From Alphaproteobacteria bacterium (GTDB lineage: Bacteria > Pseudomonadota > Alphaproteobacteria > SHVV01), in NCBI GenBank assembly GCA_965261735.1, contig OZ253470.1, positions 3,712,001 through 3,776,000 on the forward strand: DNA of 64,000 bases, read 5' to 3'. The position numbers and the translations under genes are program-made. Below, piece by piece: positions 1 through 64,000 of this stretch. The number at the start of each line of letters is the position of its first letter. Positions within the stretch are counted from its first letter, which is position 1. The notes below the pieces were generated by a model, which was not told the origin of the DNA, ran no database searches, and worked only from the letters and a program-made list of their open reading frames with translations.

Positions 1-2
1 CG

Positions 3-863
3 CCCGAGGCGACTACCGCGCGGGCGCTCGGCACCCGCCGCGAGGGCAATGGTATCGTCATCGATGACAGCGGCCTCGTTCTGACGATCGGCTATCTGAT
101 CCTCGAGGCGATGTCGGTCACGGTTTACGACGGCGACGGCCCACCGGTTGCGGCCGACATCATCGCCTACGACTACGATACCGGCTTCGGACTCGTGCGG
201 GCGACGCGGCCGCTGGGCGTCAGGCCCATCGAACTCGGTGATTCGTCGCAGCTCAAGGAGAGCGACCCGGTGCTTGTCGCCGGCCAGCGAGGCGCCGCCA
301 CGGCGGTTGGCGCCTACGTCGTATCGCGGCGCGAATTCGCCGGCTACTGGGAGTACCTCCTCGACAACGCCATCTTCACCTCACCGCCCCACCTCAACTG
401 GGGAGGGGCAGCCCTGATCGGCCGCGACGGCAAGCTCCTCGGCGTGGGATCGCTTCTGGTCAACAACGCGCGCGCCAAGGACGAGGTGCTTCCCGGCAAC
501 ATGTTCGTCCCTATCAACCTGCTGAAGCCGATCTTCGCCGATCTGCTGAGCGAGGGCCAGGCAACGGGCAAGGTCAAGCCGTGGCTCGGCGTCTTCGCGG
601 CCGAGCGCGGCGGGCACGTGGTGATCCTCAGTGTCCGCTCGGGCGGACCAGCGGCCGACGCCGGCATCGAAGCGGGCGATCTCGTCATCGACGTCGGCGG
701 CAAGCAAGTGGGCAGCGTGCCGGAGTTCTACCGGAGCGTCTGGGCTCGGGGCGAGGCCGGCATCGAGGTGCCGCTGAGGTTGAGGCGGGCCGGAACCGTG
801 CGGCAGATGGTCGTCACGTCCGGCGACCGCAAAGACTATTTGCGGTTCTCGCGCACCTACTAA
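3..863 (+). CDS. S1C/HtrA-like trypsin-fold protein with C-terminal PDZ domain (5' partial; catalytic residues look degenerate)
   Basis: Frame is open from window start (GNGIVIDDSGLVLTIGYLI). Contains DYDTGFGLV, NWGGAALIGRDGKLLGVG and a PDZ-like segment PWLGV...GPAADAGIEAGDLV. Confidence 0.8.
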   Translation, partial: PEATTARALGTRREGNGIVIDDSGLVLTIGYLILEAMSVTVYDGDGPPVAADIIAYDYDTGFGLVRATRPLGVRPIELGDSSQLKESDPVLVAGQRGAATAVGAYVVSRREFAGYWEYLLDNAIFTSPPHLNWGGAALIGRDGKLLGVGSLLVNNARAKDEVLPGNMFVPINLLKPIFADLLSEGQATGKVKPWLGVFAAERGGHVVILSVRSGGPAADAGIEAGDLVIDVGGKQVGSVPEFYRSVWARGEAGIEVPLRLRRAGTVRQMVVTSGDRKDYLRFSRTY

Positions 864-1071
864 AGCAAGCATCGAAGGCGCCCGCGCCCTCGTGCGCGGG
901 CGGCACGCGCGCGCCACCTAGCGGACGGCCATGAGGCCCGGTGCCGGGGCGCCGGTCCTCGCTCGCTTAATCTTAATAATCAATCTTACTCGTTAGTTTT
1001 GTTACTTCGCCACTATTGATCGTGGCCCCATGTTATTCGATCTAATCTTAAATGCGTCCTTGCCTATCCGG

Positions 1072-1100
1072 TTTACACCCACACCCACTAGGGCTAGAAT
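1072..1100 (+). promoter_or_regulatory. Predicted sigma70 promoter of the IS1595 transposase, TTTACA-N17-TAGAAT
   Basis: Near-consensus -35/-10 boxes with a 17-bp spacer, followed by a GGGGAG RBS and ATG at 1131. Present with variants in the other copies. Confidence 0.6.
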
Positions 1101-1616
1101 GGGCGCAAACCGGATATAGGGGAGCGCGCCATGGATGTTCTCGACCGCGCCGATCTCCCATTCCCGCATTCGCTACCCGAGTTCCAGCGACTTTTCCCCG
1201 ATGATGCGGCCTGCGCCGCCTACCTGGAGAAAGCCCGCTGGGGAGACGGCTTTGCCTGCCCGCACTGCGGCACGGCGGGAGAGCCGTTCCACTTTGAAAA
1301 CCGCCCTGGCGTCCTGCGCTGCCGCAAGTGCCGCCAGAACACCGGGCTGACGGTGGGAACAGTGATGGAGCGTAGCCACACTCCGCTGAACGTCTGGTTC
1401 TGGGCCGCTTATCTGGTCGCCAGTCAGACGCCCGGCATGTCCGCCGTGCAGTTTCAGCGGCAACTTGCGGAATCTCACGAAGGTAGCCACCGATTCTCAC
1501 CATGGTAGCCACCCAATCTCACCAAGGTAGCCACCCCTCGGGGGCGGCGGGTTTTGGTGCGACTCAGGGTGTCATCGTACGCCTCGGACTTTCGCGATTG
1601 GTCCGAGGGGTACGGG

Positions 1617-3146
1617 ATGGCACAGGGAAGGTTACCGATGAGAAAGGTGAAGAGGATTCTTGCGTTTCATTTCGACGAGGGCCGCAGCGCCCGCGCGATC
1701 GCCACCCACTGCGGCCCAGCGCGGCGCTCGGTGGCGCAGACCCTGGAGCGGTTCGCCGCCTCGGGGCTGAGCTGGCCGGAGGCCCGCGACCTGGACGAGG
1801 AGGTCCTGGAGGCGGCGCTCTATCGGAGGTCCCGGGCTTCGGATTGGCCGGAGGTGGACTGGGCGAAGGTCGAGAAAGACCTGTCCGGCCGCGGCATGAC
1901 GCTGATGCTGCTGTGGGAGGAATGGCGCGAGACGCATCCCGACGGGATGAGCTATCCGACCTGGTGTCGCCGTTTCCGGGAATGGCGACCGCGCCGGGAC
2001 GTGACGATGCGCCAAAATCGCCGTCCCGGAGAGCGGCTGTTCGTCGATTACGCCGGCATGACGATTGTGCTCCTGGTCGACGGGGTCGAGCACGAGGCGC
2101 AGGTGTTCGTGGCCTCGATGGGGGTCTCGGGGCGGCTCTACGCCGAGGCGACGCTGACCCAGAAGATCGAGGACTGGTGCGCTTCGCACGTGCGCTGCTT
2201 CGAGGACATGGGCTGGGCGCCGCAGCTGGTGGTGCCCGACAACCTCAAGCCGGCGGTGACGCAGCCGTCGCGCTACGAGCCGGTCCTGAACGAGACCTAC
2301 GCCGATCTGCTCGAACATTACGGCGTCCAGGGCCTGCCGGCGCGGGTCCGGCGCCCGCGCGACAAGGGACTCGTCGAGCAAGGAGTGCTACACGTTGAGC
2401 GCAGGGTCCTGGCGCCGCTGCGCAACCATGTCTTCCATGATCTGGCGTCGCTGAACCGGGCGATCGCTGCCCGGGCCCGGAAGATCAACGAGCGCCCCTA
2501 TGCCGATGGCACGGGCGAGAACCGCTACAGCCGTTTCGAGAGTGTCGATCTTCTCCACATGCGGCCCCTGCCGGACCGGCGCTGGCAGCGCACGCAGTGG
2601 CGCAAGAACACGGTGCACCGCGATTACCACATCGCCATCGACCGGCACTTCTACTCGGTGCCCTACCAGTACGTCGGCAAGGAGGTCGATGTCCGCCTGC
2701 GCGGATCGGTGATCGACGTCTTCCACCGAGGCCGGCAGATCGCCAGCCATCTCCGCAGCCAGGCCAGAGGCCGCGCCACCACGCTCAGGGAACACCAGCC
2801 GCAGGCACATCAGCGCGCCGGCGTCGAGGACACCCGCGTCCGGCTGGAGGACAAGGCCCGGGATCTCGGCCCCCATGTCCACGCCTTCGTCACGGCGGTC
2901 ATGGAGCGCAATCCCAATCCGGAGTTCGGCTTCCGCTCGTGCTACGGCGTTCTGCGGCTCGCCAACGGCCACGAGCCGGCGCGCTTCGACGCCGCCTGCC
3001 GCTACGCGCTGGAGCTCGGCACCCGAACCTATCGCGGCCTCGACAACATCCTGCGCACCGGCGCCGATCGCGCCGCCGCCGAGCAGGAACCCGTGGCCCT
3101 GCCCCTCGATCATCCAAACATTAGAGGACCGGAGTATTACAGATGA
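1617..3146 (+). CDS. istA: IS21 transposase IstA
   Basis: Motifs PGERLFVDYAG, VVPDNLK, PRDKGLVE, HFYSVP. ATG at 1617 preferred over the ORF start at 1554. Confidence 0.93.
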   Translation: MAQGRLPMRKVKRILAFHFDEGRSARAIATHCGPARRSVAQTLERFAASGLSWPEARDLDEEVLEAALYRRSRASDWPEVDWAKVEKDLSGRGMTLMLLWEEWRETHPDGMSYPTWCRRFREWRPRRDVTMRQNRRPGERLFVDYAGMTIVLLVDGVEHEAQVFVASMGVSGRLYAEATLTQKIEDWCASHVRCFEDMGWAPQLVVPDNLKPAVTQPSRYEPVLNETYADLLEHYGVQGLPARVRRPRDKGLVEQGVLHVERRVLAPLRNHVFHDLASLNRAIAARARKINERPYADGTGENRYSRFESVDLLHMRPLPDRRWQRTQWRKNTVHRDYHIAIDRHFYSVPYQYVGKEVDVRLRGSVIDVFHRGRQIASHLRSQARGRATTLREHQPQAHQRAGVEDTRVRLEDKARDLGPHVHAFVTAVMERNPNPEFGFRSCYGVLRLANGHEPARFDAACRYALELGTRTYRGLDNILRTGADRAAAEQEPVALPLDHPNIRGPEYYR

Positions 3147-3904
3147 CCGATAACGCCGTATCCCACCCCCTGGCCGCGCGCATATCCGAGCTGCGCCTGC
3201 CCGGGATGCAGGCCGCCTTCCTCGAACAGATGGCGCGCCACGACCTCAATGACATGACCTTCGAGGACCGCCTCGCGTTGCTGATCGACCGCGAGATCGC
3301 CGAGCGCCGATCCAGAGCCCTGCAGCGGCGGCTCAAGAAGGCCCAGCTCCGCCACCAGGACGCCTGCTTCGAGGACATCAACCTGAGCCGCCCCCGCGGC
3401 CTCGACCGCAGCCTCGTGCTCGGCCTCGGCGACTGCGTGTGGGTCCGCAACGGCGCCAATATCCTGATCACCGGCCCCTGCGGCACCGGCAAGTCCTGGA
3501 TCGCGTGCGCCTTCGCCCACAAGGCCTGCCTCGAAGGGTACCAGGCCCAGTACCTGCGCGTGCCGCGGCTGCTCACCGATCTGCGGATCGCCCATGGCGA
3601 GGGCACCATACCGAAGCTCTACCGCGATCTCGCCCGCATCGAGGTGCTCATCCTCGACGACTGGGGCCTAGCGCCGATCGACGGCGCGCGGGCACGCGAC
3701 CTCCTCGAGATCCTCGATGATCGCTTCGGCCGGCGCTCGGTGGTCGCCACCAGCCAACTCCCGGTCGCCGACTGGCACCGGCAGCTCAACGATCCCACCC
3801 TCGCCGATGCAATCCTCGATCGCCTCGTCCACGGCGCCACCCGGATCGAGCTGCACGGCACGTCCATGCGCACCGATGATGCCGACGCTGCTACCAAGTC
3901 ATGA
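3143..3904 (+). CDS. istB: IS21 helper ATPase IstB
   Basis: Walker A GPCGTGKS, Walker B LILDDWG, ADAILDRLVH; ATGA overlap with istA. Confidence 0.95.
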   Translation: MTDNAVSHPLAARISELRLPGMQAAFLEQMARHDLNDMTFEDRLALLIDREIAERRSRALQRRLKKAQLRHQDACFEDINLSRPRGLDRSLVLGLGDCVWVRNGANILITGPCGTGKSWIACAFAHKACLEGYQAQYLRVPRLLTDLRIAHGEGTIPKLYRDLARIEVLILDDWGLAPIDGARARDLLEILDDRFGRRSVVATSQLPVADWHRQLNDPTLADAILDRLVHGATRIELHGTSMRTDDADAATKS

Positions 3905-4610
3905 ACGCGGCAGGGGGCCCGCGCTTCGCGCGGCAGAATCGTCGCTCCGCTCCGGGACATCGGAGAAAACGGACGGCTCGTGCGACAGCATGGTGCGCGC
4001 GCGCCGCTCCGACTCGTGAGGGGTCACGCGTCGCGCGCGCACCATGCCCCACCGCCTTGCCGCAGGGCCTTCGGCGATGGTATCGCTGAACAGGAAATCG
4101 TCAAGGGGGAACTGCCGACAATAACGTGATCCCTCGCTCCGCTCGGGGGTGGCTACCATGGTGAGAATCAGTGGCTACCTTGAGTGAGAATCGCCGGCTA
4201 CGTTGGTGAGAATCCGCAGCAACTTGGTCTTTCGCGCTACGAGACGGCCTTTCAAATTCTCCACAAGCTCCGCTCGGGCATGGTGCGGCCCAACCAAGAC
4301 AGGATCGGTGGACAGCCCAAGAACCATGTTGAGGTGGACGAAACCTGGGTTGGCGGGCGAACGCGTGGGGAAGGCCGTGGTGTTCACCACAAGGTTCCCG
4401 TCTCCTGTGCCATCGAGGTGCGTCATCGAAAGCCGGGCACCAAGCTCGACAACCGGAAAGACGGACGCTATGCCGGACGCGTTCGGCTCGCCGTCGTGCT
4501 CGACCGTAGCGCCGAGTCGCTCTGTGGGTTCGTCGAGAGCACCGTCGCGCCGCGATCGCTGATCGTTACTGACGATTGGAGCGGCTATGCTGGCCTCGGT
4601 AAGCGCGGCT

Positions 4611-6004
4611 GGTTGTGTCTCGAAAGTGGTGGAAATTGGTTTTGGCGCCTCTCCGAGCGGGTTGAGTTTTGCGGCGGTCAGGCTGCGCGGTCAAGGGTTT
4701 CGTCGGCGATTAGCTGATCGAGGGTTTCCCATCCATCGACTTTGCGCATCTGGATTTGGCCGGAAGCGAGGAGTGCCCAGAGGAGCATCGGCACTGTTTC
4801 GGGACACGGCAGCACGGTCTGTGTTTTGATCCGGCGCTTGAACTCCTCGTTGAGACGCTCAATGGCGTTGGTCGTTCGGGCTGATTTCCATTGGCTCTTG
4901 GACAGGCGCGTGAAGGTAAAGAGCTTGTCGCCCGCTTCTGCGAGGCTGTCCGCGACGGCCCTGCATTTCAGCCGCCACTTGCGGACAAACGCCTTGCGGC
5001 GGGTTTCCACCTCGGAGGCAGTGTCGGCATAGATCATATCGCGGTAATCTTCGCTCAGCTCGTCATGCATGTGTTTGGGAGCATGACCCAGAAGGTTGCG
5101 GTGCTTGTGCACGGTGCAGCGTTGAACGGGAAGGTCATCGCCCCAAAGCGCCGACAGAGCCGCCTCCAGTCCCGGCGCGCCATCGACGATGACAAACCCG
5201 GGCCGTTTCAGTCCACGCGCATCAAGGTCGTCGAGGAACTGGCGCCACGCCGCCTGGCTTTCTCCGCCCATATTCCCGATCGAAAGCAAGACCTTCTGGC
5301 CATCCCGGCGCACCCCTATAGCCGCGAGAACCGAGATGTTGGTGGCCTTGCGGTCCAGTCGGGTCTTGATCACAGTGCCGTCAAGGATCAGCCGAACGAT
5401 ATCCTCATCCGCGAGGCCACGGCTGCACCAGGCGTCCCAATCGACCTTCACCTTGCGCCACGCCCGGCTCACAACGTCCTTGCTCACAGCACCCCGGAAG
5501 AGCCCGAACAGCGCGCGTTTCACCCGCCGCGTGTTGGTTCCGGACAGATACACCGAAGCGATCAGCGCCTCGGCCTTTCTGGTCAGCCGCTGGTAGCGCG
5601 GCAGCGCCCGCGAACGCCATTCCGACGCCCGACCGTCTTCCTCAACGATCCGCGCACGCGGCACGCTCACCCTCTCGGTCCCGAATGTCCCCGTCAGTTG
5701 CCGCTCCCGGTGCCCGTTCCGATACCCTTGCCGAAGCGCGTCCTCTCGACCGTATCGGCAGCGCCCGAGAAACTGCGCAAGTTCCTCCTCAAAAACGGCC
5801 TCGATCGTGGATCTGATGTTCTCCCGCAGCCGGTCCTCGAGCGGATCATAGCCGGCGTCATTGGCCAGTAGCGAAAGCGCGGAAGTCTCGGTAGTGTTCT
5901 TCATGGCGTGATCTCCTTGGCGGTGCTAGCCGCCGATTGGGTGGTTGTCTTGTCACCCGGAGATTACGCCATCCTCAAATTTCCACCACTTTCGAGACAC
6001 AGCC
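4611..6004 (-). mobile_element. IS256-family element A (1394 bp)
   Basis: About 27-bp TIR gg(t/c)tgtgtctcgaaagtggtggaaatt; 8-bp TSD gcgcggct at 4603-4610 and 6005-6012. Confidence 0.95.
4678..5904 (-). CDS. IS256 (Mutator-like) transposase, 408 aa
   Basis: Motifs GYRNG, LILDG, VIVDGAPGL, QRCTVHK, TTNAIERLNEEFKRR. Confidence 0.95.
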   Translation of the reverse strand: MKNTTETSALSLLANDAGYDPLEDRLRENIRSTIEAVFEEELAQFLGRCRYGREDALRQGYRNGHRERQLTGTFGTERVSVPRARIVEEDGRASEWRSRALPRYQRLTRKAEALIASVYLSGTNTRRVKRALFGLFRGAVSKDVVSRAWRKVKVDWDAWCSRGLADEDIVRLILDGTVIKTRLDRKATNISVLAAIGVRRDGQKVLLSIGNMGGESQAAWRQFLDDLDARGLKRPGFVIVDGAPGLEAALSALWGDDLPVQRCTVHKHRNLLGHAPKHMHDELSEDYRDMIYADTASEVETRRKAFVRKWRLKCRAVADSLAEAGDKLFTFTRLSKSQWKSARTTNAIERLNEEFKRRIKTQTVLPCPETVPMLLWALLASGQIQMRKVDGWETLDQLIADETLDRAA

Positions 6005-6898
6005 GCGCGGCTATGAGCACTTCGCTGTTGCCGAGTGTGGTGATCCAGAGGTTGCCGAGCAATACCTGCCGATCATCCATCTGGTTTTCGCCAACCTGAA
6101 GACGTGGCTGATCGGTATCCACCACGGCGTTAGCCACCAGCACCTACAAGCCTACCTCAACGAGTTCACCTTCCGCTTCAACAGGCGGTTCTACCCGTTC
6201 AACGCCTTCCGCTCATTGCTCGGCATCGCGGGCGACACCTCTGCTCCAACCTATGCCGAGCTTTACTCGGGAGAGTGGTGGCACCCTACATGTAGCGGTC
6301 ATGCCTATCGTTTCGGTCGAGATGCGGCTCACGTAACGATGGCTTGGTCCTATTCTTGACGCGGCACACAAGCGGCAACCACAGGACGAATCGGGGGGAG
6401 GGCCCGCCTCGGAGACACCAATGACAACCCCGCCCTTCAAGATTCTCGTGGCCATGGCCGAGGCAGGCGAGCGCGAGGCCATGACCAGCCTGCTCGGCAC
6501 CGCCAGCCTTCCATGCCAAATCGAGAACGTCGAGCGCAGCGATCTCGCGCTCGATGCCCTCTCGAGCAAACTCTACGACTGTGCCATCGTCGATGCCGAG
6601 CTGCCGCACAACAATGGCAACGGGATCTTCGGAGCCATAAGCAAGCAGGGCATCCACACGCCCGTCATCATGCTCGGCGATGGGGGCGTTGGCGGGCGCG
6701 ACGACATGATCAAGCAGGGCGCCGCCGACTGCCTACCCCGGGAAGGCTACTCGGCGGATCAGCTCCTCCGCAGCATGTCGTACGCGGCCAGGCTGCACCG
6801 CGCCGAATCGAGGGCGGCGGAGGCGCAACAGGTCCTCTCGCACCGGACCCTTCACGACGCACTCACTGAACTGCCCAACCGCGCGCTCTTCATCGACC

Positions 6899-8003
6899 CT
6901 TTCCTATCCGGTTAACACCCATGACCGCTACATGTAGGGTGCCGCCACTCTCCCGAGTAAAGCTCGGCATAGGTTGGAGCAGAGGTGTCGCCCGCGATGC
7001 CGAGCAATGAGCGGAAGGCGTTGAACGGGTAGAACGGCCTGTTGAAGCGGAAGGTGAACTCGTTGAGGTAGGCTTGTAGGTGCTGGTGGCTAACGCCGTG
7101 GTGGATACCGATCAGCCACGTCTTCAGGTTGGCGAAAACCAGATGGATGATCGGCAGGTATTGCTCGGCAACCTCTGGATCACCACACTCGGCAACAGCG
7201 AAGTGCTCATAGCCGCGCTTCCCGAGGCCAGCATAGCCGCTCCAATCGTCAGTAACGATCAGCGATCGCGGCGCGACGGTGCTCTCGACGAACCCACAGA
7301 GCGACTCGGCGCTACGGTCGAGCACGACGGCGAGCCGAACGCGTCCGGCATAGCGTCCGTCTTTCCGGTTGTCGAGCTTGGTGCCCGGCTTTCGATGACG
7401 CACCTCGATGGCACAGGAGACGGGAACCTTGTGGTGAACACCACGGCCTTCCCCACGCGTTCGCCCGCCAACCCAGGTTTCGTCCACCTCAACATGGTTC
7501 TTGGGCTGTCCACCGATCCTGTCTTGGTTGGGCCGCACCATGCCCGAGCGGAGCTTGTGGAGAATTTGAAAGGCCGTCTCGTAGCGCGAAAGACCAAGTT
7601 GCCGCTGAAACTGCACGGCGGACATGCCGGGCGTCTGACTGGCGACCAGATAAGCGGCCCAGAACCAGACGTTCAGCGGAGTGTGGCTACGCTCCATCAC
7701 TGTTCCCACCGTCAGCCCGGTGTTCTGGCGGCACTTGCGGCAGCGCAGGACGCCAGGGCGGTTTTCAAAGTGGAACGGCTCTCCCGCCGTGCCGCAGTGC
7801 GGGCAGGCAAAGCCGTCTCCCCAGCGGGCTTTCTCCAGGTAGGCGGCGCAGGCCGCATCATCGGGGAAAAGTCGCTGGAACTCGGGTAGCGAATGCGGGA
7901 ATGGGAGATCGGCGCGGTCGAGAACATCCATGGCGCGCTCCCCTATATCCGGGTTGCGCCCATTCTAGCCCTAGTGGGTGTGGGTGTAACCCGGATAGGC
8001 AAG
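6899..8003 (-). mobile_element. IS1595-family copy 2, complete (1105 bp)
   Basis: Both TIRs present; TSD catcgacc at 6891-6898 and 8004-8011. Confidence 0.97.
6912..7931 (-). CDS. IS1595 transposase (Zn-ribbon + ISXO2-like DDE), 339 aa, intact
   Basis: CPHCG...CRKC, VEVDET, IVTDDW, HLQAYLNEFTFRFNR. Confidence 0.95.
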   Translation of the reverse strand: MDVLDRADLPFPHSLPEFQRLFPDDAACAAYLEKARWGDGFACPHCGTAGEPFHFENRPGVLRCRKCRQNTGLTVGTVMERSHTPLNVWFWAAYLVASQTPGMSAVQFQRQLGLSRYETAFQILHKLRSGMVRPNQDRIGGQPKNHVEVDETWVGGRTRGEGRGVHHKVPVSCAIEVRHRKPGTKLDNRKDGRYAGRVRLAVVLDRSAESLCGFVESTVAPRSLIVTDDWSGYAGLGKRGYEHFAVAECGDPEVAEQYLPIIHLVFANLKTWLIGIHHGVSHQHLQAYLNEFTFRFNRPFYPFNAFRSLLGIAGDTSAPTYAELYSGEWRHPTCSGHGC

Positions 8004-9387
8004 CATCGACCGCCTCGAGCAACTGGTCGCCTTCTCGAGCCGAGAGCAACGCCCCTTCGCGCTGCTGGTCATGGGTCTCAACCGGTTTCGCGAAATCAAC
8101 ACCAATCTGGGTCACGCCACCGGCGACGAGCTGCTCAGGGAGGTCGCGCGCCGCCTCAGCACGATCAGCCGCGATTCCGACACGCTGGCGCGCCTCGGCG
8201 GCGACGAGTTTGGCCGGTTGCTGCCGACGGCCGGGACGGTCGTCGGCGCGATTACCGCCTCCCAGCGGATCGTTGATGCGCTATCGAAGCCGATTTCGAT
8301 CCTCGGCCACAATCTCGCGGTTGGCATCAGCGTTGGCATCGCAGTCTTTCCAACCCACGGCCGCGACGCCGCCACCTTGCTGCGCCACGCCGACAAGGCA
8401 ATGCACTTGGCCAAGCGCAACAGCTGCGCCCTCACCGTCTACGCCGGCGAGGACGATCCCGACGGATTACGGCATCTGTCGTTGAGCGGCGACCTCCAGT
8501 CCGCCGTGCAGCAGAACGAGATGAGCCTGCGCTTCCAGCCCAAGGTACGCATGCAGGCGGCCACGTTTAGTGGCGTCGAGGTGCTGCTGCGCTGGAAGCA
8601 CCCCTGGCACGGCATGATCTCGCCCGACGTCTTCATCCCGCTCGCCGAACAGACCGGGATCATCGAGCCCCTGACCCGTTGGGTGCTCGACCAGGCCTTG
8701 AAGCAGCAAGCGGAGTGGCGCGCCGAGGGTTTCGACGTCTCGGTTTCGGTCAATCTCTCGCCCCGCTGGAAGACGCCGGCCGGACGGCTCTCCCTCGAGA
8801 TCACCGAATCGGCGATCATGTCGGACGTAGTTCGCGCGACCGAAACCGCGCAATGGCTGAGCGCGATGGGCGTGCGCATCTCGATCGACGACTTTGGTAC
8901 CGGTTACACGTCGTTCGCCTACATCCGCAAGCTTCCGATCAGCGAGATCAAGGTTGATAAATCGTTCGTCCTCAACATGAAGAATGCGAACGACGACGAG
9001 GTCATCGTGCGCTCCATCGTGACGCTGGGGCGCAATCTCGGGGTCGATGTCGTTGCCGAGGGCGTGGAGGATCAAGAGGCTTGGGCGCTCCTCGCCGGAC
9101 TCGCCTGCACCGAGGCCCAGGGCTACTTTATCAGCCGGCCCGTCTCGGCGAACGCGCTCGGGCGCTGGATGCGAGAGTCGCGCTGGGTGGCACACGCGCC
9201 GGCCGCTACGGACTGACGCCGCGGCTCGATCGCCGCGCCCGGCGATGCCGCCCTGGCGGCGACGAGGTGCGGCCGGCAATCCACCCCCACCGGGACAAAC
9301 ACAGCCTGATCGCCGGTTGCGCTCGGCACCCGAAAGTGAAAGCATCCCTCGCTTGGCGTGCCCGCCCCTCGGAGAACCGCAAGCGCC

Positions 9388-10023
9388 ATGATCGGCAGGC
9401 TCCTCGTGCTCGGCGTCATTTTGTGCGTGGTGGCACCGCTAGCGGCGGAGTCCGCCGCGAGCTCCGAGCAGCAGGCCGCCGCGTTCATCACCCGGCTCGG
9501 CGATGAGGCGATCGGCATCCTCGGCGCCACCGATCGCAAGTTGGAGGAGCGGGAGGCGCGCTTTCGGGCTCTGTTTGGTGAGGGCTTCGACCTCGCCTTC
9601 ATCGGCCGCTTCGCGCTCGGCCGCTACTGGCGCGCCACATCGCCGGAACAGCGTGGCGACTACCAAAGGCTGTTTAAGGCGTACGTCCTGCGGATTTACT
9701 CCTCGCGGCTCGGGGGCTACGCCGGCGAGACGTTCGAGGTAACCGGCGTCAAGCGCGCCGGGGAAAAGGACTACCTCGTCAGCACGCGGATACGCCGCCC
9801 GAGCGGCTCGCCGCTCCTTGCGGACTGGCGCGTTCGAGTGATCGACGGGGCCCACCGCATCATCGACGTCATGGTTGCCGGCGTCAGCATGGTGGTGACG
9901 CAACGCTCGGAATTCTCGGCCGTTATTCAAAAGCACGGTTTCGATGGCCTGCTCGAAGCGCTGCGCGCCCGTACCGACCGGATGGTGGCAGCGACCTCGG
10001 CGCAGGCGGGGGCGCGGCCATGA
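9388..10023 (+). CDS. mlaC: MlaC/Ttg2D-family periplasmic phospholipid-binding protein
   Basis: Signal peptide; FDLAFIGRFALGRYWR, IIDVMVAGVSMVVTQRSEF. Confidence 0.85.
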   Translation: MIGRLLVLGVILCVVAPLAAESAASSEQQAAAFITRLGDEAIGILGATDRKLEEREARFRALFGEGFDLAFIGRFALGRYWRATSPEQRGDYQRLFKAYVLRIYSSRLGGYAGETFEVTGVKRAGEKDYLVSTRIRRPSGSPLLADWRVRVIDGAHRIIDVMVAGVSMVVTQRSEFSAVIQKHGFDGLLEALRARTDRMVAATSAQAGARP

Positions 10024-10865
10024 CGGGGAGCCGCGGTGCGCAGGGTACGGGGGCGCACGCCGCAACGCGCGTTGCCGCCGTGTTCCTTGCCGCAGCCCTG
10101 CTCCTGTCGGCGCCAGCCGCCCGAGCCGACTTCGCCGCCGGTTGGGCCGCCTATCAAGCCGGCGACTTTGGCCCGGCGCTCGCACAATGGCGGGCCCTCG
10201 CCGAGCAGGGTGATCCCAGATCGCAATTCAACCTCGGTGTCATGTACGACGAGGGCAAGGGTGTCGACCGCGACCTCGCGATGGCACGGGGGTGGTGGCG
10301 CAAGGCGGCCGAGCACGGTTTCGCCGCCGCCCAGCACAGCCTCGCCCAAGTGTTCATTGCCGGCGAGGAACAGGCGCCGGATTTTGCGCGCGCCCGCCTG
10401 TGGCTCGAAAAGGCCGCGGCGCAAAACTTCGCACGCTCGCAATACACGCTGGGCAAGCTCTACGACTACGGCCTCGGCGTCGAGCGTGACAGGCGCAAGG
10501 CGTCCGAATTGTTCCTCACGGCCGGGCGCCAGGGTTTTGCCCGCGCCCAGTACAACCTCGGCAAATTGTACCGCGACGGCCGTGGCGGGCTCGAAGCCAA
10601 CCTCGGGGAGGCTGTGGCGTGGTTCCGCAAGGCAGCGATGCAGGGCCACGCCAAGGCCCAGGAGCACCTCGCTACGCGCTACGCTCGCGGGGAAGGCGTG
10701 GCGCGCGACGACGTCGCCGCACTTGCCTGGCTCAACCTCGCCGCCGCGCAGGGTTTGGAGACGGCCATCAACAACCGCAAGGCACTGGTCCTGCGCCTGT
10801 CGGAGGGCGAGATATCCGCGGCCAAGAGATTGAGCAATGAGCTCGCGGGTCAGGTCGGCAAGTAG
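10020..10865 (+). CDS. Secreted Sel1-like repeat protein
   Basis: Repeated AQxNLGxxYxxGxGV...AxxWxxKAAxQG units after a signal peptide. Confidence 0.9.
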   Translation: MTGSRGAQGTGAHAATRVAAVFLAAALLLSAPAARADFAAGWAAYQAGDFGPALAQWRALAEQGDPRSQFNLGVMYDEGKGVDRDLAMARGWWRKAAEHGFAAAQHSLAQVFIAGEEQAPDFARARLWLEKAAAQNFARSQYTLGKLYDYGLGVERDRRKASELFLTAGRQGFARAQYNLGKLYRDGRGGLEANLGEAVAWFRKAAMQGHAKAQEHLATRYARGEGVARDDVAALAWLNLAAAQGLETAINNRKALVLRLSEGEISAAKRLSNELAGQVGK

Positions 10866-10956
10866 GCGGCCCCGACGCCGACCGCCGACGAGGCTGACAG
10901 CCGCGGCGATTACTGGTAACTAAGTCCCCCCGCGTAACGACACGGCGAACAAGTCG

Positions 10957-12003
10957 ATGGGGGCTGGTTTTCGCGTGCGCCTCGGCGTTCTGCTGATTTG
11001 CGCGCCGCTCTTCTTCCTGGCGTCGGTGGCCCAGCCCGTAGCTCAAGGAGAGCTTCCGGCGGCGCTTGCCGCCGAGATTGCCGCCGCTGCCGAGGACAAC
11101 CGTGTACTCGACGGCCGCGATCACGCGATAGGTAGCCAGCTTCGCAGCGCCCCGCTCGCGCAAACCATCGCCCTCCGTCATCGCCAAGCGACCGGCGCCC
11201 GCATGGGCGCCGTGGTCGTCAACGCGATCGCCACCCACCCCGCGCTCGTCGAAGACATCGTCGCGGCCGCGATCGCCGCCGCGCCCGAGTCGGAGGCCCG
11301 CATCGTGGCCGCCGCCCGTGCGGCGTTCCCGGCCTTCGCCGAGCGTATCGCGACGGCCGCACGCGGCGGGCCGCGGGTCCGCGGCGGCGGCGCCCGGCCG
11401 ACGCCCGTGCGCGCGGCACCGCGGCTGCCGGAGGTGCCCAACGATCCACTCGAGGGCCTCAACCGGATCACCTTCGCGGTCAACGACGTGCTCGACCTTT
11501 TCGTCCTGCGGCCGATCGCCGCCCTCTACGGATTCGTGACGCCGCAGCCGATGAAGGACGCGATCTGGCGCGCGTTTACCAACCTCGGTGCCCCCGTCGT
11601 GCTGGCGAACGATCTACTGCAACTCGACCTGCCGGGTGCCGCGGAGACCGCCGGGCGATTCGCCGTCAACAGCACGGTTGGCGTCGCCGGCCTTTTTGAC
11701 GTCGCCGCCAGGTTGGGCCTCGAGAAACACGAGGCGGATTTCGGCCAGACGCTGTTCTCCTACGGCGTCGGCCCCGGGCCCTACCTCGTGCTGCCGGTGC
11801 TCGGGCCGAGCACGTTGCGCGACGGCACCGGTATCGTCGAGCGCGAATCCCTGCTCGTGTCGCTCGAGGAATTGCGGCGGACCTCGGTCGATTACTATTC
11901 CGCGCTGCGCGCCGCCTACTACCAGAACCGAGCGCTCGCACTCGGCGGCGACGAGGTGCCGGCAGGCTCCAACATCGACGCGATGTTCGATGCGGCGGAA
12001 TAG
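10957..12003 (+). CDS. mlaA: VacJ/MlaA-family protein with N-terminal extension, possibly internally deleted
   Basis: NDPLEGLNR, RFAVNSTVGVAGLFDVA, DFGQTL, GPYLVLPVLGPSTLRD. Confidence 0.8.
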   Translation: MGAGFRVRLGVLLICAPLFFLASVAQPVAQGELPAALAAEIAAAAEDNRVLDGRDHAIGSQLRSAPLAQTIALRHRQATGARMGAVVVNAIATHPALVEDIVAAAIAAAPESEARIVAAARAAFPAFAERIATAARGGPRVRGGGARPTPVRAAPRLPEVPNDPLEGLNRITFAVNDVLDLFVLRPIAALYGFVTPQPMKDAIWRAFTNLGAPVVLANDLLQLDLPGAAETAGRFAVNSTVGVAGLFDVAARLGLEKHEADFGQTLFSYGVGPGPYLVLPVLGPSTLRDGTGIVERESLLVSLEELRRTSVDYYSALRAAYYQNRALALGGDEVPAGSNIDAMFDAAE

Positions 12004-12038
12004 CGCCCTGCCGGCGCGCGCAGGTTCCGGAGCGGTAC

Positions 12039-12650
12039 ATGGATAGATTCGGTCCCGACGTCACGCTGAACGACCCTGCCTTCATTCACCCAAGCGCCCA
12101 GATCTACGGCAAGGTCACGATCGAGCGCGGCGCATCGGTGTGGCCCAACGCGGTGATTCGCTCCGAGATGCTCGAAGTCGTTATCGGCCCCTTTGCGAAT
12201 ATTCAGGATTTCTGCATGATTCATGTGGGCGATCGGACCGGCACCTATGTCGGCGCCCACTGCTCGATCACACACCACACCACCATTCACGGCGCCCGCA
12301 TCGGCGACAACTGCCTGATCGGCATCAACGCCACGATCATGGACGGCTGCGAGGTCGGCGAAAATAGCATCGTCGCCGGCGGCAGCTTTCTCCCCGAGGG
12401 CACGCTGATCCCGGCGAACTCCGTGGTCATGGGCCTGCCGGGCAAGGTCGTGCGCAGTGAGAACAACTGGATCCGCAGCCGGATGAATGCCTGGCTCTAC
12501 CACACCAACGCCAAGGCGTACGCGGCGGGCCAGCATCGAGCGTGGGCGGGAGAAGAGGGGCTGGACGCGGCTCGAGCCGAGGTAGAGCGCCTTAAAGCCG
12601 AGTTCGCCCGAGTGAACGGCGCCGGCGGTGCGAGCGAGGGGGGCCATTGA
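12039..12650 (+). CDS. Gamma-carbonic anhydrase family (YrdA/CaiE-like) hexapeptide-repeat protein
   Basis: NIQDFCMIH, THH, IHGARIGDNCLIG hexapeptide repeats with the metal-binding His pattern. Confidence 0.88.
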   Translation: MDRFGPDVTLNDPAFIHPSAQIYGKVTIERGASVWPNAVIRSEMLEVVIGPFANIQDFCMIHVGDRTGTYVGAHCSITHHTTIHGARIGDNCLIGINATIMDGCEVGENSIVAGGSFLPEGTLIPANSVVMGLPGKVVRSENNWIRSRMNAWLYHTNAKAYAAGQHRAWAGEEGLDAARAEVERLKAEFARVNGAGGASEGGH

Positions 12651-13906
12651 GTGGCCCGTCCGCGGCGCGCCGCCTCGCGAGCCTCGACGACCTCGAGGTC
12701 GCCGGGCGGCGGGCACTGGTGCGGGCCGACCTGAACGTCCCGATGGACGGCGACAGGCCGACCGACACGCTGCGCCTGGAGCGCTTGGCCCCGACACTCA
12801 GGGAGCTCGCCTCGCGCGACGCACGCACCATCGTCATCTCGCACCGCGGCCGACCCAAGGGCACCTACGATGCCGGGCAATCGCTGCGCCCGGTCGCGGT
12901 TGCGCTGGCGCGAGTTTTGGGGTCGCCGGTCACGTTCGCCGAGGACTGCGTCGGCGCCGCGGCGCGGCGCGTCGTCGACGCCCTCGGGCCGGGCGAGTTC
13001 GCCGTCCTCGAAAACTTGCGCTTCCATCCGGGCGAGGAAGCCAACGACCCGGCGTTCGTCGCGGCACTGGCGGCCCACGCCGATGCCTTCATCAACGACG
13101 CGTTCTCCAGCGCCCACCGAGCGCATGCCTCGACGGTGGGGCTGGCCAGCGTGCTGCCGGCAGCCGCCGGACGCGGCATGGAGGCCGAGCTCGAGGCGCT
13201 CGGCAAGGCCCTCGACGATCCAGCCAGACCGCTCGCAGCGATCATCGGAGGCGCCAAGGTATCGAGCAAGATCGCGGTCCTGGAGAACCTCGTCGCGCGG
13301 ACCGACATCATTATCATCGGCGGCGGCATGGCCAACACGTTCCTCCTCGCCCAGGGGATTGCCGTCGGATCGAGCCTGTGTGAGCCCGATTTCGTCCCGG
13401 TCGCGCACGCCATCCTAGCGCGCGCGGAGGAGACGGGTTGCGCCGTCGTGCTGCCCGGGGATGCGGTGGTCGCCCGCGAGCTCGCCGCGGGCGTGGCCCA
13501 CCACGCGGTGTCCATCGACGCGGTCCCCGTGGACATGATGATCCTCGATGTCGGCGCGGCGACGGCGGCCGCCATCGGAGCTCGTCTCGAAGCCGCGAGG
13601 ACGCTGGTATGGAACGGCCCCCTGGGCGCCTTCGAGACGCCGCCGTTCGACGCCGGAACCAGCGCCGTGGCCCGCGCCGCGGCCGACCTTACGCGTCGCG
13701 GGCAGCTCCTCAGCATCGCCGGCGGCGGCGATACGGTGGCGGCCCTCGCCGGCGCCGGCGTGGATGCCCAATTCACCTACCTGTCGGCGGCTGGCGGCGC
13801 GTTCCTCGACTGGCTCGGGGGCAAGGCTCTGCCGGGGGTCGAGGCGCTGCGCAAGCCCGTCCCCGCAGGACTTGCACCGGAGCGCCCCGTTACCGAGGAT
13901 AGCTGA
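12647..13906 (+). CDS. pgk: Phosphoglycerate kinase
   Basis: VRADLNVP, SHRGRPKG, LENLRF, IGGAKVSSK, WNGPLGAFE, GGGDT. Confidence 0.96.
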   Translation: MSGPSAARRLASLDDLEVAGRRALVRADLNVPMDGDRPTDTLRLERLAPTLRELASRDARTIVISHRGRPKGTYDAGQSLRPVAVALARVLGSPVTFAEDCVGAAARRVVDALGPGEFAVLENLRFHPGEEANDPAFVAALAAHADAFINDAFSSAHRAHASTVGLASVLPAAAGRGMEAELEALGKALDDPARPLAAIIGGAKVSSKIAVLENLVARTDIIIIGGGMANTFLLAQGIAVGSSLCEPDFVPVAHAILARAEETGCAVVLPGDAVVARELAAGVAHHAVSIDAVPVDMMILDVGAATAAAIGARLEAARTLVWNGPLGAFETPPFDAGTSAVARAAADLTRRGQLLSIAGGGDTVAALAGAGVDAQFTYLSAAGGAFLDWLGGKALPGVEALRKPVPAGLAPERPVTEDS

Positions 13907-13931
13907 GCGATAGGGGCTTGCAGATTCAGCC

Positions 13932-14588
13932 ATGACACAAACGACCGACATTGACGACGCGCAGGCGCGGTTCGCCGAAATCCGGGATCTCAAGGACACG
14001 GTCGCGGCACTACGCGAGGAGTTGGAGACGACACACCGCGACGAGCAGGACGCCATCAAGCGTGCGATTGCCGAGGCCAACGACGAGATCAGTCAGCTCA
14101 AGGGAACGGGCACGGCGCTCCGGGCCGAGCTCGAGGCGGCGTCGTTCGAGAGGGCGGACGCCGTGCAGCGCGTTATCGACACGGCCACGGCCGAGATCGC
14201 CCAGCTCAAGGAGACGGCGACGACCCTACGCGAGGAATTGGAGCGCGCGAGAATCGACAAGACCGAGAGCGTCATGGAGGCGCACAGCCTTGCCAGCGGC
14301 GAGATCAGCCAGCTGCGCACGACCATGGCGGCGCTGCGCGAAGAACTGGAGCAGGTACGCCTCGAAAAGAGCGAAAGCGTACAAGCGGCGACGGCCGTCG
14401 GTGCCAACGAGATCGCCCAACTCGAGGCCACCGTAGCGGCCTTGCGCGCCGACATGGAACGCAACAAGATGATGTTCGAGGACGCGATGAGCGAGGCCAA
14501 GCGCGCCGCGCGTGACGTCGAGAGCCAGTTGCACCAAACCATTTCCGCACTGCGGCAGGAGCTCGAGGGGCCCCATGGAAGCGACTAA
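13932..14588 (+). CDS. Hypothetical coiled-coil protein built of 36-aa repeats
   Basis: EIxQLxxTxxALRxELE recurs every 36 residues (5 full repeats + 1 partial). Confidence 0.8.
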   Translation: MTQTTDIDDAQARFAEIRDLKDTVAALREELETTHRDEQDAIKRAIAEANDEISQLKGTGTALRAELEAASFERADAVQRVIDTATAEIAQLKETATTLREELERARIDKTESVMEAHSLASGEISQLRTTMAALREELEQVRLEKSESVQAATAVGANEIAQLEATVAALRADMERNKMMFEDAMSEAKRAARDVESQLHQTISALRQELEGPHGSD

Positions 14589-15891
14589 ACAGCGTAAACG
14601 CAAGACCGTGTCCGTACCCGAGATGGCGCCCGCCGAGCGCGATCGGCGGCTGCGGGAAACCGAGATGCTGCTCAGCGTCACCAGGCGCGTGGCGGCAACC
14701 GACACCCTCGATGACATTCTCGAGACCCTGGTCGAGATCATCACCGCCGAGACAGGCGCCGAGCGCGGCTCGTTGTTCCTCAATGACAGCAGGACCAACG
14801 AGCTATACTCGCGCGTCGCCCTCGGCGAGTACACGCGCGAAATACGCGTGATGAACACGACCGGTGTCGCCGGCCACGTGTACACCGCCGGCGTCGGCAT
14901 CATCGTGACCGATGCCTATGCCGACGAGCACTTCAACGCCGCCGTCGACGAGCAGGGCGGATTCGTCACCAAGAGCATCCTGTGTGCCCCGGTAAAGACG
15001 GTGACCGGCGACGTCATCGGCGTCGCCCAGACGCTCAACAAGCTCGCGGGGCGCTTCACCAAGGAGGACCTGGCGCTCCTCGAGGCCATGTGCACCCAGG
15101 CCTCGGCGGCACTTCGAAGCTCGCAGTTCGTCGAGCAGCTCGAGCGCTCGCGTGCCCAGGAGCTCGAGTTCCTCGACGTCGTCTCCGACGTCACCACCGA
15201 AATCGACATCAGCACCCTGGTGCGCAAGGTGATGAGCGAGGCGACGCGGATGTTGAACGCCGAGCGCTCGACCCTGTTCCTCAACGACGACAAGACGGCC
15301 GAGCTGTGGTCGGAGGTCGGCGAGGGCCTGGAGGCGACGCAAATCCGCCTCCCCAACCACGTCGGCATCGCCGGCACCGTGTACACGACCGGCAAGTCCG
15401 TCAACATCCCACACGCCTACGCCGACTTGCGCTTTAACCCGGCGTTCGACAAGCAGACCGGCTACTTCACGCGCTCGATCCTGTGCGTGCCGGTCGTCAA
15501 CAAGAACGGCAAGACGATCGGCGTCACCCAAGTGCTCAACAAGCGCGGCGGGCCCTTCACCGACGAGGGCGGCTGCGCGCGTTTACCGCACAGGTCTCCA
15601 TAGGCATGGAGAACGCCAAGCTCTTCGACGACGTCCAGACGATGAAGAACTACAACGAGAGCATGCTCGAGAGCATGTCGAACGGCGTCCTCACGCTCGA
15701 CGAAGACGGCAAGATCATCACCTGCAACAGCGCCGGATTGAAGATCATGCAGGTCGCGCCCGCGGACATCCTCAACCGCACCGCCGAGGCCTTCTTCGCC
15801 GGTGCCAATGACTGGATCCTGGAGCGCGTGAAGCGCGTCGAAGAGACGCAGGTGGTCGATGTGTCCATGGACGCCGAGCTCGAGTTCGGCG

Positions 15892-17874
15892 CTTTCCTAT
15901 CCGGGTTACACCCACACCCACTAGGGCTAGAATGGGCGCAACCCGGATATAGGGGAGCGCGCCATGGATGTTCTCGACCGCGCCGATCTCCCATTCCCGC
16001 ATTCGCTACCCGAGTTCCAGCGACTTTTCCCCGATGATGCGGCCTGCGCCGCCTACCTGGAGAAAGCCCGCTGGGGAGACGGCTTTGCCTGCCCGCACTG
16101 CGGCACGGCGGGAGAGCCGTTCCACTTTGAAAACCGCCCTGGCGTCCTGCGCTGCCGCAAGTGCCGCCAGAACACCGGGCTGACGGTGGGAACAGTGATG
16201 GAGCGTAGCCACACTCCGCTGAACGTCTGGTTCTGGGCCGCTTATCTGGTCGCCAGTCAGACGCCCGGCATGTCCGCCGTGCAGTTTCAGCGGCAACTTG
16301 GTCTTTCGCGCTACGAGACGGCCTTTCAAATTCTCCACAAGCTCCGCTCGGGCATGGTGCGGCCCAACCAAGACAGGATCGGTGGACAGCCCAAGAACCA
16401 TGTTGAGGTGGACGAAACCTGGGTTGGCGGGCGAACGCGTGGGGAAGGCCGTGGTGTTCACCACAAGGTTCCCGTCTCCTGTGCCATCGAGGTGCGTCAT
16501 CGAAAGCCGGGCACCAAGCTCGACAACCGGAAAGACGGACGCTTTCCTATCCGGTTTACACCCACACCCACTAGGGCTAGAATGGGCGCAAACCGGATAT
16601 AGGGGAGCGCGCCATGGATGTTCTCGACCGCGCCGATCTCCCATTCCCGCATTCGCTACCCGAGTTCCAGCGACTTTTCCCCGATGATGCGGCCTGCGCC
16701 GCCTACCTGGAGAAAGCCCGCTGGGGAGACGGCTTTGCTTGCCCGCACTGCGGCACGGCGGGAGAGCCGTTCCACTTTGAAAACCGCCCTGGCGTCCTGC
16801 GCTGCCGCAAGTGCCGCTAGAACACCGGGCTGACGGTGGGAACAGTGATGGAGCGTAGCCACACTCCGCTGAACGTCTGGTTCTGGGCCGCTTATCTGGT
16901 CGCCAGTCAGACGCCCGGCATGTCCGCCGTGCAGTTTCAGCGGCAACTTGGTCTTTCGCGCTACGAGACGGCCTTTCAAATTCTCCACAAGCTCCGCTCG
17001 GGCATGGTGCGGCCCAACCAAGACAGGATCGGTGGACAGCCCAAGAACCATGTTGAGGTGGACGAAACCTGGGTTGGCGGGCGAACGCGTGGGGAAGGCC
17101 GTGGTGTTCACCACAAGGTCCCCGTCTCCTGTGCCATCGAGGTGCGTCATCGAAAGCCGGGCACCAAGCTCGACAACCGGAAAGGAAGACGTGGCTGATC
17201 GGTATCCACCACGGCGTTAGCCACCAGCACCTACAAGCCTACCTCAACGAGTTCACCTTCCGCTTCAACAGGCGGTTCTACCCGTTCAACGCCTTCCGCT
17301 CATTGCTCGGCATCGCGGGCGACACCTCTGCTCCAACCTATGCCGAGCTTTACTCGGGAGAGTGGCGGCACCCTACATGTAGCGGTCATGGGCGTTAACC
17401 GGATAGGCAAGGACGGACGCTATGCCGGACGCGTTCGGCTCGCCGTCGTGCTCGACCGTAGCGCCGAGTCGGTCTGTGGGTTCGTCGAGAGCACCGTCGC
17501 GCCGCGATCGCTGATCGTTACTGACGATTGGAGCGGCTATGCTGGCCTCGGGAAGCGCGGCTATGAGCACTTCGCTGTTGCCGAGTGTGCTGATCCAGAG
17601 GTTGCCGAGCAATACCTGCCGATCATCCATCTGGTTTTCGCCAACCTGAAGACGTGGCTGATCGGTATCCACCACGGCGTTAGCCACCAGCACCTACAAG
17701 CCTACCTCAACGAGTTCACCTTCCGCTTCAACAGGCGGTTCTACCCGTTCAACGCCTTCCGCTCATTGCTCGGCATCGCGGGTGACACCTCTGCTCCAAC
17801 CTATGCCGAGCTTTACTCGGGAGAGTGGCGGCACCCTACATGTAGCGGTCATGGGCGTTAACCGGATAGGCAAG
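15892..17874 (+). mobile_element. IS1595-family copy 3, containing copy 4
   Basis: Both TIRs present; TSD gttcggcg / gctcggcg (7 of 8 match). Confidence 0.92.
16542..17411 (+). mobile_element. IS1595-family copy 4 (870 bp; nonsense codon and internal deletion)
   Basis: TSD gacggacg at 16534-16541 and 17412-17419; TAG at 16818-16820; deletion junction near 17184. Confidence 0.92.
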
Positions 17875-18889
17875 GCTCGGCGGCGAGAGGCGCTCGATCA
17901 ACGTCACCGTGCTGCCGCTCACCAGCGCCGAGAAGAACAAGAGGCTCGGCAACATGATCATGCTCGACGACATCAGCTCGGAAAAGCGGATGAAGTCGAC
18001 GATGGCGCGCTATATGGACGCCTCGCTCGCCGATCGCCTGCTCGCCGGCGGCGATGACATTCTCGGCGGCCAGAACGTTCCCGCGACAGTGCTGTTCTCC
18101 GACATCCGCGGCTTCACCCCGCTGACCGAGGAGCTTGGCGCGCAGGGCACCGTGAGCCTACTGAACGAGTACTTCTCGATCATGGTCGACTGCATCCAGC
18201 ACGAGGAGGGCATGCTGGACAAGTTCATCGGCGATGCCATCATGGCCGCGTTCGGCACCCCGATCGCCCATGACGACGACGAGGACCGGGGGGTGCGCGC
18301 GGCGATTTCGATGATCTCGAGCCTCGCCGAATGGAACGAGGAGCGCCACCACAAGGGCCAGATGCCGGTCGACATGGGCATCGGGCTCAACACCGACATC
18401 GTCGTGTCCGGCAATATCGGCTCGCCCAAGCGCATGGACTACACCATCATCGGCGACGGCGTGAACCTCGCCTCCCGGCTCGAGAGCGCGTGCAAGCAAT
18501 ACGCCGCGCGCATCCTGGTGAGCGAAAACACCTACAAGAAGCTGCGCGGCACTTACCGGGCCCGCGAGATCGACCGGGTGGTGGTCAAGGGTAAGACCGA
18601 GCCGGTCGGCGTCTACGAAATCCTCGACTACCACACGGACAAGAGCTTCCCCAACCTGATGGAGGTGGTGAACCATTTCCGCGACGGTTTGGCGCAGTAC
18701 CGCAAGGCGAACTGGGACAAGGGCGTCGCGGCGTTCAAGGAGGCGCTCGCCGCCAACGCCGAGGACAAGCTGTCGTCGATCTATATCGAGCGCTGCCGCC
18801 TCCTCAAGAAGCACCCGCCCAAGGGCGAATGGGACGGTATCTGGGTCATGGAGTCGAAGTAGGGCGGTCTCCCATCGCTCCATCGCCCC

Positions 18890-20020
18890 TCACATGAACA
18901 GCGTCAGTACCCCGGTGTAGCCGTAGAGGCGGTCGTGGGAGATTTCGCCGTTGCAGAAGAAGCCGACGAGCGGCACCGGCCCGAGCTCGTCGGCCACGGT
19001 CGCGAGTTCCGCCGAATCGGGACCGAACAGGTTGGGCCCCCTGGCGACGCAACTGTAATAGAGGGCGCCGCGGGGCGCGCCACCGGCGCGTCCCTTGAGA
19101 TCGCGCAACATGCGCACGAGGTCGTCGCGTGCGGCCTGGCCGTCGCGGCGGCAGAATAGGATCGACTGCCCCTTGGCGAGCGGGGCGGCCACGGCGAGGA
19201 GGCCCGCGTCGGGGTCGAGGCCGACGAAGTTGCGTACCACGTAGTCGGCGCGGTCGGAACCGGCGACGGGAAACGCCACGTGGAGGGCGCGAACGGCGCG
19301 GGCCAGGTCGCGGGCCAGCAGCTCGCCCATGTCCTCGCGCAGCGCCTCGAGCGCCGGCGCGCCATCGATCTCGATGGCGACGTTGCCCTCGCACGCGGTG
19401 ATTTCGCGTACCGGCCCGATCGGCGAGCAGCCCTGGGAGAGCCCGGCCACCACCGGCACGCCGGCGCCGAACAGGGCGCCTGAGAGGCCACCCGCATTCA
19501 CGCCATCGGCGACGTGGACTTGGGCGGCGCTGGACGAGGATAGGCCGCCGACGAGGAAGCTGTTGTGATCGGCGACGATCCGGGGAATGAGCTCCATGAG
19601 CTCGGGATGGCGCGAATCCGCGTGGACGACGCCGAAGCGCGGCTCGGCCGCCTCCAGCCACGCCCGCTCGGCCCCGGCGAGGTCGCCGCCGTCGGCGCCT
19701 GCGCGAAAAACGCGAAACGAATCGGGCGGGAAGGCTCCCGCCATCGCTGCTACCGCGGGCTCGCCGAAATACTCGCGCCCCGTGGCCAGGACACCGGCCC
19801 CGACAGTGCCGATCCACGAGCCAATGCCGGTGCGCTCGGCGAAAAAGCGGTGGATGTCGGCGAGGCGGCCGGCGAAGCGATCGGTGACGTAGAGGAAGCC
19901 GAGATTGGCATCGGCGGTGCGGAGCTCCAGTGCCGCCAGAGCCGCCTCGCATGCATCGCGCCAGTCGCCGGCGCTCGCGTGACCGAGTGCGAAGGGCGCA
20001 TCGGTTGACGGCTGGGTCAT
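18890..20020 (-). CDS. FIST-domain sensory protein
   Basis: FLVGGLSSS, GLSQGCSPIG, YYSCVARG, PLVGFFCNGEI, LYGYTGVLTLF. Start taken at MTQPST. Confidence 0.88.
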   Translation of the reverse strand: MTQPSTDAPFALGHASAGDWRDACEAALAALELRTADANLGFLYVTDRFAGRLADIHRFFAERTGIGSWIGTVGAGVLATGREYFGEPAVAAMAGAFPPDSFRVFRAGADGGDLAGAERAWLEAAEPRFGVVHADSRHPELMELIPRIVADHNSFLVGGLSSSSAAQVHVADGVNAGGLSGALFGAGVPVVAGLSQGCSPIGPVREITACEGNVAIEIDGAPALEALREDMGELLARDLARAVRALHVAFPVAGSDRADYVVRNFVGLDPDAGLLAVAAPLAKGQSILFCRRDGQAARDDLVRMLRDLKGRAGGAPRGALYYSCVARGPNLFGPDSAELATVADELGPVPLVGFFCNGEISHDRLYGYTGVLTLFM

Positions 20021-20177
20021 GCCGGCCTCCCGCGGGAGCTTCCCGCGGCGATAGGTTACTAGCCCGCGCGGCAACGGTCCAGGCGTCCGCCGGGGCGCCG
20101 GCCCGCCCGTATCTTGAATGGCCGGCCGCGCGCGCATATCTCCTGAGCATGAGGTACGGCCGCAGCGGGGCGTCGCC

Positions 20178-22119
20178 GTGAGTGTCGACGCCACCCCCCA
20201 GGGCATCCCGGGCCATGTGATCGAGCAGGACTGGGCCGCCTATAGCGATCCCGAGCACGCCGTTTGGCGCACCCTGTTCGCCCGCCAGCAGGTGCTGCTC
20301 GAGGGGCGCGCGGTTCCCGAGTTCACCGAGAATATCGGCCGGCTCGGCCTGGTTGCCGACGGTATTCCCGATTTTCACCGCCTTTCAGAGGTACTGGACG
20401 CTACCACCGGGTGGCGGATCGTGGCCGTACCCGGCCTCATTCCAGACGATGAGTTCTTCAGCCACCTCGCCGCGCGGTGCTTCCCGGCCACCACGTTCAT
20501 CCGACGCCGCGACCAGCTCGACTATCTGCAGGAGCCGGACGTCTTTCACGACGTGTTCGGGCACGTCCCGATGCTACTGAACCCGGTGTTCGCCGACTAC
20601 ATGCAGGCCTACGGGCGCGGTGGCCTCAAGGCGCTACGCCTGGGCGGCCTCACCCACCTCGCCCGCCTCTACTGGTACACGGTCGAGTTCGGCTTGATCC
20701 GCACGCCCGCGGGCTTACGTATCTACGGCTCGGGCATCGTTTCCTCGCGCGGCGAATCGATCTATTGCCTCGAGGCTTGCCTATCCGGTTAATGCCCATG
20801 ACCGCTACATGTAGGGTGCCACCACTCTCCCGAGTAAAGCTCGGCATAGGTTGGAGCAGAGGTGTCGCCCGCGATGCCGAGCAATGAGCGGAAGGCGTTG
20901 AACGGGTAGAACCGCCTGTTGAAGCGGAAGGTGAACTCGTTGAGGTAGGCTTGTAGGTGCTGGTGGCTAACGCCGTGGTGGATACCGATCAGCCACGTCT
21001 TCAGGTTGGCGAAAACCAGATGGATGATCGGCAGGTATTGCTCGGCAACCTCTGGATCACCACGCTCGGCAACAGCGAAGTGCTCATAGCCGCGCTTACC
21101 GAGGCCAGCATAGCCGCTCCAATCGTCAGTAACGATCAGCGATCGCGGCGCGACGGTGCTCTCGACGAACCCACAGAGCGACTCGGCGCTACGGTCGAGC
21201 ACGACGGCGAGCCGAACGCGTCCGGCATAGCGTCCGTCTTTCCGGTTGTCGAGCTTGGTGCCCGGCTTTCGATGACGCACCTCGATGGCACAGGAGACGG
21301 GAACCTTGTGGTGAACACCACGGCCTTCCCCACGCGTTCGCCCGCCAACCCAGGTTTCGTCCACCTCAACATGGTTCTTGGGCTGTCCACCGATCCTGTC
21401 TTGGTTGGGCCGCACCATGCCCGAGCGGAGCTTGTGGAGAATTTGAAAGGCCGTCTCGTAGCGCGAAAGACCAAGTTACCGCTGAAACTGCACGGCGGAC
21501 ATGCCGGGCGTCTGACTGGCGACCAGATAAGCGGCCCAGAACCAGACGTTCAGCGGAGTGTGGCTACGCTCCATCACTGTTCCCACCGTCAGCCCGGTGT
21601 TCTGGCGGCACTTGCGGCAGCGCAGGACGCCAGGGCGGTTTTCAAAGTGGAACGGCTCTCCCGCCGTGCCGCAGTGCGGGCAGGCAAAGCCGTCTCCCCA
21701 GCGGGCTTTCTCCAGGTAGGCGGCGCAGGCCGCATCATCGGGGAAAAGTCGCTGGAACTCGGGTAGCGAATGCGGGAATGGGAGATCGGCGCGGTCGAGA
21801 ACATCCATGGCGCGCTCCCCTATATCCGGGTTGCGCCCATTCTAACCCTAGTGGGTGTGGGTGTAAACCGGATAGGCAAGCCTCGAGGATCCGAAGCCCC
21901 ACCGCGTGGCCTTCGATCTCATGCGCATCATGCGCACCAACTACCGGATCGACGACTACCAGGACGTCTATTTCGTGATCGACAGCTTCGGCCAGTTGTA
22001 CGAGGCGTACGCGCCCCGACTTCACCCCCTATTACGAGACGCTGATGGGCGAGAGCGCGTTCGAGCCCGGCGAACTGCTGTCGAGCGACCGCCTCATCGC
22101 TGCGAATCCGTCGGCATAA
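20178..22119 (+). pseudogene. phhA: Phenylalanine 4-monooxygenase split by IS1595 copy 5, with an additional frameshift (~22007)
   Basis: DYLQEPDVFHDVFGHVP, LARLYWYTVEFGL, MRTNYRIDDYQDVYFVI. Start position is approximate. Confidence 0.92.
20776..21880 (-). mobile_element. IS1595-family copy 5 (1105 bp; nonsense codon in transposase)
   Basis: TSD cctcgagg at 20768-20775 and 21881-21888; CAA>TAA at 21476-21478. Confidence 0.96.
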
Positions 22120-23635
22120 GCCGCGCCCTCAGCTCGGTCTTGAGGACCTTGCCGTAGTTGTTCTTGGGCAGGGAGTCGACGAAGCGGTACGCCTTTGGCC
22201 GCTTGAATCGCGCGATATGCTCGAGGCACAAGCGATCGAGATCGGCCTCGGCCACCGGCTGCCGCGGCCTTGTCACCACGAACGCCACGACGTCCTCGCC
22301 CCATTCGGCGCTGGGGCGCCCCACGACCGAGGCCTCGAGCACGCCCTCGTGGCGCAGCAGCACCTCCTCGATCTCGCGCGGATAGATGTTGGTGCCGCCG
22401 CTGATGATGAGGTCCTTGGAGCGGTCCTTGAGGGTGAGGAAGCCGTCCTCATCGAGCGCGCCGAGGTCCCCGGTATGGAGCCAGCCGGCGCGCAGGGTCT
22501 CGCGCGTCGCCTCGGCATAGCCCCAATAGCCGGCCATGACCACATCGCCGCGCACGACCACCTCACCGATGTCGTCGGGCCCGAGCGGCGCATCGTCCTC
22601 GCCGACGACCGCGACCTCGACGTCGGTGCGGGCAATGCCGGTCGAGGCCAGGCGCTCGGCATGGCGCGGATGGCTCGTATCGGCGTGGTGCGCCTTGGAC
22701 AGCGCGGTGATCGTCATGGGGCTTTCGCCCTGGCCGTAGACCTGGACGATGCGCGGCCCGAGCAGCTCGAGGGCACGCTCGAGATCGGCCACGTACATCG
22801 GGCCACCGCCGTAGATGACGGCCTTGAGGTGGGCGAAATCGGCGCTGGCGGCCGCTGTACTGTTGACCAGGCGCGCCAGCATGGTGGGTGCCGCGAAAAA
22901 GCTCACGTTCGGGTGCACGGCGATGAGGTGCGTGAGCTCTTCCGCGTCGAAATGCCCGCTCTCGGGAACCACGTTGTTGGCGGCGCGCGCGATGTGGGGG
23001 AGGCCGTAGAGGCCCGAGCCATGGGATAGCGGGGCCGCGTGCACGATCGTGTCGCCGCTATCCAGCCAGTCGATGTCGGCGAAGTAGCTGAGCGTCATCA
23101 TCAGGATGTTGCGGTGCGTGAGCGTCGCGCCCTTGGGTCGGCCGGTGGTGCCGCTAGTGTAGAACAGCCACGCTGGCGCCTCGGGCGCGGCGTCCGCTGG
23201 TGCGGCACCGTCGCCGGCGTTCATCCGGGCGTAGTCGGCGCTATCCGTGGAAACCACCGCCGCCAGCGCGGGCACTTCACCCGCCAGCGGTGCGATGGTC
23301 TCGGCGAGATCGGCGCTCACGAAGCACAGCCGGGCGCCCGAGTTGTCGAGGATGTAGGCGAACTCCCGCGCATGCAGCCGCGCGTTGACGGGAACGGCAA
23401 CCAGGCCTGCGCACCAGATGGCGAACAGAGCTTCGTAGAACGCGACCTCGTTGGTCATGGCGATGGCCACGCGATCGCCAGGTGCGAGCCGGTGGTCGTC
23501 TCGCAGGGCGCGGGCGATGGCGGCGGCGCGGCGCGCCAGCTCGGCGTAGGTAGCGTGCACCCGGGTGCCGATGGTGAGCGCCGGCCGATCGCCGTACGAG
23601 CGCGCCGCCTTGATGAGCTGCATCGCCATGTTCAT
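22094..23635 (-). CDS. AMP-binding acyl-CoA synthetase family protein
   Basis: YTSGTTGRPKG, VYGQGE, GWLHTGDLG, LPKNNYGK. Confidence 0.93.
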   Translation of the reverse strand: MNMAMQLIKAARSYGDRPALTIGTRVHATYAELARRAAAIARALRDDHRLAPGDRVAIAMTNEVAFYEALFAIWCAGLVAVPVNARLHAREFAYILDNSGARLCFVSADLAETIAPLAGEVPALAAVVSTDSADYARMNAGDGAAPADAAPEAPAWLFYTSGTTGRPKGATLTHRNILMMTLSYFADIDWLDSGDTIVHAAPLSHGSGLYGLPHIARAANNVVPESGHFDAEELTHLIAVHPNVSFFAAPTMLARLVNSTAAASADFAHLKAVIYGGGPMYVADLERALELLGPRIVQVYGQGESPMTITALSKAHHADTSHPRHAERLASTGIARTDVEVAVVGEDDAPLGPDDIGEVVVRGDVVMAGYWGYAEATRETLRAGWLHTGDLGALDEDGFLTLKDRSKDLIISGGTNIYPREIEEVLLRHEGVLEASVVGRPSAEWGEDVVAFVVTRPRQPVAEADLDRLCLEHIARFKRPKAYRFVDSLPKNNYGKVLKTELRARLMPTDSQR

Positions 23636-23791
23636 GAGCCGTCCCCTGCCCGGCGAAGGGCCGTACGTCCGTTATTTAGACTGTTTGCCCGGCCCTGCCC
23701 AGCCACCGAGCCGACCTTGTCGGGCGCGCTTGCCTTGGCCATGCGATTCGACGAATGATGTGAGCCGTGTCGGCGCATCGCGGAGACGCCC

Positions 23792-24970
23792 ATGTTCGTC
23801 GCCACCAAGGATCGGCCGCTCGCGACCACGATCACCGGCTCGCTGCCGCGGCCGAGCTGGTACACGGCCAACCTCGACGGCCGGGCCTTCTCCGTGGCCA
23901 TGGCCGACCGCACCTTCCGCGAGCAGTATCTCGATGCCTTGGCGGTCTACGTCATCGACCAGACGCGGGCCGGTCTCGATATCCTCGTCGACGGGGACGC
24001 CCGCCTCGATGACGGAGTCGCCGGGCGCGGCTGGTTCGCCTACGTCACCGAACGCCTCTCGGGCCTCGCCGCGCCGCACATGAGCCACCACCCGGCGGTG
24101 AGCGGGCGCGACAAGGCCCCGGGCGACATCTTCTACGAGGTCATGGAGACGCGGCTACCGCCCCGCGTCGTCGACAAGGTCGGGCGCGGTGCGCTCGACT
24201 ACGACCGCGTGTGGAAGGCGATCCAGGCCATGGCGGCGCGGCCGGTGAAGTTCGGCGGCATCTCCGGCCAGCTGCTCGAGGGTCTCCTCACCAACGAGCA
24301 CTACGGCGATCGCCGCGACCTGGTGACGGATATCTCGACCGCGCTCAATGACGAATACCACGTGCTGGCGGACGCCGGCTGTCCGGTCATTCAGATCGAG
24401 GAGCCGGCCATCCACGGCCGCGTCGGTCTCGTCGAGGATGCGATCCTCACGCCCGACTTCTACGTCGACGCCTTCAACGCCGAGGTCAAGGGACTGCGCG
24501 CCAAGACCGAGGTGTGGTGTCACACCTGCTGGGGCAGCCCGGCCGCGCAACGGGTCGAGCACGGGCACATGAGCTACCGCGAGTCGCTGCCCTATCTCGA
24601 CCGGCTCGACGTCGACGTTATCACCTTCGAGGGCCGGGAGAACGAGGGCGCCGACCTCGAGCTCATCGGTAGGCTCGTTGGCAAGGACAAGAAGGTCGCG
24701 ATCGGCGTGGTCAGCCACCGCACGCTACAGGTCGAACGGCCGGAGGAGGTCGCCGACCTCGTGCGCAAGGCGCTCGAGCACATCGAGCCCGAGCGCCTCA
24801 TCCTGTCGACCGATTGCGGCTTCGGACGCCAGGGCATGAGCCGCATGCACGCCTTCTACAAGATGGTCTCGATCGTGCGCGGCGCCAACATCGTGCGCCG
24901 CGAGCTCGGGCTCGACGAGGTACCCGTGCCCGCCGCCGACCCGAGGTTCGCGCTGCTACCGGTGGGGTGA
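23792..24970 (+). CDS. Cobalamin-independent methionine synthase II family protein
   Basis: TTITGSLPRP, VIQIEEP, HTCWG, STDCGFG (Zn-ligand pattern H-x-C...C). Confidence 0.85.
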   Translation: MFVATKDRPLATTITGSLPRPSWYTANLDGRAFSVAMADRTFREQYLDALAVYVIDQTRAGLDILVDGDARLDDGVAGRGWFAYVTERLSGLAAPHMSHHPAVSGRDKAPGDIFYEVMETRLPPRVVDKVGRGALDYDRVWKAIQAMAARPVKFGGISGQLLEGLLTNEHYGDRRDLVTDISTALNDEYHVLADAGCPVIQIEEPAIHGRVGLVEDAILTPDFYVDAFNAEVKGLRAKTEVWCHTCWGSPAAQRVEHGHMSYRESLPYLDRLDVDVITFEGRENEGADLELIGRLVGKDKKVAIGVVSHRTLQVERPEEVADLVRKALEHIEPERLILSTDCGFGRQGMSRMHAFYKMVSIVRGANIVRRELGLDEVPVPAADPRFALLPVG

Positions 24971-25054
24971 GGCGCCGTCGTTGGCCGGGTTCGAACGCAC
25001 TCCGCTGGAGCGGGGCGATCGTGACCTGTTTTGTCGCGAGCAAACGGTTTGTAT

Positions 25055-26159
25055 ATCGAGCGGGACGGGCAGAGCTGGTTCCGGGTCGCGGTGACGCCGA
25101 AGACGATCATGACCTCGCTCGGTCCGGTGACCTACCGGCGAGCGCGTTACCGCAGCGGCGCGAGCGGGGCATCGCCGGTGCCGGTCGACGAGAGCCTGGG
25201 CCTCGTCGACTATTACCTGACGCGGCCAGCCTGACCCTGAGCATGCACGAATGCTGGGAGAGCCTCGGCCCGGAGACGCTGGGCAGCATCCGTGAGGCCG
25301 AGGGCATACCGCAGGACGCGACCACCGCCTCGGTCTCCCTCGACGGCGTCATGGTGCCGCTGAGACCCGGCGAGGACGGTCGCGCCAAGGCCCCCTGGCG
25401 CGAGGCCGCCTGCGGCACGGTCTCCTTCCACGACGCCGAGGGCAAGCGCCTGAAGACCCTCTATCTCGGCCCCATGCCGGAGAGCGGCAAGCTCACGCTG
25501 AAGGCGCAGCTTGCAAGCGAAGTCGCACACATCAGGCGAGCACGCCCCGAGATCGGGATCGTCGCTATCGCCGATGGCGCCGCCGACAACTGGACCTTCC
25601 TGGAGACCCTGTCGCCCGAAACCGAGGTGATCGACTTCTGGCATGCTTGCGAACATCTGCAAACCGCGTCCGACCATGCCGTGGCGCCCGGCTGGTTCGA
25701 GAAGTACCGCGAGATCCTCCGTCACGATCCCCGTGGCGTCGCCAAGGTGATCCGGGCGCTGCGCCACCTTCGCGATGCCGCCGCTGCGCCGGACCGGGCC
25801 GAGACCGAGCGGGAACTCGCCTTCTTCCGCAAGCATCGCCATCGCATGCGCTACCACGCCCTGAAGGAAGAGGGCATCGCCATCGGCTCAGGCGTGGTCG
25901 AGGCTGCCAACAAGATCCCTGGTGACACAGCGCATGAAGCGCTCCGGCATGCGCTGGCGGATCGTCGGCGGACAGGCTGTTCTGACCTTCCGCGCCCTGA
26001 TCAAATCCGGCCGCTTCGAGCGCGCATGGAAGGCCCTGATCAGCGCAACCGACACACCGGCCAACGACAACATCAGTCCACGTGCAGCAGCCATGGCAAT
26101 CGCTGCCTGAACTCAACGAACCAAGCCGCAGACATCACTGCCATGCGAGACTCGCACCC
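25055..26159 (+). mobile_element. ISKra4-like element, 5'-truncated copy
   Basis: Nearly identical to 34745-36380. SLDGVMVP, ADGAADNW, IDFWHACEHL, IGSGVVEAANK; terminal ccatgcgagactcgcaccc. Confidence 0.85.
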
Positions 26160-27924
26160 GTTCTACGTCACTTACGACCCTTGTTGTTCCTCAGTCTTCC
26201 CACCCAATGTCGAATTCTTCAAACGCTTGCCCGATCAGTCAAAAATGGCCGTCACATCGACCGGATCAATAGAAACGACACCGCTGGATCCCTGCCTATC
26301 CGGTTAACGCCCATGACCGCTACATGTAGGGTGCCACCACTCTCCCGAGTAAAGCTCGGCATAGGTTGGAGCAGAGGTGTCGCCCGCGATGCCGAGCAAT
26401 GAGCGGAAGGCGTTGAACGGGTAGAACCGCCTGTTGAAGCGGAAGGTGAACTCGTTGAGGTAGGCTTGTAGGTGCTGGTGGCTAACGCCGTGGTGGATAC
26501 CGATCAGCCACGTCTTCAGGTTGGCGAAAACCAGATGGATGATCGGCAGGTATTGCTCGGCAACCTCTGGATCACCACACTCGGCAACAGCGAAGTGCTC
26601 ATAGCCGCGCTTCCCGAGGCCAGCATAGCCGCTCCAATCGTCAGTAACGATCAGCGATCGCGGCGCGACGGTGCTCTCGACGAACCCACAGAGCGACTCG
26701 GCGCTACGGTCGAGCACGACGGCGAGCCGAACGCGTCCGGCATAGCGTCCGTCTTTCCGGTTGTCGAGCTTGGTGCCCGGCTTTCGATGACGCACCTCGA
26801 TGGCACAGGAGACGGGAACCTTGTGGTGAACACCACGGCCTTCCCCACGCGTTCGCCCGCCAACCCAGGTTTCGTCCACCTCAACATGGTTCTTGGGCTG
26901 TCCACCGATCCTGTCTTGGTTGGGCCGCACCATGCCCGAGCGGAGCTTGTGGAGAATTTGAAAGGCCGTCTCGTAGCGCGAAAGACCAAGTTGCCGCTGA
27001 AACTGCACGGCGGACATGCCGGGCGTCTGACTGGCGACCAGATAAGCGGCCCAGAACCAGACGTTCAGCGGAGTGTGGCTACGCTCCATCACTGTTCCCA
27101 CCGTCAGCCCGGTGTTCTGGCGGCACTTGCGGCAGCGCAGGACGCCAGGGCGGTTTTCAAAGTGGAACGGCTCTCCCGCCGTGCCGCAGTGCGGGCAGGC
27201 AAAGCCGTCTCCCCAGCGGGCTTTCTCCAGGTAGGCGGCGCAGGCCGCATCATCGGGGAAAAGTCGCTGGAACTCGGGTAGCGAATGCGGGAATGGGAGA
27301 TCGGCGCGGTCGAGAACATCCATGGCGCGCTCCCCTATATCCGGGTTGCGCCCATTCTAACCCTAGTGGGTGTGGGTGTAAACCGGATAGGCAAGGCTGG
27401 ATCTTTGGTCGGCCGCCAACAATATTGTTTTCGACTTCATATCCATCGACACGCAAGGCGGCGAACTTGCGGTGCTCGAGGGCGCAGCCCAACACCTCCA
27501 AGACGCGATCATCGGCGCCGTGGTGGAGGTCGAGTTCGTGGAACTCTACAAAGGGCAGCCGCTGTTCTCCGACGTGGAAGCGTTCATGAGGGATCTGGGG
27601 TTTACGCTCTTCGATCTTGATATCCGACGTTGGCGACGCCGCGACTTGCCAACTGGTTCTATTCCGGGACGCCAATCGGGGCAAATCGTGTGGGCCGATG
27701 GACTGTGGCTGAAGGATCCATTGGATAAGGCGAACGCCGATGCGACGTGGGCATGCGATCAAGCGACGAAGCTTGTGGTGTTGGCGGAGTTGTTTGGCCT
27801 TCCGGACTATGCGATTGAGCTGACCGAGCACTTCGGCGAGCGGTCGGTTTTCAGCCGCGATCGTGTCGCCGCGTTCGTGCGATGTCTGACGGCCAACCAA
27901 CCGGTATCGCGCCGATTACGCTGA
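26160..27924 (+). pseudogene. FkbM-family methyltransferase remnant (5' end lost, split by IS1595 copy 6)
   Basis: IETTPLD|LW...DFISIDTQGGELAVLEGA...EVEFVELYKGQPLFSDVEAFM is in one frame after removing the IS. Confidence 0.85.
26291..27395 (-). mobile_element. IS1595-family copy 6, complete with intact 339-aa transposase (26304-27323)
   Basis: TSD gctggatc at 26283-26290 and 27396-27403. Confidence 0.97.
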
Positions 27925-27975
27925 TCACGCAAATTGCGTTCGTCCAAGTCTTCCAGACAACACCGTTCTCGCACC

Positions 27976-28956
27976 CTATTTTGTGCCAAGCACAGCCTCC
28001 ACGCGATCGTTGTCGGCAGTCCATAGGGCCTTCGACTTGAAATAGGTGACCGCACCGGGGTGGTAGGGAATGGGGTTCGTCGGTGCGCCGACCAGGCTGG
28101 CCGCCCCCGTTCGCAACACCGGATGTTCCGCCTGCAACGCGGTGAAGCTCTCGTGGAGCGCCTTGGCCACGGCGCCGGTAACAGCGTCGGGCGCCAGCGC
28201 GGCCCCGATCAGAAACACGTCGAACCCGACCACGAGAATCTTCTTGTCGAGAACCGCCAGCCTTTTTGCCGGCTCGACTTCTATCGTGTAGAGGCCCGGG
28301 GTGTGCTTGCCGAGAAAGTCGTCGGTGGCGTTGGGTCTAATGAGCGTTACGTAGCTCACCCCGCCGGCGATCTCCTTGGTGAGACGCCGCACGAGGGGTA
28401 CGCCGACCGCGATCGGGATGACGTCGATCTCGCCGCGGACCAGCTGGCTCACGGCTTCGCCGAGGCTCTGAACGGCGGTCGCGCGCACGTCCCTATCGCG
28501 CAATCCGACGGTCGACAGGATGGCCCGGTTAACCGCGCCCAATGCCGGATCGTTGGCGACGTCGAGCACCATGCGCTTGCCGCGTAAGCCGACCACGCTC
28601 TCGATACGCAGGCTCGCTCGCGCCAGGAACGTGTAGCGAATGGGCCAGAGCCGGGCCAAGGCCCGCACGTCGCCGAAGCGGCGGCACCCGCCGTCACCCG
28701 CGAGCTCGGCGGCAGAGAGGCCGGTCGCGAAGCCGACCGTTACCTGGTTCTCATTGATAAGCGCCAGATAATCCGACCACCGCCCGAACGACTTGACTTG
28801 CGCGGCCGTTTCGGAGCCGCCCGCGAGGATATCGGCCAGCGCCACGCCGAGCCGGTGAAAGCTCGAGCCCTCGGGGCGGGTGGCAATGGTAATGGGTTCG
28901 GCACGACCGGGCGCGGCGACGGTTTGCCCGGCAACAACCAGGATCAGGCCGAGCAC
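27976..28956 (-). CDS. TAXI-family TRAP transporter solute receptor
   Basis: ITIATRPEGSSFH, GLRGKR, IPYHPGAVTYFK. Start uncertain. Confidence 0.82.
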   Translation of the reverse strand: MLGLILVVAGQTVAAPGRAEPITIATRPEGSSFHRLGVALADILAGGSETAAQVKSFGRWSDYLALINENQVTVGFATGLSAAELAGDGGCRRFGDVRALARLWPIRYTFLARASLRIESVVGLRGKRMVLDVANDPALGAVNRAILSTVGLRDRDVRATAVQSLGEAVSQLVRGEIDVIPIAVGVPLVRRLTKEIAGGVSYVTLIRPNATDDFLGKHTPGLYTIEVEPAKRLAVLDKKILVVGFDVFLIGAALAPDAVTGAVAKALHESFTALQAEHPVLRTGAASLVGAPTNPIPYHPGAVTYFKSKALWTADNDRVEAVLGTK

Positions 28957-29068
28957 GATAATGGCGAGCCGCCGGTGCCGGCCGGCGTGCGGGCTGGTGT
29001 ACGGCGGGAAGGCTCGACGCTGGGGGCATGGGCCGTAAGCTGATCATGATCGGCGCGGCCCGCAAGCG

Positions 29069-30010
29069 CTATCTCGATGCCTGGGTTCGCGACAGAAACC
29101 CCTCGAGGGCCCCCATCACCTCGGCGGCCGGGAGCTCGTTCAGGCGGTCGCGGCGTAGGACCTCGACGGCGGTCCCGCGCGGTGCCGTCACCGCCGGGTC
29201 GGAATCGCGCGAGAACAATACCACCGAGGGGCAGCCGGCCGCGATCAGGTGCATCGGCCCCGTATCGTTGCCGACCGCCGCGAGTGCTTCGCGAGCCAAC
29301 ACTGCGACGTCCTCGAGTGTTGTCCTCTCGCACAGGTTGATGGCCCCCGGCTCGCGCCCAGCGATGTCGCCGAGTGCCGCGCGCTCGGCCCCGCCACCGA
29401 TCAGCACCGGCGCGATTCCGCGCCCCGCCAACCATGCCGCGACCTCGCCGTAGGCTGCCGCCGGCCAGCGCTTGCCGGGTCGGTGCGCCGCGCCGCCCGG
29501 CACCAGCAGGACGTAGCGCGCGGGCAGGGCGAAGCGGCCCACCTCGGCGCTGATGAAGCCGAGATCGCCGTGCGGAGTCTCGCCGATGCCGGCCATCGCC
29601 AGCTGTTCGGCTTGGCGCTCGATCGTGTGCAGCGAATCGCGTGCCGGGTTGGCGTGCGGGTGCGAACAGCCGGGCGCGATGCCCGACCACTCCGGGTGGC
29701 GGGCGAGCGTCATGAGGCGGAAATAGAGATGGGTTCGATCGGAGTGCTGGAGATCATACACGCGTGCGAACCGGGCGCGCCATAGGCGTGTCGCGGTGTT
29801 GAGCCAAGCGGCCAGCCGCCACGCCTTGGCGCGGGGGTCGATCCACACTTCATCGAAGCAGCCGCAGGCGTTGGCGAGCCCGGCGAAGGGGGCTGTCGTG
29901 AGCAGCGTGATATGGTCCGCGGCGTGGTGGGCGCGGATCGCCCGAAAGGGCCCGAGCGCGAGGACGAAGTCGCCGAGCGCGCCGTGCTTGATGACGAGAA
30001 TGCGCGGCAC
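29069..30010 (-). CDS. Glycosyltransferase family 9 (LPS heptosyltransferase-like)
   Basis: ILVIKHGALGDFV, KRWP, VGNDTGPMHL. Confidence 0.92.
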   Translation of the reverse strand: MPRILVIKHGALGDFVLALGPFRAIRAHHAADHITLLTTAPFAGLANACGCFDEVWIDPRAKAWRLAAWLNTATRLWRARFARVYDLQHSDRTHLYFRLMTLARHPEWSGIAPGCSHPHANPARDSLHTIERQAEQLAMAGIGETPHGDLGFISAEVGRFALPARYVLLVPGGAAHRPGKRWPAAAYGEVAAWLAGRGIAPVLIGGGAERAALGDIAGREPGAINLCERTTLEDVAVLAREALAAVGNDTGPMHLIAAGCPSVVLFSRDSDPAVTAPRGTAVEVLRRDRLNELPAAEVMGALEGFLSRTQASR

Positions 30011-30045
30011 CTGGGAGCCCGGTTCAAGCGGCGGCCGAGGCAGCG

Positions 30046-31218
30046 TCAGTGCAGGCTGTCGTAATAGGCCTGCAGCACCTCGACCACCTCGGGCCGACTG
30101 TACTCGGCAGGAATCGTCTCGTGGTTGGCGAACATTTCCCGCAGCCGGGTACCGGAGATATCAAGCCGATCGCCCTCCAGGGGCGGGCAGGTGCGTCCCG
30201 TGACGATGCCCTGGCAGCGATAGCTGTAGAACGCCGCATCGAATCGGATGGGTTGGATGTCGAGCGTGCCGGTGCCGATGGTATCGAAGATGTGGTGGGC
30301 GTCGAGCGGCCCGTAGTAGTTGCCAACGCCAGCATGATCGCGGCCCACCACGAGGTGCGAGCAGCCGAAGTTCTGGCGGAAAACGGCGTGAAGCAGGGCC
30401 TCGCGTGGCCCCGCATAGCGCATCTCGATCGGATAGCCGGCCTGTACGCAGGTGTCCGGGGCAAAGTAGTTCCGGACGAGCACGTCGATCGCCTTGACCC
30501 GCACCTCGGCCGGGATGTCACCGGGCTTGAGCGCCCCGAGCACCTGGTGGATGAGCAACCCATCGCAAATCTCGATCGCCACTTTGGCGAGGTACTCGTG
30601 GCTGCGGTGCATCGGGTTGCGCGTCTGGAAGGCGGCCACCCGCGACCAGCCCTTGCCCTCGAACAGGGCCCGGGTCTCGCTCGGGCGCAGGTACAACTCA
30701 GGATAGGCCTCGGGATAGCGCCCCTCCGACAGGGCGACGACGGGGCCGGCCAGGTTGACCTCGCCCTGCTCGACGATGCCATGCACGCCCGGGTGATCCC
30801 GATCGCGCGTGAGGTAAACCGCGTCGCATTCGAACCCCTTGTCGATCGCGTATTTCTGCTCGAGCGTCAGGATGCCCATGAGCTCGCCGCCTGCGCCATC
30901 GGTGAGGGCCACTTCGTCGCCCTCGGTGAGGGCCGCGGCGGCCTCGGCGGAGCACGAGAGCGTGATCGGAATCGGCCAGAACAGGCCGTCGGAGAGTCGC
31001 ATGTCGGCGCACGCACCGCGCCAGTCCGTCTCGCCCATGAAGCCGCGTAGCGGCGTATAGGCGCCCATCCCCAGCATCAACAGGTCCGAGACCTCGCGGC
31101 TGGTCATGGCCAGGGTGCGAAGGCCGCGCGCCTTCTCGCGCAAGCTCTCGCGCTCGTCCGCCGCGGCCATAAGGGGCGTGAGCTCGCCGCCGCCGTGCGG
31201 AGCCAACAACCTCGACAT
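30046..31218 (-). CDS. sat: Sulfate adenylyltransferase (Sat-type ATP sulfurylase)
   Basis: PHGG, FQTRNPMHRSHE, YAGPREALLHA, VGRDHAGVG, ISGTRLR. Start taken at MSRLLAPHGG. Confidence 0.95.
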   Translation of the reverse strand: MSRLLAPHGGGELTPLMAAADERESLREKARGLRTLAMTSREVSDLLMLGMGAYTPLRGFMGETDWRGACADMRLSDGLFWPIPITLSCSAEAAAALTEGDEVALTDGAGGELMGILTLEQKYAIDKGFECDAVYLTRDRDHPGVHGIVEQGEVNLAGPVVALSEGRYPEAYPELYLRPSETRALFEGKGWSRVAAFQTRNPMHRSHEYLAKVAIEICDGLLIHQVLGALKPGDIPAEVRVKAIDVLVRNYFAPDTCVQAGYPIEMRYAGPREALLHAVFRQNFGCSHLVVGRDHAGVGNYYGPLDAHHIFDTIGTGTLDIQPIRFDAAFYSYRCQGIVTGRTCPPLEGDRLDISGTRLREMFANHETIPAEYSRPEVVEVLQAYYDSLH

Positions 31219-31373
31219 CGACTTGACCCCTCTCCGGCTCCGCGGCGCGCCCTGCGCGAGCGCCAACCCGGCGCGTGAACAAACACGGATGTGTGTTATG
31301 TGTCCAACACAATTCACCCGCTCCAAGGCGGTGCGCCGGCGCTGCCGGCGCAGGCCCTTGCTTCGACTCCGAG

Positions 31374-32930
31374 ATGCCCCTTCGGTCCCCTCGTCTCCTC
31401 CGCGCTGACGCCGGGCGCGCGCCACCCCGTGCGCCTGCCACTCCTCGCCCCGCCGCCGGTCGCTGGATTCTCGCTGCCAGCATCGGCGGCTCCAGCATGG
31501 TGTTCCTCGACGGCACCGCACTCAACATCGCCCTGCCGGTGTTGCAGGCGGAGTTTCGTGCCACCATTCCCGAGGTGCAGTGGATCGTCGCGGCCTACGC
31601 GCTGTTCCTCGCGGCGCTCATGCTGGTGGGCGGCTCCCTCGGCGACTATCTCGGCCGTCGCCGCGTCTATGGTCTGGGGGTCGGTATTTTCGCCTTCGCC
31701 TCGCTGCTGTGCGGGCTCTCGCAGGACGTCACGCAATTGGTCGTGGCCCGCGCGGCGCAGGGGATCGGCGGCGCGCTGCTCGTCCCCGCCAGCCTCGCAC
31801 TCATCAACGCGACCTTCCCGGCCGCCGAGCGCGGCCGCGCCATCGGCACCTGGTCGGCGTTTTCCGCCGTGCCGGCCCTGGCCGGTCCGCTGCTCGGGGG
31901 ATGGCTGATCGAGGTCCTCTCCTGGCGCTGGATCTTTTTCATTAACCTGCCGCTGGCGGCGTGCGTGCTGGCGGTTCTCGTCCTGCGCGTGCCGGCGGTT
32001 CCGGGCGAGCGAGCGGCGGGCCGGCCCGACTGGTGGGGCGCCCTGTTGGCGAGCCTCGGGCTCGGCGCCATCGTGTTTGCCCTGATCCGCGCTGCCGCCG
32101 TCGGTTTTGGCGCGCCGATCGTGCACGCAACCCTGGCCGCGGGCGGCCTCGGGCTCGTTCTGTTCGTGATTCACGAGAGCCGCGCTAGCCAGCCGATGAT
32201 GCCCCTGTGGCTGTTCCGCTCGCGCGGCTTCAGCAGCGCCAACCTGCTCACGCTGCTGCTCTACGGCGCCCTAGGCGGCGCCTTCTTTTTCCTCCCCTTC
32301 AATCTCATCCAGGTGCAGGGCTACACGACACTCGAGGCCGGCGCCGCGCTTTCGCCGACCATCGTTCTCATCTTCCTCCTGTCGCGCTCGGCCGGCGCGC
32401 TGCTCGGGCGGGTTGGCGCACGATGGCTGTTGACGGTCGGCCCGCTCATCGCGGCGGGCGGATTCTTCCTCTTCGCCCTTCCCGGTATAGGCGGCAGCTA
32501 CTGGACCACCTTCTTCCCCGCCGCGGTCGCTCTCGGCGCCGGCATGGCCATCACCATCGCTCCCTTGGTCAGCGTTGTCTTCGGCGCCGTCGATCCCCTG
32601 CGGTCCGGCGTCGCCGCCGGCGTCAACATCACGATCTCGCGCGTCGCCAGCCTGATGGCGGTACCGATTCTCGCGGTCGTCGCGTTCGATCACTTCAACC
32701 GCGATCTCGACCGTAGCCTCGCCCGCCTCGCGCTATCGCCGCCGGCCCTGGCCGCCTTCGAGCCCGAGCGGACCAAGCTCGCCGCGGCGCAGCCGCCGCC
32801 AGTGCTGGGGCCCGGCGCCGCAGCGGCCCTATCGCGCGCGATCGACGAGGCGTTCGTCTACAGCTTTCGCCGCATCATGCTGATTGCGGCGGCCCTGGGG
32901 GCGCCAGCGCGCTGGTCGGCCTATTGGTGA
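31374..32930 (+). CDS. MFS DHA2-type (EmrB/QacA-like) transporter; probable frameshift in the last TM helix
   Basis: FLDGTALNIALP, GSLGDYLGRRR, WRWIFFINLP. The hydrophobic helix continues in another frame (ASALVGLLVIG) near 32900. Confidence 0.85.
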   Translation: MPLRSPRLLRADAGRAPPRAPATPRPAAGRWILAASIGGSSMVFLDGTALNIALPVLQAEFRATIPEVQWIVAAYALFLAALMLVGGSLGDYLGRRRVYGLGVGIFAFASLLCGLSQDVTQLVVARAAQGIGGALLVPASLALINATFPAAERGRAIGTWSAFSAVPALAGPLLGGWLIEVLSWRWIFFINLPLAACVLAVLVLRVPAVPGERAAGRPDWWGALLASLGLGAIVFALIRAAAVGFGAPIVHATLAAGGLGLVLFVIHESRASQPMMPLWLFRSRGFSSANLLTLLLYGALGGAFFFLPFNLIQVQGYTTLEAGAALSPTIVLIFLLSRSAGALLGRVGARWLLTVGPLIAAGGFFLFALPGIGGSYWTTFFPAAVALGAGMAITIAPLVSVVFGAVDPLRSGVAAGVNITISRVASLMAVPILAVVAFDHFNRDLDRSLARLALSPPALAAFEPERTKLAAAQPPPVLGPGAAAALSRAIDEAFVYSFRRIMLIAAALGAPARWSAYW

Positions 32931-33017
32931 TCGGCGCTGCGCCCGCGCGCCCCGCCGGCGCGCCGCAGGTGCGTGAGCGTGCCGGCCCGGGTCCGTGACC
33001 CGAAAGAGAGAGACGAA

Positions 33018-34744
33018 CTAGAATCGACGATTGAGACGTATCACGAGCGTGGCCGCGCCGGCCGCCTCCCGCATGTGGCCGGGCTCGTGCTGGTAGAGCA
33101 GGTTGGCACCAAGGTCGACGCCACGAAAGGGCGTGAACGCGTAGGAGACCTCCAGGTCGATCTCGCGCCCTCCCGCAACCAGCTCCACGCCCTCGCGCGA
33201 ATGGGTAACGGCGCCGCTGGCATAGTCGATACCTGTCGGGACGACCGCCCTCGCCCCTGCGCGCCAGGCCCGCAGCGGCTGCGAGATCGACAGGCCGAGG
33301 CGATCTCCGCCCGCGACGACGCCCGCTGCCAGGAGGCTCACGCCGTAGCTCGAGGTTGCGATCTCGGTGAAGTCCTGCAGTAGCCCGACCCCGGTATCGT
33401 CGACCCGGGTAACGCCTTGGGCGGTATATGCGGCCAGCGTCCATTTATCGCTCACGGGGAGCACACCAGAGAGGCCGGCGAACATGGTTCGTGCCCCCGA
33501 GAAAGAATCATAGGCGCCAGAGGCGACGCTATCGAGGACGCTCCCGTCCTCGGTCAGGGTGCCGAATCGCGCGCTCCAGCGAAGCTCGGGTGCGCGGCCG
33601 CGCGCGAGCTCGATGAACGCGGCGTGACGGGCGCGGCTCCCATGGAGTTCGCCGAAATCCCGCTCGCCGCTGGCAACCGCGAGCGCGAGGCGAGTACGCG
33701 CGCCCGCGGCGAGCTCGACGGCCAGGTGTTCGCCCTGTCCGACCATCGCCAGATACGGCGAGGCGAGGGGTGCCTTGGCCAGAAAAAGATCGGCGGGCGC
33801 GCCGGCGAGCGCCGCGGCGCCGAGGAGGTCCATGAGCGCGGCGCCGAAGCCGAGCGCCATTCGTGCGTTGCCGGAGAGGGGAGCCGAGAACGCGAGTTCC
33901 GGATTCTCGATCGCCGGGTTCGCGTTATCGGTTTCGCGCCAGCCGACCGGCGCGCCCGGAAGCTGGCCTTGGGTCAGCGTGAAAGCGAAGGACAGTCGTG
34001 CATCCGCTCCGACGTCAAGGGTGTCGGCCCGGCGCTCCTGGTTGTGCGCCAGCAGGTTCTCGAGGTCGAGCCCCTCATCGGCGGCCAGCGCCAGCGCCGA
34101 AAGATCGGCGAGATAGGCGCGGCCAAAGGAATCGAGGACGATGGCGTTGGTGAGCGCGGGCGCTCCTACGAGTGCATCGCCAAAGGCCGCGCCCAAAGTC
34201 AGGGTCGTCGCATCGAGATCGGCCCCACTCCCTTTGCCGGCTGCCACCGAAAGGGTGCCGAGCGGCGCCAGGGCCGCGCTCAGGTTCAGGAGACCCTGGC
34301 CGACGCCGGCGAGCCCGAGATCGGTCGCGGTCGTGAGCAGGATTTGCACCGCCTGCTCTGGCGTCAGCCCGGGGAATCGCTCGAGCATGAGCGCCACGCC
34401 CCCGCTCACCTGGGGCGCCGAGAACGACGTGCCGCTCGCCGTCACCGTGCCGCCGCCGACCGCCGTGGTCACGATGTTCTCGCCCGGCGCGACGAGGGTT
34501 GCCGTTGCGGTGTCCCCGGCACGGTTGCTGAACGAGGAGATGGCGTTGTTGGCGTCGACCGCGCCCACGGCGATCATGCGGCCGAGGGCATCGAAATTGC
34601 CGAGGCCGACGGCGCCGTGGAAGCCCTCGGGGCAGGGCACCGTGGCGCTGCAGTTGGAGAGGCGGGCGGGAAACTGGACCTCGGTGCCGAAACCCGAGCC
34701 GCCTTCGTTGCCGGCCGCGGACACGATGACGACCCCAGCCGCCA
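33018..34744 (-). pseudogene. S8 subtilisin-family peptidase with beta-barrel-like C-terminus; 5' part lost at an ISKra4 boundary
   Basis: VSAAGN, SSFSN, LVAPG, SGTSFSAP present; the N-terminal catalytic Asp/His region is absent; ends in terminal Phe. Confidence 0.85.
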
Positions 34745-36380
34745 GGGTGCGAGTCTCGCATGGCAGTGATGTCTGCGGCTTGGTTCGTTGAGTTCAGGCA
34801 GCGATTGCCATGGCTGCTGCACGTGGACTGATGTTGTCGTTGGCCGGTGTGTCGGTTGCGCTGATCAGGGCCTTCCATGCGCGCTCGAAGCGGCCGGATT
34901 TGATCAGGGCGCGGAAGGTCAGAACAGCCTGTCCGCCGACGATCCGCCAGCGCATGCCGGAGCGCTTCATGCGCTGTGTCACCAGGGATCTTGTTGGCAG
35001 CCTCGACCACGCCTGAGCCGATGGCGATGCCCTCTTCCTTCAGGGCGTGGTAGCGCATGCGATGGCGATGCTTGCGGAAGAAGGCGAGTTCCCGCTCGGT
35101 CTCGGCCCGGTCCGGCGCAGCGGCGGCATCGCGAAGGTGGCGCAGCGCCCGGATCACCTTGGCGACGCCACGGGGATCGTGACGGAGGATCTCGCGGTAC
35201 TTCTCGAACCAGCCGGGCGCCACGGCATGGTCGGACGCGGTTTGCAGATGTTCGCAAGCATGCCAGAAGTCGATCACCTCGGTTTCGGGCGACAGGGTCT
35301 CCAGGAAGGTCCAGTTGTCGGCGGCGCCATCGGCGATAGCGACGATCCCGATCTCGGGGCGTGCTCGCCTGATGTGTGCGACTTCGCTTGCAAGCTGCGC
35401 CTTCAGCGTGAGCTTGCCGCTCTCCGGCATGGGGCCGAGATAGAGGGTCTTCAGGCGCTTGCCCTCGGCGTCGTGGAAGGAGACCGTGCCGCAGGCGGCC
35501 TCGCGCCAGGAGGCCTTGGCGCGACCGTCCTCGCCGGGTCTCAGCGGCACCATGACGCCGTCGAGGGAGACCGAGGCGGTGGTCGCGTCCTGCGGTATGC
35601 CCTCGGCCTCACGGATGCTGCCCAGCGTCTCCGGGCCGAGGCTCTCCCAGCATTCGTGCATGCTCAGGGTCAGGCGCTCACCGACGGCGTCATGGCGCCG
35701 GTCTTCGCAAAGAACGCCGCCGCTTCCCGGGCCGTGCAGCGACCCATCATCAGCAGACCGAGTTCGGCCGCCGGCCGCGTCAGGTAATCGTCGACGAGGC
35801 CCAGGCTCTCGTCGACCGGCCACCGGCGATGCCCCGCTCGCGCCGCTGCGGTAACGCGCTCGCCGGTAGGCGAGCGAGGTCATGATCGTCTTCGGCGTCA
35901 CCGCGACCCGGAACCAGCTCTGCCCGTCCCGCTCGATCCGGGAAGCGCCATCGTCCCGGTTCTCGATGACGGCGCCCATGACATCGCGAGCGAACTCGTT
36001 CGTGGCCTCACGCACCCGCAACTCGACCTCCTCGGGCGCCTCGGGGCGCGGCTCGGAACGAAGCTCCTCGCGACACAGTGCGAGCACCCGGGCGGCCGCC
36101 TCGACGACCCGAGGAGGCAGGCCGGAAAGATCGATGGACGAAGGCGCCGGAGGCGGGGATACTGCCATGGGAATGCCCCCGATGTTGGGTTTCGAGACAC
36201 GGCATCGTACCGCTTCTGGCGGTGCGGAGCGTTCCCACCTTCCCCTGCTCGACCCTGCCGTCGTGACAAAATCCTGCCTTGGAGCGGCCCATTGTCACGA
36301 ATAGCCGTTTTCGGCCGTTCGTCTCGACACAAAAACGCACTAAATCAATGACTTAGATTTTCCATACCAGACCCACACCC
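34745..36380 (-). mobile_element. ISKra4-like element, full length, frameshifted transposase
   Basis: Imperfect TIRs gggtgtgggtctggtatgg / gggtgcgagtctcgcatgg; no matching TSD. Confidence 0.88.
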
Positions 36381-36646
36381 TCTCAATCAGCGTCTTGGTG
36401 GCGGCTAGCTCCGACACTTTGCGCAGCGCGTGGGGTGCTCAAGATCCACGGCCTGGTCAAACCGCTCCATCTGCACGCTTGTTGAGGGAAACGGGACCAC
36501 TGATAATAAACGAGGATTCTCGTTGGTAATGGGGGCTCGCAAACAACGAGAATCACTGGTAGTACCGGTGGTGCTGTAGGTTCAAATGGGGATGGGCTCG
36601 CCGAGGGACGATGGGTATCGGGCGCTAACTCAACATCGGTGACCTG

Positions 36647-36743
36647 ATATCCGCTTTCCGGCCGATCATGCCCGCTTCAGGGCCAAGAGCGGACCTACAA
36701 AGCAGGGTAGCGGCAGGTCTGCTACTGACCCAAAGCGGACGTC
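36647..36743. repeat. Cluster of short imperfect palindromes (tccgct...agcggac type)
   Basis: atccgcttt, cccgctt...gagcggacc, gtctgct...aaagcggacgt. Confidence 0.4.
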
Positions 36744-37321
36744 CGGCTGGCACCGATGGGGGCGACTGACAGTCGATAACTAGCCTAGTTCAACCGGGCG
36801 CAAGCCCTGTCGAAGCCACCGCTCGAAAATGGCGAGTAAGGAGCCTCCACCGTCAGGACTATGTTTTTGCGAGCAGCGAGTTGCACTCGTTGACCACGTC
36901 ATTGTCGGCTTCCTCCTCACCGGGCAGGACCGCCCACTGCTCGGCAAGTTTGCGCCGATCACCGAAATTGTTGAGCACGTCGGATGTCGCCTCCGGATCC
37001 GATCGAGCCCGCTCCGCGCAGAGCCCTGCTCGATAGGAAACGACCGCATCGCTGATTTGCACTCTCCATCGTCCTGGTAGTGACTTGCCAGCCGATCCAG
37101 CTGGAGATGAATGGCCCCACCACCAAGCCAATCACCAGGAAGATTATGCGCGGCCTCCACTCCTGAATTATCGTAACTACCCAGGTACCCCGCTCCTGAC
37201 CGCGAGAGGATGATGTAGGTGGTCGCCGGGGCCGGGTTTCCGCCGCCGCGTCGTTGATCGTCTCTTGACTCCATAGAATCGGGCGTCTATGGGTTGCGCT
37301 CTCGTGTGACGGGAGCGGCGC

Positions 37322-37987
37322 GTGGGATATTTCGGGTCGAAGGCGACGAGCGGTCTGTGCCAGGCGCTGATTGCGCTGATGCCGCCGCACAGCGTTTACA
37401 TCGAGAGCCACCTGGGGGGCGGTGCGCTGATGAAGCGCAAGCCAACGGGCGTGCGCTCGATCGGCATCGACCGCGATGCGCAGGCGCTCGAGGCCTTTGC
37501 CTGTGACTACCCGGTCGAGTTGGTGCATGGCTGTGCCCATGCCTTTTTGGCCTCGTTCCCGTTTCTGGGCCCGGAGCTGGTCTACAGCGATCCCCCCTAT
37601 CTGCACGCGACCCGCCGTTCGGCACGGCGCTATCGCTTCGACTTCGAGGAGGTCGACCATGTCGCGCTCCTGGACCTGCTCAAGGATCTGCCCTGCCAGG
37701 TGATGGTCTCGGGCCATCCCTCGGCGCTCTATGACGAGATGCTGGCGGGCTGGCGCAGTCTGGCGCTGCAGGTGACGACCCAGGCCCAGGTGCGGACCGA
37801 GGTCGTGTGGTTCAACTTCGCGCCCGACCGGGTGCATTGGGCGAGCTACGCAGGCCGGAACTTCACCGACCGCCAGCGCATCAAGCGTAAGGCGGCCAAC
37901 TGGGGCCGGCGTTACAAGGCCTTGCCGGCGGGCGAACGCCTCGCGGTGCTGGCCGCCATGATGGCCGTCGATGCCGAGGACCCGTGA
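37322..37987 (+). CDS. D12-class (Dam-like) N6-adenine DNA methyltransferase, 221 aa
   Basis: YFGSK, YIESHLGGGA (SAM binding), YSDPPY (catalytic), VMVSG, RTEVVW. Confidence 0.88.
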   Translation: MGYFGSKATSGLCQALIALMPPHSVYIESHLGGGALMKRKPTGVRSIGIDRDAQALEAFACDYPVELVHGCAHAFLASFPFLGPELVYSDPPYLHATRRSARRYRFDFEEVDHVALLDLLKDLPCQVMVSGHPSALYDEMLAGWRSLALQVTTQAQVRTEVVWFNFAPDRVHWASYAGRNFTDRQRIKRKAANWGRRYKALPAGERLAVLAAMMAVDAEDP

Positions 37988-39522
37988 CGCTGTCGCGCTG
38001 GCACGAGGACCTCGCCGCCCATGACGAGGCCTTCGCGTGCCTGCAAGATCTTCTTGACCCCTCATCCTTCGCAACCACAGTCGTCAAGGCCTTCGGGGAA
38101 TGGGGCCAGGGGCTGTTGCGCCTGGCCACGGCGCTCGTCCGGGAGAATGCCGCGCTCGAGCGGGAGAACGCGACCCTGCGGGACCGCATCGCCGAGCTCG
38201 AGCGGAGCGCGGCGCTTGACAGCACCACCAGCAGCAAGCCGCCCGCCAGCGACGGCCTGCGCAAGAAGAGCCGAACCCAGAGGCGCACCCGAAGCCAGCG
38301 CGGCAAGTCCGGCAGGCCAAGCGGCGGCCAGCCGGGCCACAAGGGAACGACGCTGGCGCGGACCGAGAGCCCGGACCATGTTGTGGATCATGACCCCTCC
38401 GCCTGTTCGGGCTGCGGCGCACCGCTGTCGGACGCCGACCGTCACCGCGCGCCCGTCTGTCGACAGGTCTTCGATGTGCCCGAGCCACGCCCCCTGGAGG
38501 TCACCGAACACCGCGCCCATCGCTGCCTCTGCGGCGCCTGCGCCACCGTGACAGGAGCCGTCTTCGCGGACGGCGTGACCGCCCCGGTCCAGTACGGGCC
38601 ACGCATCACCGCCTGGGTGAGCTACCTGCTGTACGCCCAGTTCGTTCCCGAGAAGCGCTTGGCCGAACTCATGAGCGACCTCTTCGCAGTGTCCATCTCC
38701 ACAGCCACGATCACCGCCATGGGCCGGCGAACCGCCAGGCGCTTCGAGCCCTTCCTCGCCCATGTCGCAGACGTGATCCGCACAGCGGTCCCGGTCAAGC
38801 ACCTCGACGAAACCGGCCTGCGGATCGCCGCCCGTACCCGCTGGCTCCACGTGCTGTGCACCCCATTCCTGACCGTCCTGCGCATCGGCGCGGGACGCGG
38901 CGATGTCGAAAAGGACCTCGAAGGCATCCTCATCCATGACGATTACGCCGCCTACTTCACCCTCAAGGGCGTGCGCCACGGCGCCTGCAACGCCCATCAC
39001 CTGCGCGAACTCCAGGCCCTGATCGACATCGAGAAGGAAGACTGGGCAAAGAGCATGCACCGCCTCCTTGAGCGCGCACACAGGGCTACCCGCTTCTCCC
39101 GTGAGAACGGCCGCGACGCGCCCGCCTCCCTGGTGGCCCGGATCTCGCGGGCCTGGGCCCGCATCCTCGACCACGCCATCGCCTTCCACGAGGCGCAGCC
39201 GCCGCTCCGGACCGGCAAGCGCGGACGAAAGAAACGCCGCATCGGTCATAACCTCGCGCTCCGCCTCCGCAAGCACAAGGAGGGATGCCTGCGATTCCTC
39301 ACCGACCCGCGCACGCCGTTTACGAACAATGAGGCCGAACGTGACCTCCGAATGGCCAAGCTGCGCCAGAAGATCTCCGGTGGCTTCCGCTCCGAGAGGG
39401 GTGCCTGCAACTTCGCCAGAATGCGTGCCGTCATCGCCACCGCCCGAAAGCAAGGCTGGAACGTCCTCCAGACCCTGGTGCATCCCGATCCGATGCAACT
39501 AATCCCCCAACTGCGCCTCTGA
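37984..39522 (+). CDS. IS66 transposase (TnpC-like)
   Basis: Coiled coil, SSKPPASD, GGQPGHKG, CSGC, HLDETG, LIHDD, CNAHHLRE, FTNNEAERDLR. Exact start uncertain. Confidence 0.93.
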   Translation: MTLSRWHEDLAAHDEAFACLQDLLDPSSFATTVVKAFGEWGQGLLRLATALVRENAALERENATLRDRIAELERSAALDSTTSSKPPASDGLRKKSRTQRRTRSQRGKSGRPSGGQPGHKGTTLARTESPDHVVDHDPSACSGCGAPLSDADRHRAPVCRQVFDVPEPRPLEVTEHRAHRCLCGACATVTGAVFADGVTAPVQYGPRITAWVSYLLYAQFVPEKRLAELMSDLFAVSISTATITAMGRRTARRFEPFLAHVADVIRTAVPVKHLDETGLRIAARTRWLHVLCTPFLTVLRIGAGRGDVEKDLEGILIHDDYAAYFTLKGVRHGACNAHHLRELQALIDIEKEDWAKSMHRLLERAHRATRFSRENGRDAPASLVARISRAWARILDHAIAFHEAQPPLRTGKRGRKKRRIGHNLALRLRKHKEGCLRFLTDPRTPFTNNEAERDLRMAKLRQKISGGFRSERGACNFARMRAVIATARKQGWNVLQTLVHPDPMQLIPQLRL

Positions 39523-40179
39523 GAACACCGGCACCGCTACCAGCCCGGACCCCCACGATCCCTCACATACAAACGCTCGGGCCAATCAGACCTGGGTAGT
39601 TACGAATTATCTTCACCTGTTCGAGTCCTTTTCGCCTGACATTTCCCAGATAACCGTCAAATCGACTCCGACAGTACCTGATTTTTCACCGACCATCGGA
39701 TTCGTTCACCAGAGCGTCTTGATGGCGCGCGTCGCGGTGGGCCTGCTCGTCCCGATCAGCTCATGCCGAGCGGGCGGCAGCTCGAAATGCAAGGACTGGA
39801 CGTGGGGGGAATTCCGCGCCCGTTGGCCGCCCTCGGCGCGTTGAATGAGCTGGTTTCTTGCACCAGGAAGACCGACACGACTTGATCACGGATACAACAG
39901 AGAGTTCTTCAGCAGCCTCGGCTAAAAGCAGGCATTCTAGTGTGAGTGCGCCTAACGTCCACTAGTGCGTCACATAATGACTGGGAGGAACTACGCATGA
40001 ATAAGTCATTGTTAGCGTCGTGCCGAGCGCTCTTCCTCGCCGCGGCTTTCGCTGCGACTGCCGTTCTCGCCGGCGTGGCCCCGGCGGAAGCCGCCGCGTC
40101 CAAGCTGAAAATCCTCTTTGGGACGCCGCCGACGACATACGCCATCCCCTACTACCTCGCTATCGACAAAGGCTGGTTT

Positions 40180-41045
40180 CTTGCCTATCCGGTTAACGCC
40201 CATGACCGCTACATGTAGGGTGCCGCCACTCTCCCGAGTAAAGCTCGGCATAGGTTGGAGCAGAGGTGTCGCCCGCGATGCCGAGCAATGAGCGGAAGGC
40301 GTTGAACGGGTAGAACCGCCTGTTGAAGCGGAAGGTGAACTCGTTGAGGTAGGCTTGTAGGTGCTGGTGGCTAACGCCGTGGTGGATACCGATCAGCCAC
40401 GTCTTCAGGTTGGCGAAAACCAGATGGATGATCGGCAGGTATTGCTCGGCAACCTCTGGATCACCACACTCGGCAACAGCGAAGTGCTCATAGCCGCGCT
40501 TCCCGAGGCCAGCATAGCCGCTCCAATCGTCAGTAACGATCAGCGATCGCGGCGCGACGGTGCTCTCGACGAACCCACAGAGCGACTCGGCGCTACGGTC
40601 GAGCACGACGGCGAGCCGAACGCGTCCGGCATAGCGTCCGTCTTTCCGGTTGTCGAGCTTGGTGCCCGGCTTTCGATGACGCACCTCGATGGCACAGGAG
40701 ACGGGAACCTTGTGGTGAACACCACGGCCTTCCCCACGCGTTCGCCCGCCAACCCAGGTTTCGTCCACCTCAACATGGTTCTTGGGCTGTCCACCGATCC
40801 TGTCTTGGTTGGGCCGCACCATGCCCGAGCGGAGCTTGTGGAGAATTTGAAAGGCCGTCTCCCCAGCGGGCTTTCTCCAGGTAGGCGGCGCAGGCCGCAT
40901 CATCGGCGAAAAGTCGCTGGAACTCGGGTAGCGAATGCGGGAATGGGAGATCGGCGCGGTCGAGAACATCCATGGCGCGCTCCCCTATATCCGGTTTGCG
41001 CCCACTCTAGCCCTAGTGGGTGTGGGTGTAAACCGGATAGGTAAG
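40180..41045 (-). mobile_element. IS1595-family copy 7 (866 bp, internal deletion)
   Basis: TSD gctggttt / gctggttc; deletion between two gagacggc 8-mers. Confidence 0.92.
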
Positions 41046-41463
41046 GCTGGTTCAAGGACATGGACCTCGAGGTCGAGGACATTCACTTAATCGGTAGCAG
41101 CAACTCGCTGCGCGCCCTGATTTCGGGCAGCGGCGACGTCGTGCTTGTCGGCCCGTCGTCGACCATGCTGAGCATCCAGGGCGGCAGCGGCGTCAAGGTC
41201 ATCGGCTCATGGCAGCCGCGGGTGGACTATCAGCTGATTGGCAGCCGGAAGATGAAGGTCGCCAAGATCGAGGATATTCCCGGTAAGACAATGGCCGGCG
41301 GCGGCGGCATCGGCATGCTCAATCACATGACGTCGATGATCCTGAAAAGAAACGGCCTCGACCCCAAGGTCGACTTCGTTGCGGTGGGCGGCCACGCCGA
41401 TCGGCTGGCAGCGGTGGTCGCGGGCAAGGCGGACTATGCGCTCGTCAACACCTTGCACGCAAC

Positions 41464-41768
41464 CTTGCCTATCCGGTTTACACCCACACCCACTAGGGCT
41501 AGAATGGGCGCAAACCGGATATAGAGGAGCGCGCCATGGATGTTCTCGACCGCGCCGATCTCCCATTCCCGCATTCGCTAGCCGAGTTCCAGCGACTTTT
41601 CCCCGATGATGCGGCCTGCGCCGCCTACCTGGAGAAAGCCCGCTGGGGAGACGGCTTTGCCTGCCCGCACTGCGGCACGGCGGGAGAGCCGTTCCACTTT
41701 GAAAACCGCCCTGGCGTCCTGCGCTGCCGCAAGTGCCGCCAGAACACCGGGCTGACGGTGGGAACAGT
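41464..41768 (+). mobile_element. IS1595-family copy 8, left-end fragment
   Basis: Left TIR and the first ~78 codons, then fused to the 3' end of the host gene. Confidence 0.9.
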
Positions 41769-41896
41769 CCGAACGAGATCACCGAGTTCACGGCCGAGAA
41801 GTACCTCGAATACGGTGTGCTCAAGAAGGCGATCTCCCGCGACCAGGTGCTCGACGCCTCGATCGTCGAGCCGATCATCAAGGAACTGGGCACGTT

Positions 41897-43051
41897 CTAG
41901 TGGATTGATTCCAACGTTTGGAACCCTCTGTTTCGTGCGGCGATGATATGATCGGGGTCGGCTTTCCAGATGAAGGGTTTTGGGTTTGCGTCATTGTATT
42001 CGCGGACAAATCGGTTGATGGCGTCCTGAAGGTCGACGACGGATTGGAAGACGCCGTATTTGAGCCTGCGCCGCGTTAGTTTGGCGAAGAAGCCCTCGAC
42101 GGCATTGAGCCACGAGCACGAGGTTGGCGTGAAGTGGAAGGTCCAGCGTGGATGGCGGGCGAGCCAGGCGCGGACCTTGTCCTTCTTGTGCGCGGCGTAG
42201 TTGTCGAGGATGACGTGGACGGCCTTGTCCGTCGGCACCTCGCGCTCGATGCGGTTGAGGAAGCGGATGAACTCCTGATGGCGGTGGCGCTGCATGTTCT
42301 GTGCGATGACCGTACCGTCCAGCACGTTGAGCGCGGCGAACAGCGTCGTCGTGCCATGCCGTTTGTAATCATAGGTCATCGTACCGGCGCGGCCCTTCTT
42401 CATCGGCAAGCCGGGTTGGGTGCGGTCGAGCGCCTGGATCTGTGATTTCTCATCAACCGACAGCACCACGGCATGGGCCGGCGGATCGACATACAAGCCG
42501 ACGATATCTGTGAGCTTCTCGGCGAAGGCGGGATCATTGGAGAGCTTGAAGTGCCGCCAGCGGTGCGGGCTGAGGCCATGGGCCTTCCAGATCGCTTGGA
42601 CCGTCGACGCCGCGACGCCAGCAACCTTCGCCATCGCGCGCAGCGTCCAGTGGGTCGCCTCGTGCGGCGGCGCTTGCTGGGTCAGGCGGACGATCTCGGC
42701 GACGCGCTTCGGCGGGATCGGCGCTTTGCCAGGCGGACGGGACCTGTCGCGAAGCAAGCCGTTGACACCCTCGTGCATGAACCGCTCCTGCCAGCGCCAG
42801 ACACAGGTCTTGGACTTGCCGGTCTCGGCCATGATCGACGAGTTCCCGAGCCCCTCGTCGCTCTTCAGGATGATCCGCGCCCGCCAGACATGTTTCTGCG
42901 AGCTCTTCGGGTCCGCGACGATAGCTTGCAATCGCTGACGGTCGCCAGACGTGACAGTAAAATGGATGCCGGTGCGCATAGCACAGACTCACATGACACC
43001 GCACAATACGGAATCTCAAATCGGACTCTTTCGTTCCGATCAATCCACTAG
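41897..43051 (-). mobile_element. IS630-family element with 360-aa transposase (41897-42979)
   Basis: CTAG at both ends; TIR tagtggattgat; SVDEKSQIQ, ILDNY, TPTSCSWLNAVE. Confidence 0.93.
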
Positions 43052-44042
43052 AATGGGCGCAACCCGGATATAGGGGAGCGCGCCATGGATGTTCTCGACC
43101 GCGCCGATCTCCCATTCCCGCATTCGCTACCCGAGTTCCAGCGACTTTTCCCCGATGATGCGGCCTGCGCCGCCTACCTGGAGAAAGCCCGCTGGGGAGA
43201 CGGCTTTGCCTGCCCGCACTGCGGCACGGCGGGAGAGCCGTTCCACTTTGAAAACCGCCCTGGCGTCCTGCGCTGCCGCAAGTGCCGCCAGAACACCGGG
43301 CTGACGGTGGGAACAGTGATGGAGCGTAGCCACACTCCGCTGAACGTCTGGTTCTGGGCCGCTTATCTGGTCGCCAGTCAGACGCCCGGCATGTCCGCCG
43401 TGCAGTTTCAGCGGCAACTTGGTCTTTCGCGCTACGAGACGGCCTTTCAAATTCTCCACAAGCTCCGCTCGGGCATGGTGCGGCCCAACCAAGACAGGAT
43501 CGGTGGACAGCCCAAGAACCATGTTGAGGTGGACGAAACCTGGGTTGGCGGGCGAACGCGTGGGGAAGGCCGTGGTGTTCACCACAAGGTTCCCGTCTCC
43601 TGTGCCATCGACGTCGTGCTCGACCGTAGCGCCGAGTCGCTCTGTGGGTTCGTCGAGAGCACCGTCGCGCCGGGATCGCTGATCGTTACTGACGATTGGA
43701 GCGGCTATGCTGGCCTCGGTAAGCGCGGCTATGAGCACTTCGCTGTTGCCGAGTGTGGTGATCCAGAGGTTGCCGAGCAATACCTGCCGATCATCCATCT
43801 GGTTTTCGCCAACCTGAAGACGTGGCTGATCGGTATCCACCACGGCGTTAGCCACCAGCACCTACAAGCCTACCTCAACGAGTTCACCTTCCGCTTCAAC
43901 AGGCGGTTCTACCCGTTCAACGCCTTCCGCTCATTGCTCGGCATCGCGGGCGACACCTCTGCTCCAACCTATGCCGAGCTTTACTCGGGAGAGTGGCGGC
44001 ACCCTACATGTAGCGGTCATGGGCGTTAACCGGATAGGCAAG
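43048..44042 (+). mobile_element. IS1595-family copy 9 (left TIR missing; 25-aa in-frame deletion; ORF 43085-44029)
   Basis: Begins at the element's internal ctagaatggg; right TIR ends at 44042. Confidence 0.9.
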
Positions 44043-45558
44043 GGTTGATCCAGACGGCTTCGGGAAGCGGGGCGGGTTTCGGGGTGCCGTGGACGAAGCG
44101 TTCGGGGTGAAGGGCCCAGGCGGCTTGCAGGGTACGTCCGCGCTGAGCCAGCACATCCGGTGCCCAGTGATGATGGACATCATCGGGGGTGAGCATCGCG
44201 ATCCCGGCATGGCGGTGTTCGGTGTTGTACCAGGGGAAGAACGACCGGCAGAAGGCGATGGCGGCGGTAATGTCTTCGAAGCGCCCAGGGAAGCCGGGGT
44301 GATACTTCAGGGTCTTGAACTGCGCTTCGGAGAACGGGTTGTCATCGCTGACCTGGGGGCGGCTCAGAGAGCGGGTGACCCCGAGGTCGGCGAGGAGTTG
44401 GGCGGTACACTTGCTGGTCATCGGCGCGCCGCGGTCCGAATGCAGGGTGAGCACCTGGGGCTCGATGCCTTGCTTGAGACAGGTTTCCTCGATCAGCGTC
44501 GCGGCGAGCGCGGCGTTCTCCCGATCGGCAACCATCCAGCCCACGACGCAGCGGCTGAAGATGTCGAGCAAGACATAGAGGTAGAAGGACGTCCAGCGTT
44601 TGGGCCCCCGGAGCCGGGTGATATCCCAGGACCAGGTCTGGTTGGGGCCCGTGGCCACCAGCTCGGGCTTGGTGTAGCAGGGATGACTGCGCTGATTGCG
44701 CCGCTCTCGCACCGGCTAGTTCGCGGCCAGGATCCGGTATATCGTGCGCTCGGCGCACAGATACTGGCCTTCATCGAGCAGCGTCGCGACGACCTCGGCC
44801 GGTGACCGGTCGACGAAGCGCGGGCTGGCGAGCACGTCGAGGACGTGCGCGCGTTCGGACGCACACAGGGCCCGGGCGGGCGTAGGACGGGGCTGCTGAT
44901 GCCCGGGAGCGGGCCTCTGACGACGGTAGAAGGAAGCCCGTGGCACCCCCAGCGCTCGGCACGCCGGCGCCACGCCGACCTGCGATGCGAGCGGCTGGAC
45001 GGCCATCAGCAGTCCTTCCCGTGTTCGAGGCTGAATCCCAGCAGCCCGGCAACTTTTCCCTGGACGTCCAGGATCGTATGGGCGGTGTGCAGCTCCTTCT
45101 CCAGCCGAGCCACTTTCGCCTCGAGCTCGTGCACCTTCGCGCTGAGGGGGTTGCGCTCGGCGGGCTTCCGACCGCGTTTGCTCGGGGTCAGGCCTTGAAG
45201 CGACCCTTCACGCCGCGCCCTGCGCCATTCCGTCAGATGGGAGCTGTACAGCCCCTCGCGGCGAAGCAGCCGGCCCACCTCGCCGGGCTGCGTGCAGCTC
45301 TCTGCCTCCTCCAGAATCCGCAGTCGATACTGCGCGGTGAACTTGCGCCTCTTCGGCTTGGCCACGACCTCCGGGTCCGGCGTTGGCCGCGCGTGGCTGG
45401 CACCGGCCCCGGGGGCCTCGTCGCGACGCTCCTCGACCCCCAGGGCCGGAGCGTCCATCTCTTGCAATGTCATCGATTCTCTCTCTGCGGTCATTGGTAT
45501 TCACCTCCACCGCCCTACAGTAATTCCAAGGGGGGCCGGTGTCTCAGTGAGGTTGGCA
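44043..45558 (-). mobile_element. IS3-like element remnant (orfA 45006-45494; orfB with nonsense codon at 44716-44718; right end lost)
   Basis: RRKFTAQYRLRILEE, LLRREGLYSS; WSWDIT, LHSDRG, DNPFSEAQF; TG end at 45558. Confidence 0.82.
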
Positions 45559-45677
45559 GAGAGGGCTTCTCGCTCGCCAGGGTTCCTCCTCAAACGGAAA
45601 CAAGCCTGTTATGATGTGGTGACAACGCTGTGCACAGAAACAGCGATCAAGAACGGCACATCAGTGGGGCAACAATC

Positions 45678-45923
45678 ATGGGGCAATTAGCAGTGACTTG
45701 GATGAAGACGACCGTCGTCGCAATCATTGTGACCGGCGCGCTGGCCACCTCCGGGTGTTCGAGCGAAGGTTTCACATGGATCAACGGTGATCGATACCGG
45801 TTCCTCGGTATCGAGTCCCGTTGCGCACCCGATGGCTCCCTTGTCCTGTGGCAGCGCGCTAACGATGCCGGTGACTTCGGCGCGGTCCAGGCCTCTTCGG
45901 CAAACTGCACCGGCGGGCCATAA
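45678..45923 (+). CDS. Small putative lipoprotein
   Basis: Hydrophobic stretch followed by lipobox-like ATSGC, plus two further Cys. Confidence 0.45.
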   Translation: MGQLAVTWMKTTVVAIIVTGALATSGCSSEGFTWINGDRYRFLGIESRCAPDGSLVLWQRANDAGDFGAVQASSANCTGGP

Positions 45924-46244
45924 GGGCTAAAGCCGGCCCGATGGACACGTCCTTCGGCAATTGGCGCTCCGCGTAGCGCGGCGCCCGCCGGGGAAGTCCC
46001 GGGCGAGGATCGCGGGGGGACAGCATCGGAGAGCCTCGCGGCGAACTACCGGCGACCCATCCCAGCCAGCTGAAAGTGATGGCGCGAAGGATCTGCCGGG
46101 TGGCGGTACTGGGGGCGACCCCGATCCGGAACACGTCCCGGCCGAGGAATTCGCCTTAGATTCTGGAAATTCAGGATGTCATTGACCCGGAACCACGACG
46201 GATCGTCCGCCGTTTCGTTCTTTGGCATCATTTTGAACAGAAAC

Positions 46245-47879
46245 GGGTGCGAGTCTCGCATGGCAGTGATGTCTGCGGCTTGGTTCGTTGAGTTCAGGCA
46301 GCGATTGCCATGGCTGCTGCACGTGGACTGATGTTGTCGTTGGCCGGTGTGTCGGTTGCGCTGATCAGGGCCTTCCATGCGCGCTCGAAGCGGCCGGATT
46401 TGATCAGGGCGCGGAAGGTCAGAACAGCCTGTCCGCCGACGATCCGCCAGCGCATGCCGGAGCGCTTCATGCGCTGTGTCACCAGGGATCTTGTTGGCAG
46501 CCTCGACCACGCCTGAGCCGATGGCGATGCCCTCTTCCTTCAGGGCGTGGTAGCGCATGCGATGGCGATGCTTGCGGAAGAAGGCGAGTTCCCGCTCGGT
46601 CTCGGCCCGGTCCGGCGCAGCGGCGGCATCGCGAAGGTGGCGCAGCGCCCGGATCACCTTGGCGACGCCACGGGGATCGTGACGGAGGATCTCGCGGTAC
46701 TTCTCGAACCAGCCGGGCGCCACGGCATGGTCGGACGCGGTTTGCAGATGTTCGCAAGCATGCCAGAAGTCGATCACCTCGGTTTCGGGCGACAGGGTCT
46801 CCAGGAAGGTCCAGTTGTCGGCGGCGCCATCGGCGATAGCGACGATCCCGATCTCGGGGCGTGCTCGCCTGATGTGTGCGACTTCGCTTGCAAGCTGCGC
46901 CTTCAGCGTGAGCTTGCCGCTCTCCGGCATGGGGCCGAGATAGAGGGTCTTCAGGCGCTTGCCCTCGGCGTCGTGGAAGGAGACCGTGCCGCAGGCGGCC
47001 TCGCGCCAGGAGGCCTTGGCGCGACCGTCCTCGCCGGGTCTCAGCGGCACCATGACGCCGTCGAGGGAGACCGAGGCGGTGGTCGCGTCCTGCGGTATGC
47101 CCTCGGCCTCACGGATGCTGCCCAGCGTCTCCGGGCCGAGGCTCTCCCAGCATTCGTGCATGCTCAGGGTCAGGCGCTCACCGACGGCGTCATGGCGCCG
47201 GTCTTCGCAAAGAACGCCGCCGCTTCCCGGGCCGTGCAGCGACCCATCATCAGCAGACCGAGCTCGGCCGCCGGCCGCGTCAGGTAATCGTCGACGAGGC
47301 CCAGGCTCTCGTCGACCGGCACCGGCGATGCCCCGCTCGCGCCGCTGCGGTAACGCGCTCGCCGGTAGGCGAGCGAGGTCATGATCGTCTTCGGCGTCAC
47401 CGCGACCCGGAACCAGCTCTGCCCGTCCCGCTCGATCCGGGAAGCGCCATCGTCCCGGTTCTCGATGACGGCGCCCATGACATCGCGAGCGAACTCGTTC
47501 GTGGCCTCACGCACCCGCAACTCGACCTCCTCGGGCACCTCGGGGCGCGGCTCGGAACGAAGCTCCTCGCGACACAGTGCGAGCACCCGGGCGGCCGCCT
47601 CGACGACCCGAGGAGGCAGGCCGGAAAGATCGATGGACGAAGGCGCCGGAGGCGGGGATACTGCCATGGGAATGCTCCCGATGTTGGGTTTCGAGACACG
47701 GCATCGTACCGCTTCTGGCGGTGCGGAGCGTTCCCACCTTCCCCTGCTCGACCCTGCCGTCGTGACAAAATCCTGCCTTGGAGCGGCCCATTGTCACGAA
47801 TAGCCGTTTTCGGCCGTTCGTCTCGACACAAAAACGCACTAAATCAATGACTTAGATTTTCCATACCAGACCCACACCC
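46245..47879 (-). mobile_element. ISKra4-like element, full length, frameshifted transposase
   Basis: Nearly identical to 34745-36380 with the same TIRs; no matching TSD. Confidence 0.88.
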
Positions 47880-48367
47880 TCCATAACTCCGGTCGCGCCA
47901 TGGTATGGGAACAGACCCCTGCGTTTTTCCCGTTCGCGAGATGAGAGAGGAATTCTCTTACTATCGAGTAGTTCGACCACTTCCCCGACACCGACGGCAG
48001 CCCATCCTTCCGGTTTCCCGTCCTCATCCAGCTTGTCGGGAAACAGATCCCAAATTTCCGGTGCGAGGTAAGGATCGCGGCCCTCGATCTTGGCGCGGGT
48101 GGGTCCGAAATCCACGAACCAGTCCTTGAACAGCGCCCGCGCCATCGCCTCCAGCGTCTCGTTCATGCGCCGGTTCAGCTCGATCTTGTCGTCCAGCGTG
48201 CCGAGGATGTGAGCGATGGCACGTTGTTCGTTGACATCATCGGGGAACCAAACAGGAGCCTGATGCAAATGATTCCAGTTTAGCCCAGGCACCGCTGCTT
48301 TGTCTGAAAAGGGCAGAAAATCAATGCCTTTCAAGAAATAGCTGATAAACCGTGGATCATTATTTTT
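47880..48367 (-). pseudogene. hsdS: Type I restriction-modification specificity subunit, internal fragment
   Basis: AVPGLN, EQRAIAHILGTLDDKIELNRRMNETLEAMARALFKDWFVDF, PEGW. Truncated by ISs on both sides. Confidence 0.9.
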
Positions 48368-48484
48368 GGGAATTGTATACAATTCTAGCCAATATCTCGA
48401 CATATCATTGATTTCATTACACAAATAAGCGCTTGAACCTTCTGGCTCGTTTTCCCTATATTATTAGCCATAGGGAGATTACAC

Positions 48485-50533
48485 ATGGCCAAACGCGACA
48501 AGATTGAAATCATGAGCGCCTGGGATTTCATGGCGCGATTTCCTACTGACAAGGATGCGCGAGGCCATATCGAGCGGATGCGCTGGGGCAATGAACCTTA
48601 CTGCCCTCACTGCGGAAGCGTTCGGATCAGTCATATCACAAACGAGAAACCGCAACCTTATCGCTGCAAGGATTGCCGCAAGCACTTCTCGGTCACGACA
48701 GGGACGGTGTTCCAGTCCGCCAAACTCTCACCACGCAAGTGCCTCTATGCGATCTATCTCATGGTCATTGCCAAGAAGTCCATTTCAAGCTGCCAGATGG
48801 CGCGGGAATTGGGCTGCACGCAAAAGACAGCGTGGTATCTCGCCCAGCGCATTCGTGAGACATGGCTCAACAAGTCCAGCATTGGCGACCCGATGGCTGG
48901 CGAGATTGAAATCGATGAAACCTATATAGGCGGGCTGGAGCGCAACAAGCACGCATCGAAAAAGTTGAAGGCCGGACGTGGCCCGGTCGGAAAGCAGCCG
49001 GTTATCGGGCTGCGGGAACGCGGATCGGGCCAAGTTAGGGCGCACCCAATTACCGGAACCGATGCGGCGCATCTACAAGGCGCAGTGCGTTCAGAGGTGG
49101 TGCCGGGATCAACTATCCTTGCCTATCCGGGTTACACCCACACCCACTAGGGCTAGAATGGGCGCAACCCGGATATAGGGGAGCGCGCCATGGATGTTCT
49201 CGACCGCGCCGATCTCCCATTCCCGCATTCGCTACCCGAGTTCCAGCGACTTTTCCCCGATGATGCGGCCTGCGCCGCCTACCTGGAGAAAGCCCGCTGG
49301 GGAGACGGCTTTGCCTGCCCGCACTGCGGCACGGCGGGAGAGCCGTTCCACTTTGAAAACCGCCCTGGCGTCCTGCGCTGCCGCAAGTGCCGCCAGAACA
49401 CCGGGCTGACGGTGGGAACAGTGATGGAGCGTAGCCACACTCCGCTGAACGTCTGGTTCTGGGCCGCTTATCTGGTCGCCAGTCAGACGCCCGGCATGTC
49501 CGCCGTGCAGTTTCAGCGGCAACTTGGTCTTTCGCGCTACGAGACGGCCTTTCAAATTCTCCACAAGCTCCGCTCGGGCATGGTGCGGCCCAACCAAGAC
49601 AGGATCGGTGGACAGCCCAAGAACCATGTTGAGGTGGACGAAACCTGGGTTGGCGGGCGAACGCGTGGGGAAGGCCGTGGTGTTCACCACAAGGTTCCCG
49701 TCTCCTGTGCCATCGAGGTGCGTCATCGAAAGCCGGGCACCAAGCTCGACAACCGGAAAGACGGACGCTATGCCGGACGCGTTCGGCTCGCCGTCGTGCT
49801 CGACCGTAGCGCCGAGTCGCTCTGTGGGTTCGTCGAGAGCACCGTCGCGCCGCGATCGCTGATCGTTACTGACGATTGGAGCGGCTATGCTGGCCTCGGT
49901 AAGCGCGGCTATGAGCACTTCGCTGTTGCCGAGTGTGGTGATCCAGAGGTTGCCGAGCAATACCTGCCGATCATCCATCTGGTTTTCGCCAACCTGAAGA
50001 CGTGGCTGATCGGTATCCACCACGGCGTTAGCCACCAGCACCTACAAGCCTACCTCAACGAGTTCACCTTCCGCTTCAACAGGCGGTTCTACCCGTTCAG
50101 CGCCTTCCGCTCATTGCTCGGCATCGCGGGCGACACCTCTGCTCCAACCTATGCCGAGCTTTACTCGGGAGAGTGGTGGCACCCTACATGTAGCGGTCAT
50201 GGGCGTTAACCGGATAGGCAAGCAACTATCTACACAGACGGTCATCGCGCCTATCGCGGTATGGGCGAGTACATTCATGAAGCGGTCGAGCATTCGGTCG
50301 GAGAGTATGTCCGCGATCAAGCCCACACCAACGGGATCGAATCCTTCTGGGCTTTGTTGAAGCGCGGATATATTGGAACCTTCCACCATTTCTCCGAGAA
50401 GCATATGGGTCGCTATGTCGATGAGTTCGCAACCCGCCATAACAGGCGGAAATGGGATACGATGGCCCATATAGACCAGAGCCTCCGCAACGCGGGCGGA
50501 GTCCTTGGCTACAAACGCCTCACCGCGAACTAG
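48485..50533 (+). pseudogene. Second type of IS1595 transposase (311 aa when repaired), split by copy 10
   Basis: CPHCG...CKDC, IEIDETYIGG, STI|YTD, HTNGIESFW, RYVDEF. Confidence 0.92.
49118..50222 (+). mobile_element. IS1595-family copy 10, complete with intact transposase (49190-50209)
   Basis: TSD caactatc at 49110-49117 and 50223-50230. Confidence 0.97.
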
Positions 50534-50542
50534 AGCCAGCCT

Positions 50543-51298
50543 ATGCCGCGCAAAGCCCAGCAGATGATTGAGCCCATCGACACAACGATGGATACCCTGA
50601 CCGCGACCGTGTTTTCCGGCCAAAGAACCGTGCAAGCACCGCCGCTAGCTTTGCCTGATGTTCTGAAACCGAACGTACGGCTGAAAATGGACGGGTTGGC
50701 GTTTCTGGACCTGTTGCCCGAAGCGTCGGTCCCGGTCGCTTTCCTCGACCCGCAATACCGCGGGGTTCTTGAAAAGCTGGCCTACGGGAACGAAGGCATG
50801 GGTCGGGGCAAGCGCCGTTGTGCACTTGAACAGATGCATGAAGACACAATCGGCCAATTCGTGCGGGGCATTCATCGGGCGCTGATCCCTTCCGGTCACC
50901 TGTTTCTATGGGTCGACAAGTTTCACCTCTGCCAAGGTGTCCACCCATGGTTGGAAGGAACCCTCCTTGACATCGTTGACCTGCTGACTTGGGACAAGGG
51001 CACGTTTGGCATGGGATACCGAACACGGCGGCGGGCCGAATATTGCGTGATCCTGCAAAAGCCGCCGCGCAAGGCGAAGGGCGTCTGGAAAATCCACAAC
51101 ATCCCGGACGTGCACAAAGAAGCCGCGCCGAAAACCGGGCACCCGCACGCGAAGCCTGTGGACCTGCAAGGCGAGTTGATGGCCGCCGTGAGCCATGAGG
51201 GCGATTTCGTCATAGACCCGGCCGCAGGATCGTTCTCGGTCCTGCAAGCGGCCAAGAACCGCCGACGCACCTTTCTCGGGTGCGACCTGAACGGCTAG
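50543..51298 (+). CDS. Beta-class N4/N6 DNA methyltransferase, intact
   Basis: Catalytic motif variant FLDPQY precedes HPHAKP and SAM-binding VIDPAAGS; ends FLGCDL. Confidence 0.9.
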   Translation: MPRKAQQMIEPIDTTMDTLTATVFSGQRTVQAPPLALPDVLKPNVRLKMDGLAFLDLLPEASVPVAFLDPQYRGVLEKLAYGNEGMGRGKRRCALEQMHEDTIGQFVRGIHRALIPSGHLFLWVDKFHLCQGVHPWLEGTLLDIVDLLTWDKGTFGMGYRTRRRAEYCVILQKPPRKAKGVWKIHNIPDVHKEAAPKTGHPHAKPVDLQGELMAAVSHEGDFVIDPAAGSFSVLQAAKNRRRTFLGCDLNG

Positions 51299-51886
51299 CG
51301 GCATGGCCCGCCTTCGGGACGCCAAGCCCAAGAACACGTCTGGTTCATACGAGCGCATTTTTGGCAATCCCGAGCTGGGCGCACTGGCCAGCAAGATTCA
51401 GTCTGCCGTGATTACGTCCGGCTCGGAACTCGAAGCGATGATCGTGGCTGCGGTCCCGAATATCCCAGACCTAGATCCTTTCCTGGAGCAGGAGATCATG
51501 CCGGAAGGCGTGTTCCTGGCCACCAAGCGCCAGATCAAGAAATCGGGTACCTTGGATTTTGCCGGGTCCGAACCTGACTTCATGGTGTTCAAGCGGCGGA
51601 AGAAGATACCTTGCCTATCCGGTTTACACCCACACCCACTAGGGCTAGAATGGGCGCAACCCGGATATAGGGGAGCGCGCCATGGATGTTCTCGACCGCG
51701 CCGATCTCCCATTCCCGCATTCGCTACCCGAGTTCCAGCGACTTTTCCCCGATGATGCGGCCTGTGTTGGTAGCGACCGTAAATTTCCCATTTGTAACGA
51801 CCCAAAATTTCTCACTTTGGGCTTGTCGCTGAAGGCGTCCCGGGCCGCTCTGTTGGCTTTGCCAACAGAGCGGGATCGGTGCGCGG

Positions 51887-52909
51887 ATGTACAAATGGGA
51901 GACCAGGATGTTGTTGAAGCACTATCTGGACCGGGGTGTCTCGAAGGCGGAGCTGTCGAGGCGGTTCGGGGTGAACCGTCGGACGATCCACAATTGGGTC
52001 GATACCGGCCAACTGGACCGGGATCTGGCGGCCGGTGCGCGAGGGTATTCGCCCCGTCCGCCGGTGGCCCACAAGCTGGACCCCTACAAGGCGATCATCG
52101 ACGCCCGTCTTGAGGCGTTCCCGAAGCTGTCGGCGAAGCGGCTTTTCGATGAGGTCCGCGCTGCGGACTACCCGGGCTGCTACTCTCGCGTGAACGACTA
52201 CGTGCGGGCGACGCGACCGCGCGAACCGGTTGAATCGCTGGTCCGGTTCGAGACGCCGGCGGGGCGTCAGGGCCAGGTGGACTTCGGTACGTTCACGCTG
52301 CCCTGGGGCCGGCGCCATGCCCTGGTGATCGTCCTCGGCTTCACCCGGCTGCTGTGGCTGCACTTCTATACTCGGCAGACCATGCCGGTCCTGATGGAAG
52401 GTCTGGAGAGCGCCTTCGACCGGTTCGGCGGGGTTCCGGAGGAGCTGCTGTTCGACCAGATGCGCGCCGTGGTGCTGTCCGACGACCGCGGGGCCGGCGG
52501 CGGCCTGGTGCTGAACGAGGAGTTTCTGCGGTTCGCCGCGCACTGGGGGTTCATGCCGCGCTCGTGCCGACCCTATCGGGCCCAGACCAAGGGCAAAGTG
52601 GAGCGCCCGATCCGCTACATCCGCGAGAGCTTCTTCTACGGCCGCTCGTTTGCGAATGACAACGATCTCAACGAGCAGGCCGTGCGCTGGCTGGAGGGCA
52701 CAGCCAACGTCCGCCGGCATGCCACGACCGGGGAGCGTCCTGTCGACCGCTTCGAGCGCGACGAGCGAGCGGTGCTTCTCCCCTTGGCGAACCATCCCTA
52801 TCGACGTCTCGGCGTCCGGCATGCTCCGGAGCCCGCGCCGCGGCGACTGCCGGCAACCGTGAAGGTCGAGCAGCGACCGCTTAGTGTCTATGCGGAGGCG
52901 CTGCAATGA
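51887..52909 (+). CDS. istA: IS21 transposase IstA (short type)
   Basis: RFETPAGRQGQVDFG, LLFDQM, AQTKGKVER. Confidence 0.93.
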   Translation: MYKWETRMLLKHYLDRGVSKAELSRRFGVNRRTIHNWVDTGQLDRDLAAGARGYSPRPPVAHKLDPYKAIIDARLEAFPKLSAKRLFDEVRAADYPGCYSRVNDYVRATRPREPVESLVRFETPAGRQGQVDFGTFTLPWGRRHALVIVLGFTRLLWLHFYTRQTMPVLMEGLESAFDRFGGVPEELLFDQMRAVVLSDDRGAGGGLVLNEEFLRFAAHWGFMPRSCRPYRAQTKGKVERPIRYIRESFFYGRSFANDNDLNEQAVRWLEGTANVRRHATTGERPVDRFERDERAVLLPLANHPYRRLGVRHAPEPAPRRLPATVKVEQRPLSVYAEALQ

Positions 52910-53703
52910 ACGCTCCGGCGCCGGCCCGGCGCGACCGGCTGCGGGCAATGCTGGCGGACCTCAAGATGCCGGGCGCGCTGGAGGCCGTCGACGGCATCCT
53001 CTCGGACGCCGACGGCGGCACGATCTCGGCGGCCGAGGCCATCGAGCAGTTGCTGAACGCCCAGATCGTGCTGCGCAACAACCGCCGTCTCCAGACCGCC
53101 ATGCGCTCTTCGCGGCTGCCGGCTGTGAAGACGCTCGATCAGTTCGACTTCGCCTTCCAGCCCAGCATCAAGCGCGAGCAGATCGAGAGCTTGCACGAGC
53201 TCGGCTTCCTGGACCGCGGCGAGAACGTGATCCTGCTCGGCCCACCAGGCGTCGGGAAAACGCACTTGGCGATCAGCCTCGCGATCGCGGCGGCCGAGGC
53301 CGGCCGGCGCGTCTACTACGGCACGCTCGCGGCGCTGATCGAGTCCCTCACCGAGGCCAAGGCCGCCGGCAATCTGACCCGGCGGCTGCGCGTGCTCACC
53401 CATCCGGCCCTGCTGGTGGTCGACGAGATCGGCTACCTGCCGGTCAACCAGGACGGCGCCGTGCTCTTCTTCCAGCTCATCAACGCCCGGCACGAGAGGG
53501 CGTCGACTGTGCTGACGTCGAACAAGGGTTTCGAGGACTGGGGTGGCGTGCTCGGCGACGAGGTCATGGCGGCGGCTCTCATCGACCGCCTTGTGCACCA
53601 CTGCCACATCGTCAACATCCGGGGCAACAGCTACCGGATGAAGGAGCATCAGAACCTGCTGCAGTCCGGCTCGGATCGACGCAGGAAAAGAGCCGCCGCG
53701 TGA
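52906..53703 (+). CDS. istB: IS21 helper ATPase IstB
   Basis: GPPGVGKT, LVVDEIGY, IDRLVHH, GNSYR. Confidence 0.95.
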   Translation: MNAPAPARRDRLRAMLADLKMPGALEAVDGILSDADGGTISAAEAIEQLLNAQIVLRNNRRLQTAMRSSRLPAVKTLDQFDFAFQPSIKREQIESLHELGFLDRGENVILLGPPGVGKTHLAISLAIAAAEAGRRVYYGTLAALIESLTEAKAAGNLTRRLRVLTHPALLVVDEIGYLPVNQDGAVLFFQLINARHERASTVLTSNKGFEDWGGVLGDEVMAAALIDRLVHHCHIVNIRGNSYRMKEHQNLLQSGSDRRRKRAAA

Positions 53704-55316
53704 TCGCCGGCTCAAACGGAGACAGGAGCGGTGACACCCGCCCGCTGTGGATAACCGGGTTGTCGCCGCCAGACTCTTGGCGGTCGCTGCGCCAACCCGG
53801 TTACCTACAGCTCGACCAAGTCCGACACCCCAAACACCGCGTCTGGGGGTACGACCGAACGCTCAAAGTGAGAAATATTTCGATCGACAAAAGTGGGAAA
53901 TTTTCAGTCGCAATTGACAGCCTGCGCCGCCTACCTGGAGAAAGCCCGCTGGGGAGACGGCTTTGCCTGCCCGCACTGCGGCACGGCGGGAGAGCCGTTC
54001 CACTTTGAAAACCGCCCTGGCGTCCTGCGCTGCCGCAAGTGCCGCCAGAACACCGGGCTGACGGTGGGAACAGTGATGGAGCGTAGCCACACTCCGCTGA
54101 ACGTCTGGTTCTGGGCCGCTTATCTGGTCGCCAGTCAGACGCCCGGCATGTCCGCCGTGCAGTTTCAGCGGCAACTTGGTCTTTCGCGCTACGAGACGGC
54201 CTTTCAAATTCTCCACAAGCTCCGCTCGGGCATGGTGCGGCCCAACCAAGACAGGATCGGTGGACAGCCCAAGAACCATGTTGAGGTGGACGAAACCTGG
54301 GTTGGCGGGCGAACGCGTGGGGAAGGCCGTGGTGTTCACCACAAGGTTCCCGTCTCCTGTGCCATCGAGGTGCGTCATCGAAAGCCGGGCACCAAGCTCG
54401 ACAACCGGAAAGACGGACGCTATGCCGGACGCGTTCGGCTCGCCGTCGTGCTCGACCGTAGCGCCGAGTCGCTCTGTGGGTTCGTCGAGAGCACCGTCGC
54501 GCCGCGATCGCTGACCGTTACTGACGATTGGAGCGGCTATGCTGGCCTCGGTAAGCGCGGCTATGAGCACTTCGCTGTTGCCGAGCGTGGTGATCCAGAG
54601 GTTGCCGAGCAATACCTGCCGATCATCCATCTGGTTTTCGCCAACCTGAAGACGTGGCTGATCGGTATCCACCACGGCGTTAGCCACCAGCACCTACAAG
54701 CCTACCTCAACGAGTTCACCTTCCGCTTCAACAGGCGGTTCTACCCGTTCAACGCCTTCCGCTCATTGCTCGGCATCGCGGGCGACACCTCTGCTCCAAC
54801 CTATGCCGAGCTTTACTCGGGAGAGTGGCGGCACCCTACATGTAGCGGTCATGGGCGTTAACCGGATAGGCAAGGAAGATACAGGCCTGCCATATCGTCG
54901 AACTGAAAGACGGACATGTGTTCGACACCAAGAAGGCCGGGGCTGAGCGAACCGCTATGCATCGGTTTATTGAGCGGAATGCTCAGCACATTCAGTACCG
55001 GTTCGAATCGCATTTCGTCGCCTTCAATCAGGACGACAGAACCGCGATTTGGGAGGGGTTCAAGAAGAGGATCGCCTTGAGCGAAGCCATGACAGGTCGG
55101 CAATTCTGCCAGCTTCTTGAGATCGACTATGACGCCATTGTGCAGCCGCGGCTAGTCGATTGTGCCGACAACGTGGAGTTCTTTCTGTCAGAATTAACGA
55201 AGATCAAAGGCATCAAGCAGAGGCTGCTTGATCTGCTGAATGGCTAGGATTGTATATAATTCCCTTATGTTACCCAAAGATTATTTTCGGGCAGCGAATT
55301 CCGATGGGAGGCGACC

Positions 55317-56738
55317 GTGCCCTACGTGTTCTACGACACCGAGACTACCGGGACCAAAACAGCCTTCGATCAAATCTTGCAATTTGCCGCCATCAGAACG
55401 GATGACGATCTCAACGAACTGGATCGCCTTAATATAAGGTGCTGCTTGCTGCCGCATATTGTCCCGTCGCCGGGGGCGCTCCGCGCTACGCGGGTCACAC
55501 CGGCGATGCTGACCGATCCGGCGTTGCCGTCCCACTATGAAGCGATCCGACAGGTCCAGGCAAAACTTCTGGAGTGGTCGCCAGCAACGTTCATCGGCTT
55601 CAATTCGCTTGAGTTCGACGAGCCCCTGCTGCGCCAAGCCCTGTTTCAGACTCTTCACCCAGCCTATCTGACGAACACCAACGGCAACGCGCGCTCCGAT
55701 GTGATGCGCGTGGCGCACGCGGTCAGCATCTATGCCCCAGACAATATAACTGTGCCGACCGACGACCGGAGTCGGCAGACCTTCCGCCTTGAACGTCTCG
55801 CACCTGCGAACGGCTACAATCACGACGAAGCGCACGAGGCGATGGCGGACGTCGAGGCAACGATCTACATGGCTCGCTTAGTACAGGACCGCGCACTGGA
55901 CATCTGGCATGCCATGGACCGGGCGAGCACAAAAAATGCCGTTAAAGCGTATGTCACGGCCCAGTCGATGTTCTCGTTGACCGAGCGCTATTTCGGGCGC
56001 ACCTATTCGTGGCTTGTGGCGCCCTGCGGTCAAAACCCTGCCTATGATGGCCAGCTTGCCGTCTTCGATCTCTATTACGATCCCGACGACTATCGCTCAC
56101 TGTCCACAAAGGATTTGATTGGTGTTCTGAATGCCAGCCCGAAGGTGATCCGGTCCCTGCGGGCCAGCAGCCAACCCATCATGATGTCGGCAGATGTGGC
56201 CCCGGAGAATGTCAAAGCGCTTTCTGTTCCGGCCGACGAGCTGCGCCGCCGTGTCGCAGTCATTCAGGACGATAAGGATTTTCACGCACGGGTCGGGCAG
56301 GCACAGGCGCTTCGTTTTGCGGATAAGGAACCCTCACCGCATATCGAACAGCGACTTTATGACAGCTTTCCGGGCGACGCGGATCAGGCGCTTATGGCGC
56401 AGTTTCACGATGTGGATTGGTCGGACCGTGTGGCCCTTACTGGGCGAATCGAGGACCCTCGCGTGAAGGCATTTGCGCATCGCCTCATCTACTTTGAACG
56501 CCCTGATTTGCTGCCCGCCGACAGAAGGGCTGAACTTGATGCATGGCGGGCCAAACGGGCGCTGAGCGAGGATGAGAGTGTTCCCTGGATGACCGTCAGG
56601 AAAGCGCTGCGCGAGGCTGATGACCTCCTACAAAATGCCGCTGCCGATGAGCGTGCATTGCTCGGCGCGGTTAAGGATTTTCTTGTCGAGCTTGCGCAGC
56701 ATCTCGGTTCTGAATCAACATCAACTGGGCGCTTATGA
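55317..56738 (+). CDS. sbcB: Exodeoxyribonuclease I-like DEDDh 3'-5' exonuclease
   Basis: FYDTETTG, QILQFAAIRTD, GFNSLEFDE, AHEAMADVEAT, IEQRLYDSF; 473 aa. Confidence 0.88.
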   Translation: MPYVFYDTETTGTKTAFDQILQFAAIRTDDDLNELDRLNIRCCLLPHIVPSPGALRATRVTPAMLTDPALPSHYEAIRQVQAKLLEWSPATFIGFNSLEFDEPLLRQALFQTLHPAYLTNTNGNARSDVMRVAHAVSIYAPDNITVPTDDRSRQTFRLERLAPANGYNHDEAHEAMADVEATIYMARLVQDRALDIWHAMDRASTKNAVKAYVTAQSMFSLTERYFGRTYSWLVAPCGQNPAYDGQLAVFDLYYDPDDYRSLSTKDLIGVLNASPKVIRSLRASSQPIMMSADVAPENVKALSVPADELRRRVAVIQDDKDFHARVGQAQALRFADKEPSPHIEQRLYDSFPGDADQALMAQFHDVDWSDRVALTGRIEDPRVKAFAHRLIYFERPDLLPADRRAELDAWRAKRALSEDESVPWMTVRKALREADDLLQNAAADERALLGAVKDFLVELAQHLGSESTSTGRL

Positions 56739-56793
56739 AGTAGGACGTGGCTGACAGACGGCCCGACTACTCGTACCTTGTGGCAGCGCTTCC

Positions 56794-56820
56794 TTCGCCT
56801 CCGGCAGCGCGGAGGGCGAA
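56794..56820. terminator. GC-rich hairpin between convergent genes
   Basis: ttcgcctccg-gcagcg-cggagggcgaa; no clear U-tract. Confidence 0.3.
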
Positions 56821-57052
56821 ATCCCGGCGGCCGAGCGCCTTGATATCTGTTATTTTGACGATGCAGGTTTTAAACACGGCGTCCAGCGCACACCTTTATC
56901 GCCGATCTGCGCATTGTGAATGAACAAGAACGGGGTCCGCGAAGACGGAACGGCGGCTGACTCTTGGCGATGGCGTGATGTAGGGTGGTGCATCCTGGCG
57001 ATTATCAGAGTCAATATTTACACGTCAGCCAGTGGTTAGTGGCGTGCGAAAT

Positions 57053-57853
57053 CTAAGCCTCTCCCACTTGGTCCCATAGCTCATCTATTGGCAGCCTCGG
57101 AGTATCTTTGAGCAGCGCCACGTCCAAAGCTCTGCGTCTCCGATCATCGATAACGGCGCTATTGATGCAATGGTTTGCACGTCCTTTGAACTCCCTCAGC
57201 AATCGATTGATTTCGCTATCAATCTGGTGAAACGGGAGGCGGTTGTTGGTAAACGAAAACGCGTCTCCCCAACCGCGAATCAGTCGGTCCACGCGAACGA
57301 GCACTTGAGCAAATGCCTCTTCTGCTCGTCGTTCATTGTCGGCGGAGGCATACGCCGTGATTGCATGGCTTCCAGTGTTCAGAGTGTACCGAATATTTCT
57401 CAGAAAACTTTTCCTCGCCTTTTTCGATGGCATAACACTATTGGCTTGGATGGAGCATCCGAGAAAATCAAACCCATCGGAAACCTGACCAACCTTTGAC
57501 TTATCAGTGTTTTCGTCGGGATCATACGCTTTCATCCCGAGATCGCCGAGAATGGAGATAGCCGAGGAGAAGGCGGTTTGTACAGCGTTCTCCGATCGTC
57601 CAAGGATTACAAAATCATCAATGTACCGGACGGTCCTGATATTTCGGCTGTTCAGATTTCTATCGAAATCCTGCAAAACGACGTTCCCTGCAAATGCTGA
57701 AAGGGAGGACCCTTGAGGTACTCCGATGTCCTCAAGCGGGAACAAGTGAAGCCATTCCCTGATTTCGTCCGCATTTTCCAATTCTGTAGTCATGGCTAGC
57801 TCAAGAAGCGCCGCGAAGTCGTCATCACCGGTCTGGTCGCGCACAAAGTCGAT
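57053..57853 (-). pseudogene. Group II-like reverse transcriptase (YIDD type), 5' part lost at IS256 element B
   Basis: GVPQGSSLS, RYIDDFVIL, GFDFLG, thumb-like LIRGWGDAF. Confidence 0.88.
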
Positions 57854-59190
57854 GATCGTGTCCCGCGGAGTGGTGTAAGAGCGTTGCGCTCTACGCGGCT
57901 CCCGGCGGGTAGGGCCGGGACGTTCAGGCTGCCACGGTGGGCAGCGTGATGGGGACACCATCGCTCAGCGGAGCGATGGATTCCAGCGTCATGTATCTCC
58001 TTGAGACGGCCCACTCGTCGTTCTGCTCGAGAAGGATGGCGCCGACGAGCCGTGTGATGGCGGCTTCGTTGGGAAAGATACCGACGACGTTGGTGCGACG
58101 CTTGACCTCGGCATGGAGCCGTTCGATCGGGTTTGTGGAGTGCAATTTCTGGCGGTGCTCCCTGGGGAAGCTCATGTAGGCGAGGACGTCGTGCTCGGCT
58201 TCGTCCATGAGAACTGCCAGCTTGGGCACCTTGGGCCTGAGCTGGTCGGCGACCTGGCGCCACTGGACCTTCGCGCTGTCGGCGCCCTCCTGGGCGAAGG
58301 CGGAGACGACGCGCCGGCCCTGGCGGCCGGCATGGGCCAGCAGGTTGCGGGCGAAGTGCACGCGGCAGCGCTGCCATGTGGCGCCGAGGATCCGGGTCGC
58401 GGCGGCCTTCAGGCCCTTGTGGTCGTCGGAGATCACCAGCTTCACGCCGCGCAGCCCGCGCCGGGCCAGCGAGCGCAGGAACTCGGTCCAGAAGGTCTCG
58501 GCCTCCGACGCGCCGATCGCCACGCCCAGGACCTCGCGGCGGCCTTGGTCGTTGACGGCCACAGCCACGGTCACCGCGACCGAGACGATGCGTCCGGTCT
58601 GGCGCACCTTCACGTAGGTGGCGTCGAGCCACAGATAGGGCCAGTCGCCCTCCAGCGGTCGATCGAGGAAGCCGTTGACCTTATCGTCGATCTCGCCGCA
58701 CAGCCTGGAGACCTGGCTCTTGGAGGCGCCCGACATCCCCATCGCCTGAACCAGATCGTCGACCGAGCGGGTCGACACCCCCTGGATGTAGGCCTCCTGG
58801 ATCACCGCAGCCAGCGCCTTCTCGGCCATCCGCCGCGGCTCCAGGAAGCCCGGGAAGTAGCTTCCCTTCCTCAGCTTCGGGATCTTCAGCTCGACCGTGC
58901 CGGCCCGCGTCTCCCAGGACCGGTCGCGGTAGCCGTTGCGATGGGTGATACGATCCGCCGAGCGCTCGCCGTGCCCGGCGCCGGTCAGGCCCTCAACCTC
59001 CAGTGCCATCAGCCGCTCGGCCGTGAAGCCGATCATCTCGCGCAAAAGGTCGGCGTCAGAACTCTTTTCCAACAGTGCGCGCAGCGTCATCATGTCGTTG
59101 GCGGTCATCGTGGTTCTCCTCCGGTCGGGTGGACTCTGCAAGCCCAACCCTAAACCGGTACCGCGATGGCCTCCGCTGTGGGACACGACC
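57854..59190 (-). mobile_element. IS256-family element B, transposase 57924-59108
   Basis: TIR g(a/g)tcgtgtccc; [29 protein letters not shown]. Flanks do not match. Confidence 0.92.
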
Positions 59191-59295
59191 CGAAGTGAAA
59201 CGTGACGTTCGTGGCGCATGCTGCATATCTCAGTCGACCCGGCTTTCGTTGACCCGCACTGACGGGCCCAGCCACGTCTTGCGATCGGAGAACTA

Positions 59296-61176
59296 ATGGC
59301 CACCCCAGAAACGCCTGCTTTTTCCCGGTCCAATCCCTTTGCCTGGCCGCGCGTGAATTATCGACTTTCTCTGGCGTCGATTCTTGTTTTGAGCTTCGGC
59401 TCGCTGATCACGGTCTCCATCTTGCTTGTGCTGGGTTTTGCTATCGTCAGTGCCGCGCGCAATACCGTCGATCTGTTACGCGATCAAGCAGATCTTGGCA
59501 TTGGCATCATCACCAGCGAGATTGAGGACCACCTGAAGTCGGCACGCGATCAAGTCTCTTTCGTGACGCGCGCACTGGAGACAGGCAGTTTGGACGTCAG
59601 CGATTTCGATCAGATGGGAAAATTGCTTTTCGGCGCCATGGCGGCCGACCCGGCGATCGGTGCACTCGCGTTTCTTTATCCCGACGGCGGGGCGGTGATT
59701 GCCGACAGGATGGCGGACCCGGCACGCAGTTATCGCGTCGATTACGCTGCCGACGCCGCCGTCAAGCAAGCACTCGATCACGGCCGCGTCAGCGATGAAC
59801 CGATCTGGGGGCCACCGTCATATCGCCCCGACTTCGACCGCACGATCTTGAGTTGGCAGTCGCCTGTCCGCAAGGACGATGAATTTCGTGGCGTTCTGGT
59901 GGCGGCGATCAGTGTCCGTACCCTGTCGGAATATCTGAAGCGGGCGGTCGAGCATCTCGGCCGCAACGTTTTCGTTCTGTACGGCGAGGAAAGAGTACTC
60001 GCCCACAGACTCATGGCGGCAGGCTATCCAGGTCTTTCTCTTCGGGATCCGTTGCCGCGGCTAGACGGTTTCGGGGACCGCATTCTGGGCCGAATGTGGG
60101 ACCGGGAATCGATGCGGCCGAGCATAATTGAACTCCGCCCACCGTTGCAGAGCCACGTGACTGATATCGATGGTGTCGAGCACGTGTTCATCTACCGCCA
60201 GCTCGAAACCTATACCGGGACGCCCTGGTATGTCGGCATGCATTTTCCCCGCGATGTCGTCGCCGCTGAGGTGAATCGATTGCGAAACTCGATCATTGCC
60301 GGACTCATCGCACTTGTGCTTTCGGTTGCACTGGCTTTGCTTATGGGATGGCGCCTGGCGCGACCGGTCGCCCGCCTGTCGTCCGCTGCGCGCCTGGTGG
60401 GAGAGATGCAACTCGAGGATATCGGTGAGCTACCACGCAGCCGGGTGCGTGAGTTGGACGAGCAATCAAGCGCCTTCAACGCGATGACCGGCGCCCTCAA
60501 ATGGTTTCAGGCTTATGTACCGCGGTCGCTGGTGCGCCAGTTGGTCCGCGAGGGTGATCTTGCCGCGCTCGCCTCCGGCAGACGGAATGTGACCGTAATG
60601 TTCACCGATATCGCCGGGTACTCGACGGTTTCGGAAGGCAAGGGCGCTGCGGAAATCGCGGCACTGCTCAATCATCATTTTGCAATTGTTACACGTGAGA
60701 TAGAGGCCGAAGGCGGCACGGTGGACAAGTTCATCGGTGATAGCGTCATGGCCTTTTGGGGCGCACCGGAGAAGCAAAAGAACCGTGCAATCCGCGCCTG
60801 CCGTGCGGCGCTTGCTATCCGTGCCGGTATAGCCGCAGACAACGAGGCGAGAGCGGACCGCGCGGAACTGCCGATATGCATGCGCATCGGCATCCATTCG
60901 GGCGAGGCGACGGTTGGCAACATCGGAACACAGGACCGGATCAACTACACGGTCATCGGCGACGATGTAAATGTTGCGCAACGATTGGAACAGATCGGCA
61001 AACAGGTAACGCCCGATGCCGAGGTGGCAATCAGCATCAGTGCGGCGACAGTCGCGGATCTGGACAGCAGTTTCGATATCGAGCCGGTCGGAGAGATGGA
61101 GGTTAAGGGCCGCACTGCACCCGTACGCGTCTACCGACTCGTCGGGACAGTCCAGGAACTCGCCACCCAGGCTTAA
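59296..61176 (+). CDS. Membrane class III adenylate/guanylate cyclase (TM, Cache-like, TM, HAMP, cyclase)
   Basis: Two TM segments; [38 protein letters not shown]. Confidence 0.92.
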
Positions 61177-61562
61177 TCCCGCATTTCCCAGGTGAACTTC
61201 GGCGTTGGACCCTTTGAACGCTGATTCTATGTTCGGTGTCATCGGGTTAGATGACGTAGAGGGCGGTTCGGATGTGGAACTCGGAGGGTGAATTCGGATT
61301 TGCGGCGGGCGCCGGCAGCGGTCTCAATAGCGGCATCAAAATGGAACCTTCTGGAGAAAGGTGCGACAGGAATGCTGCCCGCTACGCAAGGGTTTGGGCG
61401 CCGCCCTTGGCAGTTTGCTGGGGCCAGCAGCCGTCGCGGCCTTGAGGGCGGCGGAAGGGCGTCTCGCGCCGATTGCGAAAACCGCTTAGCGCGCCATGGC
61501 ACGATCGGGTCTCACCGAAGGTGAAGCACTAGCTAGTCAGGACGCGCGGCACGGATTCCCGG

Positions 61563-62636
<1,074 letters not shown>

Positions 62637-63140
62637 CTACTTGAGCCGGCCGTGCCGCTTTGCCAGGCCCTCGTACACCAGCCGCTCCGCGCTCGATCTC
62701 GCCGCGGGCCTCGTCATCGACAAGTGCTATAGGCGTCACCCAGGGAGTTCCTCGAGTTGGTCATGGGCAGGACTTGCGGCTCCGCAAGGCCCGGGCGGTC
62801 AAGGCCCCTGGCTGGCGGGGCGGCCGCACTATCATGCGGCCCATCGCCCCCAGCATGCCGAGGTTCATCATGTTGCGACTTGACGAGGCTGACGACTTGT
62901 GCCGGGGGAAGATGCGGGTCGGATAGGTCGCCGCCGCTGCCCCGCACCGCGTTCGCCGCCAGGCTCCGCATCCCTGTTCCGCGGCCCGGCGCATGCGGCG
63001 GCGGTAGAGGGAGAGCAGAGCCAGAGACAAGGAGATCTTTCGAGGGAAAGGGGCCCGGCGGAGCTATCGTAACGCACGGAGGATCAGATGATCTCAATCT
63101 ACGCCTTCGGCCGAAACCGTCAGAGATGTCAACCAGGGAA

Positions 63141-63425
63141 TCAGGCGCCCGCCGCCCTCTTCAGCGCGGCCGCCGGCCGGAACTTCAGAACCTTGGAGGC
63201 CTTGATCCGGATCGCTTCGCCCGTCTGCGGATTGCGGCCCTTGCGCGCCCGGCGCTTGGTGATGGTGAAGGTGCCGAAGTTGCCGATGGTGTAGCGGCCT
63301 TCCTTCTTCGATTTCTTCAGCCCGGTCTCGATCTCGCCCAACACCAAGTCGACCATGCGCTTGGACTCGACCTTGCTCATGTTGCCTTTCTTGGCGACGT
63401 TCTCGATGAATGCGGCTCTGCTCAT
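63141..63425 (-). CDS. HU-family DNA-binding protein
   Basis: NFGTF, RRARKGRNPQTGEAIRIKAS, KFRP. Start taken at MSRAAF. Confidence 0.93.
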   Translation of the reverse strand: MSRAAFIENVAKKGNMSKVESKRMVDLVLGEIETGLKKSKKEGRYTIGNFGTFTITKRRARKGRNPQTGEAIRIKASKVLKFRPAAALKRAAGA

Positions 63426-63739
63426 GCTGTGTAGCCTCTTTACGGTCCCCAAACCGAATCGACGCTCGTAAGGGCACTACATATAGTAGGGTTTTGCTCA
63501 GGTGTACACAGAACTGCTCCGATAGCCCCATTCCAACGGATTTGTTCGGACGGTCGTCAAGCTAGGTGTTCGCGGCGCGGCCGGGTACCGCATCAAGGAG
63601 GGCGAACCTCTGCGCGTGACGGAATTCCTTTTTTGTGGTCTGCCGCCGCTGCCATTATCGTGACCAGCCTATGAGTTTTTTCTGAATGTGGGTCGTGGCG
63701 CGGTGGCGCCAGGCTGCGTGACGAGGGGAGGCCATATCG

Positions 63740-63934
63740 GTGGAAAACGTTAAACTGGAAGTCGTGGACGGGAACCGGCTTATTATTGAAGTCGATCTGA
63801 ACCACCGCGGCGACATCAGCGCTTCGGGAAAGACCAAAAGGGTGGCGTCTACCCTGGGCAATGTCAGCGTTCAGGATGCCAATGGCGTCGAGGTCAAAAT
63901 AGGGCTCAACGTTTACGTCAAACCCGGCGATTGA
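63740..63934 (+). CDS. Small hypothetical protein, 64 aa
   Basis: GGGGAGG RBS; amphipathic beta-strand pattern with SASGKT and KIGLNVY. Confidence 0.7.
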   Translation: MENVKLEVVDGNRLIIEVDLNHRGDISASGKTKRVASTLGNVSVQDANGVEVKIGLNVYVKPGD

Positions 63935-64000
63935 CACCGGTTCGATCCGACTTCCCGCGGGGCGGCGGCGATCCGGCTGCTGGTGCTGACCGGGTGCCGG

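Follow-up and report, generated by a model that had tools for sequence, protein, structure and literature searches.

What is a small gene resembling DNA adenine methyltransferases doing inside an insertion sequence, and does its product modify DNA or control the element that carries it? The question arises at positions 37173–39603 of a sequence from an Alphaproteobacteria bacterium (GCA_965261735.1 OZ253470.1:3712001-3776000; hereafter the window, meaning the whole 64,000-nt stretch that was analysed). The interval is an ISBst12-type member of the IS66 family, 2431 bp long, in which two overlapping genes stand in place of the single ORF of that group. Its features are as follows.

37165–37172, no strand: left copy of the 8-bp target duplication GAATTATC, which occurs as a single copy at the uninterrupted paralogue L183
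37173–37186, plus strand: left terminal inverted repeat (TIR) GTAACTACCCAGGT, with its exact reverse complement at 39590–39603
37265–37293, plus strand: putative promoter, by homology; TTGACT (37265–37270), 17-nt spacer, TATGGG (37288–37293)
37271–37292, no strand: operator-like inverted repeat CCATAGA-N8-TCTATGG (core CATAG-N10-CTATG), overlapping the -10 element
37297–37317, plus strand: predicted 5'-UTR hairpin, whose 3' arm has a Shine-Dalgarno-like GGGAG just 5' of the GTG start
37322–37987, plus strand: ORF1, 221 aa, GTG start; predicted Dam-like protein of the Upf31 family without a target-recognition domain (TRD)
37984–39522, plus strand: ORF2, 512 aa, GTG start; IS66-family DDE transposase, overlapping the ORF1 stop (GTGA)
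39590–39603, minus strand: right terminal inverted repeat, reverse complement of the left
39604–39611, no strand: right copy of the target duplication GAATTATC

The inverted ends are perfect over 14 bp and the direct repeat measures 8 bp, as the original prediction had described for an intact IS66 element. A repeat finder reported 16 nt at 100% identity (37171–37186 and 39590–39605) rather than 14, because two nucleotides of the duplicated target pair by chance. GTAA-type ends and an 8-bp target duplication are hallmarks of the IS66 family, and both were found here. These hallmarks are quoted in part in the accessible text of PMC12898284. ORF2 scored 285.7 bits against NF033517 (cut-off 180) and also matched PF03050 (2e-41), DUF6444, and zf-IS66. 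The accessory genes tnpA and tnpB of the canonical three-gene IS66 type are absent, and ORF1 alone lies 5' of the transposase gene, that is, at the position of the accessory genes in classical IS66 elements, as had been proposed. All further ORFs within the element are in other frames or on the other strand and belong to no family (the DNA is 67% G+C); the claim of exactly two element genes joined by a GTGA overlap held.

We searched for the uninterrupted target of the element. The L183 paralogue in the same genome (1322–1909) is a true empty site and proves the insertion: there the left and right flanks adjoin and GAATTATC is present once. Among the 40 related genomes searched for an empty site, none contained the left flank. 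The element had been said to split a host gene; the insertion is real and falls in codons 2–4 of a 105-codon ORF (L183 1496–1813), but this ORF has no Pfam family and is not a confirmed gene. At L183 the target ORF adjoins an ORF that was read by eye as an IS256-type transposase. The source genome has four copies of the element, three of them full length and 100% identical. Among 84 loci scanned, ends of the sequence GTAACTACCCAGGT or the one-base variant GTAACTRCCCAGGT bounded 67 elements, of which 66 were distinct by their flanks; perfect 8-bp duplications, all different, were present in 50 of these 66. We conclude that the element is intact and recently active. The 50 independent, distinct target duplications also substantiate the earlier claim that both genes move as one unit.

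The association between the two genes is not confined to the window. An IS66 transposase gene followed the ORF1-type gene in all of the related genome loci (80/80) and in 49 of the 55 metagenome loci that extend at least 900 nt downstream of it; in five of the six exceptions the copy was disrupted by a nested IS or a deletion. The 4-nt overlap recurred in 70 of the 109 loci with both ORFs intact. Two loci in which the cassette appeared to precede an IS1634-like transposase (L125, L129) were actually L135-type IS66 copies with a nested IS and a 379-bp deletion. At another locus (L160), an IS1634-like ORF lies 14 nt 3' of the gene, at the contig end.

A search with the ORF1 protein returned 3790 relatives at E ≤ 0.001, a profile matched 1060 clusters at E ≤ 1e-30, and some genomes hold dozens of copies. 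Within a sample of 401 genomes of the phylum, eight had a match at E ≤ 1e-10; the only close match was in the source genome, the others being 38–47% identical. The element itself did not turn up in the other genomes sampled, and this fits a patchy, habitat-bound spread. The element was present in 12 RNA-library runs from three studies, with contigs from X1, X6, and X10 spanning the ORF1/ORF2 junction; these contigs carry no starts, strand, or level, some enter different flanks, and DNA carry-over is possible, so that they are not proof of transcription. Our search of the literature, with ISfinder outside its scope, found no published account of the arrangement.

We compared ORF1 with known adenine methyltransferases. 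Its SAM-binding motif HLGGGA (residues 30–35; G32–G34) is separated from DPPY (residues 90–93) by about 55 residues. The family profile matched DpnM (1.6e-9), E. coli Dam (9.7e-6), and T4 Dam, with profile positions 2–62 corresponding to DpnM 16–74 and positions 80–158 to DpnM 183–266. About 17 profile positions stand for about 108 residues of DpnM, or about 91 of E. coli Dam, which form the target-recognition region. ORF1 matched no Pfam family at E 0.01, and its only NCBIfam match was Dam (TIGR00571) at 25.3 bits, below the cut-off of 114.85; it matched PHROG 56 and 1996 ('DNA methyltransferase'), and PF02086 was assigned to 42–82% of the members of its nearest Atlas clusters. Across 41 diverse members there is no variation at G32, D90, P91, and P92, and conservation reaches at least 90% at G34 and Y93; the catalytic motifs are invariant throughout the IS, plasmid, and phage members. 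Judged from these alignments, ORF1 is a Dam/DpnM core without the target-recognition domain, and the short motif spacing and the lack of room for that domain had both been correctly anticipated. Among 28 pairs from eight elements, dN/dS was 0.08–0.30 for ORF1 versus 0.15–0.51 for the transposase, and by this measure the ORF1-type gene is under purifying selection.

By sequence, the closest studied relative of the ORF1 protein is Upf31 of IncP-1beta plasmids, which is 42–45% identical end to end (tblastn, 44–46% over residues 1–194; alignments, 42–43% overall). Both proteins have Y-G-K, E-HLGGG, DPPY, and a basic C-terminal tail with a conserved Trp. Relatives of ORF1 occur on conjugative plasmids and P2-like phages. 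The upstream region of upf31 in pHB44 contains TTGACAGCATCG-N10-CGATGCT and is 100% identical in NC_001735.4 (53,423 bp), which we take to be R751. According to the accessible part of Elg et al. (2025; PMC11997246), Upf31 gave neither Dam-type protection nor an SMRT signal in methylase-free E. coli, and it represses its own promoter. The region of upf31 equivalent to the putative promoter of the element lies in a stretch from which a 68-bp fragment has promoter activity there, and full-length hybrid Upf31 reduced the output of this fragment from 4.76 to 0.09 XylE units; repression requires the C-terminal domain. The same text names the inverted repeat 5'-CAGCATCG-3' as the likely operator. Its homologue search, in the part accessible, covers plasmids only and leaves insertion sequences unmentioned. 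From the pHB44 and NC_001735.4 upstream sequences and the authors' Discussion, we infer that the 68-bp fragment contains the repeat.

Does the element have a corresponding control region? The promoter of relatives reads TTGACA-17-TATGCT or TATACT, and the putative promoter in the window was assigned on this basis. A consensus promoter scan of 37100–39700 returned no promoter-like site; it makes no call at 37265–37293 because TATGGG fails the scan rule. The pattern TTGAC-N2-4-ATAG-N10-CTAT occurred in 87 of 94 distinct IS left ends or upstream regions, always with a spacing of 10, compared with 0.67 of 94 after shuffling; because the right half of the repeat and the -10 hexamer overlap, some of this conservation may belong to the promoter, and the left half (ATAG) alone is independent of promoter function. 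Upstream of six of the ten non-IS homologues examined, we found CAT[A/C]G-N10-C[T/G]ATG, and the repeat stands before homologues on Xanthomonas, Shewanella, Pseudomonas, Citrobacter, and Klebsiella plasmids without an adjoining IS66 transposase. The other four of the ten, from Sphingobium and Burkholderia (same sequence), phage SEN5, and Acinetobacter pBJ83, have no such repeat.

Within the element, the only CATAG lies in 37271–37292, and there is no operator half-site near the ends. The 5.03-Mb source genome contains seven exact CATAG-N10-CTATG sites, four of which belong to the IS copies, against one site for a reversed-pattern control. The three non-IS sites lie in ordinary ORF-dense DNA with no related gene nearby and were taken as chance. 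CcrM-type GANTC sites were also considered, two of the three in the element being in the promoter, but they are not conserved in relatives and were dropped. The segment 37288–37335 folds with -18.1 kcal/mol (z -2.2; 3 of 200 shuffles fold equally well). At the same position in the second lineage, a hairpin of seven pairs shows compensatory changes at five of them (43 sequences). Together these data give modest support to the 5'-UTR hairpin.

Three cassette-bearing transposase lineages scored above the NF033517 cut-off (285.7, 234.8, and 223.2 bits). Their transposases are mutually 19–34% identical, and their cassette proteins 64–83%. The L132 lineage has unrelated ends (GTATCCGTTCAGACC...), yet the same promoter and operator. 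Related genomes also contain a sibling IS with the same ends as our element, without an ORF1-type gene; it measures 1639 bp and encodes one 479-aa transposase (L045 990–2628), thus having the single ORF of the ISBst12 group where our element has two coupled ORFs. The cassette-bearing transposase has about 33 extra N-terminal residues compared with that of the sibling (512 vs 479 aa). The left end of the sibling has TTGACATAG-N10-CGAT, one mismatch from the repeat, in a single case. We conclude from these sequence comparisons that the gene and its promoter form a portable cassette, shared by three or more IS66 transposase lineages. The cassette, comprising a promoter with an inverted-repeat operator, a 5'-UTR hairpin, and the TRD-less Dam-like gene, would have been gained between the left end and the transposase gene.

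By analogy with Upf31, we lean towards the view that the ORF1 protein throttles transposase expression as an autorepressor. Probably acting as a dimer, it would bind CATAG-N10-CTATG overlapping the -10 element and repress the single promoter from which its own gene and the translationally coupled transposase gene are both expressed. The output of transposase would then limit itself, being high when the element arrives in a cell free of the protein and low after the protein accumulates or when several copies are present. The original prediction had methylation regulating the ends of the element; its idea of self-regulation survives, but with the promoter as the place of control and not with the ends being methylated; no half-site lies near the ends. 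What counts against an autorepressor is the weak -10 of the window itself, TATGGG, together with the empty promoter scan and the four non-IS homologues that have no such repeat. Moreover, the invariant catalytic motifs are hard to explain for a pure DNA-binding repressor, and the strict conservation of the SAM-binding and DPPY motifs suggests that cofactor binding or methyl transfer still matters. Methylation by the ORF1 protein is possible, whereas genome-wide methylation is unlikely.

These motifs bring us to the reading in which ORF1 is an active orphan DNA adenine methyltransferase that modifies double-stranded DNA either broadly or at a short motif, and so would protect the element or the host DNA from restriction or change the host methylome. 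We regard this as doubtful. The D12/Dam-type core, with its profile matches to DpnM and E. coli Dam, its PHROG matches, and PF02086 in the nearest Atlas clusters, speaks for such an enzyme, but the region that serves target recognition in Dam and DpnM is missing, and the Pfam and TIGR00571 scores fall short. Activity would also be consistent with the invariant SAM-binding and DPPY motifs and with the setting of the relatives, since orphan methylases are common on the conjugative plasmids and P2-like phages that carry them. Against this stands the lack of Dam-type protection or SMRT signal for Upf31 in methylase-free E. coli (accessible part of PMC11997246), a result obtained in E. coli with a plasmid protein 42–45% identical to ORF1, by an assay that would be blind to a rare long site and to single-stranded DNA or RNA as substrate. 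In addition, the IS itself meets no restriction on entry, and the conserved operator inside the promoter would be left unexplained. The suggestion of a nearly non-specific methylase that shields the element or alters the host methylome is thus not supported in that form, as Upf31 represses its own promoter with no methylation detected (same source) and an operator-like repeat stands in nearly every IS copy.

A narrower activity, in which the protein binds and methylates its own operator or a few rare sites and the methylation state sets transposase expression, seems to us improbable, even a little more so than a general methylase. Adenine methylation at a transposase promoter gates transposition in IS10 and IS50, which are controlled by Dam. 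Such an epigenetic switch would reconcile the invariant catalytic motifs, the operator, and the negative genome-wide result for Upf31. Adenines occur in both operator half-sites, and the site, specified by 10 bases, is rare (7 in the 5.03-Mb genome), but a distance of 15 bp between the half-site centres does not obviously suit a methylase dimer, and the family offers no precedent. The pCW-LIC-upf31 construct may have been without the operator, as we read PMC11997246. As a tentative and rather unlikely proposal, a TRD-less enzyme that methylates its own operator could set a heritable on/off mark, as a portable module recruited separately by transposase lineages, conjugative plasmids, and phages.

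It is very unlikely that the protein is a transposition cofactor, acting on the transposase or on element DNA (ends, single-stranded intermediates) and replacing the IS66 accessory proteins. Its gene has the accessory position, translational coupling, and the recurrent 4-nt overlap, and the transposase is some 33 residues longer at the N-terminus than that of the sibling; these N-termini, however, are unrelated among the three lineages while the protein stays 64–83% identical, which argues against a specific protein-protein interface, and we judge direct transposase binding unlikely. The ends have no operator-like half-site, and close homologues exist on plasmids and phages without any IS66 transposase. 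That the gene is a neutral or host-beneficial passenger with no role in the biology of the element is scarcely credible: IS with passenger genes including methyltransferases form a recognised class, the tIS (accessible part of PMC11891212, quoting Siguier et al.), but purifying selection acts on this gene no less strongly than on the transposase, the gene was kept in 80/80 and 49/55 loci, and it was kept across three transposase lineages with a promoter that also drives the transposase.

The IS66 family is large, little is understood of its accessory proteins and its regulation, and an abundant subgroup of it seems to carry its own regulator. If the autorepressor reading is true, many 'DNA adenine methylase' annotations in environmental genomes would denote transposon control genes, and inferences on methylomes or restriction-modification drawn from them would be wrong. 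The finding also connects the plasmid gene upf31 and its repeats, both unexplained, with a far larger family in which gene and operator are conserved as a pair, and it offers a simple, testable model for both fields. Having passed between transposase lineages, the cassette is a candidate for a natural 'plug-in' that makes gene expression self-limiting.

Several known systems resemble parts of this arrangement. The element shares with the ISBst12 group (ISBst12, ISDge4) a DDE transposase with an N-terminal leucine-zipper-like region (DUF6444) and a zinc finger, the lack of tnpA/tnpB, and the 8-bp target duplication. Its ends start with GTAACT... and resemble those of ISDge4, given as GTGACTACTCAGCA and GTAACTGCTCAGCA in the accessible text of PMC12898284. 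The group has a single ORF, whereas our element adds a conserved, coupled upstream gene with its own promoter and operator-like repeat, and is about 0.8 kb longer than the sibling without the cassette (2431 vs 1639 bp). ORF1 has the order of the catalytic core of Dam, DpnM, and T4 Dam (Y-G-K, FxGxG-like, DPPY), but not their target-recognition region of about 90–108 residues, and it falls below the curated family thresholds. IS10 and IS50 use the Dam of the host, whereas this element would bring its own factor. InsA of IS1, which binds the ends of its IS, is a small element-encoded DNA-binding protein that limits transposase expression, and M.SsoII, the C5 methyltransferase in a restriction-modification system, doubles as an autorepressor at its own promoter; both differ from the ORF1 protein in fold and family.

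The tIS (e.g., IS220, IS1380 family; accessible part of PMC11891212) likewise have their own ends and a methyltransferase-like gene beside the transposase. IS220, compared here by its description, belongs to another IS family, whereas our gene looks integrated into expression control and occurs with several transposase lineages; the shared promoter and purifying selection make it doubtful that ORF1 is a passenger 'not involved in transposition', as tIS passengers are defined. Closest of all is Upf31 (pBP136, R751; Elg et al. 2025, PMC11997246), which is similar in size (224 aa vs 221 aa for ORF1), Dam-like motifs, and basic tail, and has the same kind of inverted repeat between the -35 and -10 of its own promoter. 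Upf31 is, however, a plasmid backbone gene product tied to the KorA/KorB regulon and to four repeat groups, as described in the accessible part of that paper. The IS protein has one putative operator with the half-site CATAG, not CATCG, and its promoter also drives the transposase.

The 2431-bp insertion sequence (IS) at window positions 37173-39603 is, as the original prediction held, an intact member of the IS66 family, and is of the ISBst12 type; its terminal inverted repeats (TIRs), target duplication and two open reading frames (ORFs) are all exactly placed:

37173-37186, + strand: left TIR GTAACTACCCAGGT, located by repeat comparison
39590-39603, - strand: right TIR, perfect reverse complement of GTAACTACCCAGGT
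37165-37172 and 39604-39611: 8-bp target duplication GAATTATC, one copy at each end
37322-37987, + strand: ORF1, 221 aa, Dam-like protein
37984-39522, + strand: ORF2, 512 aa, IS66 transposase

The two ORFs overlap by GTGA and fill the interior of the element. ORF2 matches the IS66-family transposase model NF033517 (285.7 bits; cut-off 180) as well as PF03050, DUF6444 and zf-IS66. The genome (5.03 Mb, one contig) contains three full copies with 100% identity and a fourth (L004, G000:C1:2583885-2586259), which lacks its first 56 bases, including the left end, and retains the promoter, both genes and the right end. The target is a repeat of about 600 bp found in two places in this genome, the window (36763-37172 and 39604-39789) and the paralogous locus L183 (1322-1909). 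In L183, the left and right flanks are contiguous with a single GAATTATC, which directly proves that the element inserted and duplicated its target. There, the repeat adjoins an ORF resembling, as judged by eye, an IS256-type transposase. The claim that the insertion splits a host gene is less certain: the element interrupts a 105-codon ORF inside the repeat, at codons 2-4, and this ORF has no Pfam family. The window copy of the repeat is one indel apart from L183, which shifts the frame of this ORF. The neighbourhood of the element is rich in mobile DNA. Just to its right, 40193-40969 (- strand) encodes an IS1595/ISXO2-type transposase domain (PF12762, 6.8e-37), and to its left, 34075-36168 (- strand) holds a 697-aa ORF without a Pfam family, the middle of which is transposase-like by eye.

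The pairing of ORF1 with an IS66 transposase is a family trait and not an accident. A word-indexed search identified 3790 of 4383 candidates as ORF1 relatives (E <= 0.001). All of the best 120 were at least 71% identical, and many of these were on contigs of 1-3 kb, as expected of repeats. A scan of one genome per species gave 462 relatives; in the best 80 of these loci (85-100% identity), an IS66 transposase gene lay downstream on the same strand without exception (80/80). Among 84 loci, we found 67 elements with GTAACTRCCCAGGT ends 2.2-2.55 kb apart, 66 of which were distinct by their flanks. Perfect 8-bp duplications, every one different and A+T-rich, bordered 50 of the 66; three elements had a duplication with one mismatch and 13 had no duplication. 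Scanning metagenomes with a 71%-identical member as the seed yielded 80 further loci; 55 of them had 900 nt or more of downstream sequence, and in 49 of these 55 it contained an IS66 transposase. The six exceptions comprised three in which the start of the IS66 transposase gene was interrupted by a nested IS, two that represent a deletion derivative of one such case, and the short contig L160 (3-2484), where the Dam-like gene is followed after 14 nt by an IS1634-like transposase ORF (584 aa). The 4-nt overlap was present in 70 of the 109 loci with both genes intact. Within the element's own lineage (28 pairs, eight elements), dN/dS was 0.08-0.30 for ORF1 versus 0.15-0.51 for the transposase; ORF1 is under purifying selection no weaker than that acting on the transposase.

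The ORF1 protein had no Pfam family at E 0.01 and scored 25 bits against the Dam model TIGR00571, below the cut-off of 115. A profile of 41 diverse family members matched DpnM (1.6e-9), E. coli Dam (about 1e-5) and T4 Dam (5e-3). The match to DpnM and Dam came in two pieces, skipping about 108 DpnM residues and about 91 Dam residues, and thus bears out the short spacing predicted between the SAM-binding and DPPY motifs. The skipped stretch corresponds to the target-recognition region of those enzymes. Both motifs are invariant or nearly so family-wide, and the core is followed by a conserved, basic C-terminal tail, about 45 residues long (FTDRQRIKRKAANW...ERLAVL).

The closest studied relative of the ORF1 protein is Upf31 of IncP-1beta plasmids. 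The sequence upstream of upf31 contains TTGACAGCATCG-N10-CGATGCT, and a second copy lies further upstream; NC_001735.4, presumably R751, matches this stretch at 100% identity. The corresponding sequence in the window is TTGACTCCATAGAATCGGGCGTCTATGGGT (37265-37294). We reduced 155 loci to 94 distinct upstream regions, and TTGAC-N2-4-ATAG-N10-CTAT was present in 87 of them, the spacing always being 10; shuffled sequences gave 0.67 of 94. The other seven were four one-base variants of the repeat, one region with a deviant -35 (GTAAC), one more divergent region (L084) and a disrupted copy. The right half of the repeat overlaps the -10 hexamer of the putative promoter. The left half plays no part in the promoter, and its conservation therefore suggests that a factor binds there. 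The related CAT[A/C]G-N10-C[T/G]ATG was found upstream of homologues in six of ten plasmid or phage loci examined; all six lie on plasmids, without an IS66 transposase next to the gene. The repeat therefore goes with the protein rather than with the transposase. In the 5'-UTR, a modest hairpin extends over the ribosome-binding site. Two of the three GANTC sites of the element, GANTC being the CcrM-type motif, lie within the putative promoter (37267-37280; GACTC over the -35 and GAATC in the spacer), and neither is conserved in relatives.

The ORF1-type gene moves as a cassette with its promoter, putative operator and hairpin. Transposases behind the cassette belong to at least three lineages, namely the window's own, a second represented by L105, and that of L132, all of which pass the NCBI IS66 model. 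Identity between the three is only 19-34%, against 64-83% for the ORF1 proteins encoded upstream of them. Lineages one and two have ends that agree in their first eight bases; in L132, the 27-nt ends (GTATCCGTTCAGACC...) are unrelated, but promoter, operator-like repeat, hairpin and gene are the same. L160 may be a fourth host of the cassette, outside IS66, or the product of a nested insertion. A sibling IS in related genomes has the same ends as the window element but is 1639 bp long without ORF1, and encodes a single 479-aa transposase 52% identical to ORF2. In one such sibling (L045, 1085-1115), TTGACATAG-N10-CGAT upstream of the transposase gene is a near-miss to the operator, either by chance or as a remnant. 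The L132 IS66 element (72-2740) itself sits inside another copy of the Dam-like gene, the flank of which (1-71) encodes ...ELVYSDPPYLLRTRTSARRY.

In the plasmid collection, ORF1 relatives occurred in 191 records, in every case with less than 60% identity; 134 of these records were conjugative plasmids. The relative lies near TraA, TraD and StbB on a Xanthomonas plasmid and is upf31.0 on IncP-1beta plasmids; P2-like phages also encode one. The IS-borne clade was absent from both annotated collections, consistent with habitat-bound spread, as a phylum sample of 401 genomes gave a close match in the element's own genome only. Assemblies labelled as Alphaproteobacteria or Dehalococcoidia contain copies with 99-100% identity in protein sequence, and those labelled as Longimicrobiales or Tectimicrobiota contain copies with 86-92% identity (L006-L085); some assemblies hold well over ten copies. 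Either recent transfer across phyla within one habitat or a binning error accounts for this distribution. On Pseudomonas pBYT5-1 (L188, 1501-3011) and a Citrobacter plasmid (L189, 1501-3011), a Upf31-like gene whose promoter contains CATCG-N10-CGATG overlaps the gene downstream of it, annotated as 8-oxoguanine DNA glycosylase; this pair may be another two-gene module on the same cassette.

Most likely, the ORF1 protein represses, via the operator, the promoter that it shares with the transposase. We infer that it would dimerise, bind the operator-like repeat, repress the single promoter of both genes and affect transposition, which would give the element negative feedback. Twelve RNA-library runs (three studies) contained the element, with contigs spanning the gene junction, in which starts are not resolvable and a DNA origin is possible. 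In a study of Upf31 from pBP136 and R751 (Elg et al., 2025; PMC11997246), XylE expression driven by a 68-bp fragment of the upf31 promoter fell from 4.76 to 0.09 units with full-length hybrid Upf31, the phenotype needed the C-terminal domain, and methylase-free E. coli expressing Upf31 gave no methylation by Dam-type digests or SMRT sequencing. The catalytic residues are strictly conserved, which speaks for a function beyond repression, and the boldest interpretation that we retain is therefore an operator-directed methylation switch; the published assay would probably miss methylation of a rare 10-base site, of single-stranded DNA or of RNA. The main rival is the genome-wide or protective methylase of the original prediction. 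A direct role as transposase cofactor is unlikely, because the transposase N-termini are unrelated between lineages.

ISs with methyltransferase passengers are a recognised class, tIS, and ISBst12-type elements are known and active, according to PMC11891212 and PMC12898284, respectively. In full-text literature searches, we came across no description of an IS66 element that carries a Dam-like gene. The homologue search in PMC11997246 covered plasmids only, and its text does not mention ISs. Upf31 of pHB44 and the IS protein align end to end with 42-43% identity and have the catalytic motifs and the tail in common, including the Trp highlighted in PMC11997246.

Follow-up and report, generated by a model that had tools for sequence, protein, structure and literature searches.

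The concept of the transporter insertion sequence (tIS), in which passenger genes inside the terminal repeats move together with the transposase, is treated in PMC3129680, which cites Siguier, Gagnevin and Chandler (2009). Two members of the IS1595 family, tISCpe8 and MTnSag1, have as their cargo a lincomycin-resistance gene together with mobilisation functions, according to the part of PMC5704250 that deals with them. Transposon-like restriction-modification (R-M) units with imperfect inverted repeats and an 8-bp target duplication have also been described (Furuta, Abe and Kobayashi, 2010; PMC2853133, sections on these units); there, the Neisseria gonorrhoeae unit is bounded by 26-bp repeats and has a third gene with a match to COG3677 (“transposase and inactivated derivative”), and the cargo is either a type IIG enzyme with an S subunit or, in Xanthomonas, a type II pair between 65-bp repeats that is presented without a transposase. 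The relevant parts of PMC6211672, PMC9296519 and PMC3467074 hold nothing relevant beyond a citation, and literature searches found no paper on the particular element or protein pair featured here. The kind is already in print, both as IS1595 transporter IS and as transposon-like R-M units, and the present element is a well-supported new example of it.

The locus lies at positions 48368-55264 of the window, by which we mean the whole 64-kb stretch of DNA that was analysed, and is very probably a decayed 2.5-kb IS1595-family transporter IS whose cargo is a two-gene type II-like R-M module. [quoted passage not shown] The earlier note had taken the same repeats as the boundaries and had counted a 6/8 match between the flanking 8-mers, a count that we also obtained for TTATTTTT and TTATGTTA, which may be a decayed target duplication. 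The outer transposase between these ends is in two pieces. Its N-terminal piece has a profile match to Zn_ribbon_IS1595 (2.1e-12), and the DDE_Tnp_IS1595 profile covers positions 2-80 in this piece and continues directly with positions 81-153 in the C-terminal piece; by this combination of a Zn ribbon and an ISXO2-like catalytic domain the protein belongs to the IS1595 family. A promoter-like site lies ahead of its start (Table 1), such sites having been found twice against 1.0 expected by chance.

The interruptions are due to two copies of a 1105-bp IS1595-family insertion sequence, here called IS-A, the second of which is itself split by an IS21-family element. Both IS-A copies correspond to the two nested insertions reported in the earlier note, and the IS21-family element is a third one that had not been spelled out there. 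The two copies differ at 5 of 1105 positions once IS21 is taken out, and when both are excised with one copy each of their 8-bp duplications, exactly 2511 bp remain, holding three tightly packed plus-strand frames of 311, 251 and 223 amino acids with spacers of 9 and 4 bases, just as had been reconstructed before; the third frame ends in a stop codon (55245-55247) inside the right repeat (55241-55264). The joined transposase and the joined third frame each align end to end and without gaps to intact relatives, the latter being identical at 222 of 223 residues to P0003, an uninterrupted public protein, and judged by these alignments the frame joins left by IS removal are natural. Five gene fragments and three IS elements, as annotation would have them, are one decayed mobile element. 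IS-A is present in 97 full-length copies in the genome and the IS21-family element in seven. Given about 130 insertions in 5.03 Mb, only 0.065 hits would be expected on a 2.5-kb target, which IS-A has struck twice. Selection for inactivating the nuclease was considered and set aside, as the double strike is unlikely genome-wide but unremarkable at the window's own density of about 10 insertions per 64 kb, and such selection is therefore not claimed. The region around the element is packed with IS debris.

Table 1. Features of the outer element and of the insertions within it, in window coordinates.
Feature	Position	Strand	Remark
Left flanking 8-mer TTATTTTT	48360..48367	.	Partner TTATGTTA at 55265-55272
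IRL, left terminal inverted repeat of the outer transporter IS	48368..48391	+	Matches family consensus GGGAATTATATACNATTTTAGCCA
Promoter-like site TTGAAC-18-TATATT ahead of transposase start	48433..48462	+	Weak consensus match only
Outer transposase, N-terminal part, residues 1-211	48485..49117	+	Zn ribbon and first half of DDE domain
IS-A copy 1, 1105-bp IS1595-family IS	49118..50222	+	8-bp duplication CAACTATC at 49110-49117 and 50223-50230
339-aa transposase of IS-A copy 1	49190-50209	+	Within IS-A copy 1
Outer transposase, C-terminal part, residues 212-311 and stop	50231..50533	+	DDE_Tnp_IS1595 profile positions 81-153
Predicted beta-class N6/N4 DNA methyltransferase, intact, 251 aa	50543..51298	+	N6_N4_Mtase 6.8e-12
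Third gene, N-terminal part, residues 1-102 and first base of codon 103	51303..51609	+	Holds PD motif
IS-A copy 2, itself split by IS21	51610..54874	+	8-bp duplication GAAGATAC at 51602-51609 and 54875-54882
IS21-family element, 2155 bp, within IS-A copy 2	51765..53919	+	5-bp duplication GCCTG
istA of IS21-family element	51887-52909	+	rve match
istB of IS21-family element	52906-53703	+	IstB_IS21 9.7e-81
Third gene, C-terminal part, rest of codon 103 to stop	54883..55247	+	Holds ELK motif
IRR, right terminal inverted repeat of the outer element	55241..55264	-	Holds stop codon of third gene

The unit occurs in several alphaproteobacterial families, and its relatives reveal how it moves. In all five lineage-1 relatives for which both ends were located, the right repeat immediately follows the third gene and the whole unit is enclosed by a perfect 8-bp duplication, and in all lineage-1 elements the stop codon of the third gene is fused to that repeat. 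The distal repeat, which the earlier note had conceded might be coincidental should related elements end right after the transposase, is thus a true end, none of these elements stopping there (5/5 extend past the third gene). The elements at loci L008, L009, L012 and L075 measure 2510-2516 bp and that at L010, with a truncated transposase, 2213 bp. Duplications are perfect (8 bp) at L023 and at L109, the latter at the L009 site, and match at 7/8 at L013 and at 6/8 at L020 (again the L009 site); at L029, 7 bp match and the tip of the element has a 1-nt indel. At least 18 copies (18 loci) of a 2748-bp variant reside in one Ruegeria metagenome-assembled genome (MAG), which shows that the unit moves whole; among the 16 copies with both ends found, eight have perfect 8-bp duplications and one has 7/8. 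In one case the unit has inserted into a fatty-acid cis/trans isomerase gene, whose two halves meet precisely at Pfam profile positions 398/399. Passenger genes inside the repeats accordingly move with the transposase, as in a transporter IS, and the flank match of the window copy, weak when taken alone, is unnecessary because the relatives carry duplications. It is almost certainly wrong that the 24-bp repeats are coincidental or derive from two separate IS ends, with the methylase and nuclease as resident genes: such a reading could appeal to the 6/8 flanks in a region full of IS debris, but the shuffles gave no second repeat, and these repeats are found again, together with the three genes and perfect 8-bp duplications, in many genomes and at many sites, so that we rejected it.

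The search for uninterrupted copies, as had been proposed earlier, was successful in that it returned the 2510-2516-bp relatives, which have the same repeats, and P0003; this protein shows that a near-identical uninterrupted form exists in public assemblies. A metagenome scan with the methylase gave 19 loci, the best of them 84% identical, and no near-identical uninterrupted DNA copy among them. Searching plasmid DNA with the cargo region gave only a weak match of 77 bp, and a search of phage proteins gave no match. The element's own genome has no second full copy; only the left 750 bp of the element is present again there, within a duplicated stretch of about 7.2 kb. For the window copy no empty site came to light, its right flank giving only one weak 52-bp match (E ~1e-4) in the genomes of 20 relatives.

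The first cargo gene encodes a protein in which motif IV (DPQY) precedes motif I (DPAAGSFS). Its residues 47-250 align to 8s9m, an N4C methyltransferase in which SPPY lies opposite DPQY and DPFAGS opposite DPAAGS, and it would therefore be a separate DNA methyltransferase with motif IV and an AdoMet-binding motif I, as in type II R-M systems. The third protein is confidently predicted to be a PD-(D/E)xK nuclease with an invariant PD...ELK motif, in agreement with the fold suggested in the earlier note: in its AlphaFold2 model (pLDDT 90.8), PD (91-92) and ELK (109-111), both invariant in 25 of 25 aligned homologues, sit on the second and third core strands, and its Foldseek list is made up almost entirely of PD-(D/E)xK nucleases, with type II restriction enzymes well represented. 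The best long match by VIA-align is EcoO109I (PDB 1wtd; Z 7.8, rmsd 5.6), which at 12% identity has a core fold in common over 178 of the 223 residues and likewise places PD...(D/E)xK on core strands; it is followed by NucS, BsaWI, Cfr10I, Bse634I, PspGI, PfoI and AvaII, all scores here being below Z 8.5 and unrelated models often reaching 7-8 according to the note accompanying the tool. At the level of sequence, neither the fragments nor full-length homologues of the nuclease have a significant match in Pfam, NCBIfam or PDB sequences, the restriction-enzyme profiles (Pfam RE_*, NCBIfam) gave no significant match with 25 close and 24 more distant members, and no match was found to EcoO109I and other PD-(D/E)xK type II enzymes. 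The family is sizeable (606 clusters at 50% identity) and has no family model in the libraries searched, making it worth characterising as a restriction enzyme. For its recognition sequence, the EcoO109I-like fold is a lead only, as is an Atlas hit to an “HpyAIV family” cluster (HpyAIV/HinfI) at 0.92 with few shared features.

It is quite unlikely that the pair is a real module of some other kind than classical type II R-M, for example with a non-specific or structure-acting nuclease or a methylation-checked toxin. The lack of sequence matches to known restriction-enzyme families would suit such a module, as would fold neighbours that include NucS, Holliday junction resolvases and cyclic-nucleotide-activated nucleases; however, the best long structural match is a type IIP enzyme, EcoO109I, followed by many type II enzymes, and the module fits type II in its size, in the order of its genes and in how strictly the nuclease is linked to a small beta-class methylase.

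This linkage is apparent from the distribution of the two genes. The nuclease gene lies directly downstream at 47 of 80 methylase loci and is absent at the other 33, so the methylase lives also as an orphan. Conversely, a survey of 401 genomes of the class yielded eight full-length nuclease genes, of which seven are immediately preceded by the methylase gene; the eighth genome, G048, has a 28-residue methylase remnant and a second intact homologue elsewhere. Within this small sample of 8 genes, no genome has kept the nuclease gene while lacking a methylase, which is a type II trait. Campylobacter coli/jejuni conjugative plasmids (e.g., NZ_CP027635.1) also carry members of both protein families in this order, encoded by overlapping genes; there the methylase shows 53% identity and retains DPQY, and the nuclease shows 36% identity and retains PD...ELK. 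This plasmid pair stands beside repL and vapC, with no annotated IS1595 transposase adjoining, and is recorded as “DNA methyltransferase” and “restriction endonuclease,” names that come from the annotation pipeline and not from experiments.

TnsA of Tn7 cuts the second strand at the element ends, and the third protein could in principle be an accessory transposition nuclease of this sort, with the methylase as an unrelated passenger. It has the PD-(D/E)xK fold in common with TnsA, and the fusion of its stop codon to the right repeat would be in keeping with such a role. Nevertheless, we consider this very improbable: 15 of the 47 paired loci have no transposase match (13 of the 15 with a near-full nuclease match), and the pair is present on the Campylobacter plasmids as well; the same pair rides behind two transposases only 46% identical to each other; IS-A, of the same family, reached its high copy number without such a gene; and the nuclease hardly ever occurs apart from the methylase. 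The transporter IS1595 with a type II-like R-M cargo that the earlier note had postulated is supported by the anatomy of the element, the duplications left by whole-unit transposition of its relatives, the predicted fold and motifs of the nuclease, and the linkage of the cargo genes. None of the refutation tests listed in that note went against this reading.

Self-mobility, which had also been claimed, stands for the relatives, whose duplications mark them as moving in whole units, and fails for the window copy, which is dead because transposase and nuclease are both broken, leaving only the methyltransferase frame intact. A lone surviving methylase is the usual end state of R-M systems. In the intact form, the Zn-ribbon/DDE transposase would recognise the 24-bp terminal repeats and move the whole unit into A+T-rich targets, of which 8 bp would be duplicated. 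Co-transcription of the three genes from the left end is probable; the methyltransferase would protect host DNA at its site, and the small PD-(D/E)xK nuclease would cut DNA unmodified there, by which the cargo would act as a defence and, upon loss, as an addiction module. As for the order of decay, proliferating IS-A struck the transposase and nuclease genes, and IS21 then struck the second IS-A copy.

At 10 of 120 loci, amounting to about six separate cases, extra fragments of a homologous methylase gene lie right beside the cargo. In two of these cases (L009/L020/L109 and L075) the element has inserted cleanly, at different methylase codons and flanked by 8-bp duplications. By blastx the outer fragments are ordinary members of the cargo methylase family, their identities to the nearest members being 80-89% for L075, about 80% for L009 and 64% for L017. 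In a quick methylase tree, 17 duplicate Ruegeria loci and 10 own-genome pieces or repeat/partial loci were excluded; the placement of three outer rows, the two joined ones among them having four stops each, was meaningless and was discarded, and for these fragments the blastx comparison took the place of the tree. It may be proposed, as an unlikely reading, that the element tends to land inside a resident methylase gene of its own family and that this knockout is selected for retention. A resident orphan methylase would act as a “vaccine,” rendering the loss of an incoming R-M system harmless, and a transposon copy that destroys the resident gene would restore the dependence of the host on the transposon-borne methylase and would therefore be retained. 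If true, a selfish R-M system borne on a transposon would be knocking out the immunising gene of its host.

The element offers a clean and multiply replicated example of a complete predicted R-M system spreading by simple transposition, in that a 2.5-kb unit with no genes beyond transposase, methylase and nuclease has reached many sites. With tISCpe8 and MTnSag1 it has in common the IS1595-type DDE transposase, the inverted repeats, the target duplication as found in its relatives and the position of the passengers inside the repeats, whereas those elements carry lincomycin resistance and mobilisation functions in place of a methylase-nuclease pair. Compared with the transposon-like R-M units as they are described in the sections of PMC2853133 cited above, the present family has a full transposase in its intact relatives, a cargo of another family, and at least 18 copies in a single genome.

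The element (window positions 48368-55264) is bounded by 24-bp inverted repeats, as the earlier note had described, with the left 24-mer having a single other match in the window, inverted and with 2 mismatches, and none of 100 shuffles giving a second match. Three nested insertions were placed inside it by exact string searches and end comparisons, namely two copies of an IS1595-family insertion sequence, here called IS-A, and one IS21-family element lying within the second copy. Once the IS21 is taken out, 5 of 1105 bases distinguish the two IS-A copies. When each IS-A copy is excised together with one of its duplications, 2511 bp remain, carrying three plus-strand frames of 311, 251 and 223 residues (transposase, methylase and a third protein, a predicted nuclease), separated by spacers of 9 and 4 bases, and the right repeat contains the final stop codon; the earlier note's reconstruction is confirmed in these respects.

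Coordinates of the element's parts, its surroundings and related loci (window positions unless a locus L or genome G is named; G000 is the window's own genome)
Feature	Position	Strand	Size	Remarks
Type I specificity-subunit fragment	47852-48367	-		Methylase_S, 1.5e-07; cut at both ends; abuts the element's left end
Left repeat	48368-48391		24 bp	
IS-A copy 1, IS1595 family	49118-50222		1105 bp	flanked on both sides by CAACTATC; reference copy
IS-A copy 2	51610-54874			flanked on both sides by GAAGATAC
IS21-family element inside IS-A copy 2	51765-53919		2155 bp	flanked on both sides by GCCTG
Right repeat	55241-55264			
Frame with RVT_1 domain	57056-57961	-	302 aa	5.6e-10; ~1.8 kb right of the element
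Duplicated segment	43048-50222		~7.2 kb	
Its second copy	G000:C1:3662263-3669437			93 kb away
Insertion into second methylase	L009 2684-5954			
Insertion into second methylase	L075 2422-5692			
Ruegeria variant (example)	L033 2929-5676		2748 bp	
OLD-like AAA/TOPRIM gene	L012 5453-6352			family copy in or beside it
TIR-domain gene	L048 2243-2926			family copy in or beside it; TIR matches weak, below the Pfam cut-off
Orphan methylase beside Ppx/GppA gene (example)	L067 4001-6004			
Nuclease with methylase remnant (L090/L104)	G048:C1:3211887-3212640			
Intact methylase homologue (L103)	G048:C1:1298704-1299399			1.9 Mb from the nuclease

Sequence comparison indicates that the frame joins are natural. 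The two transposase pieces cover positions 2-80 and 81-153 of the Pfam DDE_Tnp_IS1595 profile. Once joined, the 223-residue frame shows a single difference, at residue 191, from the uninterrupted protein P0003, which is present on three public contigs, and 2 and 3 differences from two more full-length members of P0003's 90% cluster. Both joined frames, transposase and third protein, also give gap-free, full-length alignments with intact relatives.

A scan with the intact methylase, using one genome per species, gave 136 confirmed stretches, and 80 loci were kept. The third gene lies directly downstream of the methylase at 47 of these 80 and an IS1595 transposase match directly upstream at 32, while the methylase stands alone at 33. 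These relatives show that the element is a mobile unit. In the first end search, perfect 8-bp duplications were found in all five relatives with a window-type transposase (lineage 1) whose two ends were located; L008, L009, L012 and L075 are units of 2510-2516 bp, and L010, whose transposase is shortened, measures 2213 bp. GGGAATTATATACNATTTTAGCCA is the consensus of the 24-bp ends in lineage 1, and the right end always takes in the third gene's stop codon. Perfect duplications also flank L023, where it is the palindromic ATTCGAAT, and L109, at the same site as L009; L020, also at that site, matches at 6/8 and L013 at 7/8, and L029 shows 7 matching bp and, at the tip, an indel of one base. Because several transposase-less pairs (L015, L022, L025, L053 and L060) retain a recognisable remnant of the right repeat, part of the class with the pair only consists of decayed transposons. 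Family copies were also seen in or beside the two defence-type genes of L012 and L048 listed in the table, and in ordinary genes for an isomerase, an epimerase and a DnaJ-domain protein.

The fragments and full-length homologues of the third protein, 25 close members and 24 more distant ones gave no sequence match in Pfam, NCBIfam or PDB; the family comprises 663 clusters at 90% identity and 606 at 50%. P91, D92, E109, L110 and K111 are invariant in the alignment of 25 members; in the AlphaFold2 model built from it (mean pLDDT 90.8, pTM 0.85), D92 opens the second core strand and ELK closes the third. Foldseek neighbours are mostly PD-(D/E)xK nucleases (Nt.BspD6I, EcoO109I, FokI, PspGI, HinP1I, cap-snatching endonucleases and the R2 endonuclease), with weak scores (best E 3.9e-4). 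A Foldseek-independent structure search, in which by the tool's own warning a Z of 7-8 is possible without kinship, ranked the Upx nuclease domain first (Z 8.3, rmsd 3.1, 120 residues aligned) and EcoO109I next (Z 7.8, rmsd 5.6, 178 residues), then NucS, BsaWI, Cfr10I, Bse634I, PspGI, PfoI and AvaII. The weight of the predicted PD-(D/E)xK assignment lies in the consistent neighbour list and the invariant motif, not in any single score. In a language-model atlas the protein stands beside a cluster automatically named 'Restriction endonuclease' (score 0.98).

The methylase matches N6_N4_Mtase, and its residues 47-250 align to the solved N4-cytosine methyltransferase 8s9m. In this alignment DPQY falls on the catalytic SPPY motif; the AdoMet motif lies near the C terminus, giving the beta-class order. 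The product may be either N6-methyladenine or N4-methylcytosine. Matches to the third protein occur in 11 of 401 genomes of the class, and the methylase is directly upstream in seven of the eight full-length third-protein genes. The eighth, in genome G048, is an intact nuclease gene with a methylase reduced to a 28-residue remnant; the same genome holds a second, intact methylase homologue (66% identical) that may protect it in trans. The same pair, with overlapping genes, sits beside repL and vapC on five Campylobacter conjugative plasmids, a record of which labels the two 'DNA methyltransferase' and 'restriction endonuclease'; at 53% identity the methylase still has DPQY, and at 36% the nuclease still has PD...ELK. 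A quick tree of 47 orphan, 21 paired and 20 transposon-borne methylases plus that of the window interleaves orphan and paired forms, a pattern that fits repeated loss of the nuclease with the methylase kept. Prominent in it is an 11-member Paracoccaceae orphan clade (support 100), several members of which adjoin a convergent Ppx/GppA phosphatase gene (L063-L081 group); these and other orphans look like domesticated solitary methylases. Some of the other orphans adjoin an HpaB or a phosphotransferase gene.

A longer variant occupies 18 loci (L033-L050) in a single Ruegeria MAG. Its repeats have their first 13 bases in common with the window element, and about 300 extra bases before the right end contain an 81-aa frame of no known family. 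Both ends could be placed in 16 copies: perfect duplications flank 8 of them, one matches at 7/8 and 7 do not match, the last perhaps because copies have recombined or the assembly is in error. A gene for a fatty-acid cis/trans isomerase is cut by one copy precisely at the boundary of profile positions 398 and 399. The transposase is only 46% identical to that of the window, whereas the methylase (78%) and third protein (76%) are as close to the window's as those of lineage 1, and we infer from this disparity that cargo has probably been exchanged between two IS1595 backbones.

At 10 of 120 loci (L009, L020, L109, L075, L017, L015, L011, L022, L027 and L114), the element or its cargo is flanked by pieces of a second methylase gene, itself a member of the same family. 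L009, L020 and L109 have one common site around residues 85-94 of the second methylase, and L075 is inserted at residues 171-173. Two of the cases are clean transpositions (the L009 group and L075), bearing 8-bp duplications at different codons. A chance origin of the overall pattern seems unlikely; it may be explained by a target preference for DNA that is rich in A+T and horizontally acquired.

In the window copy itself only the methylase frame is intact, and no second full copy of the element was found in its own genome (5.03 Mb, one contig). That genome carries 97 full-length IS-A copies of at least 97.4% identity, plus many fragments, and seven full-length IS21 copies, with more than 10 IS-A pieces in the window alone; 42 of the 87 IS-A copies with full coordinates have perfect 8-bp duplications, the target being GWWCGWWC-like and palindrome-like. 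The G+C content of the element is 55.9% against 65.7% for the genome. The element adjoins the specificity-subunit fragment on its left and sequence upstream of an exonuclease gene on its right, so it can no longer be read as a simple interruption of one gene. The flanking 8-mers match at only 6/8, as the earlier note said, and may be a decayed target duplication. The segment running from an IS-A remnant through the element's left 750 bp to IS-A copy 1 is duplicated nearly identically throughout, with IS-A sequence at both borders and the specificity-gene fragment inside, and looks like an IS-A-mediated duplication or composite transposition. The neighbourhood also has transposases of IS66, IS630-like and IS3-like type, more of the IS1595 family, and a reverse transcriptase.

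Our literature search, with REBASE and ISfinder outside its scope, found no paper on this element or enzyme pair. According to the passages concerned, passenger-carrying 'transporter' insertion sequences were defined on the IS1595 family (PMC3129680, citing Siguier et al. 2009), with tISCpe8 and MTnSag1 as worked examples (PMC5704250); the cargo of these two is resistance, in contrast to the methylase and predicted nuclease found here. Furuta et al. 2010 (PMC2853133) described restriction-modification (R-M) genes lying within inverted repeats and accompanied by 8-bp duplications; one of the units, from Neisseria, includes a degenerate transposase-like gene (COG3677), and the association of R-M and solitary methylase genes with insertion sequences is credited there to Siguier et al. 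2009. As both transporter insertion sequences and repeat-bounded R-M units are already in print, the element belongs to a known kind, of which it is a further well-documented example: an IS1595 transporter with a predicted R-M cargo.
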